Part shown: piece after piece, positions 1 through 64,000 of the stretch
How the letters are laid out: every line of letters begins with the position of its first letter
Numbering within the stretch: position 1 is the stretch's first letter
Origin: Clostridia bacterium
GTDB lineage: Bacteria; Bacillota; Clostridia; Oscillospirales; CAG-272
Direction: 5' to 3'
Assembly (NCBI GenBank): GCA_017539425.1
Contig: JAFYHA010000141.1
Location: 3,839 to 67,838 of the forward strand
Length of the DNA: 64,000 nucleotides
Made by a program: the position numbers and the translations under genes
The notes under the pieces: generated by a model
The model's database searches: none
Told to the model about the DNA's origin: nothing
Seen by the model: only the letters and a program-made list of their open reading frames with translations

Positions 1-395
1 TCCCAGTTGGACAGGACCTGGTCCGTCGTTTCCGCGATCACGCTGCCGAACACATGCGGATGCCTGTGAATCAGTTTCACACAGATATCATGGATCACGT
101 CATCCATATTGAACTGCCCGTCTTCCGTGGAGATCTGGGCATGAAAGACCACCTGCATCAGCAGGTCTCCCAGTTCCTCCCGCATCAGTTCCGGATTGTC
201 CGTATCTATGGCCTCAATGACCTCATAGGTTTCCTCCAGAAGATCCTTGCGGATGGTATGGTGATCCTGCTCGCGATCCCAGGGACAGCCTCCCTCCGCG
301 CGAAGCACCCTGACCAGCAGACAGAGATCATCCAGAGAATAGTGTTCAGCACTGACCAGATAATTCAAAACTTCTTTTCTGTTTTCGATAACCAT
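1..395 (-). CDS. mazG: MazG-type nucleoside triphosphate pyrophosphohydrolase, N-terminal part only (3' end lies beyond window start)
   Basis: Own translation of the minus strand from ATG 395 (GGAGG 6 nt upstream): MVIENRKEVLNYLVSAEHYSLDDLCLLVRVLRAEGGCPWDREQDHHTIRKDLLEETYEVIEAIDTDNPELMREELGDLLMQVVFHAQI...KLIHRHPHVF. The CPWD-EQ, EExYE, ELGDLL and RHPHVF motifs are MazG hallmarks. It is absent from the ORF track because there is no stop codon inside the window. Confidence 0.85.
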   Translation of the reverse strand, partial: MVIENRKEVLNYLVSAEHYSLDDLCLLVRVLRAEGGCPWDREQDHHTIRKDLLEETYEVIEAIDTDNPELMREELGDLLMQVVFHAQISTEDGQFNMDDVIHDICVKLIHRHPHVFGSVIAETTDQVLSNW

Positions 396-422
396 TTCCA
401 TCCTCCCGGGACACGGACGCCT

Positions 423-1916
423 TTACTTGAGGATACCCCTGTCCGCATAGAATTTTTCGATTTCTTCGTCCATCCGGTCTTCTCTCCCCGGAGCCAGATA
501 CTCATAGGGATATTTGGGGTTGAACAGCCGCTGGATGAACACGTCCTTGAGCCCGGTGGACCGGTAATCCACGAGTTTGGTCACCGCGCCGGCTCCTGCG
601 GACAGAATGGAGTGAATCTCCTCCATCATATAGACATTGTACCGTCCCTCAAAACCCGGAATGGAATATCCGACATTCTCATAGTTTCCGACCGTATTCT
701 TCTGCCGGTACATATAATAGGGAACGTACCCTTCCCCCTGGGACTTCAACTGATAGAAGTCCACACATTTTCCCGTGTCTCCTCCGCGCATATTGTATGC
801 GTTCTGCTTTTGCCGGAGCTCAGACGCATTCTTGATCGCAAGCGTATGCACCGTGATGTTTTCCGGATGCAGGCTCAGTATCTTCTCAAAGGATTTGGAA
901 AACGTGGAGAACGTATCTCCCGGAAGACCGGCAATCACATCGGTATTGATGCACCGGATACTGGAGTTGCGTGCGATCTCATAGGCCTTCAGAAAATCGT
1001 CTGATGTATGGCACCGTCCGATATTGCAAAGGATCTCGTCGTTCATACTCTGCGGGTTAACGCTGGTTCTCGTGACTCCATGCGCTGCCGCAATCTTCAG
1101 CTTTTCCGCGGTTACCGTATCCGGACGCCCGGCTTCCAGGGTATACTCTTCCAGCCGGCTCACGTCAGTCCGGGACTCGATAAAGGACAGCAGCCTTTCC
1201 AGTTGCTCGTTGTTCAGTATGGTCGGCGTTCCGCCCCCGATGTAGATCGTGCGGACATTCAGGCCCAGTTTGTCAATGGTACGGAATCTGGCCTCGATAT
1301 CCAGGCAGAGCTTATCCAGATAGTCCGGGATCAGCGACAGCAGCTTCTTGGACGTATACGAAACGAATGAACAGTATCCGCAGCGCGTCGGGCAGAACGG
1401 AATGGAGACGTATACGCTGCAATCCTGCGGGGTATGGTCTTTTGACAGTTTCTGCTCATTCAGCGCCACGTCCACAGCCAGCGCCGCTTTGCGGGCCAGC
1501 AATCCGTATTCGGCCGTCAGCACTTTTTTTACCCTCGTCTTGCTGAACCCACGGTTCAGCATATCCGAAGCCACTTTCGCCGGTCGGACCCCGGTCAGGA
1601 TACCCCAGGAAGGCTTGTAGTTCAGCAGTTTGTTCCCTGCCGCAAGCACTGCGGCGCCGGCTGCGAGTTTATATGTCTTTTCCCTAGTCTCGCCCGGAAG
1701 ATCCAAGGTGATCTTTTCTGCCTCCTCACACTGCCCACGGTACTGCATCCGTGCACAGGCCAGAACGCCTCCCTCGATTTCGGACAGTTTCAGATCCAGT
1801 TCGGGGACCTCCGGCCCCGCCTCTTCCTGTTCCGGAAACTTGACGCCCGGGAAGAAACTCATGCAAAGGGTCTGCACGTAGAACGGGTTGATTTTCCCTT
1901 CAATATGTAAAATCAT
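423..1916 (-). CDS. hemZ: HemZ-like radical SAM protein (coproporphyrinogen dehydrogenase family)
   Basis: 497-aa ORF. Radical-SAM CxxxCxxC motif (SIPFCPTRCGYCSF) follows a long N-terminal extension, with a HemN-like C-terminal half. Length and layout match HemZ. Confidence 0.8.
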   Translation of the reverse strand: MILHIEGKINPFYVQTLCMSFFPGVKFPEQEEAGPEVPELDLKLSEIEGGVLACARMQYRGQCEEAEKITLDLPGETREKTYKLAAGAAVLAAGNKLLNYKPSWGILTGVRPAKVASDMLNRGFSKTRVKKVLTAEYGLLARKAALAVDVALNEQKLSKDHTPQDCSVYVSIPFCPTRCGYCSFVSYTSKKLLSLIPDYLDKLCLDIEARFRTIDKLGLNVRTIYIGGGTPTILNNEQLERLLSFIESRTDVSRLEEYTLEAGRPDTVTAEKLKIAAAHGVTRTSVNPQSMNDEILCNIGRCHTSDDFLKAYEIARNSSIRCINTDVIAGLPGDTFSTFSKSFEKILSLHPENITVHTLAIKNASELRQKQNAYNMRGGDTGKCVDFYQLKSQGEGYVPYYMYRQKNTVGNYENVGYSIPGFEGRYNVYMMEEIHSILSAGAGAVTKLVDYRSTGLKDVFIQRLFNPKYPYEYLAPGREDRMDEEIEKFYADRGILK

Positions 1917-1940
1917 AGAACAACCTTTCTCATCACCCGG

Positions 1941-2402
1941 TCAATCTTTGCGTCTGGACAGGTGCTCTGTATCCAGACAGATCGTCACAGGGCCATCGTT
2001 CAGAAGTGATACTTTCATATCCGCGCCAAACCGGCCCGTGCCGACATGCCTGACCAGACCTTCAGCCTGACCGACAAAATAGCGGTACAGCCGGTCCGCC
2101 TGTTCCGGCGGGGCGGCGTCGGTAAAGGAAGGACGGTTGCCGTGCCTGCAGTCCGCATACAGCGTAAACTGTGAAACGACCAGCATTTCTCCGTCGATGT
2201 CCTGAACGGACAGATTCATTTTGTCATTTTCGTCCGTAAACACCCTGAGCTTGACGATTTTATTCAACAACGCATCCGCTTCGGCGGTCGTATCCGCCGG
2301 GCCCACACCGAGCAGGACCAGGAATCCTTTGCCGCAGGTGCCTACGCATTGTCCTTCCACATGGACTTCCGCATTCGACACTCTCTGAAGAACCGCTCTC
2401 AT
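1941..2402 (-). CDS. dtd: D-aminoacyl-tRNA deacylase
   Basis: The track ORF is N-terminally over-extended. The real start is MRAVLQRVSNAEV at 2402, forming an ATGA overlap with the relA stop. SQFTLYAD and GADMKVSLLNDGPVT are typical Dtd sequences. Product is 153 aa. Confidence 0.93.
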   Translation of the reverse strand: MRAVLQRVSNAEVHVEGQCVGTCGKGFLVLLGVGPADTTAEADALLNKIVKLRVFTDENDKMNLSVQDIDGEMLVVSQFTLYADCRHGNRPSFTDAAPPEQADRLYRYFVGQAEGLVRHVGTGRFGADMKVSLLNDGPVTICLDTEHLSRRKD

Positions 2403-4615
2403 GAGAACCCCCTTGTCACGCTCTGGATCCCGTCCAGTTCGCGGAGCTTCTTGACTATATACTCGTAATGATTGACGTCCTTGCACGCGATCTTCATGGA
2501 AATCATGACCTGCTCCTGACCCTTGCTGTTGGAATTGATCTGGAGGATCGAAACCTTGAGTTCCGCCAGAGCCCGGGTAATGTCGGATAACAGACTGAGA
2601 GAGGATGTGGCATAGATCTGGACCAGCGCTTCGTATTCGCTGCCGGAGGGAGCGTCTTCCGTATCCCAAACGGCATGCAGCCATCGCTCGGGCATCTGCC
2701 CGTTCTGCAAAGCCGATACCACATTGGGACAATCCTTTTTATGAATGGATATCCCGTATCCCTTCGTCACGAACCCGATGATCTCGTCACCGGGAAGCGG
2801 ATTGCAGCATTTTGCAAACTTGACCTGGCATCCGTCCTGACCGTCTACGATCACGCTGCTGCGTGAATGCGTTTTGTGAGGCTTCTGGGCAAGCTGGATC
2901 TGGGAAACATCCGTGACCTGTTCTTTCGGAGCTTCCTGAGGGACGAGTTTGGCATATTCCTCCTTCAGCCGGGTCGCCAGCCTGTGTACGGTAATGCCTC
3001 CATATCCCAGCGTATTGCACAGATCATCCGCAGAACTGTAGCCCACGCGCTGAGCCAGCGCCGTATAGAGCTGTGTCCGGGTGGCCTCGGTGATGTTGCG
3101 GGCGTACGATCGGATCTCCGCGTCCAGCATCGCCTTTCCCGCGACGATATTGTCCGCCCTCTTTTCCTTTTTGAACCAGGAACGGATCTTGTTGCGGGCA
3201 TCGGACGTCTTGACCAGATTCAGCCAGTCCCGGCTCGGTCCTTTCGATGCGGAAGACGTCAGGATCTCGATGATCTCCCCGTTCTGAAGGATTCTGTCGA
3301 TCGGGACGATCATCCCGTTGATCTTGGCCCCGATCATTTTATTGCCTACCTCCGAATGGATGGCATAGGCAAAATCAATGACTGTGGAGCCCTGAGCCAG
3401 CTGGATCACTTCCCCTTTCGGAGTAAACACGAAAACCTCGTCGTGGAAGATATCGGTCTTCAGTGCATTCATAAACTCATCCGGATCCCTTGTGCCGTCT
3501 TCAATCTCGACCAGACGGGCGATCCATTCCAGTTTACGGTCCATCTCCTCTTTGGACGTGACTCCGGATTTATATTTCCAATGCGCGGCGATTCCGTATT
3601 CGGCGATGTAGTGCATTTTCCACGTCCGGATCTGAACTTCGAACGGAATTCCGTCCGTTCCGATGACCGTTGTGTGCAGAGAGCTGTACATGTTGGGCTT
3701 GGGCGTGGAGATATAGTCCTTGAAACGTCCTGGAACCGATTTGTACATTTCGTGGATCAAACCGAGCGCCGTATAGCACTCCAGTTCGGTATCCACGATG
3801 ATCCTGAGGGCATAGAAGTCGTAGATCTCGTCAAAGCTCTTGTTTTGGTTGTACATTTTCTTATAGATGCTGTACACCGACTTGATCCGTCCCTCCAGCG
3901 TAAACTTGAGATTGGACTCCTTAAGCTTCTTTTCGATATCCGCCCGGATCTTTTCGATCATTTCCAGACTCTGCCCGTATTTCTTCTCTATGCTCTCCTT
4001 GACTTCGTTGTAGCCGATCGGATCCAGATACTGCAGTCCGAGGTTCTCCAGCTCGGCCTTGATCTTCTGCATACCGAGCCTGTGAGCCAGCGGGGCATAG
4101 ACCTGCATCGTCTCCAGTGCCGTCAGCCTGCGCTTGTTGTCCGGCTTTGCGTCCAACGTCCGCATGTTGTGCAGACGGTCGCAGAGCTTGATGAAAATCA
4201 CACGGATATCCTTGGACATCGCCAAGAGCATCTTGCGCAGGTTTTCAATATGCGCCTCTTCCATATCGTCGACATTGATCGTGACGATCTTGGTCAATCC
4301 GTCCACCAGCGAAGCCACCTCGGCCCCGAATTTCTTGGCGATGATCTTCAGGTCTGTCCGGTCGGAACAATCCTCCACCGTATCGTGAAGCAGCGCCGCA
4401 CAGATGGAATCCGTATCCAGTTCCAGCCCGGCCACGATCTCCGCGACTGCGATCGGATGGGAGATATAGGCCTCCCCGCTCGCACGGAACTGTCCCTCAT
4501 GAAGGGCCTTCGCATATTCAAATGCGGATTTGATTTTTTCGATATCGTAGACTTTACCGGTTGCCTCCAGCATCTGGATCAACGGTCCGATATCCGTATG
4601 AGCTGCCCTTTCCAT
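2399..4615 (-). CDS. relA: bifunctional (p)ppGpp synthetase/hydrolase (RelA/SpoT family)
   Basis: 738 aa. HD hydrolase motif (LLHDTVEDC), synthetase region (RIKSVYSIYKKM...YSSLHTTV), and TGS and ACT-like C-terminal regions. Confidence 0.95.
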   Translation of the reverse strand: MERAAHTDIGPLIQMLEATGKVYDIEKIKSAFEYAKALHEGQFRASGEAYISHPIAVAEIVAGLELDTDSICAALLHDTVEDCSDRTDLKIIAKKFGAEVASLVDGLTKIVTINVDDMEEAHIENLRKMLLAMSKDIRVIFIKLCDRLHNMRTLDAKPDNKRRLTALETMQVYAPLAHRLGMQKIKAELENLGLQYLDPIGYNEVKESIEKKYGQSLEMIEKIRADIEKKLKESNLKFTLEGRIKSVYSIYKKMYNQNKSFDEIYDFYALRIIVDTELECYTALGLIHEMYKSVPGRFKDYISTPKPNMYSSLHTTVIGTDGIPFEVQIRTWKMHYIAEYGIAAHWKYKSGVTSKEEMDRKLEWIARLVEIEDGTRDPDEFMNALKTDIFHDEVFVFTPKGEVIQLAQGSTVIDFAYAIHSEVGNKMIGAKINGMIVPIDRILQNGEIIEILTSSASKGPSRDWLNLVKTSDARNKIRSWFKKEKRADNIVAGKAMLDAEIRSYARNITEATRTQLYTALAQRVGYSSADDLCNTLGYGGITVHRLATRLKEEYAKLVPQEAPKEQVTDVSQIQLAQKPHKTHSRSSVIVDGQDGCQVKFAKCCNPLPGDEIIGFVTKGYGISIHKKDCPNVVSALQNGQMPERWLHAVWDTEDAPSGSEYEALVQIYATSSLSLLSDITRALAELKVSILQINSNSKGQEQVMISMKIACKDVNHYEYIVKKLRELDGIQSVTRGFS

Positions 4616-4628
4616 ATTCTTCCCCGTT

Positions 4629-6818
4629 TCAGAGTTTGCACTGTCCTCTGATCTGCTTAAGTATCATAGATTTTTCGATATTCGTTTTGGAAGGCGAATA
4701 GTAAATATCAAAAGCGTACACATCCTCGGCGACCTCCGAGATCCCGCAGATCTTGAGTTCCTGGAAAATCCGAAGGATGAGCACCAGCTTTGCGTAATTG
4801 AATGTCAGTGAATTGATGTAATGCTGATTCAGCAAAAACAGCATCTTGTGGACCGGATATTCCCGGATCCCGGAACGGAACGCATTGGACAGGAAACAAT
4901 AAACCGCCTTGAAGTCGTTGCGCGTCGGGACGATCTGCTCTTCGGGATAGATCCTGTCACCGGCGCAGATCTCCGCATACCGTTTTTTCTCATACTCCAT
5001 CTCGTTCTGTTCGATCTCGGGATGGTGCATGTCCTGGATCGTCAACTGAAGCGTAGCCAGATTCTGGAAATCGTTGATCCCGCACTGGAAGAGCAGATCC
5101 GCCCGTTCGCCCTGGACAAAATCGATCTCCTCCGCGGTCTTGCTGAACCACATAGCCGTAAACTTTCTGCCCTGGCAGTCCAGGAACAGCTTTACATGCT
5201 TGTTCTTGATCTCCATGATCCGGTCGATCCGGGCACCCCTGAGAATGAACAGAGGCATCGGGTTGGCCGTTCCGCACGGCTCCAGCCGTTCGATTTCATT
5301 GGCCAGTTCCAGCGTCAGGTCATCCGGAGACAGTTCACACTCCGCCTCCATCTCCATAACGATATCCCCGTCCTGAAGTTCCTGCTCCACGTAGGCGTTA
5401 AGACGTCTTCTGAGTTCCGGGATACGGTCCCTCTCGACCGTCAGTCCGGCAGCCAGTTCGTGACCGCCGTACCGGACCAGAATATCTTCGCACGTCTGCA
5501 GGGCCTTGACCAGATTGATGCCCCGTACACTGCGTCCGGAGCCTTTTCCCTGGTCTGTCGGTTCCGGCGGGTTGTGAGCCGTACCTTCAAATGAGATCAG
5601 GATGGCAGGCAAGCCTAACGTATCCGTAATCCTGGAGACCACGATTCCGATGACACCGGGTTTCCAGTCATCCTTGCTCAGCACCACAAAGCGGTCCTTG
5701 GACAAATCGCACTGCGTCTTCATCAGTTCGCGCGCTTCCTCGTCAATGATGTTCACTTCCTGCTGCCTCTGCGCATTGATCTCGCAAAGCGCCTTTGCCA
5801 TTTCCGCCGCTTCCCCGGGATTCGTCTCCAGGAGCAGGCGGACGGCACGGGTGGCGCTGTCCATACGTCCTGCCGCGTTCAAACGGGGCGCAAGTCCGTA
5901 TCCGATGGTGTTGGTCGTAACCTTTCTGCGGCCGCTTCCGGTGGAAGCGCTGATCAGGGCGGCCATACCCGGACGCGGCCTGGAATTGATCAGTTTAAGT
6001 CCCAGCGTTACGATCAGCCGGTTCTCGTCAATCAGCGGCATCACGTCCGCGATCGTACCCACGGCAACCAGATCGCCGTAATCCAGACAGACCTGCTTGA
6101 TGCAGTCCATCGGGTCCAGGCCGGTCGTTTTCGCACGATGGAGTTCAAACGCACAGATGAACTTGAATACGACACCTACGCCGGCCAGATCTCGGAACGG
6201 ATAACTTGAATCCGGTCTGTGCGGATTGATCACGGCTACGGCATCCGGAAGTTCCTTCTGGCACTCGTGATGATCGGTCACGATCATCTCCATACCCAGG
6301 GACTTGGCGTACCGGGTCTCCTCGTTGGCAGTGATACCGGTATCTACCGTTACGACGAGGGTAACGCCATGCTCATGGAGGATATCCAGTCCCGCGGTGG
6401 AAACACCGTACCCTTCCTTATCCCGGGTCGGGATATAGTACTCGACCTGGGCACCGAGTTTCTTCAGGTACAGGTCCAGTATGGTGACGGAAGTCACTCC
6501 GTCCACGTCATAATCGCCATATATGGCGATCTTTTCGTTGTCCGCAACGGCTTTTTCCAACCGTTCAATGGCTTTCTCCACATCGTTGAGCAACATGGGG
6601 TCGTGCAGCACCGTATCGTTGCAGTTCAAAAAGCTCCTGGCTCTTGCCGGGTCGGTCATTCCCCGGTTGAAGAGCAGGACCGCCATGATACGGCTGACGC
6701 CCAGATCGTTCATCAGCTTTTCAACGGACTGCTCCGTTTCGCTGTATCCCGGTCTGTAGCGGATCTTCCACTTTTTTTCTCTTGGCTGAATGAAGGATTG
6801 TTCTCTCTTGTTTGACAT
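4629..6818 (-). CDS. recJ: single-stranded-DNA-specific exonuclease RecJ
   Basis: 729 aa. DHH family motifs IYGDYDVDGVTS, VTVDTGI and VTDHHE, plus a DHHA1-like GGHELAAG. Confidence 0.93.
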   Translation of the reverse strand: MSNKREQSFIQPREKKWKIRYRPGYSETEQSVEKLMNDLGVSRIMAVLLFNRGMTDPARARSFLNCNDTVLHDPMLLNDVEKAIERLEKAVADNEKIAIYGDYDVDGVTSVTILDLYLKKLGAQVEYYIPTRDKEGYGVSTAGLDILHEHGVTLVVTVDTGITANEETRYAKSLGMEMIVTDHHECQKELPDAVAVINPHRPDSSYPFRDLAGVGVVFKFICAFELHRAKTTGLDPMDCIKQVCLDYGDLVAVGTIADVMPLIDENRLIVTLGLKLINSRPRPGMAALISASTGSGRRKVTTNTIGYGLAPRLNAAGRMDSATRAVRLLLETNPGEAAEMAKALCEINAQRQQEVNIIDEEARELMKTQCDLSKDRFVVLSKDDWKPGVIGIVVSRITDTLGLPAILISFEGTAHNPPEPTDQGKGSGRSVRGINLVKALQTCEDILVRYGGHELAAGLTVERDRIPELRRRLNAYVEQELQDGDIVMEMEAECELSPDDLTLELANEIERLEPCGTANPMPLFILRGARIDRIMEIKNKHVKLFLDCQGRKFTAMWFSKTAEEIDFVQGERADLLFQCGINDFQNLATLQLTIQDMHHPEIEQNEMEYEKKRYAEICAGDRIYPEEQIVPTRNDFKAVYCFLSNAFRSGIREYPVHKMLFLLNQHYINSLTFNYAKLVLILRIFQELKICGISEVAEDVYAFDIYYSPSKTNIEKSMILKQIRGQCKL

Positions 6819-6912
6819 CTTTATCCCTTTCTACGGAAACCGGTCAGGTCTCCGCCCCTGTCCAGGATGCCTCGGTTGGCATTCATTGAACAGAGTTCGT
6901 ATCGTTACATCC

Positions 6913-8547
6913 TTATTTCGGCGCGAATTCCGCCATAAAGGCAAGCGCCGTACGCAAGCCGTCTACGGCCGCGCTCATTATGCCTCCCGCATATCCGGCT
7001 CCTTCTCCGCACGGATAGAGTTCGGGATGGCCGATCGCAGTTCTGTTTTCATGCCTGAGGATCCGAACCGGTGCGGACGTTCTCGTTTCCGGCGCGGTCA
7101 GAACCGCTTGAGGCATAGCAAAACCCGGAATCCTCCGGTCGAATGCCCGGATACCGCGTCTAAGTCCATCGGTAACCGCCTTCGGAAAGAGCATTGCCAG
7201 GTTTGCCGGACGGCACAGTCCCTCCCGATACGTCGGAATGACCAGAGTGGGAAGTGTGCCGTACCGGTCCTCCAGGAAATCCCCGACCGTCTGGATCGGA
7301 GCGTTCCAGTCTTCTCCGCCGGCCAGAAAACCTCTGTGCTCGATCTCCCTCTGAAACGCGATCATACTCTCGGCATCCGTCATCCCGGTCTGCGAAACAT
7401 CTTCGGGAAGCACCGAGACGACCAGTGCCGCGTTGGAATTTCTTCCGTCCCGGCTGTGATAACTCATACCGTTGGTGACCAACCGTTCCGGTTCCGATGC
7501 CGCGGGAACGACAACCCCTCCGGGGCACATGCAAAACGTATATACGCCGCGTTCACCCGTCGTATCCGAAAGATGGTACTCTGCGGCTCCCAGCGCCGGA
7601 TGACCGGCAGCCTGTCCGTATTGCCAGAACTCGACATCCCGTCTGAGATGCTCTATGCGGGCTCCCACGGAGATCGGCTTGGCCTCTATGGCATACTGGG
7701 TGCGGATCATGTCCAGATAGGTGTCACGCGCACTGTTCCCGATGGCCAGAATAATCCCGGCACAGGGAATGGATCCGGCTTCCGTTTCGGCAACCGCGGT
7801 CCCGTCAGTTAGCTTGCGGCTCCCGATGTAACGGCATCTGTACCGAAGTTCTCCGCCCTTTTCGGCGACCGTATGCAGGATCCGGTCCACGACGCCCTGC
7901 AGACAGTCCGTCCCGATATGCGGCCTGGACTGGACCAGGATATCCGAAGGCGCGCCGAATTCACACAACCGGTGCAGCACATATCCGCAGAACGGATCGT
8001 GAATCCGGGTCATCAGCTTGCCGTCGGAAAACGCTCCTGCGCCTCCGGCGCCAAACTGGATATTGCTGTCCGGATCCAGTTCCCCTTTCTGTGTAAACCT
8101 GTGAACCGTCTCGGCCCGTGCAGCCACATCTTCGCCCCGTTCCAGGACGATGGGCGCATATCCCTGCTCGGAAAGAACCAGTGCGGCAAAAAGTCCCGCA
8201 GGACCCATTCCGACCACGACCGGCCTTCCGGCCTGCTTGCTGCCTTTGGCAAACGTGACCGGTTCTTCCTTTTGCAAGGACAGGTCCAACTCATGCATCC
8301 GGCTATTCCGGATGCCCGGAAGCGCTCCGTCCAGGATCCACTCAGCCGATACCGAGTACAGGATCCGGATATCCGCCTTTTTCCGGGCATCCACTGATTT
8401 TTTATAGATACTCAGCCGGAAATCATCCGGATGGAGTCCGGCCTTGCGCAGGATCTGTCTGCCTTTCTCCAGCGCATCCGTTTCCGGACTGAGATAGGAC
8501 AAGGAGATCCCGCCGACCACCAAACAATCCTGCGTCCGGGACGGCAT
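6913..8547 (-). CDS. FAD-dependent protein (COG2509-type NAD(P)/FAD oxidoreductase)
   Basis: The track ORF is over-extended. I chose the start MPSRTQDCLVVGG at 8547, whose ATG overlaps the cdaR stop (TGATG). Dinucleotide-binding motif VVVGMGPAGLFAAL. Product is 544 aa, as expected for this family. Confidence 0.8.
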   Translation of the reverse strand: MPSRTQDCLVVGGISLSYLSPETDALEKGRQILRKAGLHPDDFRLSIYKKSVDARKKADIRILYSVSAEWILDGALPGIRNSRMHELDLSLQKEEPVTFAKGSKQAGRPVVVGMGPAGLFAALVLSEQGYAPIVLERGEDVAARAETVHRFTQKGELDPDSNIQFGAGGAGAFSDGKLMTRIHDPFCGYVLHRLCEFGAPSDILVQSRPHIGTDCLQGVVDRILHTVAEKGGELRYRCRYIGSRKLTDGTAVAETEAGSIPCAGIILAIGNSARDTYLDMIRTQYAIEAKPISVGARIEHLRRDVEFWQYGQAAGHPALGAAEYHLSDTTGERGVYTFCMCPGGVVVPAASEPERLVTNGMSYHSRDGRNSNAALVVSVLPEDVSQTGMTDAESMIAFQREIEHRGFLAGGEDWNAPIQTVGDFLEDRYGTLPTLVIPTYREGLCRPANLAMLFPKAVTDGLRRGIRAFDRRIPGFAMPQAVLTAPETRTSAPVRILRHENRTAIGHPELYPCGEGAGYAGGIMSAAVDGLRTALAFMAEFAPK

Positions 8548-9323
8548 CAGGGTTCCTGCCCTCCGTCCGGATCCGCAAAGCGTACGGCAACCGGTTCTTT
8601 TTCCACATGGGGAACGGCCTCGTTCAGCGTCTTTCCGGTGTTGTCCGTCAAGGTTGGATAGACGACTGCCGCTCCGTATTCCTGACATTGCGTGATATGC
8701 GCGTTCGTCACCACCAGAGTCACGCCGGAAACCTTGTCCAGTTCCTGCTTGGGTCCTCTGAGTTTAAGCGTATCCCGGACAGGTTCCAGCTCCCGGGAAG
8801 TATCTGCGTCAAAAGCCTTGTCGACCCGAACGGGCACTTCCTTTTCACCCGCTTCATCCAGATACAGCGAGACGGATGCCGGGAAAACCTCGATGGCCAC
8901 GTACTTGGTCGCATCGTTCTTAAGAATCTCGATTTTGAATTCCGCATAACCGGACTGTCCTTTATACGTGTCCACCAGTATATACGGTTTGAGGTCTTCG
9001 GCCTTGATATTGGCCAGATCCCTGGACTTGCCCTGGACCCGGACCGTCACCTCGGGAAACTCGTCAAAGACGGTCAGGCCTGTAGCGGACTGCAGATGAT
9101 CCAAACCGATTGCGTCCAACCGGACTGAATAATCCTTGGTCTTATCGGCATTCCCGTTTCCCAGCAGCCAGATCAGGATTGCAAACAGCAGGCTGATCAC
9201 GACAAGAATGATGTCTTTCTTGCGTGATTTTCTGTGGGACTTTTTATCTACAGACAGTTTGCCCTGAAGGGATCCGTTCACTTTCTGAAGGCTGTATGTC
9301 TTGTTGATACTGTGTTTTTTCAT
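8547..9323 (-). CDS. cdaR: YbbR-domain protein (CdaR-like regulator of CdaA)
   Basis: 258 aa. N-terminal basic region plus one TM (IILVVISLLFAILIWLL), then YbbR-like beta repeats (VTVRVQGKSRDLANIKAEDLKPYI...). GGAGGG lies upstream. It sits immediately downstream of cdaA. Confidence 0.75.
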   Translation of the reverse strand: MKKHSINKTYSLQKVNGSLQGKLSVDKKSHRKSRKKDIILVVISLLFAILIWLLGNGNADKTKDYSVRLDAIGLDHLQSATGLTVFDEFPEVTVRVQGKSRDLANIKAEDLKPYILVDTYKGQSGYAEFKIEILKNDATKYVAIEVFPASVSLYLDEAGEKEVPVRVDKAFDADTSRELEPVRDTLKLRGPKQELDKVSGVTLVVTNAHITQCQEYGAAVVYPTLTDNTGKTLNEAVPHVEKEPVAVRFADPDGGQEP

Positions 9324-9336
9324 GGCCGTGCCCTCC

Positions 9337-10236
9337 TCAAGAACCCGAACCGTTCTGGTTGCCGGCGTCGGTCATAGTTGAAGCAGGCATCACTTTTTCC
9401 TCAAGGAGTTCACCCTTGAGCATAGCGCTCAGATCCTGCTTGAGCAGAGACGGAGAATATCCCCTCTTAATGGACCCGTTGTTCGCGATGGAAATCGTTC
9501 CGGTCTCTTCGGAAACGATGATGACGACAGCGTCGCTGACCTCGCTGACGCCGACTCCGGCACGATGACGGGCACCCATGTCTCCAAACCCGGTTCCGTT
9601 TTTGGAGGAAGGCAGCATGCATCCGGCAGCGGCCACGCGATAATCGCGGATGATCACCGCTCCGTCATGAAGAGGAGATCCTTTGTAAAACAGATTCCGA
9701 AGGAGCTGTTCGCTCGGCTTGCCGTCGATCTGTGTGCCTGTTGCGGCAATATCGCCGAGCTTGGTCGAGCGCTCGATCACAATGAGTGCGCCGACCTGTC
9801 CGCGTGAAAGCTCCGCGACGGCGGCCACGGTCACATTGATAAAATCGTCCACTTCGGTCTGGTTCTGATTGATGAACCGCAGGGACAGCGTGTTGATTCC
9901 CCAGGTCCCGACCCGTTCCAGAAGATCCCGGATCTCAGGCTGGAATAGAATGAACAGTGTCAGAACTCCGGCCTGGAACAGAACCTTCAGCACCATGTAC
10001 GAGGCCGACATCTTCACGAAAAAGCTGGCCACATAGATCAGGAACAGCAGGCCGATGCCTATGATCAGCTTGATTGCGCGGCGGTCGGCGATCAGGGAGA
10101 TGATCAGATACAGGAGAAATGTCAGCGCCGCGATGTCCAATACTGCGATCAGATACTCTCCGACGCCCATTTCCTTCAAAAAATCAAGGTTCAAGCCGTG
10201 AAGGACCTGATCAAAAAAACGTCCGACAGCTTCCAT
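9337..10236 (-). CDS. cdaA: diadenylate cyclase CdaA
   Basis: 299 aa. Three N-terminal TM segments, and a DAC domain with LHDGAVII and GARHRAG motifs. Confidence 0.93.
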   Translation of the reverse strand: MEAVGRFFDQVLHGLNLDFLKEMGVGEYLIAVLDIAALTFLLYLIISLIADRRAIKLIIGIGLLFLIYVASFFVKMSASYMVLKVLFQAGVLTLFILFQPEIRDLLERVGTWGINTLSLRFINQNQTEVDDFINVTVAAVAELSRGQVGALIVIERSTKLGDIAATGTQIDGKPSEQLLRNLFYKGSPLHDGAVIIRDYRVAAAGCMLPSSKNGTGFGDMGARHRAGVGVSEVSDAVVIIVSEETGTISIANNGSIKRGYSPSLLKQDLSAMLKGELLEEKVMPASTMTDAGNQNGSGS

Positions 10237-10293
10237 GGCTTAATCCTCCTTTGTGGTGTCTCTAGGGCAAACTGCCCGATGATAATTATAGTT

Positions 10294-10323
10294 ATTTTAG
10301 CACGTGAAAGGGCTCTTTGTAAA
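10294..10323 (-). promoter_or_regulatory. putative sigma-A promoter of cdaA (TTTACA-18-TAAAAT)
   Basis: Minus strand reads TTTACAaagagccctttcacgtgcTAAAAT in an AT-rich stretch about 60 nt upstream of the cdaA ATG. Motif match only. Confidence 0.4.
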
Positions 10324-10365
10324 TATACTTATAGAAAATAGTATTATTAGAAAGGTCTCAGCCCG

Positions 10366-10398
10366 AAAAAGCGCCCGGAAAGACGCGGCTTTCCGGGC
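10366..10398 (-). terminator. rho-independent terminator after the aldo/keto reductase gene
   Basis: Perfect 10-bp stem GCCCGGAAAG/CTTTCCGGGC with a 6-nt loop. On the minus strand it is followed by gcTTTTT. Confidence 0.8.
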
Positions 10399-10420
10399 AC
10401 TGTATTCGCTTAAGTGAGCG

Positions 10421-11338
10421 TCAGCTCCAGATCCGGCAGATCCGGGCATACAACCCGTCTTCCGTTTTCTGCTCAAGCAAAGCCATGTTCTTGCGGATGT
10501 TCTCCGGCTTCTTTGTCCCCACGATGACCGAACTGATCCCGGGGTTTTCGTACAGAAACCTGAGGTTGATCGCCATCAGCGTCTGTATGGCCTGTTCCGG
10601 ATCCCCTCCGATCTGATCCAGGGAATCAAACAGTCTGCGCCGGACATCCTCACTCAGGCGGTCCGGAGACAGAAGAACCCTGGGCGTGAACAACCCGTTC
10701 CCCATTCCGCAGCGTACCAATACGCCGATTCCCCGCTCCCGGGCCAGAGCGATGTTTGCCTCATTGCCCCGGTTGCTCAGGTTATAGGCCATCTGCATAA
10801 CGTCAAAGTCTCCGCTGCGTATGCATTCCTCGGCCAGTTTTCCGTCTATGGACGCGCCCAGGAAACGGATCTTGCCGGCCTTTTGCGCATCTTTCATCGC
10901 ACGGACCGTTTCCCCGTTACGGATCACGGCTTCCGGGTCCGGGCCGAAATGGATCTGCATCAGGTCGATCACGTCCGTACGCAGTTTGCGAAGACTCTCG
11001 TCGATGGAACGGGTCACGGCTTCATAGGAAAAGTCGTAATAGGTCCCAGGCTCACAGCTGTGCTCCCCGCACTTGGAAGCCAGAACGAATTCATTTCTCC
11101 GTCCACTTACGAACTGCCCGATCCTCTCCTCGCTCCTGTGGTATGCGCTGGCCGTGTCGATCAGGTTCAGTCCTGCGTCAAGTGCCTCGTTCAGGACTCG
11201 GCCCGCGGTATGTTCATCCGGCCGTTCCGTATCCGTTCCCATTCCCCAGTTACGACCGATCTCCAGGGCGCCCAGCCCCAGGAACGTGACCTGTGTATGG
11301 TCCATTCTCTCTATCGTTCTTTTTTCCAATGCTCTCAT
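10421..11338 (-). CDS. aldo/keto reductase family oxidoreductase
   Basis: 305 aa. AKR-like features LNLIDTASAY, LASKCG and DLMQIHF. GGAGGTG SD upstream. Confidence 0.88.
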   Translation of the reverse strand: MRALEKRTIERMDHTQVTFLGLGALEIGRNWGMGTDTERPDEHTAGRVLNEALDAGLNLIDTASAYHRSEERIGQFVSGRRNEFVLASKCGEHSCEPGTYYDFSYEAVTRSIDESLRKLRTDVIDLMQIHFGPDPEAVIRNGETVRAMKDAQKAGKIRFLGASIDGKLAEECIRSGDFDVMQMAYNLSNRGNEANIALARERGIGVLVRCGMGNGLFTPRVLLSPDRLSEDVRRRLFDSLDQIGGDPEQAIQTLMAINLRFLYENPGISSVIVGTKKPENIRKNMALLEQKTEDGLYARICRIWS

Positions 11339-11598
11339 GCTACACCTCCAGAAGTCAAAAAAAGCCCGCCGAGCCGTGTGCCCTAAATGATTGAACCCTG
11401 TTTTTTTAAGGGCGGTACCATAGCTTCACTTTATCGCTCCCTTCGTCGGCTGACCGGATAGGACAAGTCAACTATTTTTCCCGGTGCCGGAGGTCTGCAA
11501 ACCATGATAGATTCTGGTTCCTTTGATCATGTTGTAGGTCCCAATATAAGGGCATCACGCACTAAGCAGGCGTAAATTTACTTTTGCTGTGACTACGA

Positions 11599-11925
11599 TC
11601 AATTGTCGTAATCGATATCCGAAGAAAACTGTTCGTCGAAATAAGCCGCGGCTTTTTCGAATTCGTCGTCGTCCTCGATGGTTTCCAGATAGTCCTCTCC
11701 GTTTTCGTCCTTGACCTGTTTCAATACGATATAATTCCATTCATCGGTATCGGATTCGGTTTCCTCTACCGGGACCATCGCATAATACAGAGTGCCGTCC
11801 AGTTCCGCTTCATCGATCACTTCGAACTCATAACTGTTCCCTTCCTCGTCGGTCAGGGTATATACGTCCGCATATTCCTCGTCATCTTCCAGTTCGTCTC
11901 TCTGGTCCTTCTTTTCATCAGCCAT
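11599..11925 (-). CDS. DUF1292 family protein
   Basis: Start moved to MADEKKDQ at 11925 (GGAGGTGA SD 6 nt upstream). Acidic small protein with the YEFEVIDEAELDGTLYYAMVPVEE and DYLETIEDDDEFEKAAAYFDE pattern typical of DUF1292. Confidence 0.82.
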   Translation of the reverse strand: MADEKKDQRDELEDDEEYADVYTLTDEEGNSYEFEVIDEAELDGTLYYAMVPVEETESDTDEWNYIVLKQVKDENGEDYLETIEDDDEFEKAAAYFDEQFSSDIDYDN

Positions 11926-12006
11926 TGGGCTCACCTCCGTTCCGGATGCGGCCGCATCCGTCAGTTCTAATTTGATTATACCATTTTCTCTGAAAAATAA
12001 CACCCG

Positions 12007-13209
12007 TTATTTCAAAAAACTTGCAGGTTCCTGTACACAGGCCAACAATTCGGACAAAATGTCGTTTTCCGTAAAGAAGAAGGGGTCCGGTATCCGGTAG
12101 ATCTCCCCTCCGTTCCGTTCCGCACAGATCAGCAGGTGCCGGTCCGCCATTGTCCTCAGTACAGGCAGAAACCGCCGTGCAAAGTGCTCTCCGAACCGCT
12201 TTTCCGCTTCTCCCATGTCCAGTCCGGTAGACAGCCTCAGCCTCAATACTGCATATTCTTCTTCCATCCGGTCATCGGAAAGTTGCTCCTCAAGGACCGG
12301 AACTGCAGTGCCGCGCAGAAACGATTCCATATCGCCTGGATAATAGAAGCGGGTGCGGCCTACCAGAGAATGCGCCGAGATTCCAAAGCCCAGATAATCC
12401 TCGCAATTCCAATACTTCAGATTGTGCCGGCACTCGCATCCGGGGCGCGCATAATTGCTCACCTCATACCGGGAAAAGCCTTCGCCCTCAAGGAACGTTC
12501 GCGCCGTATCATACATCCGCGCGACCGTGTCTTCGTCCGGGAAAACATAGGAGGCGCGGTCCCGGTACAAAGGTGTACCCTCCTCCAGTTGAAGTGCATA
12601 CACAGACAAATGTTCGGGATTCAGCCCAGTCGCCTTTCTGAGAGTAGAGAGCCAGCTTTCCTCGGTCTGACCGGGAAATCCGAACATCAGATCAAAACTG
12701 ATCCTTTCAAACCCGGCCTCCCGGGCGTTCCGCGCCAGCTGTTCAAACTGTTCCTCCGTGTGGATACGGCCCAGTGTCCGGAGCTCTCCGGGGTGTATGC
12801 TCTGTACACCCACGCTCAGGCGGTTGATGCCCAGGGTACGCATGGCTTTCAGCTTTGCCGGGCCTGCCGTAGCCGGATTACACTCGGTCGTGATCTCTGC
12901 GTCGGCGGACAGACGGACACTGTCCTGCAGGGCCGACAGGATCCGATCCCACTGCCCTTCCGATAGCAAGGTAGGCGTCCCGCCGCCAAAGAAGACGGTA
13001 TCGGCCTCCAGACTTTCCGTTTGGCTGCAGATCTCCCGGATCTGGCTGCACAGCCGTTCTGTATATGCCTCGATCCGTTCCGGAGACACACCCGGAAAGG
13101 AACAGAAATCGCAGTACAGGCATTTTTGCCTGCAAAACGGGATGTGGACATAGATCCCGACCTTGGAACCGAACGTAAGCCGGACCGGCTTCCCGTCAAT
13201 CGTCATCAT
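12007..13209 (-). CDS. hemW: radical SAM heme chaperone HemW (HemN-like, oxygen-independent coproporphyrinogen oxidase family)
   Basis: 400 aa. [16 protein letters not shown] radical-SAM motif near the N-terminus, then a GGGTPT motif. Overlaps the lepA stop by 14 nt, which matches the classical lepA-hemW linkage. Confidence 0.9.
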
Positions 13210-15016
13210 CCAGTTTCAGGATTGCCATAAAGGCTTCCGGCGTCACCTGTACGGAACCCAGCTGACGCATCTTCTTCTTTCCTTCGCGCTGTTTCTCAAG
13301 CAGTTTCATCTTGCGTGTGATATCACCGCCGTAGCACTTGGCCAAAACGTCCTTCCGAAGCGCCTTCACGGTTTCACGGGCAATGATCTTGGATCCGATC
13401 GCGGCCTGGATGGGAATCTCAAACTGATGCCTGGGGATGTTATCCTTCAGCCGTTCCGCGATCCTGCGTGCCCTCGCATAGGCCTTGTCCTCATGGACGA
13501 TGAAGGACAGCGCGTCCACCTGTTCACCGTTCAAAAGAAAATCCAGCTTGACCAGTTTGCTCGGCTCATAGCCTTTCAGTTCATAATCCAGGGAGGCATA
13601 CCCGCGTGAGCGGCTCTTCAAAGCGTCAAAGAAATCATAGATGATCTCGTTGAGAGGCAGGTCGTAGTGCAGTTCCACCCGCTCGGTGTCGATATATTTC
13701 ATATCGATGAAAGTCCCTCTGCGGTCCTGGCACAGATCCATCAAACCGCCCACATATGCACTGGGCGTAATGATGTTCGCCCGGACGATCGGTTCGGAAG
13801 CCACCTGGATCTCATCGGCAGCTGGAAACCGGGAGGGATTGTCGACCATAACGGTCTCTCCGCTCTTCCGGGTGATCTGATAGATCACGCTCGGTGCGGT
13901 CGTGATCAGATCCAGATTGAATTCCCGTTCCAAGCGTTCTTCGATGATCTCCATGTGCAGAAGGCCCAGGAACCCGCACCGGAAGCCAAAGCCCAGTGCG
14001 ATCGACGTTTCCGGTTCAAAATGAAGGGAGGCGTCGTTGAGCTGCAGCTTGTTCAGTGCATCATGCAGATCCTCATACCGGGCGCCGTCCGCCGGATAGA
14101 TGCCCGCGTAAACCATGGGATGGGATTCCTTGAACCCCGGAAACGGTTCGTCGGTGGGCCTGGAGGCCAGCGTAACGGTATCTCCGACTTTCGTCTCTCC
14201 GATATTCTTGATGGAAGCCGTGATATAGCCGACTTCCCCGGCGGAGAGTTCATTTGTGGCGACCAGCCCGAACGGTTCCATCACGCCGATCTCCACGACG
14301 TCGTACTCGGCGCCCGTACTCATAAGCCGGATCCTGTCGCCGGGATGCAATACACCGTCCACAACGCGGATGTTGATGACAACCCCGAGATAGCTGTCGT
14401 AATTGGAGTCGAAGATCAGCGCTTTCAAAGGAGCAGACAGATCTCCCTTCGGGGCCGGTATGTCCGAAACGATATGCTCCAGAACGTCATTGATGTTGAT
14501 TCCCATTTTTGCGGAGACAGCCGGACATTCCTGTGCCGGAATACCGATCACGTCCTCGATCTCGTCCCGGCATTTCTGGACCATTGCGGACGGAAGGTCG
14601 ATCTTGTTGATGACCGGCAGGATCTCCAGATTGGAATCGACCGCAAGATAGGCATTGGCCAGCGTCTGCGCCTCGATTCCCTGAGTCGCATCCACGACCA
14701 GGATCGCGCCTTCGCAGGCGTTCAGCGACCGGGAAACCTCATAGTTGAAGTCCACATGGCCGGGAGTGTCGATCAGGTTCAGGATATAATCCTGCCCGTC
14801 TTTTGCCTTGTATTTCATCCGGACGGCGCGGGCCTTGATGGTGATCCCGCGTTCCCGTTCCAGATCCATCTTGTCCAGCAGCTGATTCTCCATATCCCTG
14901 ACCGCGACGGTGTTCGTAGCCTCCAGAAGGCGGTCCGCCAACGTGCTCTTTCCGTGGTCGATATGGGCGATAATTGAAAAATTGCGAATGTTAGGGATGG
15001 TTTCTTTCATAATCAT
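13196..15016 (-). CDS. lepA: translation elongation factor 4 (LepA)
   Basis: The track ORF is over-extended. The likely start is [31 protein letters not shown] at 15016 (GGAG 10 nt upstream). An ATG at 15010 is the alternative. GTPase motifs are DTPGHVDF and NKID. Confidence 0.95.
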
Positions 15017-15098
15017 ACCGTCAAAACTCCGTGCCGTGCCCGGGATACAGACGGTGCTCCTTACTTGTTTTCTTGTGTTGGAAAATGGGTGAAAAGCC

Positions 15099-15127
15099 TT
15101 GCCTTTCCTTGCCCGCACGGGTATAAT
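15099..15127 (+). promoter_or_regulatory. putative sigma-A promoter (TTGCCT-17-TATAAT) for the Gfo/Idh/MocA gene
   Basis: TTGCCTttccttgcccgcacgggTATAAT lies 30 nt upstream of the ATG at 15157. Confidence 0.55.
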
Positions 15128-15156
15128 GGGAGCAATGAACGGAAAGGATCTTATCT

Positions 15157-16173
15157 ATGTCAGATTCTGCTCATCAGATCCGCGTCGGAATCATCGGCTG
15201 CGGCATCATCTCCACCAACCATCTGGTAGCTCTGTCCAAATTGCCCTCGGTACAGTTGGCTGCCGTCTGTGACATCATTCCGGAACGGGCCGAACGGGCG
15301 GCTTCCGAATACGGCTGTGCCGCATATACGGATTACGAAGACATGATCCGGAAGGAACATCTGGATGCCGTACACATTTGCCTGCCGCATTATCTGCACT
15401 GCCCGGTTACCCTGTATGCACTCAGAAACGGTCTGGACGTGCTCTGTGAAAAACCGATGCATTCCGATCTCTCCGGTGCGGAGGAAATGGTCCGCACAGC
15501 GGAACAGACGGGCCGCAAGCTGGGCATCGTGTTCCAGAACCGGTACAACCCCGGTAGCCTGCTGGCCAAAGAAATGATCGAGGAGGGCAGTCTCGGGTAT
15601 CTGAAGGGCCTTTCCGGAACGGTCATGTGGCACAGAGACCAGTCCTACTACGACGCCGGATCCTGGCGCGGGTTCTATCGGACCGCCGGAGGAGGCGTGG
15701 TCGTGAATCAGGCCATCCATACGCTGGACCTGCTTCGCTGGCTCGCGCACAGTGATGTCTCGGATGTCAAAGCATCCGTTTCTCATCATGGGGAAACCAA
15801 CGTGGAAGTCGAGGACACCGCGGAGGGGATCATCCGCTTTGAAAGCGGCATTTCCGCCCTGTTCTTTTTCTCGGTCAACAACTGTTCGGACGATAACATC
15901 ACGGTCACGGCCTACTGTGAAAAAGGCAGCATCCGTATTCAGGGCACAAAGTGTCTGGTCAAATATAAGGACGGAACCATTGTCGAAAGTCAGCCGAATC
16001 CGGACAAATTCTACGGGGCCAAGAAGATCTACGGTCCCGGGCACAGCATCCAGATCGCAAAATTCTACGATCCGGATTGCCGGGAAGAAATCCGGAACAT
16101 GACGATGGAATCCCTCAAGACCCAGCGTCTCATGGATCAGGTCTTCCGGGCGGCGGGCAAACCCATCCAATAG
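15157..16173 (+). CDS. Gfo/Idh/MocA family NAD(P)-dependent oxidoreductase
   Basis: 338 aa. N-terminal Rossmann motif IRVGIIGCGIISTNH, and the EKP motif (VLCEKPM). Confidence 0.9.
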   Translation: MSDSAHQIRVGIIGCGIISTNHLVALSKLPSVQLAAVCDIIPERAERAASEYGCAAYTDYEDMIRKEHLDAVHICLPHYLHCPVTLYALRNGLDVLCEKPMHSDLSGAEEMVRTAEQTGRKLGIVFQNRYNPGSLLAKEMIEEGSLGYLKGLSGTVMWHRDQSYYDAGSWRGFYRTAGGGVVVNQAIHTLDLLRWLAHSDVSDVKASVSHHGETNVEVEDTAEGIIRFESGISALFFFSVNNCSDDNITVTAYCEKGSIRIQGTKCLVKYKDGTIVESQPNPDKFYGAKKIYGPGHSIQIAKFYDPDCREEIRNMTMESLKTQRLMDQVFRAAGKPIQ

Positions 16174-16180
16174 ATTTATG

Positions 16181-16208
16181 CAGAGGGCCGGACGGCCCTC
16201 TGTTTCTT
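16181..16208. terminator. stem-loop terminator between convergent genes
   Basis: CAGAGGGCC-ggac-GGCCCTCTG, followed by TTTCTT on the plus strand. It sits between the stop of the oxidoreductase (16173) and the stop of the GH3 gene (16207). Confidence 0.7.
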
Positions 16209-18102
16209 ACGGGCGGTCTGCAAACCGAACCGTCTTCTCCTCTCCGGGCTCCAGATGGATCTTTTTGAAATCCAGGAGTCTGGGCGTGCCTGTTTTGGCA
16301 AAACAGAGCACCGAATAATCCGTGGCCATTCCGCCTTTATGACGTACCGTCACCGTCTTCTCATCCGTCCAGGTTTCGGAAATGTCCGCATAGGTCAGGC
16401 CATATCCGAACGGATACACCGGTTCGCCTTTGAAATACTTGTAGGTCCTGCCTTTCATCGAGTAGTCCTCAAACGGGGGCAGGTCCTCGACCGACCGGTA
16501 GAACGTGACAGGCAGGCGGCCGCTCGGGCTGGTTTTGCCGAACAGGATGTTCGCCAGCGCACGTCCTCCCTCCGCACCCGGATAGAAACACTGCACCACT
16601 GCGTTGCAGTGTTTTTTCATATCGTTCAAGTTGACGGCAGACCCCGAAACATTGACATAGATCATAGGTTTCCCGGTTTCCAGGATTGTCTGGTAAAGAT
16701 CCCACTGGGATTCCGGCAGATCCAGGGAATGCCGGTCTCCTCCGTCTCCCTCTTCGCCCTCGATTACCGAATTCAGGCCCATGCACAGGATCACGACATC
16801 GGCTTGCCGGGCGGCCACAATCGCCGAACGCAGACCCTCGCCCGCATCCCGGCTCGGGTTCGGGTTGGTGATGTTGCAGGCCTTGTTATAGTACACCCGT
16901 CCTTCGCAGGCTTCCTGGATCCCCGCCAGAAGCGTAACATACCTGTCCATCGTACCCGCGTAATTGGCCAGCAGGACCAGTTTGTCATCCGCATTCGGGC
17001 CGACCACGGCGATCTTGAGATCCTTGCCGTTCTTCAGCGGCAGGATTCCGTCATTCTTCAGCAGAACGATGGATTCTTCCGCCATGCGCAGGTTCAGCTT
17101 GCGGTTGGCCTCGGAACACACGGTATCGTACGGAATCCGGTCGTACTCGCAATCATCGGCAAACATACCCAGGGCATACCGTGCGGTAAACAGCCTGACC
17201 ACGGATTCAGTCAGGACTTCCTCGGAAAGCAGTCCCTCCGTCACGGCGGCTTTCAGCCAGGAATAGGCGCTCCCGCAGTTCAGGTCGCATCCCCTATTGA
17301 CCGCGAGCGCGGCGCTTTCGATCCCGTTCTTCGTGACCTTGTGGTGCTGATCAAAATCACAGATCGCACCGCAGTCCGAAACGACGTACCCGTCAAACCC
17401 CCATTCACCTCTAAGTATATCCTGGAGCAGCTGGGCGCTTCCGCAGCAGGGTTCTCCGTTGACACGGTTGTACGCACCCATCACGGCAGACGGATCCGCA
17501 TGATCAATGCAATACTTGAATGCATACAGATACGTCTCGTCCATCTCTTCGCGGGAAATGTCCACGTTGAACTCGTGGCGCAGCTTTTCTGGTCCGGAAT
17601 GCACCGCAAAGTGCTTGATCGTGGCATCGACCTTACGGTATTTGCCCTCTCCCTGCAGTCCGCGGATGAATGCAGTGCCCATCCGGCCGGTCAGATACGG
17701 ATCTTCTCCGTATGTCTCATGGCCGCGTCCCCAGCGGGGATCCCGGAAAATGTTGATGTTCGGAGACCAGAACGTAAGTCCCTGGTACTGTTCGGTTTCT
17801 CCGAACTTCTTGTATTCGTTGTAGTTGGCCCGGGCTTCGTCCGAGATCGCCACGGCGACCTCGTGCAGCAATTCGTCGTTGAAACTGGCCGCCATCCCGA
17901 TGGCCTGCGGGAACACCGTGGCGGTCCCGCACCTGGCCACACCGTGAAGCGCTTCGTTCCACCAGTTGTAAGCGGGAATCCCCAGTCTGGGGATTGCAGG
18001 TGCCGTGAAGAGCATCTGTCCGCACTTCTCATCCAGGGTCATTTGCGCGACCAGCTTAACGGCCTGCTTTCTGAATTCGGTTTTATCCAACTTGAATGAC
18101 AT
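16207..18102 (-). CDS. glycoside hydrolase family 3 (beta-glucosidase/beta-xylosidase type)
   Basis: 631 aa. GH3 signatures MTLDEKCGQM, FWSPNINIFRDPRWGRGHETYGEDP and YVVSDCGAI. Last gene of the xylA-xylB cluster. Confidence 0.9.
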   Translation of the reverse strand: MSFKLDKTEFRKQAVKLVAQMTLDEKCGQMLFTAPAIPRLGIPAYNWWNEALHGVARCGTATVFPQAIGMAASFNDELLHEVAVAISDEARANYNEYKKFGETEQYQGLTFWSPNINIFRDPRWGRGHETYGEDPYLTGRMGTAFIRGLQGEGKYRKVDATIKHFAVHSGPEKLRHEFNVDISREEMDETYLYAFKYCIDHADPSAVMGAYNRVNGEPCCGSAQLLQDILRGEWGFDGYVVSDCGAICDFDQHHKVTKNGIESAALAVNRGCDLNCGSAYSWLKAAVTEGLLSEEVLTESVVRLFTARYALGMFADDCEYDRIPYDTVCSEANRKLNLRMAEESIVLLKNDGILPLKNGKDLKIAVVGPNADDKLVLLANYAGTMDRYVTLLAGIQEACEGRVYYNKACNITNPNPSRDAGEGLRSAIVAARQADVVILCMGLNSVIEGEEGDGGDRHSLDLPESQWDLYQTILETGKPMIYVNVSGSAVNLNDMKKHCNAVVQCFYPGAEGGRALANILFGKTSPSGRLPVTFYRSVEDLPPFEDYSMKGRTYKYFKGEPVYPFGYGLTYADISETWTDEKTVTVRHKGGMATDYSVLCFAKTGTPRLLDFKKIHLEPGEEKTVRFADRP

Positions 18103-18119
18103 ATCGGGTACCTCTCATT

Positions 18120-19646
18120 CTAGGATCTGGCCAGCGAGACCAGCTCGTGGCTGATCTGACGGATCGAGGCATATGCGGTCCGGTAAACGGCATACACTCT
18201 GTCAAACGGCTCGCGGTTTGCGGCGATCGGTTCCTGTGTGATCTTGGGATGGACGGCCGCTTCGCAGGCCTGCTCCACGGAAGGATACAGTCCGGCACCG
18301 ACGGCAGCCAGAAGCGCGGCACCTAACGCCCCGCCCTCATTGGACTGGAGCGTATGGACCGGGCAGTTCATGTTGTCTGCCAGCATCTGTCTCCAGAGCG
18401 GGCTGCTCGAGCCTCCGCCGCAGACCTTCATATCCGTGACGGTTACCCGGGCTCCGCCGAAGATTTCCACACAATCCCGAAGCGAATAGGTCACGCCCTC
18501 CATGACGGCACGGATCAGATGCGCACGGGTATGGGAAGCGGATAGCCCCAGGAAAGCCCCGCGGATATCGGCATCCAGATGAGGTGTCCGCTCACCCATC
18601 AGATACGGAGCATACAGCAGTCCCTCCGCACCGATCGGGATCCTGGCCGCTTCGTCATCCATGACCTGGTACGGATCCAGGTTCAGTTTGGCAGCCGTCT
18701 GGCATTCCTCCAGGCAGCAGGTGTCACGAAGCCATCTCAAAGACAGACCTGCGGCCTGCGTCACGCCCATGACATGATAGGAACCGGGAACCGCGGCGCA
18801 GAAGGAATGAATCCGTCCGCTCGGATCGACGGAAAGCTCGGTCGTGTGGGCGAACACGACCCCGCTGGTTCCTATGGTCGTAAACGCGTCCCCGTCACGG
18901 ACCACGCCGCAACCGATTGCGGAGGCCGCATTGTCCCCCGCCCCTCCGACTACGATCGTACCTGCGGAAAGGCCGGTCTGTTTCGCCACACCGGCGGTGA
19001 GCCCGCCCGTAACCTCTGCGGATTCGTACAGTTTTCCCAACAGCCCTTTGTCCAGCCCGATACGGTCCAGGACCACATCGGACCAGCACCGCTTGGCGAT
19101 GTCCATCAGCTGCATGCCGGAAGCATCCGAAACGTCCGTGGCAAACTCACCGGTCAGGCGGTAACGGATGTAATCCTTGGGCAGCAGGATCTTTCTGCAC
19201 CGTTCGAAGATCTCGGGCTCATGGTTCCGTACCCAGAGGATCTTGGATGCGGTAAACCCGGTAACGGCCGGACTCTTCGTGATATTCATCAACGTGTCTG
19301 CTCCGACCAGGTTTGTCAGCTGCACACATTCCTCGGCGGTTCTCTGGTCACACCAGATAATGGAGCGGCGAAGGACCCTACCCTCTGCATCCAGCATGAC
19401 CAGCCCGTGCATCTGTCCGGATAATCCGATCCCCCGGATCTCTTCGGCAGGAATTCCTTCGCTTACCGTGCGGAGTCCGTTCAGGGTGGCCTGCCACCAG
19501 TCTTCCGGGTCCTGCTCCGCCCAGCCGTTCTGTGGCTGATAAAGCGGATATTCCCCGGTCCAGGACCGGATCTTTTTACCGGTCTCATCAAACAGAACGG
19601 TTTTTGTGCCGGATGTTCCGACATCGATTCCAATAATATAAGCCAT
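18120..19646 (-). CDS. xylB: xylulokinase
   Basis: 508 aa FGGY kinase. MAYIIGIDVGTSGTKTVLFD, and a GGGSSSPLWRQMLADN region. Adjacent to xylA. Confidence 0.92.
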   Translation of the reverse strand: MAYIIGIDVGTSGTKTVLFDETGKKIRSWTGEYPLYQPQNGWAEQDPEDWWQATLNGLRTVSEGIPAEEIRGIGLSGQMHGLVMLDAEGRVLRRSIIWCDQRTAEECVQLTNLVGADTLMNITKSPAVTGFTASKILWVRNHEPEIFERCRKILLPKDYIRYRLTGEFATDVSDASGMQLMDIAKRCWSDVVLDRIGLDKGLLGKLYESAEVTGGLTAGVAKQTGLSAGTIVVGGAGDNAASAIGCGVVRDGDAFTTIGTSGVVFAHTTELSVDPSGRIHSFCAAVPGSYHVMGVTQAAGLSLRWLRDTCCLEECQTAAKLNLDPYQVMDDEAARIPIGAEGLLYAPYLMGERTPHLDADIRGAFLGLSASHTRAHLIRAVMEGVTYSLRDCVEIFGGARVTVTDMKVCGGGSSSPLWRQMLADNMNCPVHTLQSNEGGALGAALLAAVGAGLYPSVEQACEAAVHPKITQEPIAANREPFDRVYAVYRTAYASIRQISHELVSLARS

Positions 19647-19712
19647 ATCAATTCTCCCTCAAAAAAGCACATCGGGGTGTCTGTCAGACGCATTCCCGGT
19701 GTGCTTTGGTCA

Positions 19713-21038
19713 TCAGTGGAACAGAATCCTGTTCAGCTCGTTCTCAAGGTATTCCTGGCGTCCGCTGGAAACCGCGTCCAGCACCTCGCCGCGGTTCAGG
19801 GCATACTGCTCCAGTTCTTCGATCGTGGCTTCTCCGCTGACAATGCGGGCGCCTATGCCCTGCTTGTAGCTGGAATATCTTTCCTCCACAAACCGGTCCA
19901 GGACTCCGTCTTCGCGGATCTCAAGCGCTTTCCGCAGACCCAGCGCAAACGCATCCATTCCGGCAATATAGGAAAGGGCAATATCATCCAGGGTGAAGGA
20001 GCCCCTGCGGGCCTTGGCGTCGAAATTCAATCCTCCGTACCGGAACCCGCCGGCCTTGAGGACCTCCAGCATACACAGCGTGGTCTCGTAGACATTCGTC
20101 GGGAACTGGTCCGTATCCCATCCCAGAAGAAGGTCTCCCTGGTTGGCATCAATGGACCCGAATATACCGTTCACGCGGGCTGTGGCCAGTTCGTGTTGGA
20201 ACGTGTGTCCGGCCAAGGTGGCGTGGTTGGCCTCGATATTGACCCGGAAATCCTCAACCAGTCCGTATTTCTGCAGGAATCCGAACACCGTGGCCGTGTC
20301 GAAGTCATACTGATGCTTGGTCGGTTCCTTGGGCTTGGGTTCAATGAAAAACACACCCTTGAGGCCCTGCTTCCGGCCATAGTCTCTGGCCATCGTCAGG
20401 AATCTGGCCATATTGTCCAGTTCCAGACCCATATCCGTGTTCAGAAGCGTTTCATAGCCTTCCCGTCCACCCCAGAAGAGGTAGTTGTCCCCTCCCAGTT
20501 TCCGGGTGACCTCGATGCACTTTTTGACCTGTGCGGCGGCAAAGGCGTACACGTCCGCATAGGGTGATGTCCCAGCTCCGTGCATATACCGGGGGTGGTT
20601 GAACAGATTCGCCGTGCCCCAGAGAACTTTGGCCGGCTGGGATTTCTGCAGCTTTGCGATTTCTTCGGCAACCTCGTCCAGTTTCTCGTTGCACTCGGCC
20701 AGATCACGGCCTTCCGGGGCCAGATCGCGGTCGTGGAAGCAGAAATAATCAATGGACAGTTTGTCCATCAGTTCGAATGCGGCGCGCGCCTTGTTTTTGG
20801 CGTGCTCCATCGGATCCGTGGAACCGAACGTTTTGGTCACCGTTCCGCGGCCGAACATATCCGTGCCGTCGGCACACATCGTATGCCACCAGGACAGACT
20901 GAACCGAAGGATCTCACGCATGGTTTTTCCACCGATTTTCTCTTCCGGATTATAGTAACGGAATGAAAACGGGTTTTTAGAATCGGGTCCCTCATATTTG
21001 ATCTTGGGAACCCCGGGAAAGAAATCGGTCTTGGACAT
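19713..21038 (-). CDS. xylA: xylose isomerase
   Basis: 441 aa. [16 protein letters not shown] and [18 protein letters not shown] motifs. AAGGAGGG SD 7 nt upstream. Confidence 0.96.
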
Positions 21039-21067
21039 AATAGCACCCTCCTTGTAAGGTTACATTC

Positions 21068-21096
21068 ATTGTATCGCATGCGCGCACAAAAGACAA
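21068..21096 (-). promoter_or_regulatory. putative sigma-A promoter of xylA (TTGTCT-17-TACAAT)
   Basis: Minus strand reads TTGTCTtttgtgcgcgcatgcgaTACAAT, about 30 nt upstream of the xylA ATG. Confidence 0.55.
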
Positions 21097-21135
21097 GCCC
21101 TTTTGAGATTACTTGCGCAAATCTCCGCCATAAGG

Positions 21136-21165
21136 CAAAAGGCACAGCCGGGGTCCGGCTGTGCC
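21136..21165 (-). terminator. rho-independent terminator after the solute-binding lipoprotein gene
   Basis: GGCACAGCCGG/CCGGCTGTGCC stem (about 10-11 bp), followed on the minus strand by TTTTG. Confidence 0.8.
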
Positions 21166-21199
21166 TTGGAACAGGTATCGATTATGAACCGGAGAGCAG

Positions 21200-22756
21200 T
21201 CATCCACCCATCAGGGCAAACTGTTCAATCGTCTTCTCCATATTGGTACGGAGAGCGGAAATGTTGGACTCGTAGCGGGAGGCAAAATTGGTCTGCCTTG
21301 CATCTCCCATTCCGCGCATCATTTCGGATACGCCCCAGGAGGCAACATAACCGAGATCATACCGGACAGATCCGATGATCAAGTCAAGCGTCGCACGGGA
21401 TTCTTCATCACGGACCGCTCTTCCCTGCAGGGTCACATCATAGAATGCAGGCGTCAGATAATTCTTCCCGATAGCGGACAACAGATCCAGCATCGCGCCA
21501 ACGAATTCGGGTTCCTGGATCGAGTTGGGCACCACCATAGTGGCGGCCACATGAGGATTGATACAAGTCAGATAATCTTCCTGATCTTCGTCAAACAGAG
21601 GCATACACAGCACACCGAAATTCGTCTCCATCGGTCTGGCGTCGATCACGGCATGGATCTCGGTGACGTCAAACACCGCATGATTGGTCTGGAACGAATG
21701 GTGATGGTCCGATACTTTGGGACTGCTTGCGGACGAAGACCGTGCGCATTCCGTGTTATACATCAGGTAGGCCAGCATGTCGATGGCATCCAACGTTTTA
21801 TCATTGTTGAAGTCCATAACCGGCTCATCCGAATCATTCTTCTTGGTAAACTCCACTCCAGCGCAAATCAGTGCAACCGGCATCATATCACCCTGGTAGA
21901 CCATTCCGAACAGGTCGTCTTCGGTCATTTCCCCGTTGCCGTCCAGATCCACGGAAACCGAATTGACCAGGTCGGCCATATATTCGATCGTCCATTCCCT
22001 GTTCTGCTGGACCTCATACAGATCCACGTCGTTCAGATGGTCGGTGACCAGTTTTTTATTGAACATCACGATCCCGAATGTGCGCATATACATCACACCG
22101 ATATCGCCGTACAGTCCGTAATTCTGACCCATTATGGAAAGTTGAGACCGACAGTTCTGATCCCACCAGGGCGCATCCAGCTGAATGGTTCCCATACCGT
22201 TCAATTCCACCAGATGCTCCTGCGTGGCCTGCTGAAACATCTGATGCGTGTTCAGATCAGCAGCCTGATACTCATCGTCTCCCGAAGCGATGGTGTTGAC
22301 CAGCTGGGAGAAGTCCCCGCCCCGACCGCCGTGCGCAATGATCAGATCGGCTCCGCTTTTCTCGGCAACATACATGTTCCGCTCATACACTGCGTCGTTG
22401 ATCGAATCACCGTTGATTGCCTCCGCGGTAAAATCGGTATCGTGCCAGTACTCGGACGTATCATCCGTATACGCAAAGAACGTAAAGGTTTTTCCAGTGA
22501 AAGGCGGCTCTTCGGGCAGTTCCGGTGTATACCAGGTCGTTCCGGACTCGTCTTCGCCCGGAGTCCCTGAGGTTTCAGGCTCGGTCTGCTTTCCGTCGCC
22601 GGAAGGTCCGGCTTTCGTTTCCTTGGAGCCTGGCGTATCGGGTGTGGCCGTACCGCACGCGACCGCCAGAGGAATCAAAAGAACCAAAGTCAAAATCAAT
22701 GCGATCAATCTGATTTTCATTTTGTTGCAGGTAACGGAATCCACCGCGTTACCCAT
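21200..22756 (-). CDS. extracellular solute-binding lipoprotein (large CUT1/LplA-like ABC substrate-binding family), orphan
   Basis: Signal peptide with lipobox MKIRLIALILTLVLLIPLAVAC-G, then a Ser/Thr/Pro/Glu-rich linker. Paralog of 51378..52916. The start is uncertain: ATG 22756, GTG 22744 or ATG 22720. No permease or ATPase genes are adjacent. Confidence 0.78.
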   Translation of the reverse strand: MGNAVDSVTCNKMKIRLIALILTLVLLIPLAVACGTATPDTPGSKETKAGPSGDGKQTEPETSGTPGEDESGTTWYTPELPEEPPFTGKTFTFFAYTDDTSEYWHDTDFTAEAINGDSINDAVYERNMYVAEKSGADLIIAHGGRGGDFSQLVNTIASGDDEYQAADLNTHQMFQQATQEHLVELNGMGTIQLDAPWWDQNCRSQLSIMGQNYGLYGDIGVMYMRTFGIVMFNKKLVTDHLNDVDLYEVQQNREWTIEYMADLVNSVSVDLDGNGEMTEDDLFGMVYQGDMMPVALICAGVEFTKKNDSDEPVMDFNNDKTLDAIDMLAYLMYNTECARSSSASSPKVSDHHHSFQTNHAVFDVTEIHAVIDARPMETNFGVLCMPLFDEDQEDYLTCINPHVAATMVVPNSIQEPEFVGAMLDLLSAIGKNYLTPAFYDVTLQGRAVRDEESRATLDLIIGSVRYDLGYVASWGVSEMMRGMGDARQTNFASRYESNISALRTNMEKTIEQFALMGG

Positions 22757-22816
22757 CCCTCCTTTGCAAAAACAGAATTCGTTACGATTGCCCTTAGTCA
22801 GTGCACCCGCAATCTC

Positions 22817-22845
22817 ATTATACTGGACATTCTGGTTTTTGTCCA
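22817..22845 (-). promoter_or_regulatory. putative sigma-A promoter (TGGACA-17-TATAAT) for the lipoprotein gene
   Basis: Minus strand reads TGGACAaaaaccagaatgtccagTATAAT. Confidence 0.5.
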
Positions 22846-22864
22846 GTAGTATGTCCTGTCCTTC

Positions 22865-23536
22865 TCATTCACTCTCGTCTGTCTCCAGGTAGAGTTCTTC
22901 CGCCTCCAGTAGCGCCTGAAGTGCCGGACCGCTGTCCAAGGGGATCCTCCGTTTCGCATGGCAAACCGGGCACTCAATCTCCAGTTCTCCGTCTCCGGAC
23001 GTCACATCGAACGCTTTGCCCTGTCCCTCCGGGCATCTGCAGCGGATCTTTCCGTCTTCCACCAGTTCTTCCAGGACCTGCATAACCGCGACGCCGTTTT
23101 CCAGTTCCATACCGGCTGCCCCCGTTTTCCTGCCTGTTTGTTCGGGATGAAACGCTTCAAAGCTGTCGATGCCCATTTCCTGCATCGTATTGAGAAGTTT
23201 CAGCTCAGATTCGGCCAAAGCAGCCTTGACCGAGTTGATTTCCCCAAGAAAGCAAATGTCAAGCCCGGAAAACGGGCACGGAAGCGAGACCACGTCCGCA
23301 TTCTCAAGCAGAGATGCCTGTACTGTGAACGTATGCGGCGTTCCGCACAGCACGCATGGCACACTCAGGCTCAGCTTGCCAGCATTGTTCTTGTTTATGA
23401 TGAGTGAACTGTTTCTGCATGTGCAGTTCAGCCTGAACTCAGCCCCGGGAAGTTTGATCACATCCGCAGGACCGATGACCCCGGTCCCGCATTTCGGACA
23501 CCGGTATGCAATACAGCGTTCGGTGGTTTTACTCAT
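22865..23536 (-). CDS. hypothetical Cys-rich (multiple CxxC zinc-ribbon-like) cytoplasmic protein
   Basis: 223 aa. CxxC pairs CPKCGTG, CVLCGTP and CPVCHAK, plus CTC, CRC and CPFSGLDIC. Acidic C-terminus. I recognise no family. Confidence 0.6.
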   Translation of the reverse strand: MSKTTERCIAYRCPKCGTGVIGPADVIKLPGAEFRLNCTCRNSSLIINKNNAGKLSLSVPCVLCGTPHTFTVQASLLENADVVSLPCPFSGLDICFLGEINSVKAALAESELKLLNTMQEMGIDSFEAFHPEQTGRKTGAAGMELENGVAVMQVLEELVEDGKIRCRCPEGQGKAFDVTSGDGELEIECPVCHAKRRIPLDSGPALQALLEAEELYLETDESE

Positions 23537-23593
23537 TTTTTCTTTCTCCTTTGAAAAAGAGGCAAGGAGTGAACCTTACCTCTTTCCCTGTGA

Positions 23594-25381
23594 TTATTTC
23601 GTGATCTTGTAAACCGGAGCCTCGTTGATGGTCACCGTCGTAGCGGTTTTCGATTCCTCGAACCAGTTTGTCATATGGTCGTCGATCATCGCATTGGCCA
23701 CTTTAAGATACCAGGTTTCATAGGATTCGGACAGGAGTTTGATCACTGTGTAGAATTCGGTTGTGCTGTCCGAACTGGTGTAGGACGAATCAATCAGGTC
23801 AACAGTTCCTACGTCAACACCGCTGTACGCCCAGTCATCCGTCCCGGTATACGCACATTCGCCCTTGAGGACATCCTCAAGTTTGATATAGGACGCGCTC
23901 GTATATTTCAACTCGTCAAGGACCTCTTCCATAGTCTTGGTGGAACCTTCAAATGCTTCCTTGAACGTCTTGGCAGCCGTCTCGGCGTCCACGGTCTCCT
24001 CAGTATCCTCGCCCTTGGGGAACTTGTAGGTCTTGGGGAACAGCACCATCTCAAAGGTCTTGGCTTTTTCTTTGTTCACATCAGCTGCGCGGGTCAGCAT
24101 ATAGACGGTAGCCTTGTAGGAATCCTCTTTGTCGGCTTCGATGGTCTTCACGCTGTTTACCGCGGCGGCTTCAGTCTTCTGCGGTTCTGCACCGGATTCC
24201 AGGTCCGGATCGTATACGTAACCGAACATCCAGCAGTCCTGCTCGTTGGTTGTAGTGCAGGTGTGGTCTTTAGTCTCGATCCTATCCATCCGATCCTTTA
24301 CCAGGTCCTTGATGGTCTCGTTTTCACCCGGTGTCAGGGTTTCGGTCAGATAAGCTTCCAGCCAGGCCTTGTACTCTTCCGGGGTCGTCGTTGCAGCCAG
24401 AGCCGCGGCGTTCTCGATTGCTTTGGCCTTATCTTCCGCAAACTTTTCGTTGGCTTCAGCCACGGCGGCATTGTATTCCTCATCCGTCTCGTAGTCGGTC
24501 TTCTGGACTGTTGTCTTCTCCACGGAGAACACATAGGACAAATAGTCCGTGGTCACATAGGACTTCTCGTGCTCGGCCAGATAGGCATTGATACCGGTTT
24601 CGTCGGCTTTAATGCCGTCGAAACTCTTGTCGTAATACCAGTTATAATACTTGGAGGCCAGATGCTGGATCTCCTGCATGCGGTAGATATCCTTGTCATT
24701 GACACCTTTTCCGTACACGCCGGCCAGATAGGCTTTGTAAGAGGAGTAGTACTGCTGGTTGGTCCCGTACATCTCATTGATGTAATCGTAATAGGACTTG
24801 TAATACTCGTACACACTCTTGACTGAGTCAACGGCCTGCTGGATCTCCGCACGGTCGTCTTCAGTCAGCGTCGCGTCAAAATCAGGGTCCGCGACAGCGG
24901 CCTCGGCATAGACCAGTAAAGTCTGTGCATTGCTGAGGCTCAGTTCAGCAAAATAGTCAAACCAGGTTTTGACATTTTCGCTGTGATTGAGATACATGGA
25001 TTCATAACCGGAACCGAACTCCTGGGATTTCCAGGTCGCTCCCGTTTTGAAAGAAAAGTTCGACATCAGCTGCTGATACGAACTGTACCAGTTTTCGTAT
25101 GTGAACTGCAGATAATAGGTCATCATCGCGGCATCGACCTTATAATGATCGGATTTCAATACGGTCTGATTGCGAAGAAAGACGCCATTGTTCGAAAGCA
25201 AGGACAGCGTCAACGCGGTAAGGATGGCGACCACGACCACAATCACGATGGCCAGCATAATGAAGGTCGTCTTATCGCCGTTCTTTCTGGTCTTCTTTTC
25301 CTTTGCCTTCTTTTCAGCCTGCGCCGGATTGTCAATTTCAGCCTGCAGGCGGTTCAGTCGACTTCTAGAGCCTTTTCCCAT
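23594..25381 (-). CDS. hypothetical membrane-anchored protein with a large extracytoplasmic Tyr/Glu/Asp-rich domain
   Basis: 595 aa. Basic N-terminus (KKAKEKKTRKNGDK), a single TM (FIMLAIVIVVVVAILTALTLSLL), then about 530 aa with no motif I recognise. Lies 32 nt downstream of rnj. Confidence 0.65.
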   Translation of the reverse strand: MGKGSRSRLNRLQAEIDNPAQAEKKAKEKKTRKNGDKTTFIMLAIVIVVVVAILTALTLSLLSNNGVFLRNQTVLKSDHYKVDAAMMTYYLQFTYENWYSSYQQLMSNFSFKTGATWKSQEFGSGYESMYLNHSENVKTWFDYFAELSLSNAQTLLVYAEAAVADPDFDATLTEDDRAEIQQAVDSVKSVYEYYKSYYDYINEMYGTNQQYYSSYKAYLAGVYGKGVNDKDIYRMQEIQHLASKYYNWYYDKSFDGIKADETGINAYLAEHEKSYVTTDYLSYVFSVEKTTVQKTDYETDEEYNAAVAEANEKFAEDKAKAIENAAALAATTTPEEYKAWLEAYLTETLTPGENETIKDLVKDRMDRIETKDHTCTTTNEQDCWMFGYVYDPDLESGAEPQKTEAAAVNSVKTIEADKEDSYKATVYMLTRAADVNKEKAKTFEMVLFPKTYKFPKGEDTEETVDAETAAKTFKEAFEGSTKTMEEVLDELKYTSASYIKLEDVLKGECAYTGTDDWAYSGVDVGTVDLIDSSYTSSDSTTEFYTVIKLLSESYETWYLKVANAMIDDHMTNWFEESKTATTVTINEAPVYKITK

Positions 25382-25413
25382 AACTCATTTCCACCTTTAA
25401 AAAGTTTACATTG

Positions 25414-27111
25414 TTATACATTCATAATGACGGGCAGGATCATGGGCTTGCGGCCCAGTTTCCTGAACAGATACTGCCCGAGTGATTCCTTGACCTCGTT
25501 CTTGATGGTCATCCGGTCCAGGGGGTTGTCCCTGAGTGTCTTCAGGATGACTTTCGTGGTCAGCTCCCGGATCTCCTCAATCAGGTCTTCGGATTCCCGG
25601 ACATACACAAATCCTCGGGTTGTGATATCCGGTCCGGAGATCAGCGCCTGCTCATAGGCATCAATCGTGGCTACCACGACAATCAAGCCATCCTGAGACA
25701 AATGCCGCCGGTCTCTCAACACTACATCTCCGACGTCCCCGACGCCCGTTCCGTCCACCATCACGTTTCCGGCCGTAACTTTTTCAGCAAAGCTTGCCGA
25801 GTTATCGGTAATCTCCAACACGGAACCGATCTCGCCCAGAAAAATGCGGTCCGGACTCATTCCCATCTGCTTGGCCAGCTCGCGATGCGCCGTCAGATGA
25901 CGGAATTCTCCGTGAACAGGCATAAAGTATTTGGGCCTGAGCAGGGCATGCATCAGTTTCAGTTCCTCTTGGCAGGCATGTCCCGAGACATGGACAGCAA
26001 GAGATGCATCATTGATGACCTTGATCCCCTTGCGAGAGAGCTCGTTGATAATGTTTCCGATCGTCTTTTCGTTACCCGGTATCGCGCTTGACGAAAGCAC
26101 GATCACGTCATTGGGATTGATTTTGACCTGCGCATGCTCGTTGAACGTCATCCTGTGCAGCGCGCTCATCGGTTCTCCCTGGCTACCGGTCGTAATCAGG
26201 GTGATATTTTCCGGCTTATACCGCCGGATCTCGCTGACATCGACCAAAACGCCTTCCGGAACGGTCATATATCCCAGTTCGATCGCGGCAGCCAGAATAT
26301 TCAGCATACTCCGGCCGGTCACGGCAACCTTGCGGCCGTGCTTGACGCTGATGTCAATGATCTGCTGCACCCGATGCACATTGGATGAAAAAGTAGCGAT
26401 CACGATCCGCCTGTCTGAATGCATTCTGAAAATGTACTCCAGAGAAGCGCCGACCGTTTTTTCGGACGGAGAATACCCGGGGCGCTCGGCGTTCGTGGAT
26501 TCGCACATCAGCAAAAGAACGCCTTCTTTCCCGATCTCACCCAATCTGGCCAGATCCATAACATCGCCTTCGATTGGGGTCAGATCCAGTTTGAAGTCTC
26601 CTGAGTGGACCAACGTTCCGACGGGTGTATGCACTGCAAGACAGCATGCATCCGCAATGGAATGGTTCACATGTATGAATTCCACCGAAAAATGTCCGCA
26701 TTTCACGACATCTCCCGGTTTTACGACTCTTAGATCCGGAACAGAGGGCAGAGTCACTTCCTTGAGTTTGTTCCGTATGATTCCCACGGTCAGTCCGGTA
26801 CCGTAAATCGGAGGGTTGATAGTTCTGAGTACAAACGGAATCGCACCGATGTGATCTTCGTGCCCGTGAGTCAGAAACAACCCTTTGATCTTGTCTTTCC
26901 GCTCTTCCAGGTAGGTGATATCGGGAATGACAAGATCGATTCCCGGCATATCCTCATCTGGAAAGCCGAGTCCGCAATCAATGATAATGATTTCATCATC
27001 GTACTCGATGACGGTTATATTCTTTCCGATTTCGCCCAGACCGCCCAGAGGAATGACCCGCAGTTTCGGATGCTGCACTTTGGTCTTTCTTCGTTTTGCA
27101 GTTTGTGGCAT
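25414..27111 (-). CDS. rnj: ribonuclease J
   Basis: The track ORF is over-extended. The start is MPQTAKRRKTKVQHPKLRVIPLGGLGEIGKN at 27111. Metallo-beta-lactamase motif LTHGHEDHIGA, then beta-CASP and the C-terminal domain. Product is 565 aa. Confidence 0.93.
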   Translation of the reverse strand: MPQTAKRRKTKVQHPKLRVIPLGGLGEIGKNITVIEYDDEIIIIDCGLGFPDEDMPGIDLVIPDITYLEERKDKIKGLFLTHGHEDHIGAIPFVLRTINPPIYGTGLTVGIIRNKLKEVTLPSVPDLRVVKPGDVVKCGHFSVEFIHVNHSIADACCLAVHTPVGTLVHSGDFKLDLTPIEGDVMDLARLGEIGKEGVLLLMCESTNAERPGYSPSEKTVGASLEYIFRMHSDRRIVIATFSSNVHRVQQIIDISVKHGRKVAVTGRSMLNILAAAIELGYMTVPEGVLVDVSEIRRYKPENITLITTGSQGEPMSALHRMTFNEHAQVKINPNDVIVLSSSAIPGNEKTIGNIINELSRKGIKVINDASLAVHVSGHACQEELKLMHALLRPKYFMPVHGEFRHLTAHRELAKQMGMSPDRIFLGEIGSVLEITDNSASFAEKVTAGNVMVDGTGVGDVGDVVLRDRRHLSQDGLIVVVATIDAYEQALISGPDITTRGFVYVRESEDLIEEIRELTTKVILKTLRDNPLDRMTIKNEVKESLGQYLFRKLGRKPMILPVIMNV

Positions 27112-27303
27112 AGTCTTCCTTTTCTTATCCGGCTTCCGGCTACCCGGCGGCAGTTCATCAGCCTTCAAAAACCAGTTATTTAGAAAAATGCTATCTTTGC
27201 GCCCACAGGCAGAAAAAAGCATTTTATATAATAGCACATTTTAGAAAAAAAAGCAAGCCCTGTATTCCCGCCTTCCGACGGCTCGTTGGACTTTTTCCAC
27301 TAA

Positions 27304-27332
27304 TTGACAATTGTGGATGTGAATGGTATACT
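27304..27332 (+). promoter_or_regulatory. putative sigma-A promoter (TTGACA-17-TATACT) for the abrB-like/galK operon
   Basis: TTGACAattgtggatgtgaatggTATACT lies about 58 nt upstream of the ATG at 27390. Confidence 0.65.
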
Positions 27333-27389
27333 CATATAGGCGTCGCATCCCTCCGCGGCGACTTGGAAACCTTTTGAAAGGATCATTCG

Positions 27390-27635
27390 ATGAAAGCAAC
27401 CGGTATCACCAGAAAGTTGGATGAACTGGGACGGATCGTTCTTCCCATCAGCATCCGAGACGAGTTTGACCTCAAGGAAAAAGACCCCGTGGAGATTTAC
27501 ACGGACGATGACAAGATCATACTCAAGAAATATCATCCGGCCTGCATATTCTGTGGAAATGCGGATGATGTAATCTACTATCGGGACAAGCGCATCTGCT
27601 CCGCTTGCCTGTCTGAACTGAAGTCCAAATTTTGA
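27390..27635 (+). CDS. AbrB/MazE/SpoVT family DNA-binding protein with a C-terminal CxxC...CxxC zinc-ribbon tail
   Basis: 81 aa. MKATGITRKLDELGRIVLPISIRDEFDL...IILKKY is the AbrB swapped-hairpin N-domain. The tail is ACIFCGN...RICSACL. Confidence 0.9.
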   Translation: MKATGITRKLDELGRIVLPISIRDEFDLKEKDPVEIYTDDDKIILKKYHPACIFCGNADDVIYYRDKRICSACLSELKSKF

Positions 27636-27643
27636 GGCCTCAT

Positions 27644-28939
27644 ATGTATTTTTCTTATCCGTTCATACAAGAACATCTGTCCGTTCTCTATGACGGCACC
27701 GAACTGTCCAGACAGGCCGAACGGACCGCTGCCGCTCTGCACCGTTTTTCGGAATTGTATGATCCGTCCGAAAAGAAGAAAGTCTGCGTTTTTTCGGTTC
27801 CGGGGCGCAGCGAACTGTCCGGAAACCACACAGATCACAACCGAGGCTGTGTTCTGGCCGCCACCATCAGTCAGGATATGCTGGCCGTAGTATCCCCAAG
27901 GGACGACAACCAGATCCGGTTTACCAGTGAAGGGATTGGGGAAATCTGCACAAATGTAGAAAAAAGCGCCCCGGATCCCGCTCAGTTTGGGACATCCCTG
28001 GCCTTGATACGCGGCATATGTACCCAGTTTCTTGAGCACGGAATCGTGCTTTCCGGTTTTGACGCTTACCTGACCTCGGAGGTCCTCCCCGGAAGCGGTC
28101 TGTCTTCTTCAGCCGCTTTTGAAGTGATGGTCGGATCGATTTTGAATTCCCTATTTGCAAGCGACTCTTTTTCGGAAATCGAGATTGCACGGATGGCTCA
28201 GCGTGCGGAGAATGTCTTTTTTGGAAAGCCTTGCGGCCTTCTGGATCAAACGGCCTGCAGCATGGGGGGAATCGTATTTATGGATTTCCAGGATCCGGCA
28301 AACCCCGTAACCGAGAGAATACCCTTCCGGCTGACCGATCGGGGATATGCCCTCTGCATTACCAACACGGGTGGAAGTCATGCCAACCTGACCCAGGATT
28401 ACGCGGCCATTCCGGCTGAAATGAAATCCGTGGCCGGTGCCTTAGGCAAGGAATTCCTGCGGGAGGTTGCCCCCGCGGACTTCTTCGCCGCTCTTCCGAA
28501 GCTGATCCGTACCCTGCCCCCGCGAGCGGTGCTGCGTGCTTTTCACTTCTTTGCTGAAAACGAGCGGGTGCTTAGACAGAAAGATGCCCTGGACAGAGGC
28601 GACCTGGTCGCTTTCCTGGATCTGGTCCGCAGGTCCGGGCAATCCTCTTTCTGCTATTTGCAAAACGTGTTTTCCTCCGCACATCCGGAAGAACAGAACC
28701 TGTCAGTCGCGCTGGCTCTTTCCGAGCACATACTCGAGGGTTGCCACGAGCCGTCCGCCTGCCGGGTGCACGGTGGCGGCTTCGCAGGAACCATCCAAGC
28801 CTTCGTGCCCTGCTCTTTCGCAACCACATATCAGAACGAAATGGACCGGGTGTTCGGAAGCGGAAGCTGTAAGATCCTGAATGTACGCGAACAGGGTGCC
28901 GTACGCCTGATTGATGGAGAATCCGCATGCTCGCCGTAA
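27644..28939 (+). CDS. galK: galactokinase-family GHMP sugar kinase
   Basis: GalK signature GRSELSGNHTDHN and GHMP ATP motif PGSGLSSSAAFEV. I prefer the ATG at 27644 (GAGG 6 nt upstream) over the TTG at 27632. Confidence 0.86.
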   Translation: MYFSYPFIQEHLSVLYDGTELSRQAERTAAALHRFSELYDPSEKKKVCVFSVPGRSELSGNHTDHNRGCVLAATISQDMLAVVSPRDDNQIRFTSEGIGEICTNVEKSAPDPAQFGTSLALIRGICTQFLEHGIVLSGFDAYLTSEVLPGSGLSSSAAFEVMVGSILNSLFASDSFSEIEIARMAQRAENVFFGKPCGLLDQTACSMGGIVFMDFQDPANPVTERIPFRLTDRGYALCITNTGGSHANLTQDYAAIPAEMKSVAGALGKEFLREVAPADFFAALPKLIRTLPPRAVLRAFHFFAENERVLRQKDALDRGDLVAFLDLVRRSGQSSFCYLQNVFSSAHPEEQNLSVALALSEHILEGCHEPSACRVHGGGFAGTIQAFVPCSFATTYQNEMDRVFGSGSCKILNVREQGAVRLIDGESACSP

Positions 28940-29406
28940 AGCTGATTACGGTCGGAACGCTGAAGGAGCCCTATCTCCGCGATGCCTTTGACGAATACGC
29001 AAAAAGACTGTCCCCTTTCTGTAATCTCAAGACCGTTCAGTTAAAGGAAGCCAGATTGCCTCAGGATCCTTCCCAGGCTCAGATCAGACAGGCTCTGGAG
29101 GCCGAAGCCGGCGAGATCCTCGCACAAATCGGCCCCAAGGCCAAACTGATCGCGCTGTGCATCGAGGGACAGGAGTTTTCCTCAGAAACACTGGCCGCCG
29201 CGCTGGCCGGGTGGATGCAGACGACCGGTGAACTGTGTCTGGCCGTCGGGTCCGCGTTCGGTCTGTCGGATACGGTCAAGGCCCGCGCAGACCTGAATCT
29301 CTCCTTAAGCCGGCTCACCTTTTCCCATCAGCTGGCCCGCGTGCTGCTGATGGAAGTCCTGTACCGTTCTTTTTCCATTCTGCACGGCGGACATTACCAC
29401 AAATAG
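28927..29406 (+). CDS. rlmH: 23S rRNA (pseudouridine1915-N3)-methyltransferase RlmH
   Basis: 159 aa SPOUT protein. LITVGTLKEPYLRDAFDEYAKRL at the N-terminus, and a C-terminal LSLSRLTFSHQLARVLLMEVLYRSFSILHGGHYHK. Confidence 0.92.
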   Translation: MLAVKLITVGTLKEPYLRDAFDEYAKRLSPFCNLKTVQLKEARLPQDPSQAQIRQALEAEAGEILAQIGPKAKLIALCIEGQEFSSETLAAALAGWMQTTGELCLAVGSAFGLSDTVKARADLNLSLSRLTFSHQLARVLLMEVLYRSFSILHGGHYHK

Positions 29407-29471
29407 ACCGGTTTTCGGCCGGTCATCTTCCGGAATAATCTATTTTTCAAAACTCAAAAGAGGAATATGCT

Positions 29472-30566
29472 ATGAAACTTGGGATTGTCGGATTGCCGAA
29501 TGTCGGCAAGAGCACCCTTTTTAATGCCCTGACCAACGCCGGGGCCGAATCCGCAAACTATCCGTTCTGTACCATTGACCCCAACGTAGGAGTCGTTACC
29601 GTCCCGGATGCCCGTCTGGACGTTCTGGCCGAAATGTATCATCCTGAAAAGTACACCCCTGCCGTCATCGAATTCGTGGATATCGCAGGTCTTGTCAAAG
29701 GCGCTTCCCAGGGAGAAGGCCTGGGCAATAAATTCCTTTCCCATATCCGCGAGGTCGACGCGATCGTACACGTCGTGCGTTGCTTCGAGGATTCCAACAT
29801 CATTCACGTGGACGGTTCTGTGGACCCAGTTCGCGATGTCGAGACGATTACGATGGAACTCATCTTCGCGGATATGGAAATGCTGGAGCGCAGGATCGAC
29901 CGTGCCAAAAAGGCCCTCAGAGGAGACAAGACCGTGGCCGGAGAACTGGCCACATTGGAAAAACTGCTGGCCCATCTAGAAGCGGGACATACCGCCCGCT
30001 CCCTTGGGCTGTCCGAAGACGAGGCCGCCTGCCTGACCGATACGCCGCTTCTGACGATGAAACCTGTGCTTTATGTGGCCAATGTGGATGAAGAGCATGC
30101 GGCATCCGAGCCCTTGGACAACGAAAAATATATGAAACTCAAGGCTTTTGCTGAATCCGAACATTCGGAAATCATTGCGATCTGCTGCGGGATCGAAGCG
30201 GAGATCGCTCAATTGGATCCTGACGAGAAAGCCATGTTCCTGGAAGACCTAGGCATCCGGGAAAGCGGTCTGAACCGTCTGATCCGTTCCAGTTACGCCC
30301 TGCTGGGCTATATCAGCTTTCTCACCGCCGGCCCCCAGGAAGTCCGTGCCTGGACCATAGTCAAAGGCACAAAAGCCCCTCAGGCCGCCGGAAAGATCCA
30401 CAGCGATTTCGAACGGGGGTTCATCCGCGCAGAGATTGTCTCATTCGAGGACCTGAAAAAGTACGGTTCCATTGCAGCCGCCAAGGAAGCAGGTGTCTAC
30501 CGCAGCGAGGGCAAGGAATACGTGATGAAAGACGGCGACGTGGTACTCTTCCGATTCAATGTCTGA
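29472..30566 (+). CDS. ychF: redox-regulated ATPase YchF
   Basis: 364 aa. [21 protein letters not shown], and a C-terminal TGS-like region [17 protein letters not shown]. Confidence 0.96.
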
Positions 30567-30575
30567 GGTTGTCCT

Positions 30576-31247
30576 ATGCGAATGAGACACAAAAAACACG
30601 GTGAGGAACGGATTGCGGCCTGCTCGGCCTACCGGATCGGGTTTGATGATCTGCTCAGGACCCGGGATCCACAGTCCTTCTTCCCCGTTCCGGGGCCTCT
30701 GCATCTGGAGATCGGCTGCGGCAAAGGACGCTTTTCCTGTGAAATGGCCAACCGGAACCCGACATCCAATTTTATTGCTATGGAACGCGTGCCCAACGTA
30801 GCCTGCAATGCACTGGAGAATGCCAGAGCCAGATATGAAGGAGTTACCGGAACTGCAGATAATCTGCGGATCCTCATCGGGAACGCCGAACATCTGGCCG
30901 AACTCTTTCCGGAGCACAGCATCGCCGTGATTTACCTGAACTTCAGCGATCCGTGGCCAAAGACAGGCTATGCCAAACGACGGCTCACGCATACGCGCTT
31001 TCTGAACATCTATAGGCAGATCCTGATACCCGGCGGCCTTCTCCGCCTCAAGACAGACAATGCCGGTCTGTTCGCATTCTCCCTTGAGGAGTTTCAACAG
31101 GCGGGGCTGGAAGTCCTTTGGAAAACCGATGATCTGCACCATGAAACGGGAGAATATGCAGAACAGAATGTACAGACCGAATATGAAAGCGCCTTTTCCT
31201 CTCAGGGCATCCCGATCCATATGGCCGTTGTCCGGTTCCAGGTGTAG
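30576..31247 (+). CDS. trmB: tRNA (guanine46-N7)-methyltransferase TrmB
   Basis: 223 aa. SAM-binding LEIGCGKGRF, and the NFSDPWPK motif. Confidence 0.9.
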   Translation: MRMRHKKHGEERIAACSAYRIGFDDLLRTRDPQSFFPVPGPLHLEIGCGKGRFSCEMANRNPTSNFIAMERVPNVACNALENARARYEGVTGTADNLRILIGNAEHLAELFPEHSIAVIYLNFSDPWPKTGYAKRRLTHTRFLNIYRQILIPGGLLRLKTDNAGLFAFSLEEFQQAGLEVLWKTDDLHHETGEYAEQNVQTEYESAFSSQGIPIHMAVVRFQV

Positions 31248-31248
31248 T

Positions 31249-32181
31249 ATGCGCGAACAAACAGATTTGTGCGGTGTGCTTCTGCTGGATAAGCCGGCCG
31301 GAGTCACCTCCCATGATATGGTCGGGTTCGTGCGCCGGATGTACGGGACCCGTCAGGTCGGTCATGCGGGCACACTAGATCCCATGGCCACCGGAGTCCT
31401 TCCCGTGATGGTGGGCCGGATGACCAAGTTGTCCTCTCTTCTGTCCGACCACGACAAACGCTACCAGGCATTTCTCACACTCGGCCTGACGACGGACACC
31501 GGAGACATCACAGGCCAGATCCTGACCCGTTCCGCCCTGATTCCGGACAGGAAGACGGTTGAAATGGCCGTCTCCTCATTTTCAGGACCGATCCTTCAGG
31601 TCCCGCCTATGGTCAGCGCAATCAAGCGCAACGGACAGAAACTGGTGGATCTGGCCCGGAAAGGGGTAGAGGTTGCCAGAGAGCCAAGAGAGGTGATCAT
31701 CCACTCCATATCCTGCCAGCCCACGGATGATCCTTCTGTATACCGGCTGGATGTGTACTGCGGAAAAGGGACCTATATCCGCACGTTGTGTGAAGATATA
31801 GGAGCAAAACTGGGTTGCGGAGGTACTATGTCCGCTCTGCGCAGAACTGCCGTGGACCGTTTTTCCATTGAGCAGTGCGTGACCAAGGATTGCGTGGAAT
31901 CCGCAGACCCTGACAGCCGGATCCGCTTCCTTCTGAGCCCGGAACAGTGTTTCCCTGACTGGCCGGCATTCTGCCCTCCACCCTTTTATGAAAGGCTTCT
32001 GAAAAACGGATGCGCCGTCCGGACAGACAAGATCGGTCTGGCTCATATCACCTATCCACACGTTCTTTTGGTGGACAGTTCCGGAATCTGCTACGCCGTA
32101 GCAGACATTCTTCCGGGAGAGGACGGCCCTGTGCTGAAGATTCATGCCCTTTTGCGGCTGGATCCGTCCGGCACATACTGA
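31249..32181 (+). CDS. truB: tRNA pseudouridine55 synthase TruB
   Basis: The track ORF is over-extended. The start is MREQTDLCGVLLLDKPAGVTSHD at 31249, 1 nt after the trmB stop. Catalytic motif GHAGTLDPMATGVL. Confidence 0.93.
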   Translation: MREQTDLCGVLLLDKPAGVTSHDMVGFVRRMYGTRQVGHAGTLDPMATGVLPVMVGRMTKLSSLLSDHDKRYQAFLTLGLTTDTGDITGQILTRSALIPDRKTVEMAVSSFSGPILQVPPMVSAIKRNGQKLVDLARKGVEVAREPREVIIHSISCQPTDDPSVYRLDVYCGKGTYIRTLCEDIGAKLGCGGTMSALRRTAVDRFSIEQCVTKDCVESADPDSRIRFLLSPEQCFPDWPAFCPPPFYERLLKNGCAVRTDKIGLAHITYPHVLLVDSSGICYAVADILPGEDGPVLKIHALLRLDPSGTY

Positions 32182-32196
32182 CCGCCTCTGACCACT

Positions 32197-32241
32197 GACA
32201 AAAAGCGAAGCGCAGTTCTGTTTTGCGCTTCGCTTTTTGTC
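32197..32241. terminator. bidirectional rho-independent terminator
   Basis: 17-18-bp perfect inverted repeat GACAAAAAGCGAAGCGC(A)...(T)GCGCTTCGCTTTTTGTC. The GC core is flanked by an A-run and a T-run. It lies between the convergent truB and tatD genes. Confidence 0.88.
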
Positions 32242-32246
32242 AAAAA

Positions 32247-33092
32247 TCAAGTTTTCAGCCTGAACAGTCTGCGGCCGTTCTCCAGTGTGAGCGCGGCCGT
32301 TTTTTCAAGCGTGGATCCCCGGATCCGGGCCATTGCGTCCAACGTGAGGATCATCATTCCGGAATGGTTGATTTCTCCGCGGTACGGAACCGGAGCCAGA
32401 TACGGGCAGTCCGTTTCAGCCAGAATCCTCTCATCTGGGATCTCGCGGACGACTTCCGCCACCCGCGCAGCGTTCTTGAATGTGATGACTCCCGAGAACG
32501 AGACAAAAAACCCTTGTTTGATCAGTTCCCTGGCGGTTTCCCGGCTTCCGCTGTAAGAATGCAGAACGCCGGTCACCCCGGGATGCGCCTTCAGGATTTC
32601 CGCGCAGTCCCCGTGAGCTTCACGGTCATGAATGATAACAGGCAGGTCAAGCTCTTCCGCCAAGGACAATTGGGCGTCAAAATAGGCCTTCTCCAGCGGC
32701 TTGTCCAACGGTTTTCCGTAGTTGGTCTGCCAGTAATAATCCAGTCCGATCTCGCCAAGAGCCACGACCTTGTCCCGGCGGGATTGGATCAGGTTCCGGA
32801 TCTGTTCCACCTCATCCTCTACCCTTCCTTCCAGGGCATGACAATCTTCGGGGTGAATTCCGGCGGCCACATACATTTGAGGAAACCGGTCTGCCATCTG
32901 CAGACATTGTCTTGACGTGTCCGCCGTCGTGCCGACATTGACCACATGCTCCAGCCCGCTTTCGAACAGTCTGTCCAGCAACGGGTATGGATCCTGTATT
33001 TTTTTGTCCCAGTAATGGGCATGCGTGTCAAACCAGCGGACGTTCACCTTGCCCAGTTCCGGCGGAAACCGGATCTCACTATCTGAATTCAT
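32247..33092 (-). CDS. TatD family metal-dependent hydrolase
   Basis: 281 aa. WFDTHAHY, GEIGLDYYW and VIIHDREAH motifs. Confidence 0.9.
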   Translation of the reverse strand: MNSDSEIRFPPELGKVNVRWFDTHAHYWDKKIQDPYPLLDRLFESGLEHVVNVGTTADTSRQCLQMADRFPQMYVAAGIHPEDCHALEGRVEDEVEQIRNLIQSRRDKVVALGEIGLDYYWQTNYGKPLDKPLEKAYFDAQLSLAEELDLPVIIHDREAHGDCAEILKAHPGVTGVLHSYSGSRETARELIKQGFFVSFSGVITFKNAARVAEVVREIPDERILAETDCPYLAPVPYRGEINHSGMMILTLDAMARIRGSTLEKTAALTLENGRRLFRLKT

Positions 33093-34038
33093 GTTTCAAT
33101 GACCTGGCAAACAGTTGTTCCAGGATATCCGGAAACCTCTTCCCTCCGAACAGGACCTCATAAACGGCCCCGCAAATGGGGAGTTCCACACCATATTTCC
33201 CGGCCAGGACCATAAGCGCCTGGACCGTATCATATCCTTCCGCGAGTTCCGAATACGGTTCGTTTTTCACGAACGCTTCCCCGAACCGGCGGTTATGGCT
33301 GTAAGGGGAGAACAGGGTGGCCTGATAATCCCCAAGATGGCAAAGCCCGTACGCGGACAGTTCGCTCCCGCCGGCAGCCTTTATCAGTCTGGCGATCTCC
33401 CGGGTGCCCCGGGACATCAGCGGGCCCTTCAGCGTAGACATTCCGCTCCCGTCAAGCATTCCCGCTCCGATACCGATCACATTCTTGGCCGCAGCCCCGA
33501 TCTCGTTTCCGATCAGGTCCTGGCCAAAATAGAACCGGATCAACGGACCTGAAAAGGCCTCGATCAGCTCCTGCTTGAGCCGGTTGTCCGCACTGTCGAT
33601 CACCATGCAGCTCGGAATGCCGGCATAGAAATCCTGCACGTGGCCCGGGCCGAGCCAGACCGCTACGCGGTTGGAAGGATCCAGTTCGTCCGCCACGATC
33701 TCGGTCAGACGTTTCCCCGTTTCCTTTTCCAATCCTTTCATGCACAGGACGATACGCCGGTTCCGTAACCCGTATGCACACATCGTCCGGCACACCTCCC
33801 GCAGTGACTGGGCTCCTACCGCCAGGACCAGAATATCCGCGTCCAGCGCAGGTCCCATTTCAGTGGTCAGGTGGATTCTTTCTCCCAGCTGCAGCAGATC
33901 GTTCCGCCTTTCGGCCAGGAACCGCTGCATATGTCTGGATTCCGCACGCCCGTAGAGGGTCACCTCATGTCCCAGGGTATCCAGGTACCAGCCGATGAGC
34001 GAGCCCCAGCGGCCGCACCCGATGATCGTGATACGCAT
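33079..34038 (-). CDS. gpsA: NAD(P)H-dependent glycerol-3-phosphate dehydrogenase
   Basis: 319 aa. MRITIIGCGRWGS Rossmann start. GAAKNVIGIGAG and GDYQATLFS are GpsA-like motifs. Confidence 0.9.
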   Translation of the reverse strand: MRITIIGCGRWGSLIGWYLDTLGHEVTLYGRAESRHMQRFLAERRNDLLQLGERIHLTTEMGPALDADILVLAVGAQSLREVCRTMCAYGLRNRRIVLCMKGLEKETGKRLTEIVADELDPSNRVAVWLGPGHVQDFYAGIPSCMVIDSADNRLKQELIEAFSGPLIRFYFGQDLIGNEIGAAAKNVIGIGAGMLDGSGMSTLKGPLMSRGTREIARLIKAAGGSELSAYGLCHLGDYQATLFSPYSHNRRFGEAFVKNEPYSELAEGYDTVQALMVLAGKYGVELPICGAVYEVLFGGKRFPDILEQLFARSLKHEFR

Positions 34039-34062
34039 CTGTTGCTCCTTTTCCGTCCGTCT

Positions 34063-36099
34063 TTACCGGACGCGTTCTCCAAGCGGTGTATCGTCAGCCA
34101 GGAACACGACGCGGACCTGTTCTTCACCGGAAGCCAGGATCATTCCGTTGGATTCGGCTCCGCACAGGACAGCCGGTTTCAGATTGGCCACGACGATGAT
34201 CTTGCGGCCAATCAGCTGCTCGGGCGCATAGAATTTGGCAATCCCGGACAGGACCTGACGCTTCTCATAACCCAGATCCAGCTGAAGCTTCAGCAGCTTC
34301 TTGGATTTTTCCATCTTCTCCGCGGCGATGATCTGTGCCGTCCGCAGTTCCACATTCATAAAATCGTCAATCCCGATCAATGCGCAGCCTTCCGGCTTTT
34401 CCGGTGCCTTGCCCGCTTCCTCTGCGGCCTTGGCCTGCTCAATGGCCGCCTGGCGCTCCGCTTCAAAGGAAGCGACCTCTTTCTCTTCATCCGCTCTCTG
34501 GAACAGGACTACGCTGTCTTCGACACAATCGCCGGGTTCAAGAACAAAGAAATCCTTTTCTTCCGTTGCAAACTCCGCATACGGAATGTAACCGTGACAC
34601 CCGGCATGATCTGTGTGAGCCTGCAGGGCTTTCTTTGCGCCCAGCATCCTGAGGATCTCCAGGGCCGAATCCGGGATGAACGGATGCAGGAGCACCGCCG
34701 TCCAGTGGATTGCTGCTGTCAGATAATACAAGACCGTACCCAGCCGTCCGCGCTTGGACTCATCCTTGGCCAGCACCCAGGGCAGCGTCTCGTCTATGTA
34801 CTTATTGGCCCGACTCAGCAGATCCATGATGTTGGCCATTGCATTCGCAATGTGATAGGAATCCATGTTTTCGCAGACTTTGCGGGTCGTTTCGAGACAG
34901 GCTGCCTTCAGCTCCTCATCCAGTGGCTCGGTATATTCCGGAGACTGGATGACTTTGCCGAAGTATTTCTTCTGCATATCCAGAGTGCGCTTGACCAGGT
35001 TGCCCAGATTGTTGACCAGATCCGTGTTGTAACGTTTGACCACGGATTCAATCGTTATGGAGCCATCTGAGGCAAAAGGCATCTCAGCCAGAGCATAGTA
35101 GCGTACTCCGTCCACTCCGAAATGTTCGGCCAGTGCATCCGCATAGACCACGTTGCCCCGGGATTTGGACATCTTGTCCGTCCCGAAATTGAACCAGGGA
35201 TGCCCGAACACCTTCTTGGGAAGAGGCAGATCCAGTGCCATCAGGAAGATCGGCCAGTAGATCGTATGGAAGCGGAGAATGTCCTTGCCGATGACGTGAA
35301 CGTCCGCGGGCCAGTATTTCTTGAAATGCTCGGACTGCTCCTCATAGGATTTGTCCGGATCATAACCCAGTGCGGTAATGTAATTGGTCAGCGCGTCCAG
35401 CCACACGTAGGTAACGTGCTTGGGATCGAACGTCACGGGAATGCCCCAGGTAAACGAAGTACGTGACACACAGAGATCCTGCAGTCCTCCTTCGACCTTC
35501 AGGAAATTGTTGAGCATTTCCTTTTTCCGGAGCTCCGGCTCAATAAAATCCGGATGGGTCTCGATATGCTCGATCAGCCGGTCGACATACTTGCTCATCC
35601 TGAACATGTATGCTTCCTCTTTGGCCCGGATGACCGGCCGTCCGCAGTCCGGACATTTGCCGTCTACGACCTGCGAATCCGTGTAGAAAGATTCGTCCGG
35701 CGTACAGTACCATCCTTCGTAGTAATCCTTGTAGATGTCGCCCTGGTCATAGAAGCGCTTGAATATCTTCTGCACGGCCTTGGCGTGCGTCTCATCCGTG
35801 GTGCGGATAAAATAGTCATGGCTGGAGTTCATCTTCGCCCACACGTCCCGGATCTCGCCGGACACCCGGTCCACATACTCCTGGGGAGTGATGCCGGCAT
35901 CGCGGGCGCAGTTTTCAATTTTCTGACCGTGCTCATCCGTACCGGTGCACAGAAACACATCATACCCGCGTGCCCTCTTATACCGGGCGACGGCATCGCT
36001 CATGATGATCTCATATGTGTTCCCGAAATGGGGTTTCCGGGACGCATACGCGATTGCGGTCGTAATGTAAAATTTTTCTTTCTTCTCAATGTTTTCCAT
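34063..36099 (-). CDS. metG: methionine--tRNA ligase (with C-terminal tRNA-binding domain)
   Basis: 678 aa. HIGH-like AYASRKPHFGNTYE, KMSKSRGN, a Zn knuckle CPDCGRP, and a C-terminal EMAP/Trbp111-like VVANLKPAVLCGAESNGMILA. Confidence 0.96.
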   Translation of the reverse strand: MENIEKKEKFYITTAIAYASRKPHFGNTYEIIMSDAVARYKRARGYDVFLCTGTDEHGQKIENCARDAGITPQEYVDRVSGEIRDVWAKMNSSHDYFIRTTDETHAKAVQKIFKRFYDQGDIYKDYYEGWYCTPDESFYTDSQVVDGKCPDCGRPVIRAKEEAYMFRMSKYVDRLIEHIETHPDFIEPELRKKEMLNNFLKVEGGLQDLCVSRTSFTWGIPVTFDPKHVTYVWLDALTNYITALGYDPDKSYEEQSEHFKKYWPADVHVIGKDILRFHTIYWPIFLMALDLPLPKKVFGHPWFNFGTDKMSKSRGNVVYADALAEHFGVDGVRYYALAEMPFASDGSITIESVVKRYNTDLVNNLGNLVKRTLDMQKKYFGKVIQSPEYTEPLDEELKAACLETTRKVCENMDSYHIANAMANIMDLLSRANKYIDETLPWVLAKDESKRGRLGTVLYYLTAAIHWTAVLLHPFIPDSALEILRMLGAKKALQAHTDHAGCHGYIPYAEFATEEKDFFVLEPGDCVEDSVVLFQRADEEKEVASFEAERQAAIEQAKAAEEAGKAPEKPEGCALIGIDDFMNVELRTAQIIAAEKMEKSKKLLKLQLDLGYEKRQVLSGIAKFYAPEQLIGRKIIVVANLKPAVLCGAESNGMILASGEEQVRVVFLADDTPLGERVR

Positions 36100-36164
36100 A
36101 TGATTCGGCTCAGATGCCCGAAATCGGGCCCAGAGCGCTTCCTCCCATCTGTTTTAGTTTTGGA

Positions 36165-37319
36165 TCATCGGGCCCAGGCCTGTCTTCCGCCTGAATAGAC
36201 GGCCTCACATACCAGCGACTCCGGTGTTCCGTCGCAGCTAAGCAGGACCACGTCCGCCCGCTTGCCCGGTTCCAGAGACCCGATGATTGATTCAAGCCCC
36301 ACTTCCTGCGCCGGCGCCAGACTGGCGCTGTACCAGGCTTCTTCAAGTGAAGCCCCCGTGAATCTCATATAGTTTCGGACGGCCAGATCCAGGGTCAGGG
36401 TGCTTCCCGCCAGTGCTCCGTCTTCGGTACGGGCTTCCCCGTCACGCATAATGACTTTTTCGCCGGCGATCCGGTATTCCCCGTCCGGGCAGCCGGTTCC
36501 CTCCATGGAATCCGTGATCAGGACCAGTTTGCTCCCTTTCAGTTCCCGGGTCAACCGAACCACCTCGGGGGCAATGTGCAGTCCGTCCACGATCAGTTCG
36601 CAAAAAACATCTTTACGTGTCAGGGCAGCCGCTACCACTCCGCCCGAGCGGTGATGGAGCGAAGGCATGGCGTTGAACAGATGCGTGACCGCTGTCACAC
36701 CGCAGTCGAACAACTTCTCCGCAGTGGCGTAATCCGCCATCGTGTGCCCCAAGGACACTGTGGCTCCGCTGTTCAGTACGGCAGTCAGGAACGTATGTTC
36801 CGGATCATCCAGTTCCAGTGCGGCGGTCATATGCTTTGCACCGCGCACCTGCTGAAGGAATCCGGTCGCCTCCCCGGCATTCAGGGCAGACAGCCGGTCC
36901 GGAGCATGTGCTCCTCGTTTTGCCGGGTTCAGATACCGCCCCTCAAAATGGATGCCTCTCCATATGGATCCTTCGCCGGCTTTGCCGATCTCTGTCACGG
37001 CCCGACCCCATTCTTCCGGAGTCCCGGAGGCCAGCGTAGGCATCACCGAGGTCACTCCGTGCGAAAGATAGAAGGTCTGCATTCGGGCCAGCCCTCCCGC
37101 ATCCGCATACACAAAGTCAGACCCTGCGCATCCGTGCGTGTGAACGTCAACAAGCCCCGGCATCACATACAGCCCGGAGGCCCTGATGACGATGTCCTCC
37201 GGAGAGGAGTCCGCGCATCCGGCCGGGAGGATCCTTCCGTTTTCGCAGATCAGATCCTGTTTCTGAAAACTCCGGTCCGCGGCACGGTAAACCCATCCGT
37301 CTTTAAAAATGGTTCTCAT
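36165..37319 (-). CDS. nagA: N-acetylglucosamine-6-phosphate deacetylase
   Basis: Start moved to MRTIFKDGWVY at 37319, 1 nt after the GNAT stop. Amidohydrolase motifs GLVDVHTHG and SLGHT. Confidence 0.9.
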   Translation of the reverse strand: MRTIFKDGWVYRAADRSFQKQDLICENGRILPAGCADSSPEDIVIRASGLYVMPGLVDVHTHGCAGSDFVYADAGGLARMQTFYLSHGVTSVMPTLASGTPEEWGRAVTEIGKAGEGSIWRGIHFEGRYLNPAKRGAHAPDRLSALNAGEATGFLQQVRGAKHMTAALELDDPEHTFLTAVLNSGATVSLGHTMADYATAEKLFDCGVTAVTHLFNAMPSLHHRSGGVVAAALTRKDVFCELIVDGLHIAPEVVRLTRELKGSKLVLITDSMEGTGCPDGEYRIAGEKVIMRDGEARTEDGALAGSTLTLDLAVRNYMRFTGASLEEAWYSASLAPAQEVGLESIIGSLEPGKRADVVLLSCDGTPESLVCEAVYSGGRQAWAR

Positions 37320-37320
37320 C

Positions 37321-37800
37321 TCAATCCCGCTTTTCCGGCCTCCACTCCATAATGGTCCTCTGGGGTCTAAGCCCGGCATTCTCATAAAAGGACTTTGCCG
37401 GTGCGTTGAAGTCCCAGACATTCAAGGTGATACTGTCAAAGCTCTGCTCAAGCGCGTAGGCCTTGACATAGTCCAGCATTTCGCTTCCGATATGCTTTCC
37501 TCTCATCGTTTCCAGCACGCATACGTCCTCCAGGAACAGCGTCCGGTAAGGCAGAGTGTTCACCGTCTCCGGGACATCTTTCGGAGTGGCAAAACAATGG
37601 GCCACCACACGTTCCGCTTCATCGGTATACACAAAAATGTATGTGCTCCTGTCCCGGATCATGCCTGCCAGCTCTTCCCGGGTAAATTTGGTGCCTGCCC
37701 CTTTGAACAGGTCCGGTCTGCCCTTATGATGCACGGCCAGGATCTGTTCAAGCAGGACCAGGATCCCGTCAATATCTTTTTCGGTTGCCAGTCTAATCAT
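37321..37800 (-). CDS. GNAT family N-acetyltransferase
   Basis: Start MIRLATEKDIDGIL at 37800 (GGAGG 5 nt upstream). Acetyl-CoA-binding region RGKHIGSEMLDYVKAYA. Confidence 0.85.
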   Translation of the reverse strand: MIRLATEKDIDGILVLLEQILAVHHKGRPDLFKGAGTKFTREELAGMIRDRSTYIFVYTDEAERVVAHCFATPKDVPETVNTLPYRTLFLEDVCVLETMRGKHIGSEMLDYVKAYALEQSFDSITLNVWDFNAPAKSFYENAGLRPQRTIMEWRPEKRD

Positions 37801-37901
37801 TTGAGCCTCCAATCCCAAAAAAGGCAAAAAGCCGATCCGTCCGCTTAGATTAGCGGGCGATACCGGCCTGGAATCATAATGCAGATACCTGCACAAAACG
37901 A

Positions 37902-38269
37902 TGGACTCGAGGGGAGTCGAACCCCTGTCCGAAAAGCCTCTGATACAACTTTCTCCGTGGGCAGCTTGCTGTTTGGATTTCCCCGGGGTTTCGCGAAAAC
38001 AAGCATCCTCGAATCCGGGTAGCCACTTAAGTCATGACCCGCTCAATGGCAAAGACGGGTTCACGTTCATCGCTTTCCTGACGTTCGGGCTCTGAGCAGC
38101 GATGGGCATCAGAGGGAACGGGCGGGAACGCATTCCCGCGGCCTGCCGTTAGGCAGCAACAGCAACTTTGTCGTTGTCGTTTATTTTTGAAGGTTGAGCA
38201 GTTTACAGGATTACTCGGCCTGCCACGCTTATCATATCTCGGACCCCCCGTCGAAACCATTACGAGCCC
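37902..38269 (-). ncRNA. ssrA: transfer-messenger RNA (tmRNA)
   Basis: Minus strand begins GGGCUCGUAAUGGUUUCGACGGGGG and ends GGGGUUCGACUCCCCUCGAGUCCA. The acceptor stem GGGCUCG/CGAGUCC carries the G3:U wobble (alanine identity) and a T-arm. The internal tag frame ends AAC GAC AAC GAC AAA GUU GCU GUU GCU GCC UAA (NDNDKVAVAA-stop). CCA is not encoded. Confidence 0.9.
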
Positions 38270-38320
38270 GTAAATGATGATTCCAGCCTATTATACACTT
38301 ATTTAAACAATTGTCAAGTC

Positions 38321-38908
38321 CTATTCCGCCGTTTCCTTCGAAAGGCGTTCCAGTTCCTCGGGACCGGCCAGCCACTGCACAGCCCGGATAAAAGCCTTGA
38401 CCGTCATGCCGGTCGGCAATCCGAGCGCCCGGGCCACCCGATCGCGTTTGTGCGCGCTTTCCGTGCCTCCGGTCAATCCCATTTCCATCAGTTGCCGGGG
38501 TTCGGCAGTCCTATGTACCTGTGTCCCCTCCTGACCGGAATAGGGTGCCAGGATCGAACGAAGCAGTTCTGCGGAAATTCCCTCCACACCGAGGAATCCC
38601 TCTGCAGAGGGCTTGTCTTTCCGTTTCTCTTTTCCTTCGATCTGCGGAACATACACATGGATCAGTCTTTCCGGGGGTATCATACCCGCGATATGTCCGC
38701 GAATCACCGCTCCGGCTTTGTCGCTGTCCGTCAGGACCAGGATTGGGGTCTGTTCAGCCATTTTCCGGAGAAGAACCGCCTTTTCCGAATCCTTGAAGAT
38801 CCGGAAGCCATCCGTAGTCAGCACCGCCGTCTCCACGACCGAGTCCAGACGGATCCGGTCATACTTTCCTTCTACGATAATCGGATAGAGCAACCTGAGT
38901 TTCTCCAT
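38321..38908 (-). CDS. Toprim-domain protein of the ribonuclease M5 family (Toprim + DUF4093-like C-terminal region)
   Basis: Start MEKLRLLYPIIVEGKYDRIRL at 38908 (GGGAGG 6 nt upstream). Toprim acidic motifs IVEGKYD and LTDSDKAG. Product is 195 aa. Confidence 0.7.
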   Translation of the reverse strand: MEKLRLLYPIIVEGKYDRIRLDSVVETAVLTTDGFRIFKDSEKAVLLRKMAEQTPILVLTDSDKAGAVIRGHIAGMIPPERLIHVYVPQIEGKEKRKDKPSAEGFLGVEGISAELLRSILAPYSGQEGTQVHRTAEPRQLMEMGLTGGTESAHKRDRVARALGLPTGMTVKAFIRAVQWLAGPEELERLSKETAE

Positions 38909-38930
38909 GGATTGCCTCCCGTTCTGGGCA

Positions 38931-40289
38931 TTACCCGCATTCTTTCGGAACATCCGGTGCCCGGACCTGAAGCCCGGCTCCGGATCCGGCTCGCATGATA
39001 TCGCCTTCCCGAATCTCAAAGGGTATACGGCACCAGAAGATCATATCCGGGTGAGGAGCAGAATCGATTCTTTCTCCTTCCGCATTGTACAATTCGCCGA
39101 GCGTGACCGGGCATCCGACTCGGGACGGACTTAAGATCTCCACGGATTCAAACGCGCAGACCTTGTTTTTCTGATGAAACCGGACCAGCTTCCCTTCCGG
39201 GGCTTCAAGGGGAATTCCCTGCCCGTTCAGTCGCTCCAGCTCTTCCCGGACCGCTTCCGGATCTCCGGGTTCTGCGATCGCATAGTAGGCCTTTTCCCGG
39301 ATATATCCGCATACGTCCACGACCTGCGGATCCTTCATGGGACTGACCTCATAGAACCCGGTTCCATAGGTCCGGTGAGACACGCTGTCCAGTTCCTCCA
39401 GCCACTCCGGCCTGAGCTGGTAATGATCCGGATCCGCCAGATACGAGTCCATCGCCATACGGTATGTGTTGGTCACGACCGCTGCGTAGTATGCGCTCTT
39501 CATCCGTCCCTCGATCTTGAAGGACCGGATACCGGAATGCAGCAGCTCGGGAATCAGGCTGATCGTGCACATATCCTTGGAGGACATGATAAATGTTCCC
39601 TGGGACGTCTGCTCGATCGGAATCGGCATATTCGGCCGCTTTTCCTCGTACAGGACGTAACCCCAGCGACAGGGTTGCGAGCAGGTCCCGCGGTTTCCGT
39701 CGCGTCCGTTCATCTCGTTGGCCAGCAGACACCTCCCGGAATAGGACACGCACATAGAGCCGTGGATAAAGGCTTCCAGTTCGACATCGTCCGGAACAGC
39801 GGCTCGGATGGCCCGGATCTCCGGAAACGTCAGTTCCCGGGCCAGAACGAGTCTCTTGATTCCCAGGTCCGCATAGGCACGGGCGGCAGCCGGGCTCATG
39901 ATACTGGCCTGGGTGGAGATGTGGATCTCCAGACCCGGGATCCTCTCCCTTACGGTCGCGATCACTCCAAGATCCGTACAGATCGCCGCATCCAGTCCTG
40001 AATTCCGGATATCCTCCAGAAAGGCATAGAGGGCGGGATATTCGTCGGTCCTGGGAATCGTGTTCAGCGTCAGATACACTTTTTTGCCGCGCGCGTGGGC
40101 ATATTCTACCGCCTTGTATATCTCCTCGACCGTAAAGTTATCCGCAGCCGATCTCATTCCAAACTGCTTTCCGGCCAGATACACCGCATCGGCTCCGAAC
40201 CGGATCGCCGCTTTCATTTTTTCAAAATTTCCGGCGGGTGCCAGCAATTCAAAATCGCTTTTATTCAATTGGGGGCACCTCGCTTTCAT
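38931..40289 (-). CDS. peptidase U32 family protein
   Basis: 452 aa. N-terminal ELLAPAGNFEKMKAAIRFGADAVYLAG and the Cys-rich U32 core EAFIHGSMCVSYSGRCLL...CSQPCRW. Confidence 0.9.
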   Translation of the reverse strand: MKARCPQLNKSDFELLAPAGNFEKMKAAIRFGADAVYLAGKQFGMRSAADNFTVEEIYKAVEYAHARGKKVYLTLNTIPRTDEYPALYAFLEDIRNSGLDAAICTDLGVIATVRERIPGLEIHISTQASIMSPAAARAYADLGIKRLVLARELTFPEIRAIRAAVPDDVELEAFIHGSMCVSYSGRCLLANEMNGRDGNRGTCSQPCRWGYVLYEEKRPNMPIPIEQTSQGTFIMSSKDMCTISLIPELLHSGIRSFKIEGRMKSAYYAAVVTNTYRMAMDSYLADPDHYQLRPEWLEELDSVSHRTYGTGFYEVSPMKDPQVVDVCGYIREKAYYAIAEPGDPEAVREELERLNGQGIPLEAPEGKLVRFHQKNKVCAFESVEILSPSRVGCPVTLGELYNAEGERIDSAPHPDMIFWCRIPFEIREGDIMRAGSGAGLQVRAPDVPKECG

Positions 40290-40307
40290 TTGGATACATG
40301 AAGGGGA

Positions 40308-42110
40308 TTAGTTCTCCTCGGACTCCGGAGCCACAACGGTGATTCCGAGTTCTTCCAAAGCCTTGGGATCTGCGGGTGCCGGGCATTTGGACATCAGTTC
40401 GCTTGCATTCTGCACTTTCGGGAAGGCAATCACGTCGCGCAGGCTGTCCGCGCCGGTCATCACCATAGCCAGACGGTCCAGGCCCATTCCGGAACCTCCG
40501 TGGGGAGGAGCGCCGTATTTATATGCGTCCACAAGGAATCCGAACTTGCGGTCGATCTCTTCAGGAGTCAGGCCAAGCGCCTTGAACATCTTCTCCTGAA
40601 GCTGCCAGTCTGTGATCCGGATGGAACCGGAAAGCAGCTCCGTTCCGTTGAGAACCATATCATAGCATTTGGCACGGACCTTGCCGGGATCTGTTTCCAG
40701 ATACGGCAGGCATTCTTCCAGCGGCATGGTAAACGGATGGTGCATCGCGTCCCAGTGCTGGGTTTCCTCGTTCCATTCAAAGAACGGGAATTCCACGACC
40801 CAGAGGAAATTGAACTTGCCTTCCGGAATGAGATCCAGCTTGCGTCCAAGGATCGTACGGATGGCACCCAGCGTAGGCAGCACGACCTTGTCCTTGTCCG
40901 CACAGATGAGCGCCACGTCGCCCTGCTTCATATTGAGCGCCGCGCAGAGTCCGGCTAGTTGCTCGGGGGTCATAAATTTGGCGAACGAGCAGGAAGGAGC
41001 CTCCTCGACCCAGCGGATATAGGCCAGGCCCTTCGCTCCGATACCCTTGGCATGGTCGACCAGTTTGTCGATTTCCTTGCGGGTCAGCGTCTGTGCCGCA
41101 TTTTCCGCAACGATGGCGCGCACGCTGCCGCCCTGGCTCAATGCGTCCGCAAAGACCGGGAATTCTATGGTGCGGGCCACCTCGCTCAGGTCCTGGATCA
41201 GCATGCCGAACCGGGTATCCGGTTTGTCCGATCCGTACAGGCGCTGGGCATCCGCGAACGTCATACGGGGCATCGGTACCGGCACTTCCACATTCAGCAC
41301 CTCGCGGAACACACGCTGGATGAACCCTTCGTTCATCTGCATGATGTCCTCCTGCGTTGCAAAGGACATTTCCAGGTCGATCTGTGTGAATTCAGGCTGC
41401 CTGTCCGCACGAAGATCTTCATCGCGGAAGCATCTGGCCAGCTGGATGTACCGGTCAAAGCCCGCCACCATCAGCAGCTGTTTATAGATCTGCGGCGATT
41501 GCGGCAACGCATACATGCAGCCTTTGTGGATACGGGACGGCACCACATAATCGCGGGCGCCCTCCGGAGTCGGCTTGATCATCATCGGAGTCTCGATTTC
41601 CATAAAGCCGTTTTCATAGTAATACTCTCGGGCCACCCTTGCGATCTCGTGCCGGATGCGGATATTCTTCTGCAGTTCAGGTCTGCGCAGATCGATGTAT
41701 CTGTATTTAAGAGAGATATCGTCCCGGACTTTCTTCGCATCGTTCACCTCAAACGGAGGTGTCTGGGCAACCGAAAGGATCTTTAAGGACTTGGCACAGA
41801 TCTCCACCTCGCCGGTCGGCAGGTTCGGATTGACAGCCCCCTCCCCTCTCGGGCGCACTACGCCGTGCACCGCGATCACATATTCGCTGCGGATCGTAAA
41901 GGCCTTTTCAAAGATCTCCGGATCCGTGGCATCATCAAATGCCAGTTGTACGATACCGGTGCGGTCACGCAGATCAATAAAAATCAGGGAACCCAGGTCG
42001 CGCTGACGCTGTACCCAGCCCATCACGCAGACCTCCCGTCCGATATCCGATGCGCGGAGGTCGCCGCAGTAATGTGTTCTTCTGTCCTGTTCAGTCAAAA
42101 ACTCAGCCAT
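40308..42110 (-). CDS. aspS: aspartate--tRNA ligase
   Basis: The track ORF is over-extended. The start is MAEFLTEQDRRTHYCGDLR at 42110. OB-fold sequence GWVQRQRDLGSLIFIDLRDRTG, class II motifs FRDEDLRADRQPEFTQID and GSGMGLDRL. Product is 600 aa. Confidence 0.96.
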   Translation of the reverse strand: MAEFLTEQDRRTHYCGDLRASDIGREVCVMGWVQRQRDLGSLIFIDLRDRTGIVQLAFDDATDPEIFEKAFTIRSEYVIAVHGVVRPRGEGAVNPNLPTGEVEICAKSLKILSVAQTPPFEVNDAKKVRDDISLKYRYIDLRRPELQKNIRIRHEIARVAREYYYENGFMEIETPMMIKPTPEGARDYVVPSRIHKGCMYALPQSPQIYKQLLMVAGFDRYIQLARCFRDEDLRADRQPEFTQIDLEMSFATQEDIMQMNEGFIQRVFREVLNVEVPVPMPRMTFADAQRLYGSDKPDTRFGMLIQDLSEVARTIEFPVFADALSQGGSVRAIVAENAAQTLTRKEIDKLVDHAKGIGAKGLAYIRWVEEAPSCSFAKFMTPEQLAGLCAALNMKQGDVALICADKDKVVLPTLGAIRTILGRKLDLIPEGKFNFLWVVEFPFFEWNEETQHWDAMHHPFTMPLEECLPYLETDPGKVRAKCYDMVLNGTELLSGSIRITDWQLQEKMFKALGLTPEEIDRKFGFLVDAYKYGAPPHGGSGMGLDRLAMVMTGADSLRDVIAFPKVQNASELMSKCPAPADPKALEELGITVVAPESEEN

Positions 42111-42126
42111 GAGCGTACACGTCCTT

Positions 42127-42690
42127 TCAATACGGAAGCGGCTGCCCGTCCTTGTTGAACAGCGGCAGGGGCTCGAGATATGTGATGTCCTTCCGGGCGA
42201 TCGCATCGCCCTCGGCCAGGATGGCCATCCTTCCGCACACGATTCCGCCGGCCTCTTCAACCAGCTTTTCCAGTGCGCGCATAGACTCTCCGGTGGAAAT
42301 GACATCGTCCACGATCAGGATCTTCTTTCCCTTCATCTCATTCATATCCGCACGGTCCAGGAACAGATTCTGAACAGCTTCCGTCGTGATGGACTTGACC
42401 GTGACCTTCACGACCTCGGGCATATACAGCTTTGGGGATTTGCGGGCCAGAAAATACTTGCGGTTCCCGGCCTGTCTGCACATTTCGTGGGCAAGCGGGA
42501 TCCCCTTGGATTCGGCAGTCAGCATATAGTCGAATTCAGGGGCCTTTTTCAGCAGTTCCGCCGAGCAGGCGGTCGTCAGTTCGGTATCCCCGAAAATGAC
42601 GAATCCGGCAATGCAAAGTTCATCGTTCAGCCGGCAGATAGGAAGGTCCCGTTTCAGCCCGGCGATGGTCATATGGTAGTATTTTTGCAT
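42127..42690 (-). CDS. phosphoribosyltransferase family protein (adenine/xanthine PRT-like)
   Basis: PRPP-binding motif KILIVDDVISTGESM. I chose the start MQKYYHMTIAGL at 42690 (AAGGA 8 nt upstream). Other in-frame ATGs lie at 42696, 42711 and 42714. Confidence 0.8.
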   Translation of the reverse strand: MQKYYHMTIAGLKRDLPICRLNDELCIAGFVIFGDTELTTACSAELLKKAPEFDYMLTAESKGIPLAHEMCRQAGNRKYFLARKSPKLYMPEVVKVTVKSITTEAVQNLFLDRADMNEMKGKKILIVDDVISTGESMRALEKLVEEAGGIVCGRMAILAEGDAIARKDITYLEPLPLFNKDGQPLPY

Positions 42691-42703
42691 GATCATGATC
42701 CTT

Positions 42704-43888
42704 TCAATCATCATACGAAATTTTTACTCGGTAGGCTCCGGCAAAGGCTTCGTCCACCAGAGCGTTGAAATCCAGCTTTTTCTCCTGCAGGAGTACTTTG
42801 TCCAGTACAGGACGCGTCCGAGGATGGCGGGGCGTAAATACCGTACAGCAGTCCTCGTAAGGTTCTATGGACGTGTCAAACGTACCGATCTTGCGGGACA
42901 GCTGGATGATCTCCTCCTTGTCCATCCCGATGCAGGGACGCAAAACCGGGACTCCGGCAGCCGCGTCGGTCACCGTGATCGCTTCGGCTGTCTGGGACGC
43001 GACCTGACCCAGGCTTTCACCCGTGATCAGCGTCTGGCATCCGCATCTGTTGGCGACTTTCGTGGCAATGGCCATCATATACCTGCGAAGCAGCAGGGTG
43101 AAATAATCTTCCTCGCAGTTTCGGCTCAACTCTTCCTGAATCTTGGTCAGGGAGACCACATGCACATACATATCACCGGTATATTCGGTCAGGAGTTTGG
43201 CCAGCCTGAGGACCTTGTCCCTGGCCATCTCCGAAGTATACGGGAACGACTCAAAATGAACGGCTTCGATACGCATTCCCCGCTTGGCCATCATATAGCC
43301 CGCCACGGGTGAGTCGATCCCTCCGGACAAGAGAAGAAGTCCCCGCCCGTTGGACCCCACAGGCATCCCGCCCGCTGCATGCAATTGGCCGGCATGGATA
43401 TAGGCGGCTTTTTCCCGGATCTCCACACGGACCGTAACGTCCGGACGATGCACATCTACCGTCAGTCCGGGCATAGCCTGCAGAATCACATAGCCCAACT
43501 CCGCAGACAGTTCCATGGAATTATAGGCAAACGTCTTATCCGACCGTCTGGCTTCGCATTTGAACGTCCGGGCACCACCGAGCAACGGGGGCAGGTAGTC
43601 CCTGGCCGTCTGCAGGATGGCATCCAGGCTTTTTTCACATTCTGCCGCGCGGGTGATCGCCGCGATCCCAAATACTTTGGACGCCGAACTCAGCATTCCG
43701 TCCAGGTCTGCGTCCTCATCCATAGGCTCGATATAGACGGTACTCTGCGCTCTGTAAACGGAAAAATTGCCGAAGCGCTTCGCACGCCTGACCAGCTCGC
43801 TGCACAGCGTGTCCTCAAAGAAATTCTTGTTGGCACCCTTCAGGACGATTTCGCCGTATTTGCAAAGCAGTATTTCTTTAATTTTCAC
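42704..43888 (-). CDS. thiI: tRNA 4-thiouridine(8) synthase ThiI
   Basis: 394 aa. N-terminal MKIKEILLCKYGEIVLKG (ferredoxin-like/THUMP) and a PP-loop LLLSGGIDSPVA. Confidence 0.93.
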   Translation of the reverse strand: MKIKEILLCKYGEIVLKGANKNFFEDTLCSELVRRAKRFGNFSVYRAQSTVYIEPMDEDADLDGMLSSASKVFGIAAITRAAECEKSLDAILQTARDYLPPLLGGARTFKCEARRSDKTFAYNSMELSAELGYVILQAMPGLTVDVHRPDVTVRVEIREKAAYIHAGQLHAAGGMPVGSNGRGLLLLSGGIDSPVAGYMMAKRGMRIEAVHFESFPYTSEMARDKVLRLAKLLTEYTGDMYVHVVSLTKIQEELSRNCEEDYFTLLLRRYMMAIATKVANRCGCQTLITGESLGQVASQTAEAITVTDAAAGVPVLRPCIGMDKEEIIQLSRKIGTFDTSIEPYEDCCTVFTPRHPRTRPVLDKVLLQEKKLDFNALVDEAFAGAYRVKISYDD

Positions 43889-44225
43889 TCTCTTCGCCGT
43901 CTTTCTTAGCGTTTTCGTTCTCTTCCGGAACTACTTTGCTGTCCTCTGTGTCCTCGGTCTCCTTGCCGTCCAGTATGGCATTCAGCAATTCTATGGCACG
44001 AGGCCCGTCCCGCTTGTCCACAAAGAAATCCGTTCCGAATACCGAAAAACCGGCAATGATCTTGGCGGAACTTCCGGATCCGCGCTCTTTGATCATATAC
44101 GGGATTTCCTCGGCGCGCAGGATGCTCTCTATGAACGAGGCCTGTACGTTGTCATATGCGGTCCTCACAAACACAACGTTGTCATACTGCGACCGCGGTT
44201 CGTCTTTTCCAAACAAAATACCCAT
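43878..44225 (-). CDS. small DUF2007-like protein with an acidic C-terminal tail
   Basis: 115 aa. VVFVRTAYDNVQASFIESILRAEEIPYMIKERG...DGPRAIELL resembles the DUF2007 (putative signal-transducing) fold pattern. The tail is ETEDTEDS...EENENAKKDGEESEN. It overlaps the thiI start by 11 nt. Confidence 0.5.
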   Translation of the reverse strand: MGILFGKDEPRSQYDNVVFVRTAYDNVQASFIESILRAEEIPYMIKERGSGSSAKIIAGFSVFGTDFFVDKRDGPRAIELLNAILDGKETEDTEDSKVVPEENENAKKDGEESEN

Positions 44226-44227
44226 TT

Positions 44228-45313
44228 TCAGTCCTCATAGTAATGCGGGAACAGGCAATCCCAGACTTTCTGGCAGGCAATCGTATCCGCAATGGATGTG
44301 TGCGGAACGCCTTCTCCCCAGGATACGCCGAAGCAATCCATGGCGTCAATCAAGGACATGTGCACCTGATCCGGGTCGTGTTCGTGCGCGTAGCGAACGA
44401 ATTCCCTGGCACAGTCCCGGGTTTTATCCTTGAGCCGGTCCCGTTCCTTTTCGGTGTCATATATGTATTTGATATGGCTGTAATCGGTAGAAACGCCGTA
44501 TGCGATCAGCTGATCCGCATCCGCAAACAATTGTTTCAGACGGGGTACGAGATCGGAAAGGAGGGGCGCAGTTTTCACCATCTCCGGCGTGATCCCGTGT
44601 ATCTGTTCCGTTCTCTTCCATTTCTTTTTCCGGAGCGGCTTGACCAAAGTATCCATCAGGACCGTTCCGTTTCCGTCACAGATGGAAATCGAAATGATTT
44701 CATCATGTACGTATACATCGGTCAACTCCAGGTCAAAGAATAGGACACGTTCCCTCTTCATGCCAAAATGCTGTTCGCGGTAAGCGTCCCCTTCCGCTCT
44801 GCGGACCGCCAGTTCTTTCTCAAAGCAGGCTCTGCAGAGCTTGTGCTTATACCGCTCGTTCTTTCCGCATTTGGCACAAGGCAAGGGTAATCTAGAAGCC
44901 GTACGGATATCGTAAAAGAATTGAATGGACTTATCCTTACGGATCGTATAGGCCACAGGTTCTTCAACCACTACGTAATGCTTCTGTTTCAATCTGTCTT
45001 CGGGATAATAGCCCTGGGCCGCCGCTCTTTTATAGCTCATCCGTCCGATGATGTTGCCGCTGTCCAACGTCATAGGCATGCTCTTGGCACTTGGGTCAAA
45101 CCACTGTTCAGGCGGAGCCTCTTTGACCCGGTTGGGATCAAAGAAATACGTAATTGAGGAGCCCGCGTTGCGTTCGAATGCAACAGGACCGGCTGTGGGA
45201 ATCAGGTGCATCTGGGTAAGGGTAGCCCGACTTAATAAGCGCCTTGCATCCGCTTCTTTCTTCGTGATTTCAGGAAGGTTACGTCCTGAATCCGTTTTGA
45301 GTGTATCGTTCAC
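44228..45313 (-). CDS. DEDDh-type 3'-5' exonuclease fused to an uncharacterised N-terminal domain with a CxxC...CxxC knuckle
   Basis: C-terminal half carries Exo I FFDLELTD, Exo II LIAYGVSTDYSHI and Exo III HTSIADT. I do not recognise the N-terminal ~190 aa, which contains CAKCGKNERYKHKLCRAC. The likely start is GTG 45313 (GGAGG 5 nt upstream). The TTG at 45325 in the track overlaps the SD. Confidence 0.72.
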   Translation of the reverse strand: MNDTLKTDSGRNLPEITKKEADARRLLSRATLTQMHLIPTAGPVAFERNAGSSITYFFDPNRVKEAPPEQWFDPSAKSMPMTLDSGNIIGRMSYKRAAAQGYYPEDRLKQKHYVVVEEPVAYTIRKDKSIQFFYDIRTASRLPLPCAKCGKNERYKHKLCRACFEKELAVRRAEGDAYREQHFGMKRERVLFFDLELTDVYVHDEIISISICDGNGTVLMDTLVKPLRKKKWKRTEQIHGITPEMVKTAPLLSDLVPRLKQLFADADQLIAYGVSTDYSHIKYIYDTEKERDRLKDKTRDCAREFVRYAHEHDPDQVHMSLIDAMDCFGVSWGEGVPHTSIADTIACQKVWDCLFPHYYED

Positions 45314-45371
45314 ACAAACCTCCAAAGGTCATGGCAAAATACTGGAAAACCATAATCTTTTATAGGATAGC

Positions 45372-45401
45372 ATATTATTAATAGAAAATCAAGTATTTCA
45401 A
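45372..45401 (-). promoter_or_regulatory. putative sigma-A promoter (TTGAAA-18-TAATAT) of the exonuclease-thiI-aspS operon
   Basis: Minus strand reads TTGAAAtacttgattttctattaaTAATAT in an AT-rich intergenic region. Confidence 0.5.
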
Positions 45402-45456
45402 CGGATTTCAGCCCACTGTAGACTCTGTGCCGTTCTAAAAAATGACGCCCGAAAGA

Positions 45457-45485
45457 TTGCTTTTACCACCCCGGTGTGGTAAGAT
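45457..45485 (+). promoter_or_regulatory. putative sigma-A promoter (TTGCTT-17-TAAGAT, TGn extended -10) of the MBOAT gene
   Basis: TTGCTTttaccaccccggtgtggTAAGAT lies about 28 nt upstream of the ATG at 45514. Confidence 0.5.
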
Positions 45486-45513
45486 GTTGGTAGTACTTGA
45501 AGGAGGTTCGGAA

Positions 45514-46950
45514 ATGCTGTTTTCATCCCTGACTTTTCTGTTTCTGTTCCTCCCCGCCAGTCTTCTCATCTTCTTCCTGGTCCCTCTGAAATACCGCAAT
45601 TACGCCCTGTTCGCCATCAGCCTGATCTTTTACGGATGGCGTGCTGAGGACCGATGGTACCTGATCCTGCTGATTCTCACATTCAGCCTGGATTATGTGG
45701 CGGCACTTCTCATAGCAAGATCCAGAGCGAAGGAGAATCCGAAAGCATCCAAGATCATTTTTATCCTGGCCCTCTGCCTCAACATCGGTCTGCTCGCCTT
45801 TTTCAAATATACCGACTTTATCCTGACCAATCTCGCCCGGATACCGCTTTTCAGTGGGATCAAGCCCCTCGGGCTCGCATTCCCGCTCGGCATCTCCTTC
45901 TATTCATTCCAGGCCATGTCCTACCTGATCGACGTGTACCTCGGCAAGATTCAGATCCAGAAAAACTATTTCACATTCGGAACCTATGTGGTTCTGTATC
46001 CGCAGCTCGTAGCGGGTCCGATCATCCAATACCGTGAGATCGAATCCCAACTTGCAGACCATCCGTCCTCCGTTGCGCTAGCCGCATCCGGGATACGGAC
46101 ATTCATCTGCGGTCTGGGCAAGAAAGTCCTGCTGGCCAATGTGGCCGGAGAACTGTGGACCACCATCCACAACCTTCCTTCCGATCAGATGACCACACTG
46201 CTTGCCTGGTTCGGTCTGTTCCTTTTCTCCATGCAGATCTACTTTGACTTCTCGGGTTATTCGGATATGGCCATAGGACTTGGCAAAATCATGGGCTTCC
46301 GTTTCCCGGAGAATTTCAATTATCCGTACATAGCCCAGTCCATCACGGATTTCTGGCATCGCTGGCACATCACTTTGTCGGGATGGTTCCGGGATTATGT
46401 TTACATTCCTTTGGGCGGAAACCGTTCGGGTTATGCGCGAACGTTCTTCAACATGTTCGTGGTATGGTGCCTGACCGGCCTGTGGCACGGAGCAGCCTGG
46501 AATTATATCCTTTGGGGATTGTATTACTTCGTCCTGCTCAGCATCGAGCGGCTTGGATTTGGCAAACTCCTTTCCGAATGGCCTTCTTTTTTCAGGCACG
46601 TCTACGCACTGTTCTTCATCTTGCTCGGATGGCTGATCTTCGCTATTGACGGAAGTTCCGAGGCCCTGACATTCTCAGCGTTGGGACGCTACCTAGGCTA
46701 TTTGTTCGGTATCGGAACAGCCGGCTTTGCCTCCGGCCTTACGGCTTATGAACTGGTACGCAATCTCTCCTTCTCGTTTATTCTGCTGTTTGCCTGCATA
46801 CCCGGGCCGAAAGTATGGATGCAGCGAATCCGGTCCCGGTACAGGATCGCTCCGTACCTGTTCGATATCGGTGCCGCAGCCGTACTGGTGCTCTGCGTAG
46901 CCTATCTGGCTGACTCCGGTTTTAATCCGTTCCTATACTGGAAATTCTGA
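45514..46950 (+). CDS. MBOAT family O-acyltransferase (AlgI/DltB-like)
   Basis: Start MLFSSLTFLFLFLPASL at 45514 (GAAGGAGG SD). It is polytopic and carries the conserved-His region FWHRWHITLSGWFRDYVYIPLGGNR. Confidence 0.9.
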   Translation: MLFSSLTFLFLFLPASLLIFFLVPLKYRNYALFAISLIFYGWRAEDRWYLILLILTFSLDYVAALLIARSRAKENPKASKIIFILALCLNIGLLAFFKYTDFILTNLARIPLFSGIKPLGLAFPLGISFYSFQAMSYLIDVYLGKIQIQKNYFTFGTYVVLYPQLVAGPIIQYREIESQLADHPSSVALAASGIRTFICGLGKKVLLANVAGELWTTIHNLPSDQMTTLLAWFGLFLFSMQIYFDFSGYSDMAIGLGKIMGFRFPENFNYPYIAQSITDFWHRWHITLSGWFRDYVYIPLGGNRSGYARTFFNMFVVWCLTGLWHGAAWNYILWGLYYFVLLSIERLGFGKLLSEWPSFFRHVYALFFILLGWLIFAIDGSSEALTFSALGRYLGYLFGIGTAGFASGLTAYELVRNLSFSFILLFACIPGPKVWMQRIRSRYRIAPYLFDIGAAAVLVLCVAYLADSGFNPFLYWKF

Positions 46951-46982
46951 TTTTCCCTCCCGGAACGGGTCAAAACTCGCTC

Positions 46983-47011
46983 TTGACTTTTGATAGGGCA
47001 CATTGTATAAT
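46983..47011 (+). promoter_or_regulatory. near-consensus sigma-A promoter (TTGACT-17-TATAAT)
   Basis: TTGACTtttgatagggcacattgTATAAT. It would give a leader of about 170 nt before the LRR lipoprotein gene. Confidence 0.65.
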
Positions 47012-47186
47012 AACTTTGTATGTTTTTAGGAACCGTCCGGGCCGCTTTCACAAGCGTGACCGAACTTCCCCGGCCGGCTAGAAAGATTGAGCATATCTCA
47101 CGGAAAGGAGAGCGTCACAAAGAGTCCGGCTCTTTGCGACGGGCAATACGATTCCTCCCTTGAGGGGGCATTTGCCTTTTTGAAGC

Positions 47187-48083
47187 ATGAAAAGAATTTT
47201 TGCGTTTCTGTTATGCGGTCTGCTTTTGTGCAGCCTGCTCGCATGCGGCAAAACAGACGATGACGGTTCTTCTCTAAACAGAGACGAAGACCAGGAAATC
47301 GTCACCACATCCGCTGGCGACACATTCACATTTGAACCTTTGGACAGTGAAAGCGTCCAGATCACTTCCTACCGCGGCAACTACGTTGCGCATGAAGTTG
47401 TCGTTCCCGACACGATCGGAAGCAGCAAGGTCGTGGCTATCGGCAAAAACGCTTTCTATCAGAACATCTTCATCACAGGGATCACCCTTCCCGCCACGGT
47501 CACCACGATCGATGACTATGCCTTCGCCGGATGCACCAGTCTGAAAGCCATTACGCTTCCTGACAATCTGGAAGTCATCGGAAAAGGCGCCTTTTATGGT
47601 TGCACCGGCCTCAAGTCGCTGACTATGGGCAGTAAGGTGGAGACCATTGATGACAACGCCTTCTACAAGTGCACCGGCATGGAGACCATAAACCTCTCCG
47701 AAGGCTTGAATACGATTGGAGAAGCCGCGTTCTTCCATTGTGACTCATTAACGGAAGTCGTCGTTCCCGAAGGCACGGTCAAGATCGGCAAAATGGCGTT
47801 TTACAACTGCCGTTCGCTGGCTACCCTGACCCTTCCCGCCTCAATTGAAGAGATTGGCGAATATGCTCTCCGTCAGGCTCCTGACACGGATGAGACCAAT
47901 GAAGACGGCGAAGATACTTTCGTTCCCCTTCAGGTCATCACGGTCGAAGGTTCCTATGCCGCTGAGTATGTCAGCCAAAACGTCCCGGCCTACGAGCCGA
48001 AGGAAACCACTTCCCCGGAGACAGATGCCGAATCGGAAGTCGTTCCCCCCGAATCCGAATCCGAATCCGAAACTGCAGAATAA
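47187..48083 (+). CDS. BspA-type leucine-rich-repeat surface lipoprotein
   Basis: 298 aa. Lipobox LLCSLLAC-G. Repeats of about 23 aa, such as IGKNAFYQNIFITGITLP, IDDYAFAGCTSLKAITLP, IGKGAFYGCTGLKSLTM and IDDNAFYKCTGMETINL. Acidic SE-repeat tail. Confidence 0.85.
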   Translation: MKRIFAFLLCGLLLCSLLACGKTDDDGSSLNRDEDQEIVTTSAGDTFTFEPLDSESVQITSYRGNYVAHEVVVPDTIGSSKVVAIGKNAFYQNIFITGITLPATVTTIDDYAFAGCTSLKAITLPDNLEVIGKGAFYGCTGLKSLTMGSKVETIDDNAFYKCTGMETINLSEGLNTIGEAAFFHCDSLTEVVVPEGTVKIGKMAFYNCRSLATLTLPASIEEIGEYALRQAPDTDETNEDGEDTFVPLQVITVEGSYAAEYVSQNVPAYEPKETTSPETDAESEVVPPESESESETAE

Positions 48084-48100
48084 TATGTCATAGCGTAAAA

Positions 48101-48138
48101 AGCGCCTCCCGACTGTTTGCCCGGATGGCGCTTTTTTT
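48101..48138 (+). terminator. rho-independent terminator after the LRR lipoprotein gene
   Basis: AGCGCC...GGCGCT outer stem with an imperfect inner stem, followed by TTTTTTT. Confidence 0.7.
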
Positions 48139-48201
48139 GTATGCCTCTTTGAATGGAATCGCCGGGCAGCTGAAACCGCCCGGCGCTTTCTGTCAACCCG
48201 C

Positions 48202-49422
48202 TTAATGCAGTTCGACTTTCATATAGTTCTTCTTGCCTCTACGGATAACGACCCCTTTTGCAAGACGTTCCGCGTCATAGGATTCCCGAATGTTGGAGAC
48301 CTTTTCGCCGTCTACGGTCACACCGCCCTGCTCTACCGCACGGCGGGCCTCCGATCTAGACGGAACCAAACCGGATTTCACCAAAAGGGTCAAGACATCC
48401 GCGCATCCGTCCGTCAGATCTTCGGTGGCGATCGTCTGTGAGGGCATTTCGTCAGTATTGCCCGCACCGAACAGTGCCTTTGCGCTGCTTTGGGCTTTCA
48501 GCGCTTCCTCTTCCCCGTGAACGAGTTTGGTCAGTTCGAAAGCCAGGATCTCTTTCGCTGTGTTCAACTGTGACCCTTCCCATTTATCCATTTCGTCGAT
48601 CTGTTCAAGGGGCAGGAATGTCAGCATACGGATGCACTTGAGAACGCTGGAATCCTCCACGTTTCTCCAGTACTGATAGAAATCAAACGGGCTGGTCTTG
48701 TTCGGATCGAGCCAGACTGCCCCAGAAGCGGTTTTGCCCATTTTCTTTCCCTCGGAATTGAGCAGCAGCGTGATGGTCATCGCATAGGCGTCCTTGCCCA
48801 GTTTCCTTCGGATCAGTTCCGTTCCTCCCAGCATATTGGACCACTGGTCGTCACCGCCGAACTGCATATTGCAGCCGTAAGTCTTGTACAAATGATAGAA
48901 ATCGTAGGACTGCATGATCATATAGTTGAATTCAAGGAAGGAAAGGCCCTTCTCCATACGCTGCTTGTAGCACTCGGCACGAAGCATATTGTTCACGGAG
49001 AAGCAGGCGCCTACCTCGCGGAGAAGTTCAACATAATTCAACTTGAGCAACCAGTCCGCGTTGTTGACCATAATGGCCTTGTCTTCACCGAATTCAATGA
49101 ACCGTTCCATCTGCTTTCGGAAGCAGTCGCAGTTGTGCTGGATAGTCTCCGGTGTCATCATACTGCGCATATCCGTGCGTCCGGAAGGATCGCCGATATA
49201 TCCGGTTCCCCCGCCGACCAGTACGATGGGTCGGTTGCCGGCCATCTGCAGTCTCTTCATCAGGCACAAAGCCATAAAATGTCCAACGTGGAGAGAATCC
49301 GCGGTAGGATCAAACCCGATGTAGAAGGTGGCTTTGCCCTCATTGATCAAATCCTTGATTTTGTCTTCATCTGTCACCTGTGCAATCAAGCCACGGGCAA
49401 CCAGTTCATCATAAATAGTCAT
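48202..49422 (-). CDS. tyrS: tyrosine--tRNA ligase
   Basis: 406 aa. HIGH motif (DSLHVGHF), KMSKS-like KMGKT, and a C-terminal S4 domain. Confidence 0.96.
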   Translation of the reverse strand: MTIYDELVARGLIAQVTDEDKIKDLINEGKATFYIGFDPTADSLHVGHFMALCLMKRLQMAGNRPIVLVGGGTGYIGDPSGRTDMRSMMTPETIQHNCDCFRKQMERFIEFGEDKAIMVNNADWLLKLNYVELLREVGACFSVNNMLRAECYKQRMEKGLSFLEFNYMIMQSYDFYHLYKTYGCNMQFGGDDQWSNMLGGTELIRRKLGKDAYAMTITLLLNSEGKKMGKTASGAVWLDPNKTSPFDFYQYWRNVEDSSVLKCIRMLTFLPLEQIDEMDKWEGSQLNTAKEILAFELTKLVHGEEEALKAQSSAKALFGAGNTDEMPSQTIATEDLTDGCADVLTLLVKSGLVPSRSEARRAVEQGGVTVDGEKVSNIRESYDAERLAKGVVIRRGKKNYMKVELH

Positions 49423-49457
49423 ATAAACTCCAGTACAATAACGGTATGTTAGTGGTT

Positions 49458-49486
49458 ATTTTACTCCAAGCACAAGCCTTTGTCAA
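49458..49486 (-). promoter_or_regulatory. putative sigma-A promoter of tyrS (TTGACA-17-TAAAAT)
   Basis: Minus strand reads TTGACAaaggcttgtgcttggagTAAAAT. The -10 ends about 35 nt from the tyrS ATG. Confidence 0.6.
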
Positions 49487-49507
49487 TATACCGAAGCGCA
49501 AATACCC

Positions 49508-49536
49508 TTGACAGCGCAGTCGGAACTCGGTACAAT
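49508..49536 (+). promoter_or_regulatory. putative sigma-A promoter (TTGACA-17-TACAAT) of the nucleotidyltransferase operon
   Basis: TTGACAgcgcagtcggaactcggTACAAT. It sits back to back with the tyrS promoter. Confidence 0.6.
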
Positions 49537-49580
49537 GGTACACGTAATGACCGGGGTTTCCCCCGCGCAAAAAAGGAATT

Positions 49581-50519
49581 ATGATGAGTAAAAAAATATC
49601 TTTGGTCGTGATGGCTGCCGGAATCGGTTCCCGCTTCGGGAAAGGCATTAAGCAACTTACCGCCATGGGACCAAAAGGCGAGATCATTATGGACTATTCC
49701 ATTTATGATGCCCTGAAAGCCGGCGTTGAGCAGATCGTCTTCATCATCCGGCACGATCTGGAGGCGGACTTCAAAGCCATCATAGGCGACCGAATTGCGA
49801 AATACTGCAAGGTGGCTTATGCATTTCAGGAAAAGGATGACCTCCCGGAGGGCTTCCGGGTTCCTGAGGGCCGCACCAAGCCATGGGGGACAGGGCAGGC
49901 CGTTCTGTCTTGCAAAAACATCGTGGACGGCCCGTTTATCGTCATCAACGCAGATGACTATTACGGAACCGGTGTTTTTGAAAACCTGGTCGCCTTCCTT
50001 AAGTCCACTCCGGCCATGAGCGACGGCAAACTGAATTTCTGTATGGGCGGTTACAAACTCCGGAACACATTGAGTGACAACGGCGGCGTATCCCGCGGCG
50101 TGTGCACTGTTTCCAAGGACGGATATCTGCAATCCATTGAGGAGACACATCACATTGAAAAAACCGCCGGCGGTGCAGGTTCCGTTCAGGATGACGGAAC
50201 GGTCCGTCCTCTGGATCTGGACTCGCCGGTCTCCATGAATATGTGGGGACTGACTCCGGATATATTCCCTGTTCTGGAAGCCAAATTCAAAGAATTCCTG
50301 CGGGCGACACCGGCCGACAATCTCAAAGCCGAGTTCCTTCTGCCGACCATACTGGGTGACCTGCTTGCCGAAAACAAGGCCTGCATCAAGGTCCTGCATA
50401 CGGATGCAGAATGGTTCGGAGTCACCTATGCGGCGGATACGCCAACTGTTCAGGAACCGTTCAAAAAGCTTTGCGCAGAAGGCGTATATCCGGAAGGTTT
50501 GTTCGGCAGAGCCGACTGA
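49581..50519 (+). CDS. sugar-phosphate nucleotidyltransferase family protein
   Basis: 312 aa. N-terminal VVMAAGIGSRFG nucleotide-binding loop, WGTGQAV, and INADDYYG. Confidence 0.82.
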   Translation: MMSKKISLVVMAAGIGSRFGKGIKQLTAMGPKGEIIMDYSIYDALKAGVEQIVFIIRHDLEADFKAIIGDRIAKYCKVAYAFQEKDDLPEGFRVPEGRTKPWGTGQAVLSCKNIVDGPFIVINADDYYGTGVFENLVAFLKSTPAMSDGKLNFCMGGYKLRNTLSDNGGVSRGVCTVSKDGYLQSIEETHHIEKTAGGAGSVQDDGTVRPLDLDSPVSMNMWGLTPDIFPVLEAKFKEFLRATPADNLKAEFLLPTILGDLLAENKACIKVLHTDAEWFGVTYAADTPTVQEPFKKLCAEGVYPEGLFGRAD

Positions 50520-50527
50520 CACGCAGT

Positions 50528-51307
50528 ATGCGCGCCACACATTATACCTTTCACACCAACGGCCGGGTTTCCAACCTGACCGTTGCTGTCTGTGCGGATC
50601 TTCACGACCGTGTCGCTCCGGCCCAAAAAGCGATAAGCCTTTTGCAGGACCTACGCCCGGATCTGATCTTTCTCCCGGGAGATATCGTTGAGAATCATCC
50701 TGAACCGTACGGCTGCGGGTTTGCGTTTCTGCGCGATCTTTGCTCAATCGCCCCGTGCTATATGTCATTGGGAAACCACGAGACCGGAGGCCGGCATTAC
50801 TACCGGAAAGGTACGACATTGCTGATGAACGAGCCGAACTCTTACCGTAACTTTATTACGGACATAAAGGCCACGGGCGTCGTTCTTCTGGACCAATCCT
50901 ATGTGGAAACCAAAGGGCTGATTGTGGGGGGCATTTCTTCTCATCTGTTCCGCAACGCGGATGAAAAGCTGGATCATCATCCCATTCCAACGGCATTTCT
51001 TGAAGACTTTTCCTCCCGCCCGGGATTCCATGTCCTGTTGTGCCACCATCCGGAGATATTCCCGCAAATTGCAGCCCATCCCATTGAACTGACCCTTTGC
51101 GGGCATGCCCACGGCGGACAGATACGCCTTTTCGGCCGTGGACTGTTTGCACCCGGGCAGGGATTGTTTCCCAAATGGACAAACGGCCTTTTGGAACTTC
51201 CTGAGCATCCGGGCCATAAGATGCTGGTTTCAAGGGGAATGGCCAACAATACCCCGATTCCCAGGTTCTTCAATCCCACCCAGATTCCCGTGATTCATTT
51301 TGTTTGA
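50528..51307 (+). CDS. metallophosphoesterase
   Basis: Start MRATHYTFHTNGR at 50528. Calcineurin-like motifs VCADLHD, PGDIVE, LGNHE and CGHAHGGQ. Confidence 0.85.
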   Translation: MRATHYTFHTNGRVSNLTVAVCADLHDRVAPAQKAISLLQDLRPDLIFLPGDIVENHPEPYGCGFAFLRDLCSIAPCYMSLGNHETGGRHYYRKGTTLLMNEPNSYRNFITDIKATGVVLLDQSYVETKGLIVGGISSHLFRNADEKLDHHPIPTAFLEDFSSRPGFHVLLCHHPEIFPQIAAHPIELTLCGHAHGGQIRLFGRGLFAPGQGLFPKWTNGLLELPEHPGHKMLVSRGMANNTPIPRFFNPTQIPVIHFV

Positions 51308-51316
51308 AAAGTATGA

Positions 51317-51351
51317 GCAGGCCCCGGCGATATGCCGGGACCTGCCTTTTT
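51317..51351. terminator. stem-loop terminator between convergent genes
   Basis: GCAGGCCCCGGC-gatat-GCCGGGACCTGC (12 bp with one mismatch), followed by CTTTTTG on the plus strand. Confidence 0.75.
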
Positions 51352-51377
51352 GTGAGTATTGAATTTCAAGTCAAGGA

Positions 51378-52916
51378 TCAAGCCTCGGCTTCCGCCTCAA
51401 GAGCATCCATCAACTTTTCAATATCGCCCTCGATCTTGCTCTGGTAAGTTGCAATCGCTGTAGTCAAAGACCCACGGCTTCCGCCCAGGCCCTGGATCAC
51501 ATCACCGAATGTGCCGAAGTTGAACACCAGACCCGGATCAAAAACACGACTGCTCAGAATGATTCCCAGGCTTTCGCGAGATTCCTCGTCACTGCTGTAC
51601 TTGGTCTTCAGGGACAGATCCACATAAGCGGTCTGCAGGCCATAGTAGGAATCTGCGGCAAGCGCTTCCAGAACCATACCCGTCATGGACAGCCTGTCTG
51701 CCGCATTGTCATTCGGGATAGACAGAAGACCCGTGGTATGCTGGCTGACGGTGGAATAATACTGTTTCTGCTCTTCCTCCAGCATTGGGATCGGCAGAAT
51801 GCCGAATTCAACTTCAGACGAACGCATGTTGGTGACTTCATCCAGTCTCATCCAGAAGAACAGTCCATGCCCGGTTTCAAACATACGGGTATATGCCGCG
51901 TCATCAATATTCTGCTTGTGATGATTGAAGAAGTAATTGGAATTCATAAATTCTCCAATGATAATGACAGCATCCACATCCCGGTCATCACCAAGGGCAA
52001 ATTCAAATTCTCCATCCTCGTTCGTACGGATGATTCTGGCTCCGCTGCCATGGAAGAAGCTGGTGCTGACGTCATGTTTGCCAAGGAATCCCCAGAAGTC
52101 TTCCGCGTCATCGACGCCGTCTCCGTTACCGTTGGTATCCGGATTGCCGACTTCTTCGCAGTATCCCATCAGTTTATCATACGTCCACTCATAGTTGGCC
52201 ACATCATCATAGAACGTGGTCATACCACGGTCATGGGCCGCCTTCTTGCTGAAGGCCAGGGCGGCAGTTGCGTCTTTATCGTTGACGTTGATTGCCGTTG
52301 CTGTCAGGTACAGCGTTCCCATAATGGACAGACTCTCAATTGAGTCCTGATCCCACCAAGGCTTTTCCAGATCGATATACTCAACCTGGTTTAAATCCAC
52401 GAACAGGCCCTTGTTCAGCATGGACGGGAACTCCAGCAGGCGGGGATATACGACCTCATAGGCATCGTCCCCTGCTCCACCGCTCGTCACCTGGTTTTCG
52501 ATCATACCGGGAACGGACGAATTGGTGGCAAACGTCTGAGTGATCTCAACTCCGTAGTTCTCTTTGATCAGTCCGTTTCTTTCATAGACCGCATCATTGA
52601 CAAGGTCTGCATTGATGCCTTCGCTTACAATGTCACGGTACTGCCGGACAGTCTCTCTCCAGCTATCCACTTCCCAGCAAAGAACATCCAAGGTCGATCC
52701 CCAGCTATAGGTTGTGGGGATATCCGGTTTTATCCGGGTATCCAATTCTTCGGGCTTGGTTTCGCTTTCACCGCTACCGCTGTTCTGGGTCTCTTTTGAG
52801 GTTTCGTCACCCGTTTTGCCGCCCGAATCCGTTGTTGAGGATCCACAGGAAGCCAGGACCGTTATGAACATCATCGCAGCCAAAACCAGACAAAGCAATC
52901 TAATCAGGTTCTTCAT
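51378..52916 (-). CDS. extracellular solute-binding lipoprotein (large CUT1/LplA-like family), orphan; paralog of 21200..22756
   Basis: 512 aa. Lipobox FITVLASC-G and a Ser/Gly/Glu-rich linker. Blocks shared with the other copy: (I/V)NDAVYERN, PWWDQ, LSIMG, and FG(V/I)L..P(L/M)..E(D/E)Q..Y. Confidence 0.8.
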   Translation of the reverse strand: MKNLIRLLCLVLAAMMFITVLASCGSSTTDSGGKTGDETSKETQNSGSGESETKPEELDTRIKPDIPTTYSWGSTLDVLCWEVDSWRETVRQYRDIVSEGINADLVNDAVYERNGLIKENYGVEITQTFATNSSVPGMIENQVTSGGAGDDAYEVVYPRLLEFPSMLNKGLFVDLNQVEYIDLEKPWWDQDSIESLSIMGTLYLTATAINVNDKDATAALAFSKKAAHDRGMTTFYDDVANYEWTYDKLMGYCEEVGNPDTNGNGDGVDDAEDFWGFLGKHDVSTSFFHGSGARIIRTNEDGEFEFALGDDRDVDAVIIIGEFMNSNYFFNHHKQNIDDAAYTRMFETGHGLFFWMRLDEVTNMRSSEVEFGILPIPMLEEEQKQYYSTVSQHTTGLLSIPNDNAADRLSMTGMVLEALAADSYYGLQTAYVDLSLKTKYSSDEESRESLGIILSSRVFDPGLVFNFGTFGDVIQGLGGSRGSLTTAIATYQSKIEGDIEKLMDALEAEAEA

Positions 52917-53005
52917 GTCACTGTCGTCTTTTCTAAAATCAGAAAAAACGCTCTTCCTCCTTTACAAAATGTGGTTGATGGAAATGAACAAGATTTCGTG
53001 GTCAT

Positions 53006-53034
53006 AGTATACTCCTTTTTATAGTAATTGTCAA
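53006..53034 (-). promoter_or_regulatory. putative sigma-A promoter (TTGACA-17-TATACT) for the 51378..52916 lipoprotein gene
   Basis: Minus strand reads TTGACAattactataaaaaggagTATACT. Confidence 0.6.
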
Positions 53035-53069
53035 GATGGTGGTCATTCCGCATAGAGCTGTGCTATAGC

Positions 53070-53099
53070 AAAAAAGAAGGGGGGAATAATTGATCCCCC
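53070..53099 (-). terminator. rho-independent terminator after the XRE/S24 repressor gene
   Basis: Minus strand reads GGGGGAtcaattatTCCCCCC followed by TTCTTTTTT. Confidence 0.75.
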
Positions 53100-53124
53100 G
53101 TTCCTGCCGACAACGAATGCGGCC

Positions 53125-53910
53125 TTATTTCTTTTTGAGTTTCCCGATCACACGGCCATAGCAGTGGACTTCGGAAAACTGGCTCAGCTGAATCGGTTTG
53201 TAAGCCGGGTTCAAGGATTCAAGGCGGTCTCCCTTGTACAACTTGAAATAGGATTCTCCGTCGGCTACAAACAAGCCCAGTTCTCCGGGCTCGATACCGT
53301 CGCAGGCCTGCACCATAAGGTAATCTCCGTCATGGAACTTGGGTTCCATACTGTCGCCGGATATTACGACCACGAAATCTGCGTCCCTGGTTTTGTCAAC
53401 ATCTGGAATCCAGATCTCATCCGTTGTTGTCGTGTCCTCAGATAGGTACTGTCCGGTACCGGCGGAAGCCTTCAGATCCGCGTACAACGCGATCTTGCGT
53501 TTCCCGGGCGCCGTATCCTTCTGGATAGCGGGTAGAATGCGAGTTGACACAGGTTCTGGCGCGCTCTTCACACTCTCTCCGGACAACCGGATCGTCTCCA
53601 GTTTCAGCAAGGCAAGCACAACGTCCCTGCCATGCTGATCCAGTGCCCGGAATTCTTCAACGAGCTGTGTTTCGTCATCGTCCAGCATCAGTTTCTCTCC
53701 GCTCTCTTCTCCGTTGATCAGGTATCCGTACGGGATTTTCAGAGCATCAGCCATTGCAATAATATGATTGAATTTCGGAACGTCCACGACCCCGGCAAGT
53801 ATTTTTGCCAGTGTGCTTGCCGAAATGCCGGTAAGCTCCGCAAGCGTTTCATTGGTCATCTTTCTTTCCGCTTTGACTTTTTTAATTCTCTCAATATAAT
53901 TGTTGTCCAT
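53125..53910 (-). CDS. XRE-family HTH repressor fused to an S24 (LexA/CI-like) self-cleaving peptidase domain
   Basis: Start MDNNYIERIKKVKAERKMTNETLAELTGISASTLAKIL (HTH_XRE) at 53910. The C-terminal S24 domain has an Ala-Gly candidate cleavage site (LKASAGTGQY), the catalytic Ser motif ISGDSMEP, and a downstream Lys (SYFKLYKG). Confidence 0.88.
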   Translation of the reverse strand: MDNNYIERIKKVKAERKMTNETLAELTGISASTLAKILAGVVDVPKFNHIIAMADALKIPYGYLINGEESGEKLMLDDDETQLVEEFRALDQHGRDVVLALLKLETIRLSGESVKSAPEPVSTRILPAIQKDTAPGKRKIALYADLKASAGTGQYLSEDTTTTDEIWIPDVDKTRDADFVVVISGDSMEPKFHDGDYLMVQACDGIEPGELGLFVADGESYFKLYKGDRLESLNPAYKPIQLSQFSEVHCYGRVIGKLKKK

Positions 53911-53945
53911 AGAGACTATCCCTTCTTTCTCTTTTGGCTGATTGC

Positions 53946-53974
53946 ATATTACCACAAATGGAATCGTTTGTAAA
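53946..53974 (-). promoter_or_regulatory. putative promoter of the repressor gene (TTTACA-17-TAATAT) with an operator half-site in the spacer
   Basis: Minus strand reads TTTACAaacgaTTCCATTTGTGGTAATAT. The motif's terminal TGG acts as a TGn extended -10. Confidence 0.6.
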
Positions 53975-54013
53975 GTGTTTTCTAAAAATTTTTCCGTTTT
54001 TTGTCATAAGCCC

Positions 54014-54042
54014 TTGACAATTTCCATTTTTGGTGGTAAGAT
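54014..54042 (+). promoter_or_regulatory. putative promoter of the small membrane protein gene (TTGACA-17-TAAGAT) with an operator half-site in the spacer
   Basis: TTGACAatTTCCATTTTTGGTGGTAAGAT. The architecture matches the divergent repressor promoter. Confidence 0.62.
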
Positions 54043-54057
54043 TGTGTCAGAATCAAG

Positions 54058-54083
54058 CCACAAACGGAAATTTCCATTTGTGG
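54058..54083. promoter_or_regulatory. 26-bp palindromic operator CCACAAACGGAAATTTCCATTTGTGG
   Basis: Two inverted copies of TTCC[A/G]TTTGTGG around a central A. It lies between the predicted -10 (54037..54042) and the RBS/ATG at 54106. Confidence 0.7.
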
Positions 54084-54105
54084 TCATCCAAGAAAGGCTT
54101 CCGTT

Positions 54106-54396
54106 ATGGATTCGTTATCCAAGATTCAGTCCGTGTCATCCTATAAACCTCTTCGCCAGGCGGCGGTCAAGGCCCGGTTCTTTCCTGCAAAAACCGATTC
54201 TTCCGTAAAAGTCGCTACACTTATCAAGGTGCTGGCTTTACTGGGAGCCGCAACAGGCTTCTTCGGAATCATTCTTTTTACCTGCATCGCTGTAGCCTCC
54301 GGCATCAGCCTTTCAATCACCATTTTTGGAATCAGCGCATTCTCTGCCCTGGAGATGATCTCACTTCACCGGTTGCGCAAGATGTCCCCTATGTAA
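54106..54396 (+). CDS. small hypothetical membrane protein (96 aa, two predicted TM helices)
   Basis: The ORF has its own consensus -35 promoter, a GAAAGG RBS 8 nt upstream, and a strong terminator 40 nt downstream. The polar N-terminus (~35 aa) is followed by VATLIKVLALLGAATGFFGIILFTCIAVA and SGISLSITIFGISAFSALEMISL, then a basic tail HRLRKMSPM. I recognise no family. Confidence 0.55.
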   Translation: MDSLSKIQSVSSYKPLRQAAVKARFFPAKTDSSVKVATLIKVLALLGAATGFFGIILFTCIAVASGISLSITIFGISAFSALEMISLHRLRKMSPM

Positions 54397-54437
54397 ATCT
54401 TTTCGTCAACTTTCATTCTGTCCCCACAGAATCCCCC

Positions 54438-54470
54438 GCACACGGCTCTCCCCAAGCCGTGTGCTTTTTT
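54438..54470 (+). terminator. rho-independent terminator after the small membrane protein gene
   Basis: GCACACGGCT-ctcccca-AGCCGTGTGC (10 bp) followed by TTTTTT. Confidence 0.88.
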
Positions 54471-54555
54471 CAAAAACGGTTTGTAAACATGTTGCACAAT
54501 TTGAGTGGGCGTGAGTTGTGCACTTGGGCAAAAACCAGTAGAGTAAAAAAAGCAA

Positions 54556-54584
54556 TTGATTTTACTATATCTTTATGTTATAAT
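54556..54584 (+). promoter_or_regulatory. putative sigma-A promoter (TTGATT-17-TATAAT) of the OppA-like lipoprotein gene
   Basis: TTGATTttactatatctttatgtTATAAT lies about 56 nt upstream of the ATG. AGGAGG SD follows. Confidence 0.6.
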
Positions 54585-54640
54585 TACATAGCATATAGGC
54601 TTGTTGTATATGGCAGATACTCTTAGGAGGATTCACAATA

Positions 54641-56593
54641 ATGTTCAGAAAAGTATTGGCATTATTTCTTTGTGTAGCCTGTCTTGGGTCGGTCTGCTTC
54701 GGACTGACCTCCTGCAAGGAGAAGGACGAAGAAGATAAAGGCGCCATCGTAACCGTTTATGTTCCGAGCACCGTCATTGACCTGGACCCGGCAAACGCTT
54801 TTTACGATGATGATGTGGCCCGCATCGTTAACCTTGTCTTTGACACATTGTTCTATGTAGACAGCCGTGGCAGACTGCAGAATGGTCTGGCCCAGTCCTA
54901 CAAGATCTTTGAGGACAAGGAACATGATGAATATTATATGGAGATCACCCTTAAAAACACCCTGTGGACGGACAAGACCCCGTTGACCGCGGATGATGTG
55001 ATCTTCGCCTGGAAACGGATCCTGGACTATGAAAACGACAACCCGGCTGCTTCCCTTCTGTTTGACATCAAGGGAGCCCGTGATTTCAACATCGGCGAAG
55101 TAGGTCCGGATGATATCGGTCTGGATGCTGTTGACGATAAGGTCCTGAGGGTCACCTTCGAAACCGCCATCAATTATCAGGCGTTCTTATTGAACCTGAC
55201 CAACGTCTGCACCGCACCGCTCCGCGAGGACTATTGCGGCCGTCTGGGCGACTGGGCAAAAAAGTCCAGTACTATGGTGGCAAGCGGTCCTTACAAGTTG
55301 ACGAAAGTCTATTTGTCCGGTCCTTACGATAGCGGCAAAATCCCGGATCACTACTACCTGGATGATGTCAACTTCAAACTTGGCGTCAAAGAAGGCACCT
55401 ATATTGAGAAGTCTTTCGATGACAACCCCCGTCAGGATTTGTACATGTTCGTTTTGGAACGGAACCAGTACTATTTCCGTGATCCGGAACGCGATCCTCT
55501 GGAAAAGATCGTGAAGCCGTTCAAACTGATCGTGATGTGCGGTCTGTCCGCAGAGAATGTGGATGCTCTTTACAAGAGCGGTGACCTGTTCTATGTGGGC
55601 AACATTCCGCTCTCCATTCGGGAAGCCCATGCCAATGATGCGGTCGTTTCAGACGCTTTGTCTGCCTTTTCGCTGTCTCTGAATGAAAATCTTGAGATCA
55701 ACGGCGTTAAGCTGTTTGCCGATGCCAAAGTCCGCAAGGCCCTTTCCCTGGCTATCGACCGTGAGGAGCTGGCCAAACTGGTCGTTTTCGCAAAGCCGGC
55801 TACCGGCATCGTACCTCCCGGAGTCTTCAATGCGGATTCTTCCAAGACGACCTTCCGTTCCGCCGGGGAGAACCTGATCGCGACAACGGCAAACATGGCA
55901 GAGGCCAAGAGCCTTCTGTCCGAAGCCGGAATCACGCCGTCCGAATTCTCTTTCCAGATCATGGTCGCCACACACAACGAAGTGCAGAAAGCCCTGGCTG
56001 AAAAGATCAAGGACGCATGGGTAGAGCTTGGATTTGATGTCAGCATCCAGGAAAAGCTCACCATTATGAACAACGATTACTACAAATACACAGCTTCCGT
56101 TCCTCAGGACGTCATTGACGATATGTTCATGGACTCCATCGTACATGGCGATTATGATGTTGCCGCGTTCGATATGAGCGCCTACAGCGTCTCCGCTTTC
56201 GGCGTTCTGGCTCCGTTTGCTTCCTCTTTCAGCGGTATGTCGATCGATATCTATGCCGATGAAGAGGAGAGATATGCTCCGCACATTACCGGCTATTACA
56301 ACGAGGATTACGATCAGCTGATTGAAGATGCCTTTGCCGAAAAGGATCTTAACAAGCGGGCAGAAATCCTCCACGAGGCTGAAAAAATCCTTGCCGAAGA
56401 CCTGCCTGTGATTCCCGTTCTGTTCAATCAGAAGGCCGAACTGATCAACAGCAAAGTGCTCCGCAAGTTCAGCGCCGACTATTACGGGCTACCCGTGTTC
56501 ACAAACTGTGTCATCCCGGATTACTTCTCCTACTATGAAGATTTCAACGAACTGATCTCCGTCGGTTTGGCACCGTGGCTGGAGACCAAGTAA
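54641..56593 (+). CDS. ABC transporter substrate-binding lipoprotein, family 5 (peptide/nickel, OppA-like), orphan
   Basis: 650 aa. Lipobox CFGLTSC-K. SBP_bac_5-like features (VTVYVPSTVIDLDPA..., WTDKTPLTADDV). No permease or ATPase genes flank it. Confidence 0.86.
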   Translation: MFRKVLALFLCVACLGSVCFGLTSCKEKDEEDKGAIVTVYVPSTVIDLDPANAFYDDDVARIVNLVFDTLFYVDSRGRLQNGLAQSYKIFEDKEHDEYYMEITLKNTLWTDKTPLTADDVIFAWKRILDYENDNPAASLLFDIKGARDFNIGEVGPDDIGLDAVDDKVLRVTFETAINYQAFLLNLTNVCTAPLREDYCGRLGDWAKKSSTMVASGPYKLTKVYLSGPYDSGKIPDHYYLDDVNFKLGVKEGTYIEKSFDDNPRQDLYMFVLERNQYYFRDPERDPLEKIVKPFKLIVMCGLSAENVDALYKSGDLFYVGNIPLSIREAHANDAVVSDALSAFSLSLNENLEINGVKLFADAKVRKALSLAIDREELAKLVVFAKPATGIVPPGVFNADSSKTTFRSAGENLIATTANMAEAKSLLSEAGITPSEFSFQIMVATHNEVQKALAEKIKDAWVELGFDVSIQEKLTIMNNDYYKYTASVPQDVIDDMFMDSIVHGDYDVAAFDMSAYSVSAFGVLAPFASSFSGMSIDIYADEEERYAPHITGYYNEDYDQLIEDAFAEKDLNKRAEILHEAEKILAEDLPVIPVLFNQKAELINSKVLRKFSADYYGLPVFTNCVIPDYFSYYEDFNELISVGLAPWLETK

Positions 56594-56626
56594 TCAGATA
56601 CGGTTTTTGATACACTTAACTTAACA

Positions 56627-56659
56627 CAAAAACAGGATCCGTTGCCGGGTCCTGTTTTT
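56627..56659. terminator. bidirectional rho-independent terminator
   Basis: AAAAA-CAGGATCC-gttgcc-GGGTCCTG-TTTTT, between the convergent OppA-like gene and glnS. Confidence 0.8.
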
Positions 56660-56674
56660 GCGTTGAACCGTACG

Positions 56675-58342
56675 TCACACAAGCTTGGGAGCTTTCAGAC
56701 TCACGATCCTGTTGAATGTGTTTTCGTGTTTCGTATCCTTGCAGTAATATGCATCCCTTACGAACTGGAATCTGTCTCCGGACTTGGCTTCGGCCAACGC
56801 AGGTTCTACAAGAGCATTCTCAATGGCCACTACGGACTCGGGATTCAAATACTGATCATAGTCGGCGCTGGAGATCTTGGTCATATCCGCTTCGGTGAAA
56901 AGTTGCCCATAAAGCATCAGGGTGGCTTTTTCCGCATTCTTTTCAGACAGCCAGTGCAATGTGCCCTTTACCTTTCTTCCGTCCACAGGATTGCCGTTTC
57001 CGGACACCAGATCCGCGCTCACATGTATTTCAACGATCTTCCCCTCTGCATCTGCGATTACTTCGTCGCAGCGAACAATGTAAGCACCCATCAGCCGGAC
57101 CTCCCCGTCCGGTTTCAGCCTTTGGAATTTTGGTGGCGGCACCATGGCAAAGTCTTCCTCATCGATGAAAAGATTGCGGGTAAACAAAACCTTGCGGGTA
57201 CCGTCCTCCGGACGGTTCGGATTGTTGGGAAGTTCGAACCATTCCTCCCGATCCTCAGGATAATTGGTCACCACGACCTTGATCGGATGCTTGATGGCAA
57301 TTCGTCTGGGGGCTGCTTCGTTCAGTTCATCGCGGATACAAGCCTCCATCATGGAAATATCCACAATGCTGTCCGCCTTGGAAATACCGGCATCCTCGAC
57401 GAATTTGAAAATGGAAGTCGGGGTATAACCTCTTCTGCGCAATCCGCACAGGGTCGGCAGTCTCGGATCGTCCCATCCGTCTGCAAGACCCGTCTCCACC
57501 AGTTTGCGGAGATAGCGCTTGCTCATCACCGTGTAAGTCATATTCAGCCGGGCAAACTCACGCTGCTTGGGCGGGATCTGTCCGGGTTTTACAATACCCG
57601 CATGTTCCACGACCCATTCATAAAGGGGCCTGTGATTCTCAAATTCAAGTGAACACAGCGAATAGGTGATTCCCTCTATGGCGTCCTGAATCGGATGCGC
57701 AAAATCGTACAAAGGATAGATGCACCACTGATCCCCCTGACGGTGATGTGACGTATGCAATATCCGGTAGATGGCCGGATCACGCATATTCATATTCGGG
57801 CTGGCCATGTCAATCTTAGCTCTGAGCGTCTTGCTTCCGTCCGGGAACTCCCCGGCTTTCATACGCTCGAACAGATCCAGATTCTCTTCTACGGTCCGGT
57901 TGCGGTAAGGGCTCTCCTTGCCCGGCTCGGTCAACGTTCCCCGATACTCGCGCAGCTCGTCCGCACTCAGGTCATCCACATAAGCCAATCCGTCCCGGAT
58001 CAGTTTCAGCGCACACTCGTAGCACTTTCCAAAGTAATCCGAACCATAGAAAATGCCTCCGTTAGGCACCGCGCCCAGCCAGTTGAGATCGTTTTCAATC
58101 GATTCAACATACTCCATATCCTCTTTGGAAGGATTCGTATCGTCAAAGCGCAGGTTGAACAGGCCACCGTATTTCTTGGCCGTCGTGTAGTTGATCATGA
58201 TGGCTTTTGCCGATCCGATATGCAGATAGCCGTTGGGCTCCGGAGGAAATCGGGTATGAACCTTGATGTCCGGATTCTGTTGCAGATCCGCATCAATGAT
58301 ATCATGAATGAAATTACCCTTGCTTTCAGTTTCAAATTCCAT
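56675..58342 (-). CDS. glnS: glutamine--tRNA ligase
   Basis: The track ORF is over-extended. The start is MEFETESKGNFIHDIID at 58342. HIGH motif (PNGYLHIGSAKA) and KMSKS-like VMSKR. Product is 555 aa. Confidence 0.95.
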   Translation of the reverse strand: MEFETESKGNFIHDIIDADLQQNPDIKVHTRFPPEPNGYLHIGSAKAIMINYTTAKKYGGLFNLRFDDTNPSKEDMEYVESIENDLNWLGAVPNGGIFYGSDYFGKCYECALKLIRDGLAYVDDLSADELREYRGTLTEPGKESPYRNRTVEENLDLFERMKAGEFPDGSKTLRAKIDMASPNMNMRDPAIYRILHTSHHRQGDQWCIYPLYDFAHPIQDAIEGITYSLCSLEFENHRPLYEWVVEHAGIVKPGQIPPKQREFARLNMTYTVMSKRYLRKLVETGLADGWDDPRLPTLCGLRRRGYTPTSIFKFVEDAGISKADSIVDISMMEACIRDELNEAAPRRIAIKHPIKVVVTNYPEDREEWFELPNNPNRPEDGTRKVLFTRNLFIDEEDFAMVPPPKFQRLKPDGEVRLMGAYIVRCDEVIADAEGKIVEIHVSADLVSGNGNPVDGRKVKGTLHWLSEKNAEKATLMLYGQLFTEADMTKISSADYDQYLNPESVVAIENALVEPALAEAKSGDRFQFVRDAYYCKDTKHENTFNRIVSLKAPKLV

Positions 58343-58358
58343 CTGCTTTCGCTCCTTT

Positions 58359-58970
58359 TTACATTCCCAGAATCTGTAGGGCATCTCCCAAAGTAGCTGA
58401 GGGGCCATGCCCGGGGAACAGTATGATTTTTCTATCCATACAAGCCAACAGTCCCAATGAGGCTGCCATTTCAGCATCATTTCCGCTATACAGGTCTGTC
58501 CTTCCGTATCCCATGGAGAACAGTGTATCGCCGGAAAGAAGGGTCCGGCCTGTCAGGAAGCAGCAACTTCCCGATGTGTGCCCCGGCGTATGTATGGTCT
58601 GGATTTCTTCTTTTCCAATATGGAAAGACGCACCGTCCGAAAACGTTTGGTCGACGAACCCATAGGCGCCTTCCTTTCCAAAAAACAGCGTATAGGCGTT
58701 CTTTCTTCCGTCATTGACAAACGTGCTGTCCGCTTCGTGGATCATCACAGGCACATGAAATACCGTTCTCGCTTCCTGCATGCACAGCATATGGTCAAAA
58801 TGCCCGTGGGTCAACAGTATGGCTTTGAGTTCAGCTCCGTGCTGCCGGAGTTCCCTCTGAACAGATGCTACAGGAGCACTCGGATCAACCAAAACAGCCT
58901 CTCCGTCCGCCACCATAAGATAACAGTTAGAGGCATAATCCACCGAGGATTCAACATGTACGATTTCCAT
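58359..58970 (-). CDS. MBL-fold metallo-hydrolase (glyoxalase II-like)
   Basis: Start MEIVHVESSVDYASNCYL at 58970 (GGAGG upstream). LTHGHFDH motif. Product is 203 aa. Confidence 0.88.
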   Translation of the reverse strand: MEIVHVESSVDYASNCYLMVADGEAVLVDPSAPVASVQRELRQHGAELKAILLTHGHFDHMLCMQEARTVFHVPVMIHEADSTFVNDGRKNAYTLFFGKEGAYGFVDQTFSDGASFHIGKEEIQTIHTPGHTSGSCCFLTGRTLLSGDTLFSMGYGRTDLYSGNDAEMAASLGLLACMDRKIILFPGHGPSATLGDALQILGM

Positions 58971-58998
58971 ATCCGCCTCCGTTTGAAGATTCTTATTG

Positions 58999-59027
58999 AT
59001 TATAGCACACCACGCGGAGTCTCGCAA
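58999..59027 (-). promoter_or_regulatory. putative sigma-A promoter (TTGCGA-17-TATAAT) of the MBL-glnS operon
   Basis: Minus strand reads TTGCGAgactccgcgtggtgtgcTATAAT. Confidence 0.6.
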
Positions 59028-59037
59028 CGAACGAGTG

Positions 59038-59079
59038 AAAAAAAGCGAACGGCATAGCAGCGCAAACCGCCATGCCGTT
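59038..59079 (-). terminator. rho-independent terminator ending the alpha operon (after rplQ)
   Basis: Minus strand has an AACGGCAT...ATGCCGTT stem with an internal extension, followed by CGCTTTTTTT. Confidence 0.75.
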
Positions 59080-59169
59080 GCCCTCGGATCTGCATTCCTG
59101 CAGGATCCGGTCCTATACACAGGTGCCCTCCCGCAGTTGTGCGGCACCGAGCACCGATTTCAGAGTCAA

Positions 59170-59544
59170 TTAATCGACCAGAGTGAGAACTGCCATTTCA
59201 GCAGCATCGCCGCGACGGAAACCGGTCTTGTACAGTTTCGTATAGCCACCGTTGCGGTCGACATACTTGGGAGCAATTACGCTCACGATCTTCTCGACGA
59301 CATCCTCTTTGGTGATGTAGGCATATAATGCGCGACGCGCGTTGTATGCGTTGACCTTGTCGCCGTCTTCTCTGTATGCATATGACTTTTTGCCAAGAGT
59401 AATAATCTGTTCGGCAATGGACTGCACTTCTTTGGCTCTGGTGACAGTCGTTTCGATCTTGCCTTTGTCTAAGAGCAGTGTTACCATACCGCGCAGCATT
59501 GCGTTTCTGTGAGCGGTAACTCTGCCGAGTTTTCTGTTGGGCAT
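59170..59544 (-). CDS. rplQ: 50S ribosomal protein L17
   Basis: 124 aa. MPNRKLGRVTAHRNAMLRGM... is typical L17. Confidence 0.97.
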   Translation of the reverse strand: MPNRKLGRVTAHRNAMLRGMVTLLLDKGKIETTVTRAKEVQSIAEQIITLGKKSYAYREDGDKVNAYNARRALYAYITKEDVVEKIVSVIAPKYVDRNGGYTKLYKTGFRRGDAAEMAVLTLVD

Positions 59545-59595
59545 TATTCTGTCCCTCCTCTGTTTTACACGTATCTTTGCAGACCGAATCTACAT

Positions 59596-60660
59596 TCAGT
59601 CTTCTTCTTCTCTCAGGCTGAGTCCCAAAGATTTGAGTTTCTGAATAACTTCTTCCAAAGATTTCTTGCCGAGGTTCCGAATCTTGATCATTTCGCTTTC
59701 AGTTCGGCTGATTAATTGCTCGACGGTATCTATCGACGCACGTCTCAAGCAGTTTTGACTGCGGATAGATAGCTCAAGGTCCTCAATGGTCATTTCAAGG
59801 AATTTTTCCTTCTTCTCCTCTTCGCCAACGCTCAGAGTATTTTCGGGAAGGTCCTCATCGGACAGTTCTTCAAACAGTTTGAGATGGTCGTTGAGAATCT
59901 TAGCACTGTAAGAAATAGCTTTTTTAGCGGAGATTGTTCCGTTTGTCAGAATTTCAATGGTCAATTTATCGTAATCCGTATCACTTCCCACACGGGTGTT
60001 CTCCACAGTATAGTTTGCTGCGTTGACCGGGGTGTAGATCGAATCCGTATAGATCGTTCCGATTGTGGAGGGCGCTGAAGCGGCAGGAGCGGGAGCGGCT
60101 GCTTCTTTAGCATCCTTTTCGCTGGCATTCTTGTCGCCGGCGTTCTCGTTATTCTTGTTCTCTTTTTCCTTAAGGGCAGCCAACTGATGGATCTGCTTGT
60201 TGCGTTCCTGAGACACATATCCGCGTCCGCTTTCAAAAACCAGTTCCATATAGAAGCGGCTTCCGTCGCCGACGGTAGCAATATGATGATCCGGATTCAG
60301 CACATCCACATCAGCGTCCGCAGTAATGTCACCAGCGGTGACTTCACAAGGACCGGTCACATCGATTGTGGCCATCTTGGGCTCGGATGTGTGCAGTTTG
60401 GCGACGATTCCCTTCACGTTCAGTACGATCTCTGTAACGTCTTCCGAAACACCGGGAATCACGGAAAACTCATGCACCACACCGTCGATTTTGATGCTCG
60501 TCACGGCATATCCGGGAAGCGAACTGAGAAGAACTCTGCGCAAAGAATTGCCCAGCGTGATGCCGTATCCTCTTTCAAGAGGTTCTACTACAAATACGCC
60601 TTTCTTGCCATCTTCGCTTAATTCCGCAACCTTGATTATAGGCTTTTCAATCTCTATCAT
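59596..60660 (-). CDS. rpoA: DNA-directed RNA polymerase subunit alpha (with a lineage-specific insertion)
   Basis: 354 aa. N-terminal [24 protein letters not shown] and a C-terminal domain [19 protein letters not shown]...[12 protein letters not shown]. It has about 40 extra low-complexity residues around aa 156-198. Confidence 0.96.
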
Positions 60661-60735
60661 TCCTTAATACCTCCTGGTTGTATCCGTAATAGTTGCATTT
60701 TCAAATTATAGAACAGCTGTGAGAACAGCAACCTA

Positions 60736-61323
60736 TTATTTAGAATACAACTCAACAATCAGTGTTTCGTTGACGGGAACATCGATTTCTTCGCGGGTCG
60801 GATAAGCTTTGACAGTAGCCTTCAGGGCTTCTTTGTCGCACTCGATCCATGCGGGAGTCAGGCGGCCGGATGCGGTCTCCACGATTTCCTTGATACGGGC
60901 ACTGCTCTTATATTTTTCTGCAATTGCAACCACATCACCGGGTTTGACCTGGATGGAAGGAATGTTGACAGACTTTCCATTGATCGTTACGAAATGATGA
61001 TTGATCAGCTGCTTTGCTTCTCTTCTGGTTCTGGCCAGACCCATTCTGAACAGCACGTTGTCCAGACGGCATTCCAGAAGAACCATCAGGTTTTCGCCAG
61101 CCTGACCCTTCATCTTCTCAGCCTTGTCATAGTAGTTACGGAAGGGAGTCTCCATTACGTCGTAAATGAATTTTGCCTTCTGCTTCTCTCTCAGCTGCAA
61201 GCCATATTCGCTGACTTTCTTGTTTGAGCGCTTGGGAGCCCGCTTGGACTCTTTGTCCAGTCCGATCACGGCAGGACTGATCCCCAGGGCTTTGCATCTC
61301 TTCAATGCAGGTACTTTAGCCAT
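60736..61323 (-). CDS. rpsD: 30S ribosomal protein S4
   Basis: 195 aa. YGLQLREKQK, and an S4 domain LDNVLFRMGLARTRREAKQLINHHFVTINGK. Confidence 0.97.
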   Translation of the reverse strand: MAKVPALKRCKALGISPAVIGLDKESKRAPKRSNKKVSEYGLQLREKQKAKFIYDVMETPFRNYYDKAEKMKGQAGENLMVLLECRLDNVLFRMGLARTRREAKQLINHHFVTINGKSVNIPSIQVKPGDVVAIAEKYKSSARIKEIVETASGRLTPAWIECDKEALKATVKAYPTREEIDVPVNETLIVELYSK

Positions 61324-61344
61324 AATTGTTAATCCTCCGAATCA

Positions 61345-61740
61345 TTAGATACGTCTGCGCTTGGGCGGACGGCAACCGTTGTGAGGAATCGGGGTCACGT
61401 CGCGAATCAGCGTAACCTGCATTCCAACGGTCTCAAGAGCGCGAATCGCGGATTCACGTCCCTGACCCGGGCCTTTAACGTACACTTCCACAGTCTTCAG
61501 ACCATACTCAAGAGCATTCTTGAGAGCGGCTTCAGAAGCAGCCTGTGCAGCAAAAGGAGTGGACTTTCTGGACCCTTTGAAGCCCAGTTCGCCTGCGGAA
61601 GCCCAAGAGAGAGCGTTGCCATTCATATCGGTAACCGTAACAATCGTGTTGTTGAAGGACGCGTCGATATGGACCTGACCTTTTTCAACAACTTTACGAT
61701 CGCGACGCTTTTTAATAACCTTTTTGTTTGCGTTAGCCAT
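61345..61740 (-). CDS. rpsK: 30S ribosomal protein S11
   Basis: 131 aa. [18 protein letters not shown] and [11 protein letters not shown] motifs. Confidence 0.97.
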
Positions 61741-61755
61741 CTTTTGTTACTCCTT

Positions 61756-62124
61756 TTATTTCTTCTTGTTCGCGATCGTCTTAGCCGGACCTTTTCTGGT
61801 TCTGGCGTTCGTCTTTGTGCGCTGACCTCTGACGGGCAGACTCTTTCTGTGACGGATACCGCGATAGCAGTTGATGTCAACCATTCTCTTGATATCCATA
61901 GATACATTTCTGCGCAGATCACCTTCCACAGTGTAGGAGTTTTCGATCTCGTCACGGATCTTTGCGATCTCGTCCTCGGTCAAATCCTTTGCGCGTGTGT
62001 CAGGATTGATTCCGGTCTTCGTCAAAATGTCGCTGGCACTCTTGTGACCGATACCGTAAATATAGGTCAGAGCGATCTCAACGCGTTTGTTGTTGGGCAA
62101 ATCAACACCAGCAATACGAGCCAT
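61756..62124 (-). CDS. rpsM: 30S ribosomal protein S13
   Basis: 122 aa. [26 protein letters not shown]. Confidence 0.97.
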
Positions 62125-62166
62125 TTTTACATTTCACCTCGTGTTTCTTTCTGAGACCCGGCCGGA

Positions 62167-62280
62167 TCAGCCCTGTCTCTGCTTGTGCTTGGGATTTTCA
62201 CAGATGACCATGACAATCCCTCTTCTCTTAATGATTTTGCACTTGTTGCAAATCTTTTTAACGGACGGTTTCACTTTCAT
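62167..62280 (-). CDS. rpmJ: 50S ribosomal protein L36
   Basis: Not in the ORF track because it is too short. My own minus-strand translation gives [37 protein letters not shown]-stop (37 aa, zinc-ribbon L36). Confidence 0.95.
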
Positions 62281-62355
62281 GAGAGAATACCATACCTTTC
62301 TTGTTTTTTGATGCATGCGACGCATGCGCGGACGCAACTTCGCACCCGATCGCGA

Positions 62356-62583
62356 CTATTTCGCGCGCCAGGTGATCCGTCCCTTCGTAAGGTCGTAGAT
62401 CGATACTTCAACCGTAACACGATCGCCGGGAAGAATACGGATATAATTCATACGAAGCCTTCCGGAAATATGTGCCATAATGACATGGCCGTTCGGAAGT
62501 TTGACTTTGAAGGTGGCGTTCGGCAGAGCCTCCAGCACAGTACCTTCAAATTCCATAACATCATCTTTGGGCAGAATAATCAC
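62356..62583 (-). CDS. infA: translation initiation factor IF-1
   Basis: [70 protein letters not shown] is an S1-like IF-1. The 5' end is uncertain: the GTG at 62583 overlaps the SD AGGAG (see findings). Confidence 0.93.
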
Positions 62584-62595
62584 TCCTATCTTGGA

Positions 62596-63357
62596 TTAGA
62601 AATCTTCTTCAACGATGGTCAGATTGATAACACCGTCATCAGTCAGGGCAACTGTGTTCTCATAATGGGCCGACAACTTGTGATCCCGCGTTTTCACGGT
62701 CCACCCGTTGGGCAGCACATATACATCATAAGTACCCACATTCACCATAGGTTCTATGGCGATTACCATTCCGGCACACAAACGCGGCCCCCTGCCGGGG
62801 GTTCCGTAATTCGGCACATCGGGAGATTCATGCAGATCCGCTCCCACACCATGGCCCACATACTGTTTCACTGTGCTGAAGCCATATGAGCAGACAACCG
62901 CATCAACAGCCGCCCCGATATCACCGATCCGGTTGCCGACCTTTACCTGTTCAAGTCCGGCAAAAAAGCTGTCCCGGGTTACCTTGATCAGTTGCAGCGC
63001 CTGATCGCTCACTTTCCCAACGGGAATGGTGCGCGCGCTGTCTCCGTGGAACCCTTTGTAATATGCCCCGACATCGACTTTCACGATGTCTCCGTCCTTG
63101 ATCACATGCCGGTCATCCGGAATTCCGTGGATCACCTCATCATTGATGCTGATACAGGCACTGGCGGGAAATCCGCCATAGCCCAGGAACGAGGGTTTCG
63201 CTCCGCACCGCACAATGTAATTGTGAATCACGGTATCCAGTTCCTGCGTTGTAATGCCGGGACGCAGGAAATCACGAGCGGCCAGTAAAGCCTCACCCGT
63301 AATTTTTCCTGCATCTTTCATTGCCTCGATTTGCAAAGCATTCTTGATTTGAATCAT
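62596..63357 (-). CDS. map: type I methionine aminopeptidase
   Basis: I prefer the ATG at 63357 (MIQIKNALQIEAMKDAG) over the TTG at 63369. Metal-ligand regions DIVKVDVGA, GHGVG and AIEPM. Confidence 0.94.
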   Translation of the reverse strand: MIQIKNALQIEAMKDAGKITGEALLAARDFLRPGITTQELDTVIHNYIVRCGAKPSFLGYGGFPASACISINDEVIHGIPDDRHVIKDGDIVKVDVGAYYKGFHGDSARTIPVGKVSDQALQLIKVTRDSFFAGLEQVKVGNRIGDIGAAVDAVVCSYGFSTVKQYVGHGVGADLHESPDVPNYGTPGRGPRLCAGMVIAIEPMVNVGTYDVYVLPNGWTVKTRDHKLSAHYENTVALTDDGVINLTIVEEDF

Positions 63358-63358
63358 T

Positions 63359-63997
63359 TTATGCCTCAAATTTGGAAATAGCCTTGAAAACCAGCGCAGT
63401 CGTTTCGGAAACTTCTTCCTGCCCTTTAACCCGGATCAGGAGCCCTTCCTTGTCATAGAATCCAGCCAACGGTTCGGTCTGTTCATGATAAGTCTTCAAC
63501 CGGGCCTTGACGGTCTCCGGTGCGTCATCCGCACGGATCACAAGTTTAGACCCGCACTTGTCACAGACATCCGCAACCTTGGGAGGATTGTATTCCACAT
63601 GATAGGAAGCTCCGCAAGAGCATACACGCCGTCCGCTCATTCTCTTGACGATTGCCTCGTCCGGGACTTCAATGCTGACGACCGCATCAATGCGGACTCC
63701 CATTTTCTTCAGGGCCTCTGCCTGAGGAATGGAACGCGGAAAGCCGTCCAGAATAAATCCATTCCGGCAATCATCCGCCTGCATTCTCTCTTTGATCAGG
63801 TTAATAACAAGCTCATCCGGCACAAGCTGGCCTGCATCCACGAAGGATTTGGCCTGCTTGCCCAGTTCAGTTCCGGCCTTCATAGCAGCACGAAGAATAT
63901 CGCCTGTTGAGATGGCCGGGATTCCATACTTCTCGGAAATTTTTGCAGACTGGGTGCCTTTGCCGGCACCCGGTGCGCCCAGTAAAATCAAATTCAT
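63359..63997 (-). CDS. adk: adenylate kinase
   Basis: 212 aa. P-loop [12 protein letters not shown], and a Zn-lid CSCGASYH...CDKCGSKL. Confidence 0.97.
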
Positions 63998-64000
63998 TGC

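Follow-up and report, generated by a model that had tools for sequence, protein, structure and literature searches.

The small membrane proteins YneA (Bacillus subtilis, Listeria) and SosA (Staphylococcus), which inhibit cell division, are encoded next to lexA (PMC6851548, PMC13396833). Proteins of this type have no detectable similarity between lineages and have been recognized by position; YneA and SosA each combine one transmembrane (TM) helix with a domain outside the cell (PMC6851548), and YneA acts on FtsW through its TM region (PMC13396833). A second set of precedents comes from S24 repressors of phage type. HdiR of Lactococcus and Streptococcus, a chromosomal COG2932-type protein of phage ancestry, joins an XRE helix-turn-helix (HTH) to an S24 domain and regulates both its own gene and a divergent target; like the Bacteroidetes regulators, it forms a self-contained unit of S24 repressor and divergent target (PMC8565304). 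FddR of Francisella is an S24 repressor co-opted from phage, and it binds to a palindrome within the promoter of its own gene (PMC13148647). In the IrvR-IrvA system of Streptococcus mutans the repressor is a CI-like S24 protein of the core genome; it has the Ala-Gly site and the Ser/Lys dyad and descends from a phage immunity region (PMC7101444).

A pair of divergently transcribed genes in a 64-kb stretch of Clostridia DNA (the window) is a variant of the LexA-YneA/SosA, HdiR and FddR kind. Its conservation in numerous Clostridia from gut and rumen makes it a probable switch, as yet undescribed, that responds to stress or DNA damage; a search of the literature found no paper on this repressor/small-protein pair. 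The features that an earlier note on this DNA had listed (repressor domains, promoter, ribosome-binding site (RBS), terminator and small ORF) are all present, at the coordinates below:

53080..53099, minus strand: intrinsic terminator of the repressor gene, GGGGGATCAATTATTCCCCC followed by a T run
53125..53910, minus strand: repressor gene, 261 aa, XRE HTH plus peptidase S24 (Pfam, family alignment, AF2)
53946..53974, minus strand: P_rep, predicted repressor promoter, TTTACA, 17-nt spacer, TAATAT, extended TG
53952..53963, no strand: candidate operator unit O1, CCACAAATGGAA, within the P_rep spacer, predicted autoregulation site
53992..54003, no strand: candidate operator unit O2, degenerate, TTCCGTTTTTTG, between the two promoters
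54014..54042, plus strand: P_small, predicted small-gene promoter, TTGACA, 17-nt spacer, TAAGAT, extended TG
54022..54033, no strand: candidate operator unit O3, TTCCATTTTTGG, in the P_small spacer
54058..54083, no strand: candidate operator units O4 and O5, 26-bp palindrome with halves CCACAAACGGAAA and TTTCCATTTGTGG, two dyad units 16 nt apart
54091..54097, plus strand: RBS AGAAAGG, 8 nt upstream of the small-gene ATG (read from the sequence)
54106..54396, plus strand: small-protein gene, 96 aa (dN/dS, AF2 model, alignments, charge analysis)
54438..54472, plus strand: intrinsic terminator of the small gene (hairpin 54438-54464), 10-bp stem with 7 G-C pairs, 7-nt loop, then TTTTTT

The repressor begins with an XRE/Cro-type HTH (residues 4-66); residues 78-109 form a conserved hairpin of helices, residues 112-124 are a disordered linker, and the peptidase S24 domain spans residues 132-258. 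In Pfam, HTH_19/HTH_3 covers residues 7-69 and Peptidase_S24 (E 4e-18) covers residues 147-255, the match to PF00717 running from position 5 to position 116 of the 116 in the profile. The ATG at 53910 is the correct start, because the orthologues begin MDNNY or MDY and the in-frame GTG upstream falls 5' of the predicted -10. The S24 domain is intact, as it had appeared to be in the earlier note: the predicted cleavage site A150-G151 lies in LKASA150-G151TG, the nucleophile Ser187 in GDS187MEP and the general base Lys223 in FK223, with S187 and K223 aligning with Ser60 and Lys97 of the solved UmuD'. Ala150-Gly151, Ser187 and Lys223 are kept at all 80 related genome loci examined (80/80), always with a Ser-to-Lys spacing of exactly 36 residues, and the scissile A150-G151, which sits within S-A-G-x-G, is invariant across the repressor family alignment. 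The AF2 model of the C-terminal domain resembles the C-terminal domains of LexA, lambda CI and UmuD' (Foldseek, E 3e-8; TM-score about 0.7, target-normalised), in alignments of about 135 columns that take in the cleavage-site region of LexA. Judged by sequence and model, the repressor belongs to the peptidase S24/LexA-like superfamily (fold, Ser/Lys dyad and Ala-Gly bond are all present) and is of the self-cleaving type.

It does not look like a canonical LexA (COG1974): Pfam and Foldseek find an XRE/Cro-type HTH (HTH_3/HTH_19; resemblance of the N-terminus to 434 Cro) where LexA has its winged helix, which bears out another reading of the earlier note, and the score against the NCBIfam LexA equivalog is 24 bits (cut-off, 111), coming from the S24 part alone. 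The combination of XRE HTH and S24 domain, with predicted autoregulation via a divergent multi-operator region, assigns the repressor to the phage CI-type/HdiR-type (COG2932). It matches the PHROG family phrog_4, "transcriptional repressor" (E 2.5e-35), and shares only about 30% identity with streptococcal repressors of phage type; its PADLOC matches are weak and confined to the HTH portion.

With the CI/Cro regions of temperate phages of Firmicutes, the locus shares repressor architecture, back-to-back promoters and multiple operators, and the helical region after the HTH, with its (F/Y)R.LD, also appears to be shared (KKYRTLD recurs in phage-relative repressors). The phage relatives are at most 35% identical to the repressor, however, and what stands opposite is different: in 12 phage relatives the first divergent ORF specifies 63-92 aa, non-hydrophobic and Cro-like by sequence pattern, and further ORFs follow it, whereas the sole divergent gene here specifies a membrane hairpin, has its own terminator and lies among housekeeping genes. 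The window locus does not have the setting of a prophage immunity region, in which the repressor faces cro or early lytic genes. HdiR is likewise a chromosomal XRE HTH and S24 repressor facing a divergent target, but it acts on a umuC mutagenesis cassette or on recA rather than on the gene of a small membrane protein, and HdiR stands in for a missing LexA. FddR comes from another phylum, with the motif GTG-N11-CAC and other partner genes (some paralogues face dinB); FddR is backed by RNA-seq and EMSA, while the module described here is known from sequence. IrvR resembles the repressor in being a CI-like S24 repressor beside a gene that it represses, but IrvA is a Cro-like regulator and not a membrane protein, and IrvR cleaves itself constitutively, with no need of RecA. 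Finally, in lexA-yneA and lexA-sosA too a self-cleaving S24 repressor stands opposite a fast-evolving small protein that is anchored in the membrane and whose gene it represses (here, by prediction); the differences lie in the DNA-binding domain (winged helix in LexA, XRE/Cro-type HTH here), in the operator (CGAAC-N4-GTTCG there, TTCC-N6-GGAA-like here) and in reach: LexA governs a DNA-repair regulon, while the repressor here has candidate sites in its own control region.

The 96-aa ORF is conserved: its length is kept, and a dN/dS of 0.24 against the orthologue indicates purifying selection (the value for the repressor is 0.066); with the family comparisons given below, these mark the ORF as a real gene. 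In the AF2 model, residues 1-30 are basic and disordered, and a helix with a GFFG motif (31-65), a turn (66-68) and a second helix with the conserved Glu83 (69-93) lead to a basic tail. Both ends are predicted to be cytoplasmic because both are basic (charge analysis), so that the protein is predicted to be a two-helix hydrophobic hairpin of N-in/C-in topology. At least 90% of the sequences in the family share the Glu of helix 2, and helix 1 carries an FFG motif. The two hydrophobic helices noticed earlier thus become a hairpin by structure prediction, and profile searches assign the hairpin to no known family: there is no match in NCBIfam, PADLOC or PHROGs and no LysM or other domain in Pfam, and Rfam is also empty for the small protein or the intergenic region. 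A word-index search for wider homologues returned only 2 clusters, and HMMER over 1.84 billion representatives returned only the protein's own clade plus P0123. Since sequence searches reach just that far, the link to the wider family is made by position, by architecture and by hhalign (79% probability, E 1.6e-5, across the hairpin); at the sequence level this kinship is weak, about 6-11 bits with HMMER, and position and architecture carry most of the case.

Very small hydrophobic proteins of the inner membrane that act inside it, are induced by DNA damage and are otherwise strongly repressed are represented by SidA and DidA in Caulobacter and by TisB and DinQ in E. coli. These have a single TM helix, are regulated by LexA and lack a dedicated paired repressor; they have no sequence relationship to the small protein described here. 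(SidA is cited in PMC6851548.) In comparison with YneA, SosA and ChiZ, the hairpin has an outer loop of 2-6 residues and almost no extracellular part, and it lacks the LysM domain of YneA and ChiZ. Of the traits of the SOS-induced small membrane division inhibitors YneA, SosA, ChiZ and DivS, which make up a functional class and no homology family, the locus shows the divergent S24-repressor neighbour but not the single TM helix with a C-terminal domain outside the cell.

The control region, whose two promoters are of sigma-A type, is built on a plan that recurs throughout the family: back-to-back near-consensus promoters with dyads in both spacers, between the promoters and after the -10. The repressor promoter is the same TTTACAAA...TATAAT family-wide, and the family consensus of P_small is TTGACAAATTCC....GGTG.TATAAT; the sequence TTGACAA(T/A)TTCCATTTTTGGTGGTAAGAT at P_small differs by one base in the orthologue whose small protein is 58% identical. 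The unit corresponding to O1 is conserved in two relatives (L002 and L093), O2 corresponds to a family-wide TTTTTCCGATTTTTGAAAAA element, and a family-wide dyad is present at the position of O4/O5. The O4/O5 palindrome lies downstream of the small-gene -10, at about +10 to +35 (the transcription start being estimated), and in L093 (65% identity) a tandem pair of TTCC-N6-GGAA dyads repeats the 16-nt spacing of O4 and O5. The candidate operators of the window are a diverged form of TTCC-N6-GGAA, CCACAAAYGGAA, present in four copies in the control region. Allowing at most one mismatch, the half-site CCACAAAYGGAA occurs 6 times in the 64-kb window (0.96 expected; a count of 6 was reached in 0 of 100 shuffles), and four of the six matches fall within 135 nt of the intergenic region. 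Exact TTCC-N6-GGAA is 75-fold enriched in the intergenic regions of the family (3.45 per kb vs 0.046 per kb elsewhere). Between an orthologous pair of species, intergenic DNA is 73% conserved as against 63% for the small coding sequence, and both promoters and operators remain conserved even where the repressors are only 45-50% identical. The placement of these candidate sites is consistent with autoregulation by the repressor. The SOS box of Firmicutes, CGAAC-N4-GTTCG, is not found in the control region, whose repeats are CCACAAAYGGAA or TTCC-N6-GGAA; the earlier note was correct in expecting an operator different from the Firmicute LexA box. There are no further operator clusters in the 64-kb window, nothing convincing by way of a wider regulon in 545 kb of relatives' flanking DNA, and no repair genes with such operator sites in the sequence available.

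The module is embedded in ordinary chromosomal DNA. Within about 7 kb lie genes for an MBOAT protein, an LRR lipoprotein, tyrS, a nucleotidyltransferase and a metallophosphoesterase; for a 512-aa lipoprotein, an SBP_bac_5 lipoprotein, glnS and an MBL hydrolase; and rplQ, rpoA, rpsD, rpsK and rpsM. No integrase, Cro, structural, lysis, phage or ICE genes are found within about 7 kb on either side, and synteny is kept in the species whose small protein is 58% identical; the pair does not lie in a prophage or ICE, and the earlier note too had seen no obvious prophage immunity region. The repressor belongs to a large chromosomal family of Clostridia (3182 clusters) and faces a two-helix hairpin protein of 91-116 aa in 62 of 79 assessable genomes. 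Along a positional series in which repressor identity declines from 100 through 74 and 65 to ~50%, identity of the small protein declines from 100 through 58 and 34 to ~18%. Among relatives the module has gpr, spoIIP and SBP_bac_5 as neighbours, and in most of them it comes immediately after gpr and spoIIP, with the small gene convergent with spoIIP; the window organism does not have the gpr-spoIIP neighbours at the module site. The remaining 17 of 79 lineages keep a repressor of the autoregulated type and lack the small gene: the repressor is thus probably not dedicated solely to the small protein, and further targets are possible. At loci without the small ORF, spoIIP is directly upstream. 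(An rRNA as the reason for the missing ORF was ruled out, Rfam having found none.) A tblastn search gave no match to lexA or recA in the 64-kb window. We propose that the module, which is not part of a prophage, has been passed on by vertical descent in a broad range of Clostridia from gut and rumen. The earlier note had suggested an undescribed module analogous to those of YneA and SosA. An XRE-S24 repressor divergent from a two-helix membrane protein in 62 of 79 related genomes, belonging to no family and treated in no paper found, strengthens the suggestion; the topology, unlike that of YneA and SosA, and the 17 repressor-only lineages make the support partial. It had been set down beforehand that a small ORF without conservation, an S24 domain without catalytic residues or a prophage context would speak against the proposal; what was found is a conserved ORF, a complete set of residues and housekeeping flanks.

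How might such a module work? The explanation that we favour, with belief and doubt about evenly balanced, is a chromosomally fixed two-gene switch in which autocleavage of the repressor under stress would release a membrane hairpin that acts on division or growth. Its starting points are a conserved architecture and operators placed as autoregulation would place them; RecA would presumably stimulate the cleavage, and the hairpin would presumably arrest division or serve otherwise as a membrane effector. In the resting state, a dimeric repressor would silence its own promoter and keep the small gene fully off, as the operator placement suggests. A stress signal, most likely RecA filaments after DNA damage, would stimulate autocleavage: the invariance of Ala-Gly, Ser and Lys and the behavior of LexA, lambda CI and HdiR point to this step. 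Cleavage would split the DNA-binding from the dimerising domain, and both genes would be derepressed. By analogy with lexA-yneA, lexA-sosA and SidA, the freed hairpin protein would work inside the membrane, where its most likely role might be that of a transient brake on division or growth exerted via a membrane partner, for example the divisome. When the signal is over, freshly made intact repressor would close the switch.

SOS-type division inhibitors are known in few model Gram-positive bacteria, and homology cannot find them; none is known to us from the dominant Clostridia of gut and rumen. The module is a widely conserved candidate, with a defined repressor, a predicted operator (TTCC-N6-GGAA) and a single target gene under tight predicted repression. 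A more tentative proposal, which we would sooner doubt than defend, is that it constitutes an undescribed damage checkpoint of gut and rumen Clostridia, a domesticated CI-type repressor and a new family of N-in/C-in hairpins of ~100 aa, marked by an FFG motif and a conserved intramembrane Glu, halting division or growth from inside the membrane in Oscillospiraceae and Eubacteriales-type lineages with thousands of protein clusters. If so, it would supply the SOS-type division inhibitor so far missing from a large, mostly uncultured group, acting in parallel to canonical LexA or replacing it, and in spore-formers adjoining gpr-spoIIP. The module can be counted as a further independent instance of a host taking a phage CI-type repressor into a stress circuit of its own. 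That the Cro side is replaced by a putative membrane effector here bears on the assembly of SOS-like networks from self-contained divergent units. The near-consensus promoters and the multi-operator region could also become a tight inducible switch among the genetic tools for Clostridia.

The same switch might instead control a holin-like or TisB/DinQ-like protein that damages the membrane, loss of the repressor leading to depolarisation, dormancy or lysis; phage-induced activation of RecA could then be the trigger and altruistic death, or abortive infection, the outcome. An N-in/C-in hairpin whose C-terminal tail is basic and whose membrane part contains a conserved acidic residue does resemble class II holins and small pore-forming toxins, although its N-terminal cytoplasmic region of 35-60 residues is long for a holin and no endolysin gene is nearby. 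With four to five candidate operator units lying across a consensus promoter, repression would be extreme, which suggests a toxic product, and there is precedent in Pseudomonas, where AlpR and PrtR are stand-alone LexA-like repressors gating lysis programmes (a related tailocin case is reportedly the subject of a preprint). The stable housekeeping context, with no defence island, is not what this reading would lead one to expect; neither is a small protein that has no PADLOC or PHROG match and for which no relative was found on viral contigs in IMG/VR (by a pattern method of limited sensitivity). We consider a membrane-damaging effector unlikely.

It is rather improbable that the favoured switch errs in its signal, that is, that the repressor is a RecA-independent, IrvR-type stress sensor whose autocleavage is constitutive or answers to another cue, with DNA damage not the relevant signal and derepression brought about by slowed synthesis and Clp proteolysis. 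IrvR, a domesticated CI-like S24 regulator of an adjacent gene, behaves in this way, but the other characterised members of the LexA-like family are all RecA-dependent (PMC7101444); HdiR likewise requires ClpP and responds to heat (PMC8565304). The location immediately after gpr and spoIIP in most relatives makes a link to sporulation or envelope stress possible. This adjacency is without co-orientation, however, the small gene being convergent with spoIIP, and the window site lacks these neighbours.

Could the small protein be the partner of the repressor (a membrane tether, co-repressor or anti-repressor), with the main targets elsewhere in the genome? A study of UmuDAb reportedly describes just such a small, divergently transcribed co-repressor, DdrR, and the 17 repressor-only lineages imply that the repressor functions without the small gene. 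The two proteins also diverge in step along the positional series, but the small protein evolves far faster, which is unusual in an obligate partner. Moreover, the most heavily operator-covered target is the small-gene promoter itself, and other operator-bearing promoters were found neither in the 64-kb window nor in the 545 kb of relatives' flanks; we regard a partner role as highly improbable. A decaying prophage immunity remnant without present host function is barely credible and largely refuted, for while the nearest relatives outside the chromosomal family are CI-like repressors of Clostridium and Streptococcus phages (30-35% identity) and the phrog_4 match is strong, both genes are under purifying selection, the catalytic residues of the repressor are invariant, promoters and operators persist across half-diverged repressors, chromosomal synteny is identical in many species, and phage genes in the surrounding 7 kb or so and the Cro-like genes faced by phage relatives are absent.

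Some smaller points concern the repeats. Reading the 54058-54083 palindrome as an RNA hairpin has been set aside as secondary, because the 4+4 dyads of the relatives are too short for stable RNA stems. The CCACAAAYGGAA matches with one mismatch at 9594 and 60057 look like chance occurrences. The unit specifies so few bases that in metagenomes at large it would be expected to match by chance tens of thousands of times. The window also contains six matches to TTCC-N6-GGAA, and their spacers are mostly G+C-rich, unlike those of the operator units.

The divergent pair at 53125-54470 is laid out as the earlier note had it: the features described for that stretch are all present. From the end of the repressor gene to the end of the small gene, the locus reads:

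53080-53099, minus strand: terminator of the repressor gene
53125-53910, minus strand: repressor ORF, 261 aa, ATG at 53910
53974-53946, minus strand: repressor promoter, TTTACA-17-TAATAT
53952-53963: operator unit in the spacer of the repressor promoter
53992-54003: degenerate operator unit between the two promoters
54014-54042, plus strand: small-gene promoter, TTGACA-17-TAAGAT, with extended TG
54022-54033: operator unit in the spacer of the small-gene promoter
54058-54083: two operator units forming a 26-bp palindrome, just 3' of the small-gene -10
8 nt upstream of the small ORF, plus strand: ribosome-binding site, AGAAAGG
54106-54396, plus strand: small ORF, 96 aa
54438-54464, plus strand: small-gene terminator (10-bp stem, 7 GC, T run)

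Residues 7-69 of the repressor match HTH_19/HTH_3 and residues 147-255 match Peptidase_S24 (Pfam, E 4e-18). The S24 domain had been judged apparently intact from the sequence, and it stands up to alignment: of the motifs LKASA150-G151TG, GDS187MEP and FK223, the last two place S187 and K223 on the catalytic Ser60 and Lys97 of UmuD' (phmmer against PDB sequences), and at 80/80 related loci the Ala-Gly site and the Ser are kept, as is a Lys that follows the Ser by exactly 36 residues. The AlphaFold model, built on 20 family members, consists of a five-helix HTH (4-66), a conserved helical hairpin (78-109), a disordered linker (112-124) and a beta-rich C-terminal domain; Foldseek matches the latter to the C-terminal domains of LexA, lambda CI and UmuD' (E down to 3e-8, target-normalised TM-score ~0.7), and the N-terminus to 434 Cro. 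Between the window and an orthologue with 74% identity, dN/dS for the repressor is 0.066.

The small ORF, to which the earlier note gave a promoter, an RBS and a terminator, is a real gene, selected and conserved: an orthologue with 58% identity keeps its length of 96 aa, and comparison of the two gives pS 0.63 against pN 0.27, for a dN/dS of 0.24. The protein has no Pfam or NCBIfam match. AlphaFold leaves residues 1-30 disordered and makes helices of 31-65 and 69-93 (pLDDT ~85), joined by a three-residue turn. With a net charge of +5 on the N-terminal region and a basic C-terminal tail, the protein is predicted by the positive-inside rule to be an N-in/C-in hairpin with almost nothing extracellular.

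The 195-nt intergenic region is built around a repeated unit, CCACAAAYGGAA (on the other strand TTCCRTTTGTGG). With up to one mismatch allowed, the 64-kb window has 6 copies of it, where 0.96 would be expected and no shuffle reached 6; four of the six fall in a 135-nt part of the intergenic region. Between the window and the 58%-identity orthologue, intergenic DNA is 73% conserved, as against 63% for the small coding sequence, and the promoter-plus-operator stretch TTGACAA(T/A)TTCCATTTTTGGTGGTAAGAT differs by one base. When the intergenic regions of the family are aligned on the small-gene -35, every one has back-to-back promoters (repressor, TTTACAAA...TATAAT; small gene, TTGACAAATTCC....GGTG.TATAAT), and TTCC-N6-GGAA-type dyads occupy both spacers and the stretch that separates the promoters; a strong palindromic one follows 10-35 nt 3' of the small-gene -10, and the 5' leader often has one or two besides. 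The exact motif is found 48 times in 13.9 kb of intergenic sequence (3.45 per kb), compared with 25 copies over the remaining 545 kb (0.046 per kb). In a relative with 65% repressor identity, two tandem dyads stand 16 nt apart, which is also the spacing of the two units of the window's palindrome, and the CCACAAAYGGAA units are therefore a form of the family operator that has diverged. The motif bears no relation to the Firmicute LexA box, a difference already drawn from the window by itself. Such placement of operators predicts autoregulation together with strong repression of the small gene.

In the small-gene mRNA the 54058-54083 palindrome could fold, within the 5' leader, into a hairpin of 11 pairs as well, and on the minus strand a scan picked it out as terminator-like; an RNA role is less likely than a DNA operator because relatives carry only 4+4 dyads there. 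A further, strong promoter-like site, TTGACT-16-TATAAT (11/12 matches), lies at 53873-53900 on the plus strand, within the first codons of the repressor and pointing towards the small gene; it may be a by-product of coding, with TATAAT coming from conserved 'NYIE' codons and TTGACT from 'KVK' codons. Nine related loci forming a sub-clade (L029, L035, L047, L048, L049, L058, L063, L073 and L085) carry one more exact TTCC-N6-GGAA dyad, which lies ~265 nt 5' of the repressor start and ~70 nt into the small ORF, over its SKKG codons, and may be an additional, intragenic operator.

How widespread is the pair? The repressor family comprises 3182 clusters at E <= 1e-10, from Clostridia MAGs, many of them full-length and 45-50% identical, which their sources label 'LexA family' or 'helix-turn-helix'. 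The 80 loci were collected by scanning the species genomes of GTDB; they lie in MAGs deposited under Oscillospiraceae, Eubacteriales, Lachnospiraceae and Clostridia. A divergent upstream ORF of 91-116 aa is present at 62 of the 79 loci that have enough upstream sequence, typically with an MNAYY-like start and a hydrophobic hairpin end (...CFFGFIGVIGGIE.G...LEILCLK). Its products fall into no Pfam or PADLOC family; searches of PHROGs (window protein and one family member) and of NCBIfam (window protein only) gave no match, and the 148 small-protein clusters found are all unnamed or 'hypothetical'. Plain HMMER does not link the window's 96-aa protein to these proteins. Identities nevertheless fall in step, the repressor series of 100, 74, 65 and ~50% corresponding to 100, 58, 34 and ~18% for the small protein (clusters P0006, the 65% repressor, and P0123, the 34% small protein, are divergently paired); hhalign joins the window protein to the family over the hairpin with 79% probability (E 1.6e-5); and both carry an FFG motif in the first helix and, close to where the second helix ends, a Glu with basic residues after it. 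This Glu, E83, is kept by at least 90% of one family alignment (A4) and is invariant in another (A5). On position, the hhalign match and these motifs together, we regard the 96-aa protein as an orthologue that has diverged fast; the evidence from sequence by itself is weak.

The neighbourhood of the pair, surveyed over ~7 kb on either side, is of housekeeping type, as expected from the earlier note's claim that no prophage is involved. One flank carries MBOAT, a BspA-type LRR lipoprotein, tyrS, a nucleotidyltransferase, a metallophosphoesterase and a 512-aa lipoprotein; the other an SBP_bac_5 lipoprotein, glnS, an MBL-fold hydrolase, rplQ, rpoA, rpsD, rpsK and rpsM. Gene order is identical on metagenomic contigs of a related species (small protein 58%, repressor 74% identical). 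Most relatives have the module after gpr (Peptidase_A25) and spoIIP, near SBP_bac_5 lipoprotein and MBL genes, and this recurrence indicates vertical inheritance. (A note on gene calls: the mechanical ORFs 49581-50519 and 50411-51307 on the plus strand and 56675-58480 on the minus strand overlap or are over-long by comparison with relatives' called genes, among them the metallophosphoesterase, 298 aa here against 259 in relatives, and glnS, 601 against 555 aa; the true starts of the over-long ORFs are probably internal. The 512-aa predicted lipoprotein, 51378-52916 on the minus strand, whose signal ends in LASC, matches nothing in Pfam or NCBIfam; it is syntenic as 511-512-aa genes in the relatives L001, L002 and L005.) In L001, the 58%-identity relative, a DDE_Tnp_1 transposase gene (1-483) marks the edge of the syntenic block, outside the conserved module; a similar transposase adjoins the small gene in L091. 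T-box leaders lie on the minus strand of L041 (1270-1487), L075 (1253-1478) and L087 (1371-1593), ~4.5 kb from the repressor and just past the SBP_bac_5 lipoprotein gene.

Phage and IMG/VR relatives of the repressor are at most 35% identical to it. In the 12 phage relatives examined, the first divergent ORF is 63-92 aa long and non-hydrophobic, Cro-like to judge by sequence pattern, and is followed by further ORFs; it does not encode a membrane protein. A pattern search of IMG/VR, limited in sensitivity, turned up nothing related to the small protein. For these reasons the family looks like a long-domesticated CI-type repressor, its Cro side replaced by the hairpin gene.

What would such a repressor do, with this domain make-up, intact catalytic residues, two promoters under repeated dyads, and a selected, conserved membrane hairpin as the product of its only divergent gene, in a chromosomal and vertically inherited context? 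Bound to the dyads, the repressor dimer would hold down its own synthesis and keep the small gene silent; autocleavage at A150-G151, promoted by a signal, would derepress both genes; and the hairpin protein would then act in the membrane. By analogy with LexA, CI and HdiR, RecA filaments would be the most likely signal (PMC8565304), though the repressor may be RecA-independent, like IrvR (PMC7101444). The hairpin protein is most likely a division or growth brake, as judged by lexA-yneA and lexA-sosA (PMC6851548), by YneA, which acts on FtsW via its TM region (PMC13396833), and by SidA; the main rival is a holin-like or TisB-like membrane-damaging agent. The architecture of the pair is secure; its trigger and effector role are proposals by analogy.

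The pair is of a known kind: S24 repressors that have a divergent target, or small membrane proteins of the SOS type. Its closest conceptual precedent is FddR of Francisella, an S24 repressor co-opted from a phage, which makes up a self-contained unit together with a divergent gene whose function is unknown (PMC13148647). No paper on this repressor/hairpin pair was found in the literature; what appears new is that a CI-type HTH repressor is paired with a conserved N-in/C-in hairpin effector, together with the TTCC-N6-GGAA operator and the breadth of conservation over gut and rumen Clostridia.

Seventeen related lineages keep the repressor with no divergent small gene. (These are L034, L036, L037, L041, L053, L060, L065-L067, L075, L087, L089 and L090, with the repressor at ~6001, and L030, L044, L050 and L084.) Retained and apparently autoregulated there, it may have other targets; these loci hint at that or at secondary loss of the effector. 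Neither the 64-kb window nor the relatives' flanks yielded other operator clusters. Thirteen of the 17 have the repressor ~100 nt after spoIIP, in the order gpr, spoIIP, and a promoter with TTCC-N6-GGAA dyads is kept in 15/15 of the upstream regions read (L030 and L050 left out), one dyad immediately 3' of the -10 and another upstream.

Follow-up and report, generated by a model that had tools for sequence, protein, structure and literature searches.

A conserved dyad between the divergent genes of an HTH-S24 repressor and a small membrane protein in Clostridia: a predicted two-gene switch

In a 64-kb stretch of DNA (64,000 nucleotides, the window) from a metagenome-assembled genome (MAG) named "Clostridia bacterium", the 195 bp between two divergent genes carry five copies of one short motif. 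One gene codes for a repressor with a peptidase S24 domain, the other for a small membrane protein. The question is which regulator reads the copies, and whether they serve one gene or both. The reading that we prefer, with a probability of about 0.7, is that the region provides bidirectional control of a two-gene chromosomal switch, in which a CI/LexA-like repressor would act on itself and on the divergent membrane-protein gene.

Promoters and motif copies between the two genes

A direct reading of the sequence confirmed the length of the intergenic region given in the original prediction (195 bp, 53911-54105). The genes, their predicted promoters and the hairpins found in a terminator scan are the following.

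53125..53910, minus strand: repressor gene, 261 aa, with an N-terminal XRE-type HTH and a C-terminal peptidase S24 domain
53070..53099, minus strand: terminator-like hairpin and T run, 3' of the repressor gene
53946..53974, minus strand: predicted repressor promoter P_rep, -35 TTTACA (53974-53969), 17-nt spacer, TGn and -10 TAATAT (53951-53946); predicted start ~53939
54014..54042, plus strand: predicted divergent promoter P_div, -35 TTGACA, 17-nt spacer, TGn and -10 TAAGAT; predicted start ~54049
54106..54396, plus strand: effector gene, 96 aa, with a disordered N-terminus followed by a two-helix hydrophobic hairpin
54438..54474, plus strand: intrinsic-terminator-like hairpin and T run, 3' of the effector gene

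Because the last hairpin and its T run follow the effector gene, we regard this gene as monocistronic. Both divergent promoters had been proposed in the original prediction; each was recovered by a consensus promoter scan as a sigma-70-type promoter with TG preceding the -10 box.

A pattern search found the 12-mer TTCCRTTTKTGG exactly at 53952-53963 (minus strand), 54022-54033 (plus), 54058-54069 (minus) and 54072-54083 (plus). A fifth copy, with one mismatch, was found at 53992-54003, and all five copies, four exact and one degenerate, lie inside 53950-54085 (136 bp). The chance expectation for exact copies is 0.08 per 64 kb and none of 100 shuffles reached five copies, so the claim of a repeated motif was borne out. 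The check for copies elsewhere that had been proposed with it, run across the 64-kb window, returned a single further exact match, at 9594, within a coding region. A likeness of the CCACA element to the DnaA box was dropped, with at best 6 of 9 positions matching.

The copies in the two promoters had been described as identically placed. We found the placement to be similar only: in the leftward promoter TTCC starts with the sixth nucleotide of the spacer, in the rightward promoter with the third, and the rightward copy has three additional bases (TTCCATTTTTGG+TGG) ahead of the -10. In both promoters the TGG of the motif is at the same time the TGn of the extended -10, an element conserved for promoter reasons too. 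Since the motif overlaps both core promoters, autoregulation of the repressor and repression of the divergent gene are the natural reading.

A dyad conserved upstream of related repressor genes

Homologs of the repressor number in the thousands, and 505 relatives were confirmed when one genome was scanned for each species. For comparison we used the best 80 of the 505, from Clostridia MAGs of gut and rumen, with repressors 44-51% identical to that of the window. The upstream regions of these 80 loci had a common plan: a repressor promoter TTTACAAA...TGnTATAAT, a divergent TTGACAA...TGnTATAAT, an A/T block between them, and a recurring dyad. The counterpart of P_rep (TTTACAA with a conserved TGnTATAAT) was observed in 69 of the 80 loci and the counterpart of P_div in 58, while the A/T-rich block between the two promoters was very conserved. 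Non-motif positions of the same 80 regions were poorly conserved in the information profile.

The recurring dyad has 14 bp, TTCC-N6-GGAA. It was present in 66 exact copies distributed over 50 of the 80 upstream regions, compared to 0-3 occurrences of TTCC-Nk-GGAA at each other spacing (k = 0-11). When up to one mismatch was allowed, the number of copies rose to 218 and all 80 upstream regions had the dyad, compared to ~24 copies in an equal amount of flanking control DNA; the 80 loci are mutually related, and a part of this conservation is shared ancestry. The exact dyads within the fetched loci were largely situated upstream of the repressor gene (66 of ~78). Three positions were preferred: the dyad started 2 nt past the -10 of P_rep in 54/80 loci, 12-13 nt past the -10 of P_div in 39/58 loci, and was placed between the two -35 boxes in 51/80 loci. 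In the 21 loci that have no small gene the dyads stayed with the repressor gene. Comparative evidence supports the earlier claim of a regulatory element that acts in cis and belongs with the neighboring HTH-S24 repressor gene.

When the family dyad is laid over the window, five candidate operators are obtained.

53950..53963, minus strand: O1, TTCCATTTGTGGTA, in the spacer and the first two -10 bases of P_rep; 13.4 bits with the family PWM
53992..54005, plus strand: O2, TTCCGTTTTTTGTC, between the two -35 boxes, its strong half toward P_rep and its other half degenerate
54022..54035, plus strand: O3, TTCCATTTTTGGTG, spacer positions 3-16 of P_div
54056..54069, minus strand: O4, AGCCACAAACGGAA on the plus strand and TTCCGTTTGTGGCT on the minus strand, the left arm of a palindrome; ~+7..+20 of the effector transcript
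54072..54085, plus strand: O5, TTCCATTTGTGGTC, the right arm of the palindrome; ~+23..+36, 16 bp from O4 centre to centre

All five sites carry the family left half, and O1, O3, O4 and O5 carry the inner right half as well (CCR-N4-TGG, equal to TTCC-N6-GG). O2 and O4 are exactly at family offsets. O2, 51 nt before the end of the P_div -10, is the positional orthologue of the family dyad that lies 60-62 nt upstream of the P_rep -10 end (51/80 loci) and, counted from the P_div -10 end, at -51/-52 in 37/58 loci. O4 begins 13 nt past the P_div -10, the offset of a family dyad in 39/58 loci. O3 has a counterpart TTCC-N6-GGTG at the same spacer position in L091, L092, L088 and some family loci (e.g. 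L004, L008, L010, L022). O1 and O5, on the other hand, are common to the closest relatives only; the O1 place is filled by TTCCGTTTGTGGTA in L088/L093 and by TTCCAAATATGGTA in L091 and L092. The +2 operator of the repressor promoter, typical of the family, is missing from the window clade, where O1 in the spacer stands in for it. The right-hand AA of the dyad has also been lost in this clade, and its binding mode may be altered.

Scores of O1-O5 with the symmetric family matrix were 13.4, 7.5, 6.6, 7.0 and 9.0 bits, respectively. Four of the five are modest (6.6-9.0 bits), and 27 positions of the window reach at least 8 bits; therefore, we built the operator case on clustering, position and clade conservation rather than on matrix score. 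The top match of the matrix in the window (52931, 20.4 bits, within the 5' leader of the lipoprotein gene that lies downstream) was rejected as an operator and assigned to structure, since relatives have at that place a hairpin with another sequence. The remaining high matches were intragenic or between rpoA and rpsD, and no regulon was detected with the family matrix within the 64-kb window. The distances of O2 from O1, O3 and O4 (42, 30 and 64 bp) are close to integral numbers of helical turns, which would make pairwise cooperation between sites, as in lambda CI, possible. As originally predicted, the rightward gene has more sites than the leftward one, three versus one.

We consider it highly probable, from the conservation of the dyads and their positions, that O1-O5 are operators of the adjacent HTH-S24 repressor. 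Chance clustering, or a repeat of a generic, interspersed kind, could draw on the A/T richness of intergenic DNA and no more, and its probability is negligible given the single intragenic copy elsewhere in 64 kb, the expectation of 0.08 and the conservation of copy positions between species. The motif might instead be bound by another regulator, e.g., a global or sporulation-linked one, while the neighboring repressor recognizes something else. The occurrence of the module beside gpr-spoIIP in ~30/80 loci and the very conserved A/T block adjoining the P_rep -35 could be read in this way. Still, dyads and repressor gene occur together in 80/80 loci and in many chromosomal contexts, the exact dyads are nearly confined to the region upstream of the repressor gene, and a dyad that overlaps the repressor's own promoter is the expectation for an autoregulated HTH dimer. 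Control by another regulator is thus quite improbable.

The binding unit and the nature of the palindrome

The original prediction had regarded each 12-mer as a half-site and the palindrome as a full site. The palindrome of 26 bp is present at 54058-54083, between the rightward -10 and the RBS/ATG (54106), and has one mismatched pair (C/A). Its center is not a single A, as had been stated; the arrangement is 12 + AT + 12 (GGAA-AT-TTCC). The closest relatives were informative with respect to its nature. In relatives with repressors 74%, 65% and 61% identical to that of the window, TTCC and CC-N6-GG were kept and spacer bases changed, and CC-N6-GG was present in every copy of O1, O3, O4 and O5 across the four lineages available. 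For example, L091 (65% identity) has at the place of the palindrome ATCCGATTTTGGAA-TT-TTCCATTTTTGGAA, that is, two full dyads, 16 bp apart centre to centre, with spacers that are direct, not inverted, copies. In L088/L093 (74% identity) the left arm is CCTGTATTGGAA, with three consecutive unpaired positions and no compensation in the right arm; TTCC and GG were retained.

If TTCCRTTTKTGG were the half-site of one monomer and the palindrome the sole full site, P_rep would be held weakly and the effector gene tightly. The 26-bp unit is indeed a near-perfect inverted repeat that includes spacer bases, the T-rich inner sequence and the strong/weak polarity are common to all five copies, and O2 of the window retains one good half only. 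We nevertheless regard the half-site model as improbable. The unit conserved in the 80 loci is the strictly spaced 14-bp TTCC-N6-GGAA, its inner dyad CCR-N4-TGG is found in each 12-mer of the window, the leader units of L091 are direct copies of full dyads, and the changed left arm of L088 has no counterpart in the right arm. Moreover, the highest dyad score of the five belongs to O1, the very site for which autoregulation through a single half-site had been proposed; the promoter overlap makes autoregulation the natural reading, and the half-site is not supported. The two clean dyads of L091 argue likewise against the palindrome as a single full site. Even less probable, and very much so, is that the palindrome acts as a hairpin in the 5' leader RNA, on stability or translation, and not as a DNA operator. 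It is situated between the transcription start and the RBS, and the window leader folds at -13.6 kcal/mol (z = -2.0); however, the leaders of relatives gave z = 0, -0.9 and +1.1, so at the RNA level the hairpin lacks conservation. The unpaired positions in L088 were not compensated, yet TTCC/GG was kept, and the motif has three more copies in DNA that is not part of the transcript.

Given the strict spacing of the family dyad and the retention of CC-N6-GG in the clade, each 12-mer of the window is most likely a full, asymmetric dimer operator, TTCC-N6-GGnn, and the 26-bp palindrome is best read as two adjacent operators, O4 and O5, rather than one long site.

The two proteins, the proposed switch and known systems

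The repressor has Pfam HTH_3/HTH_19 at its N-terminus (residues 7-69) and PF00717 Peptidase_S24 at residues 147-255 (65.6 bits compared to a cut-off of 23.3). Ala150, Gly151, Ser187 (in GDSMEP) and Lys223 were invariant among 22 aligned sequences. By motif homology, Ala150-Gly151 is the putative cleavage site and Ser187/Lys223 the putative dyad. We ascribe the repressor to the self-cleaving LexA/CI type because of this S24 domain with the invariant Ala-Gly, Ser and Lys signature; its sequence matches in the PDB were UmuD', lambda CI and LexA. The NCBI name of the protein (MBR6411348.1) is "LexA family transcriptional regulator". This name is loose, since the TIGR00498 lexA model gave 24.2 bits compared to a cut-off of 110.95, on the C-terminal part only, and the N-terminus is HTH_3/HTH_19. 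The repressor is not a canonical LexA (TIGR00498/COG1974): the winged helix is replaced by HTH_3/HTH_19. The domain order HTH-S24 and the dyad operators of its own promoter place it with the CI/HdiR type (COG2932).

Consistent with the original statement that the motif does not resemble the LexA box of Firmicutes, CGAAC-N4-GTTCG with up to two mismatches was absent from 53911-54105, the nearest match being at 53661, inside the repressor gene. Canonical LexA boxes in the window were degenerate or intragenic only, e.g., GGAACGTATGTTCC at 36788 in a deacetylase-like gene, and no link to DNA repair genes was found within the window.

The locus is chromosomal and does not have the features of a prophage immunity region. 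Neighbors in the window are genes for a solute-binding lipoprotein, a metallophosphatase, an NTP-transferase, an SBP_bac_5 peptide-binding protein and GlnRS. The pair of repressor and small gene follows gpr and spoIIP in ~30/80 loci and elsewhere is near rpoBC or groESL. A prophage or defence origin was considered and rejected: PHROGs matched the repressor only, as a generic CI-like protein (phrog_4, 123 bits), and PADLOC gave only weak HTH matches. The nearest phage proteins to the repressor are CI-like with at most 33% identity, and no phage homolog of the small protein was found.

For the 96-aa protein there was no match in Pfam, NCBIfam, PHROGs or PADLOC. Its AlphaFold (AF2) model has 30 disordered N-terminal residues and helices at 32-65 and 69-92 with pLDDT of 80-89; a fold search of this model against the PDB gave no match below E = 2. 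In 59 of the 80 loci the divergent gene codes for a related two-helix membrane protein of ~100 aa without a Pfam family, and the small gene divergent from the repressor gene was also seen in further loci, reached with the small protein as a query. Members of this family carry MNxYY at the N-terminus, ...GFxGvIGGiE... further on and ...E..cLK at the end; a full-library profile search (1.84 billion protein clusters) found 212 representatives of similar size, none of them named. The 96-aa protein is collinear with the family in the alignment, including the nearly invariant Glu83. Against a family profile that excluded its own clade it scored weakly, 6 bits, while a 58%-identical relative reached 15 bits. 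It is a probable, diverged member of the ~100-aa family. Its predicted tight control, its small size with a hydrophobic hairpin, and the parallel to lexA-yneA and lexA-sosA make a damage-induced division inhibitor or a membrane-active effector the most likely role, though we hold the idea of a division inhibitor or toxin as tentative and rather doubtful.

The proposed switch would operate as follows. Repressor dimers would bind the five 14-bp operators TTCC-N6-GGnn (TTCC-N6-GGAA in the family consensus). Occupancy of O1 would cover the spacer and the -10 of P_rep and so cause autorepression, while occupancy of O3 would fill the P_div spacer and block the divergent promoter. With O4 and O5 located at ~+7 to +36 of the effector leader, the effector gene would therefore be blocked at two steps, when RNA polymerase binds and again shortly past the start site. 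A signal would trigger self-cleavage of the repressor at Ala150-Gly151, by analogy with LexA, CI and HdiR, and cleavage would free both promoters, so that the membrane protein is made in a burst. The sequences show the sites, their promoter overlap, the protein domains with the catalytic residues and the conserved layout; binding by the repressor, its dependence on RecA and a toxic effector are what we infer. By the same analogy, the most likely trigger is RecA on single-stranded DNA after DNA damage, to which we give about an even chance; some S24 regulators, such as IrvR (PMC7101444), depart from the RecA paradigm.

Dozens of uncultured Clostridia from gut and rumen share this two-gene switch, of which our literature searches found no description. 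Specifically, they returned no XRE-S24 and small membrane protein module in Clostridia, and the repressor family, the TTCC-N6-GGAA operator and the effector family were not found described. What is gained is a regulator family, the consensus of its operator together with the fixed places that it takes in two promoters, and an unannotated effector family. The loci also document operator drift within one clade, in which the right half GGAA became GGnn and the autoregulatory site moved from +2 into the spacer. A compact switch with predicted tight repression could, in addition, be adapted for inducible expression in Clostridia. In several well-studied bacteria, an S24 repressor and a divergent small membrane protein are the means by which division is stopped during DNA repair. 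A further, unlikely reading is that spore-forming Clostridia of gut and rumen have in this pair an unrecognized checkpoint for stress or DNA damage, independent of canonical LexA or replacing it, in which a CI-like, self-cleaving regulator with an operator code of its own (TTCC-N6-GGAA) releases the new two-helix proteins, and these halt division or act on the membrane. The frequent adjacency to gpr-spoIIP would then hint at a tie to the sporulation decision. Should the pair prove to be local and autoregulated only, and its product harmless, it would be one more ordinary case of a repressor with its operators.

Among the closest known systems are lexA-yneA of Bacillus subtilis and lexA-sosA of Staphylococcus aureus, where the gene of an S24 repressor is divergent from a small membrane-protein gene and both share a control region. 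There the repressor is autoregulated and the small protein is made only once the repressor is inactivated; here, the genes have the same arrangement with probable operators between them that overlap the promoters, and repression is predicted. The differences concern the HTH (XRE/CI-type here, the LexA winged helix there) and the operator (TTCC-N6-GGAA here, CGAAC-N4-GTTCG there). Small hydrophobic proteins silenced by an S24 repressor are also known in E. coli; TisB and DinQ, which LexA controls, are ~30-aa, single-helix membrane toxins that are also under antisense-RNA control, and the window protein is three times larger. YneA and SosA have a single N-terminal TM and an extracellular domain, with LysM in YneA; the small protein of the window, in contrast, has no Pfam match and no LysM, is predicted to be a two-helix hairpin, and no similarity to described families was detected. 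Both YneA and SosA are SOS-induced division inhibitors (PMC13396833; bioRxiv 10.1101/364299).

Phage CI/Cro switches have divergent promoters and multiple operators as well. The best relative of the repressor outside its family is the repressor of Clostridium phage phiCs5676-1 (33% identity over 98% of the length, phrog_4). That repressor faces a Cro-like HTH gene in a lysogeny module with integrase and replication genes and has different repeats, whereas the window pair is located among housekeeping genes. The non-canonical LexA proteins, reported as restricted to Bacteroidetes, combine a phage-repressor-like N-terminal domain with a cleavable S24 domain and a short dyad in their own promoter; their motifs include GGA-N5-TCC and they control a full SOS regulon (PMC8565304). 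Here the motif is different, and the only regulon observed was the local pair itself. HdiR of Lactococcus/Streptococcus (COG2932) is a chromosomal CI-like HTH + S24 protein that regulates itself and a divergent target (PMC8565304). The window locus is likewise a chromosomal, non-prophage repressor gene of this type with a divergent gene, for which such regulation is predicted. The targets of HdiR are umuC-type polymerase cassettes (a minimal SOS-like regulon), as opposed to a membrane protein here, and the host group is Clostridia (Oscillospiraceae-like MAGs). The Clostridia pair thus resembles the lexA-yneA/sosA and HdiR-type systems and departs from them in its DNA-binding domain, its operator and its effector family.

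The repressor and the small membrane-protein gene

Among the 80 family loci from species-level Clostridia genomes (L001-L080), the small membrane-protein gene was absent upstream in 21 loci, while the repressor and the dyads (TTCC-N6-GGAA, the putative operator) were present. These loci are L019, L025, L029, L033, L036, L038, L043, L047-L049 and L054, together with ten more (L056, L059, L064, L067-L070, L072, L075 and L077). This persistence marks the repressor as the conserved core of the module; it may have other targets in the 21 genomes.

We also observed a dyad-like sequence, CACCATTTTTGGAA, within the coding region of the window's 96-aa gene (54318-54331). This sequence is the 14-mer of the candidate operator O3 reversed. 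The small gene of L091, a close relative of the window's locus, contains a perfect TTCCTTCTTCGGAA spanning the conserved FFGI codons. The dyad-like sequences in the window and in L091 could be due to chance or could represent an extra intragenic site.

Chromosomal setting and neighboring genes

tmRNA gene: window 37902-38269, minus strand, tag peptide DNDKVAVAA

In the window, the tmRNA gene is surrounded by housekeeping genes, MetRS, GlnRS and an rpoA-like plus ribosomal-protein-like gene cluster (names assigned by eye from the ORF list). These surroundings, along with the tmRNA itself, are consistent with a chromosomal rather than mobile origin of the window.

In about 30 of the 80 species-level genomes, the module adjoins two genes of sporulation, gpr (germination protease) and spoIIP. 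They are situated 0.5-2.5 kb upstream of it in L002, L011, L017, L020 and some 25 others; the window itself does not share this synteny. In L097 (7851-8780) and L098 (5887-6816), the gene immediately downstream of the S24 repressor codes for another HTH_3 + Phage_CI_repr protein, which has 309 aa and for which no S24 domain is recorded; an ogt-like methyltransferase gene is close by.

Hairpin before the lipoprotein gene

Hairpin, 10-12 bp: window 52925-52950, minus strand, between AGGAGG and the lipoprotein start codon
Counterparts in relatives: L088, 2800-2830; L093, 1218-1245

Since this hairpin intervenes, the Shine-Dalgarno-like AGGAGG of the lipoprotein gene (51378-52916) is about 36 nt away from the ATG. 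The hairpin was kept at the same place in three relatives, its stem differing in sequence (RNA fold z = -2.1, -3.2 and -2.6). It may bring the Shine-Dalgarno sequence and AUG together or may gate translation.

Conserved elements near the two promoters

GTCAC/GA element: window 54045-54052, TGTCAGAA, around the point where the small-protein transcript is predicted to start
A/T block: window 53975-53995, minus strand, GGAAAAATTTTTAGAAAACAC, just upstream of the repressor -35

A conserved GTCAC/GA was seen 4-10 nt past the -10 of the divergent promoter in L001-L080.

In the same loci, the A/T block has the family consensus AAAAAtTTTTCAAAAAcCTC, and few other parts of the region are as strongly conserved. 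Its conservation is higher than expected for an UP element. The A/T block matches the CodY box at 12 of 15 positions.
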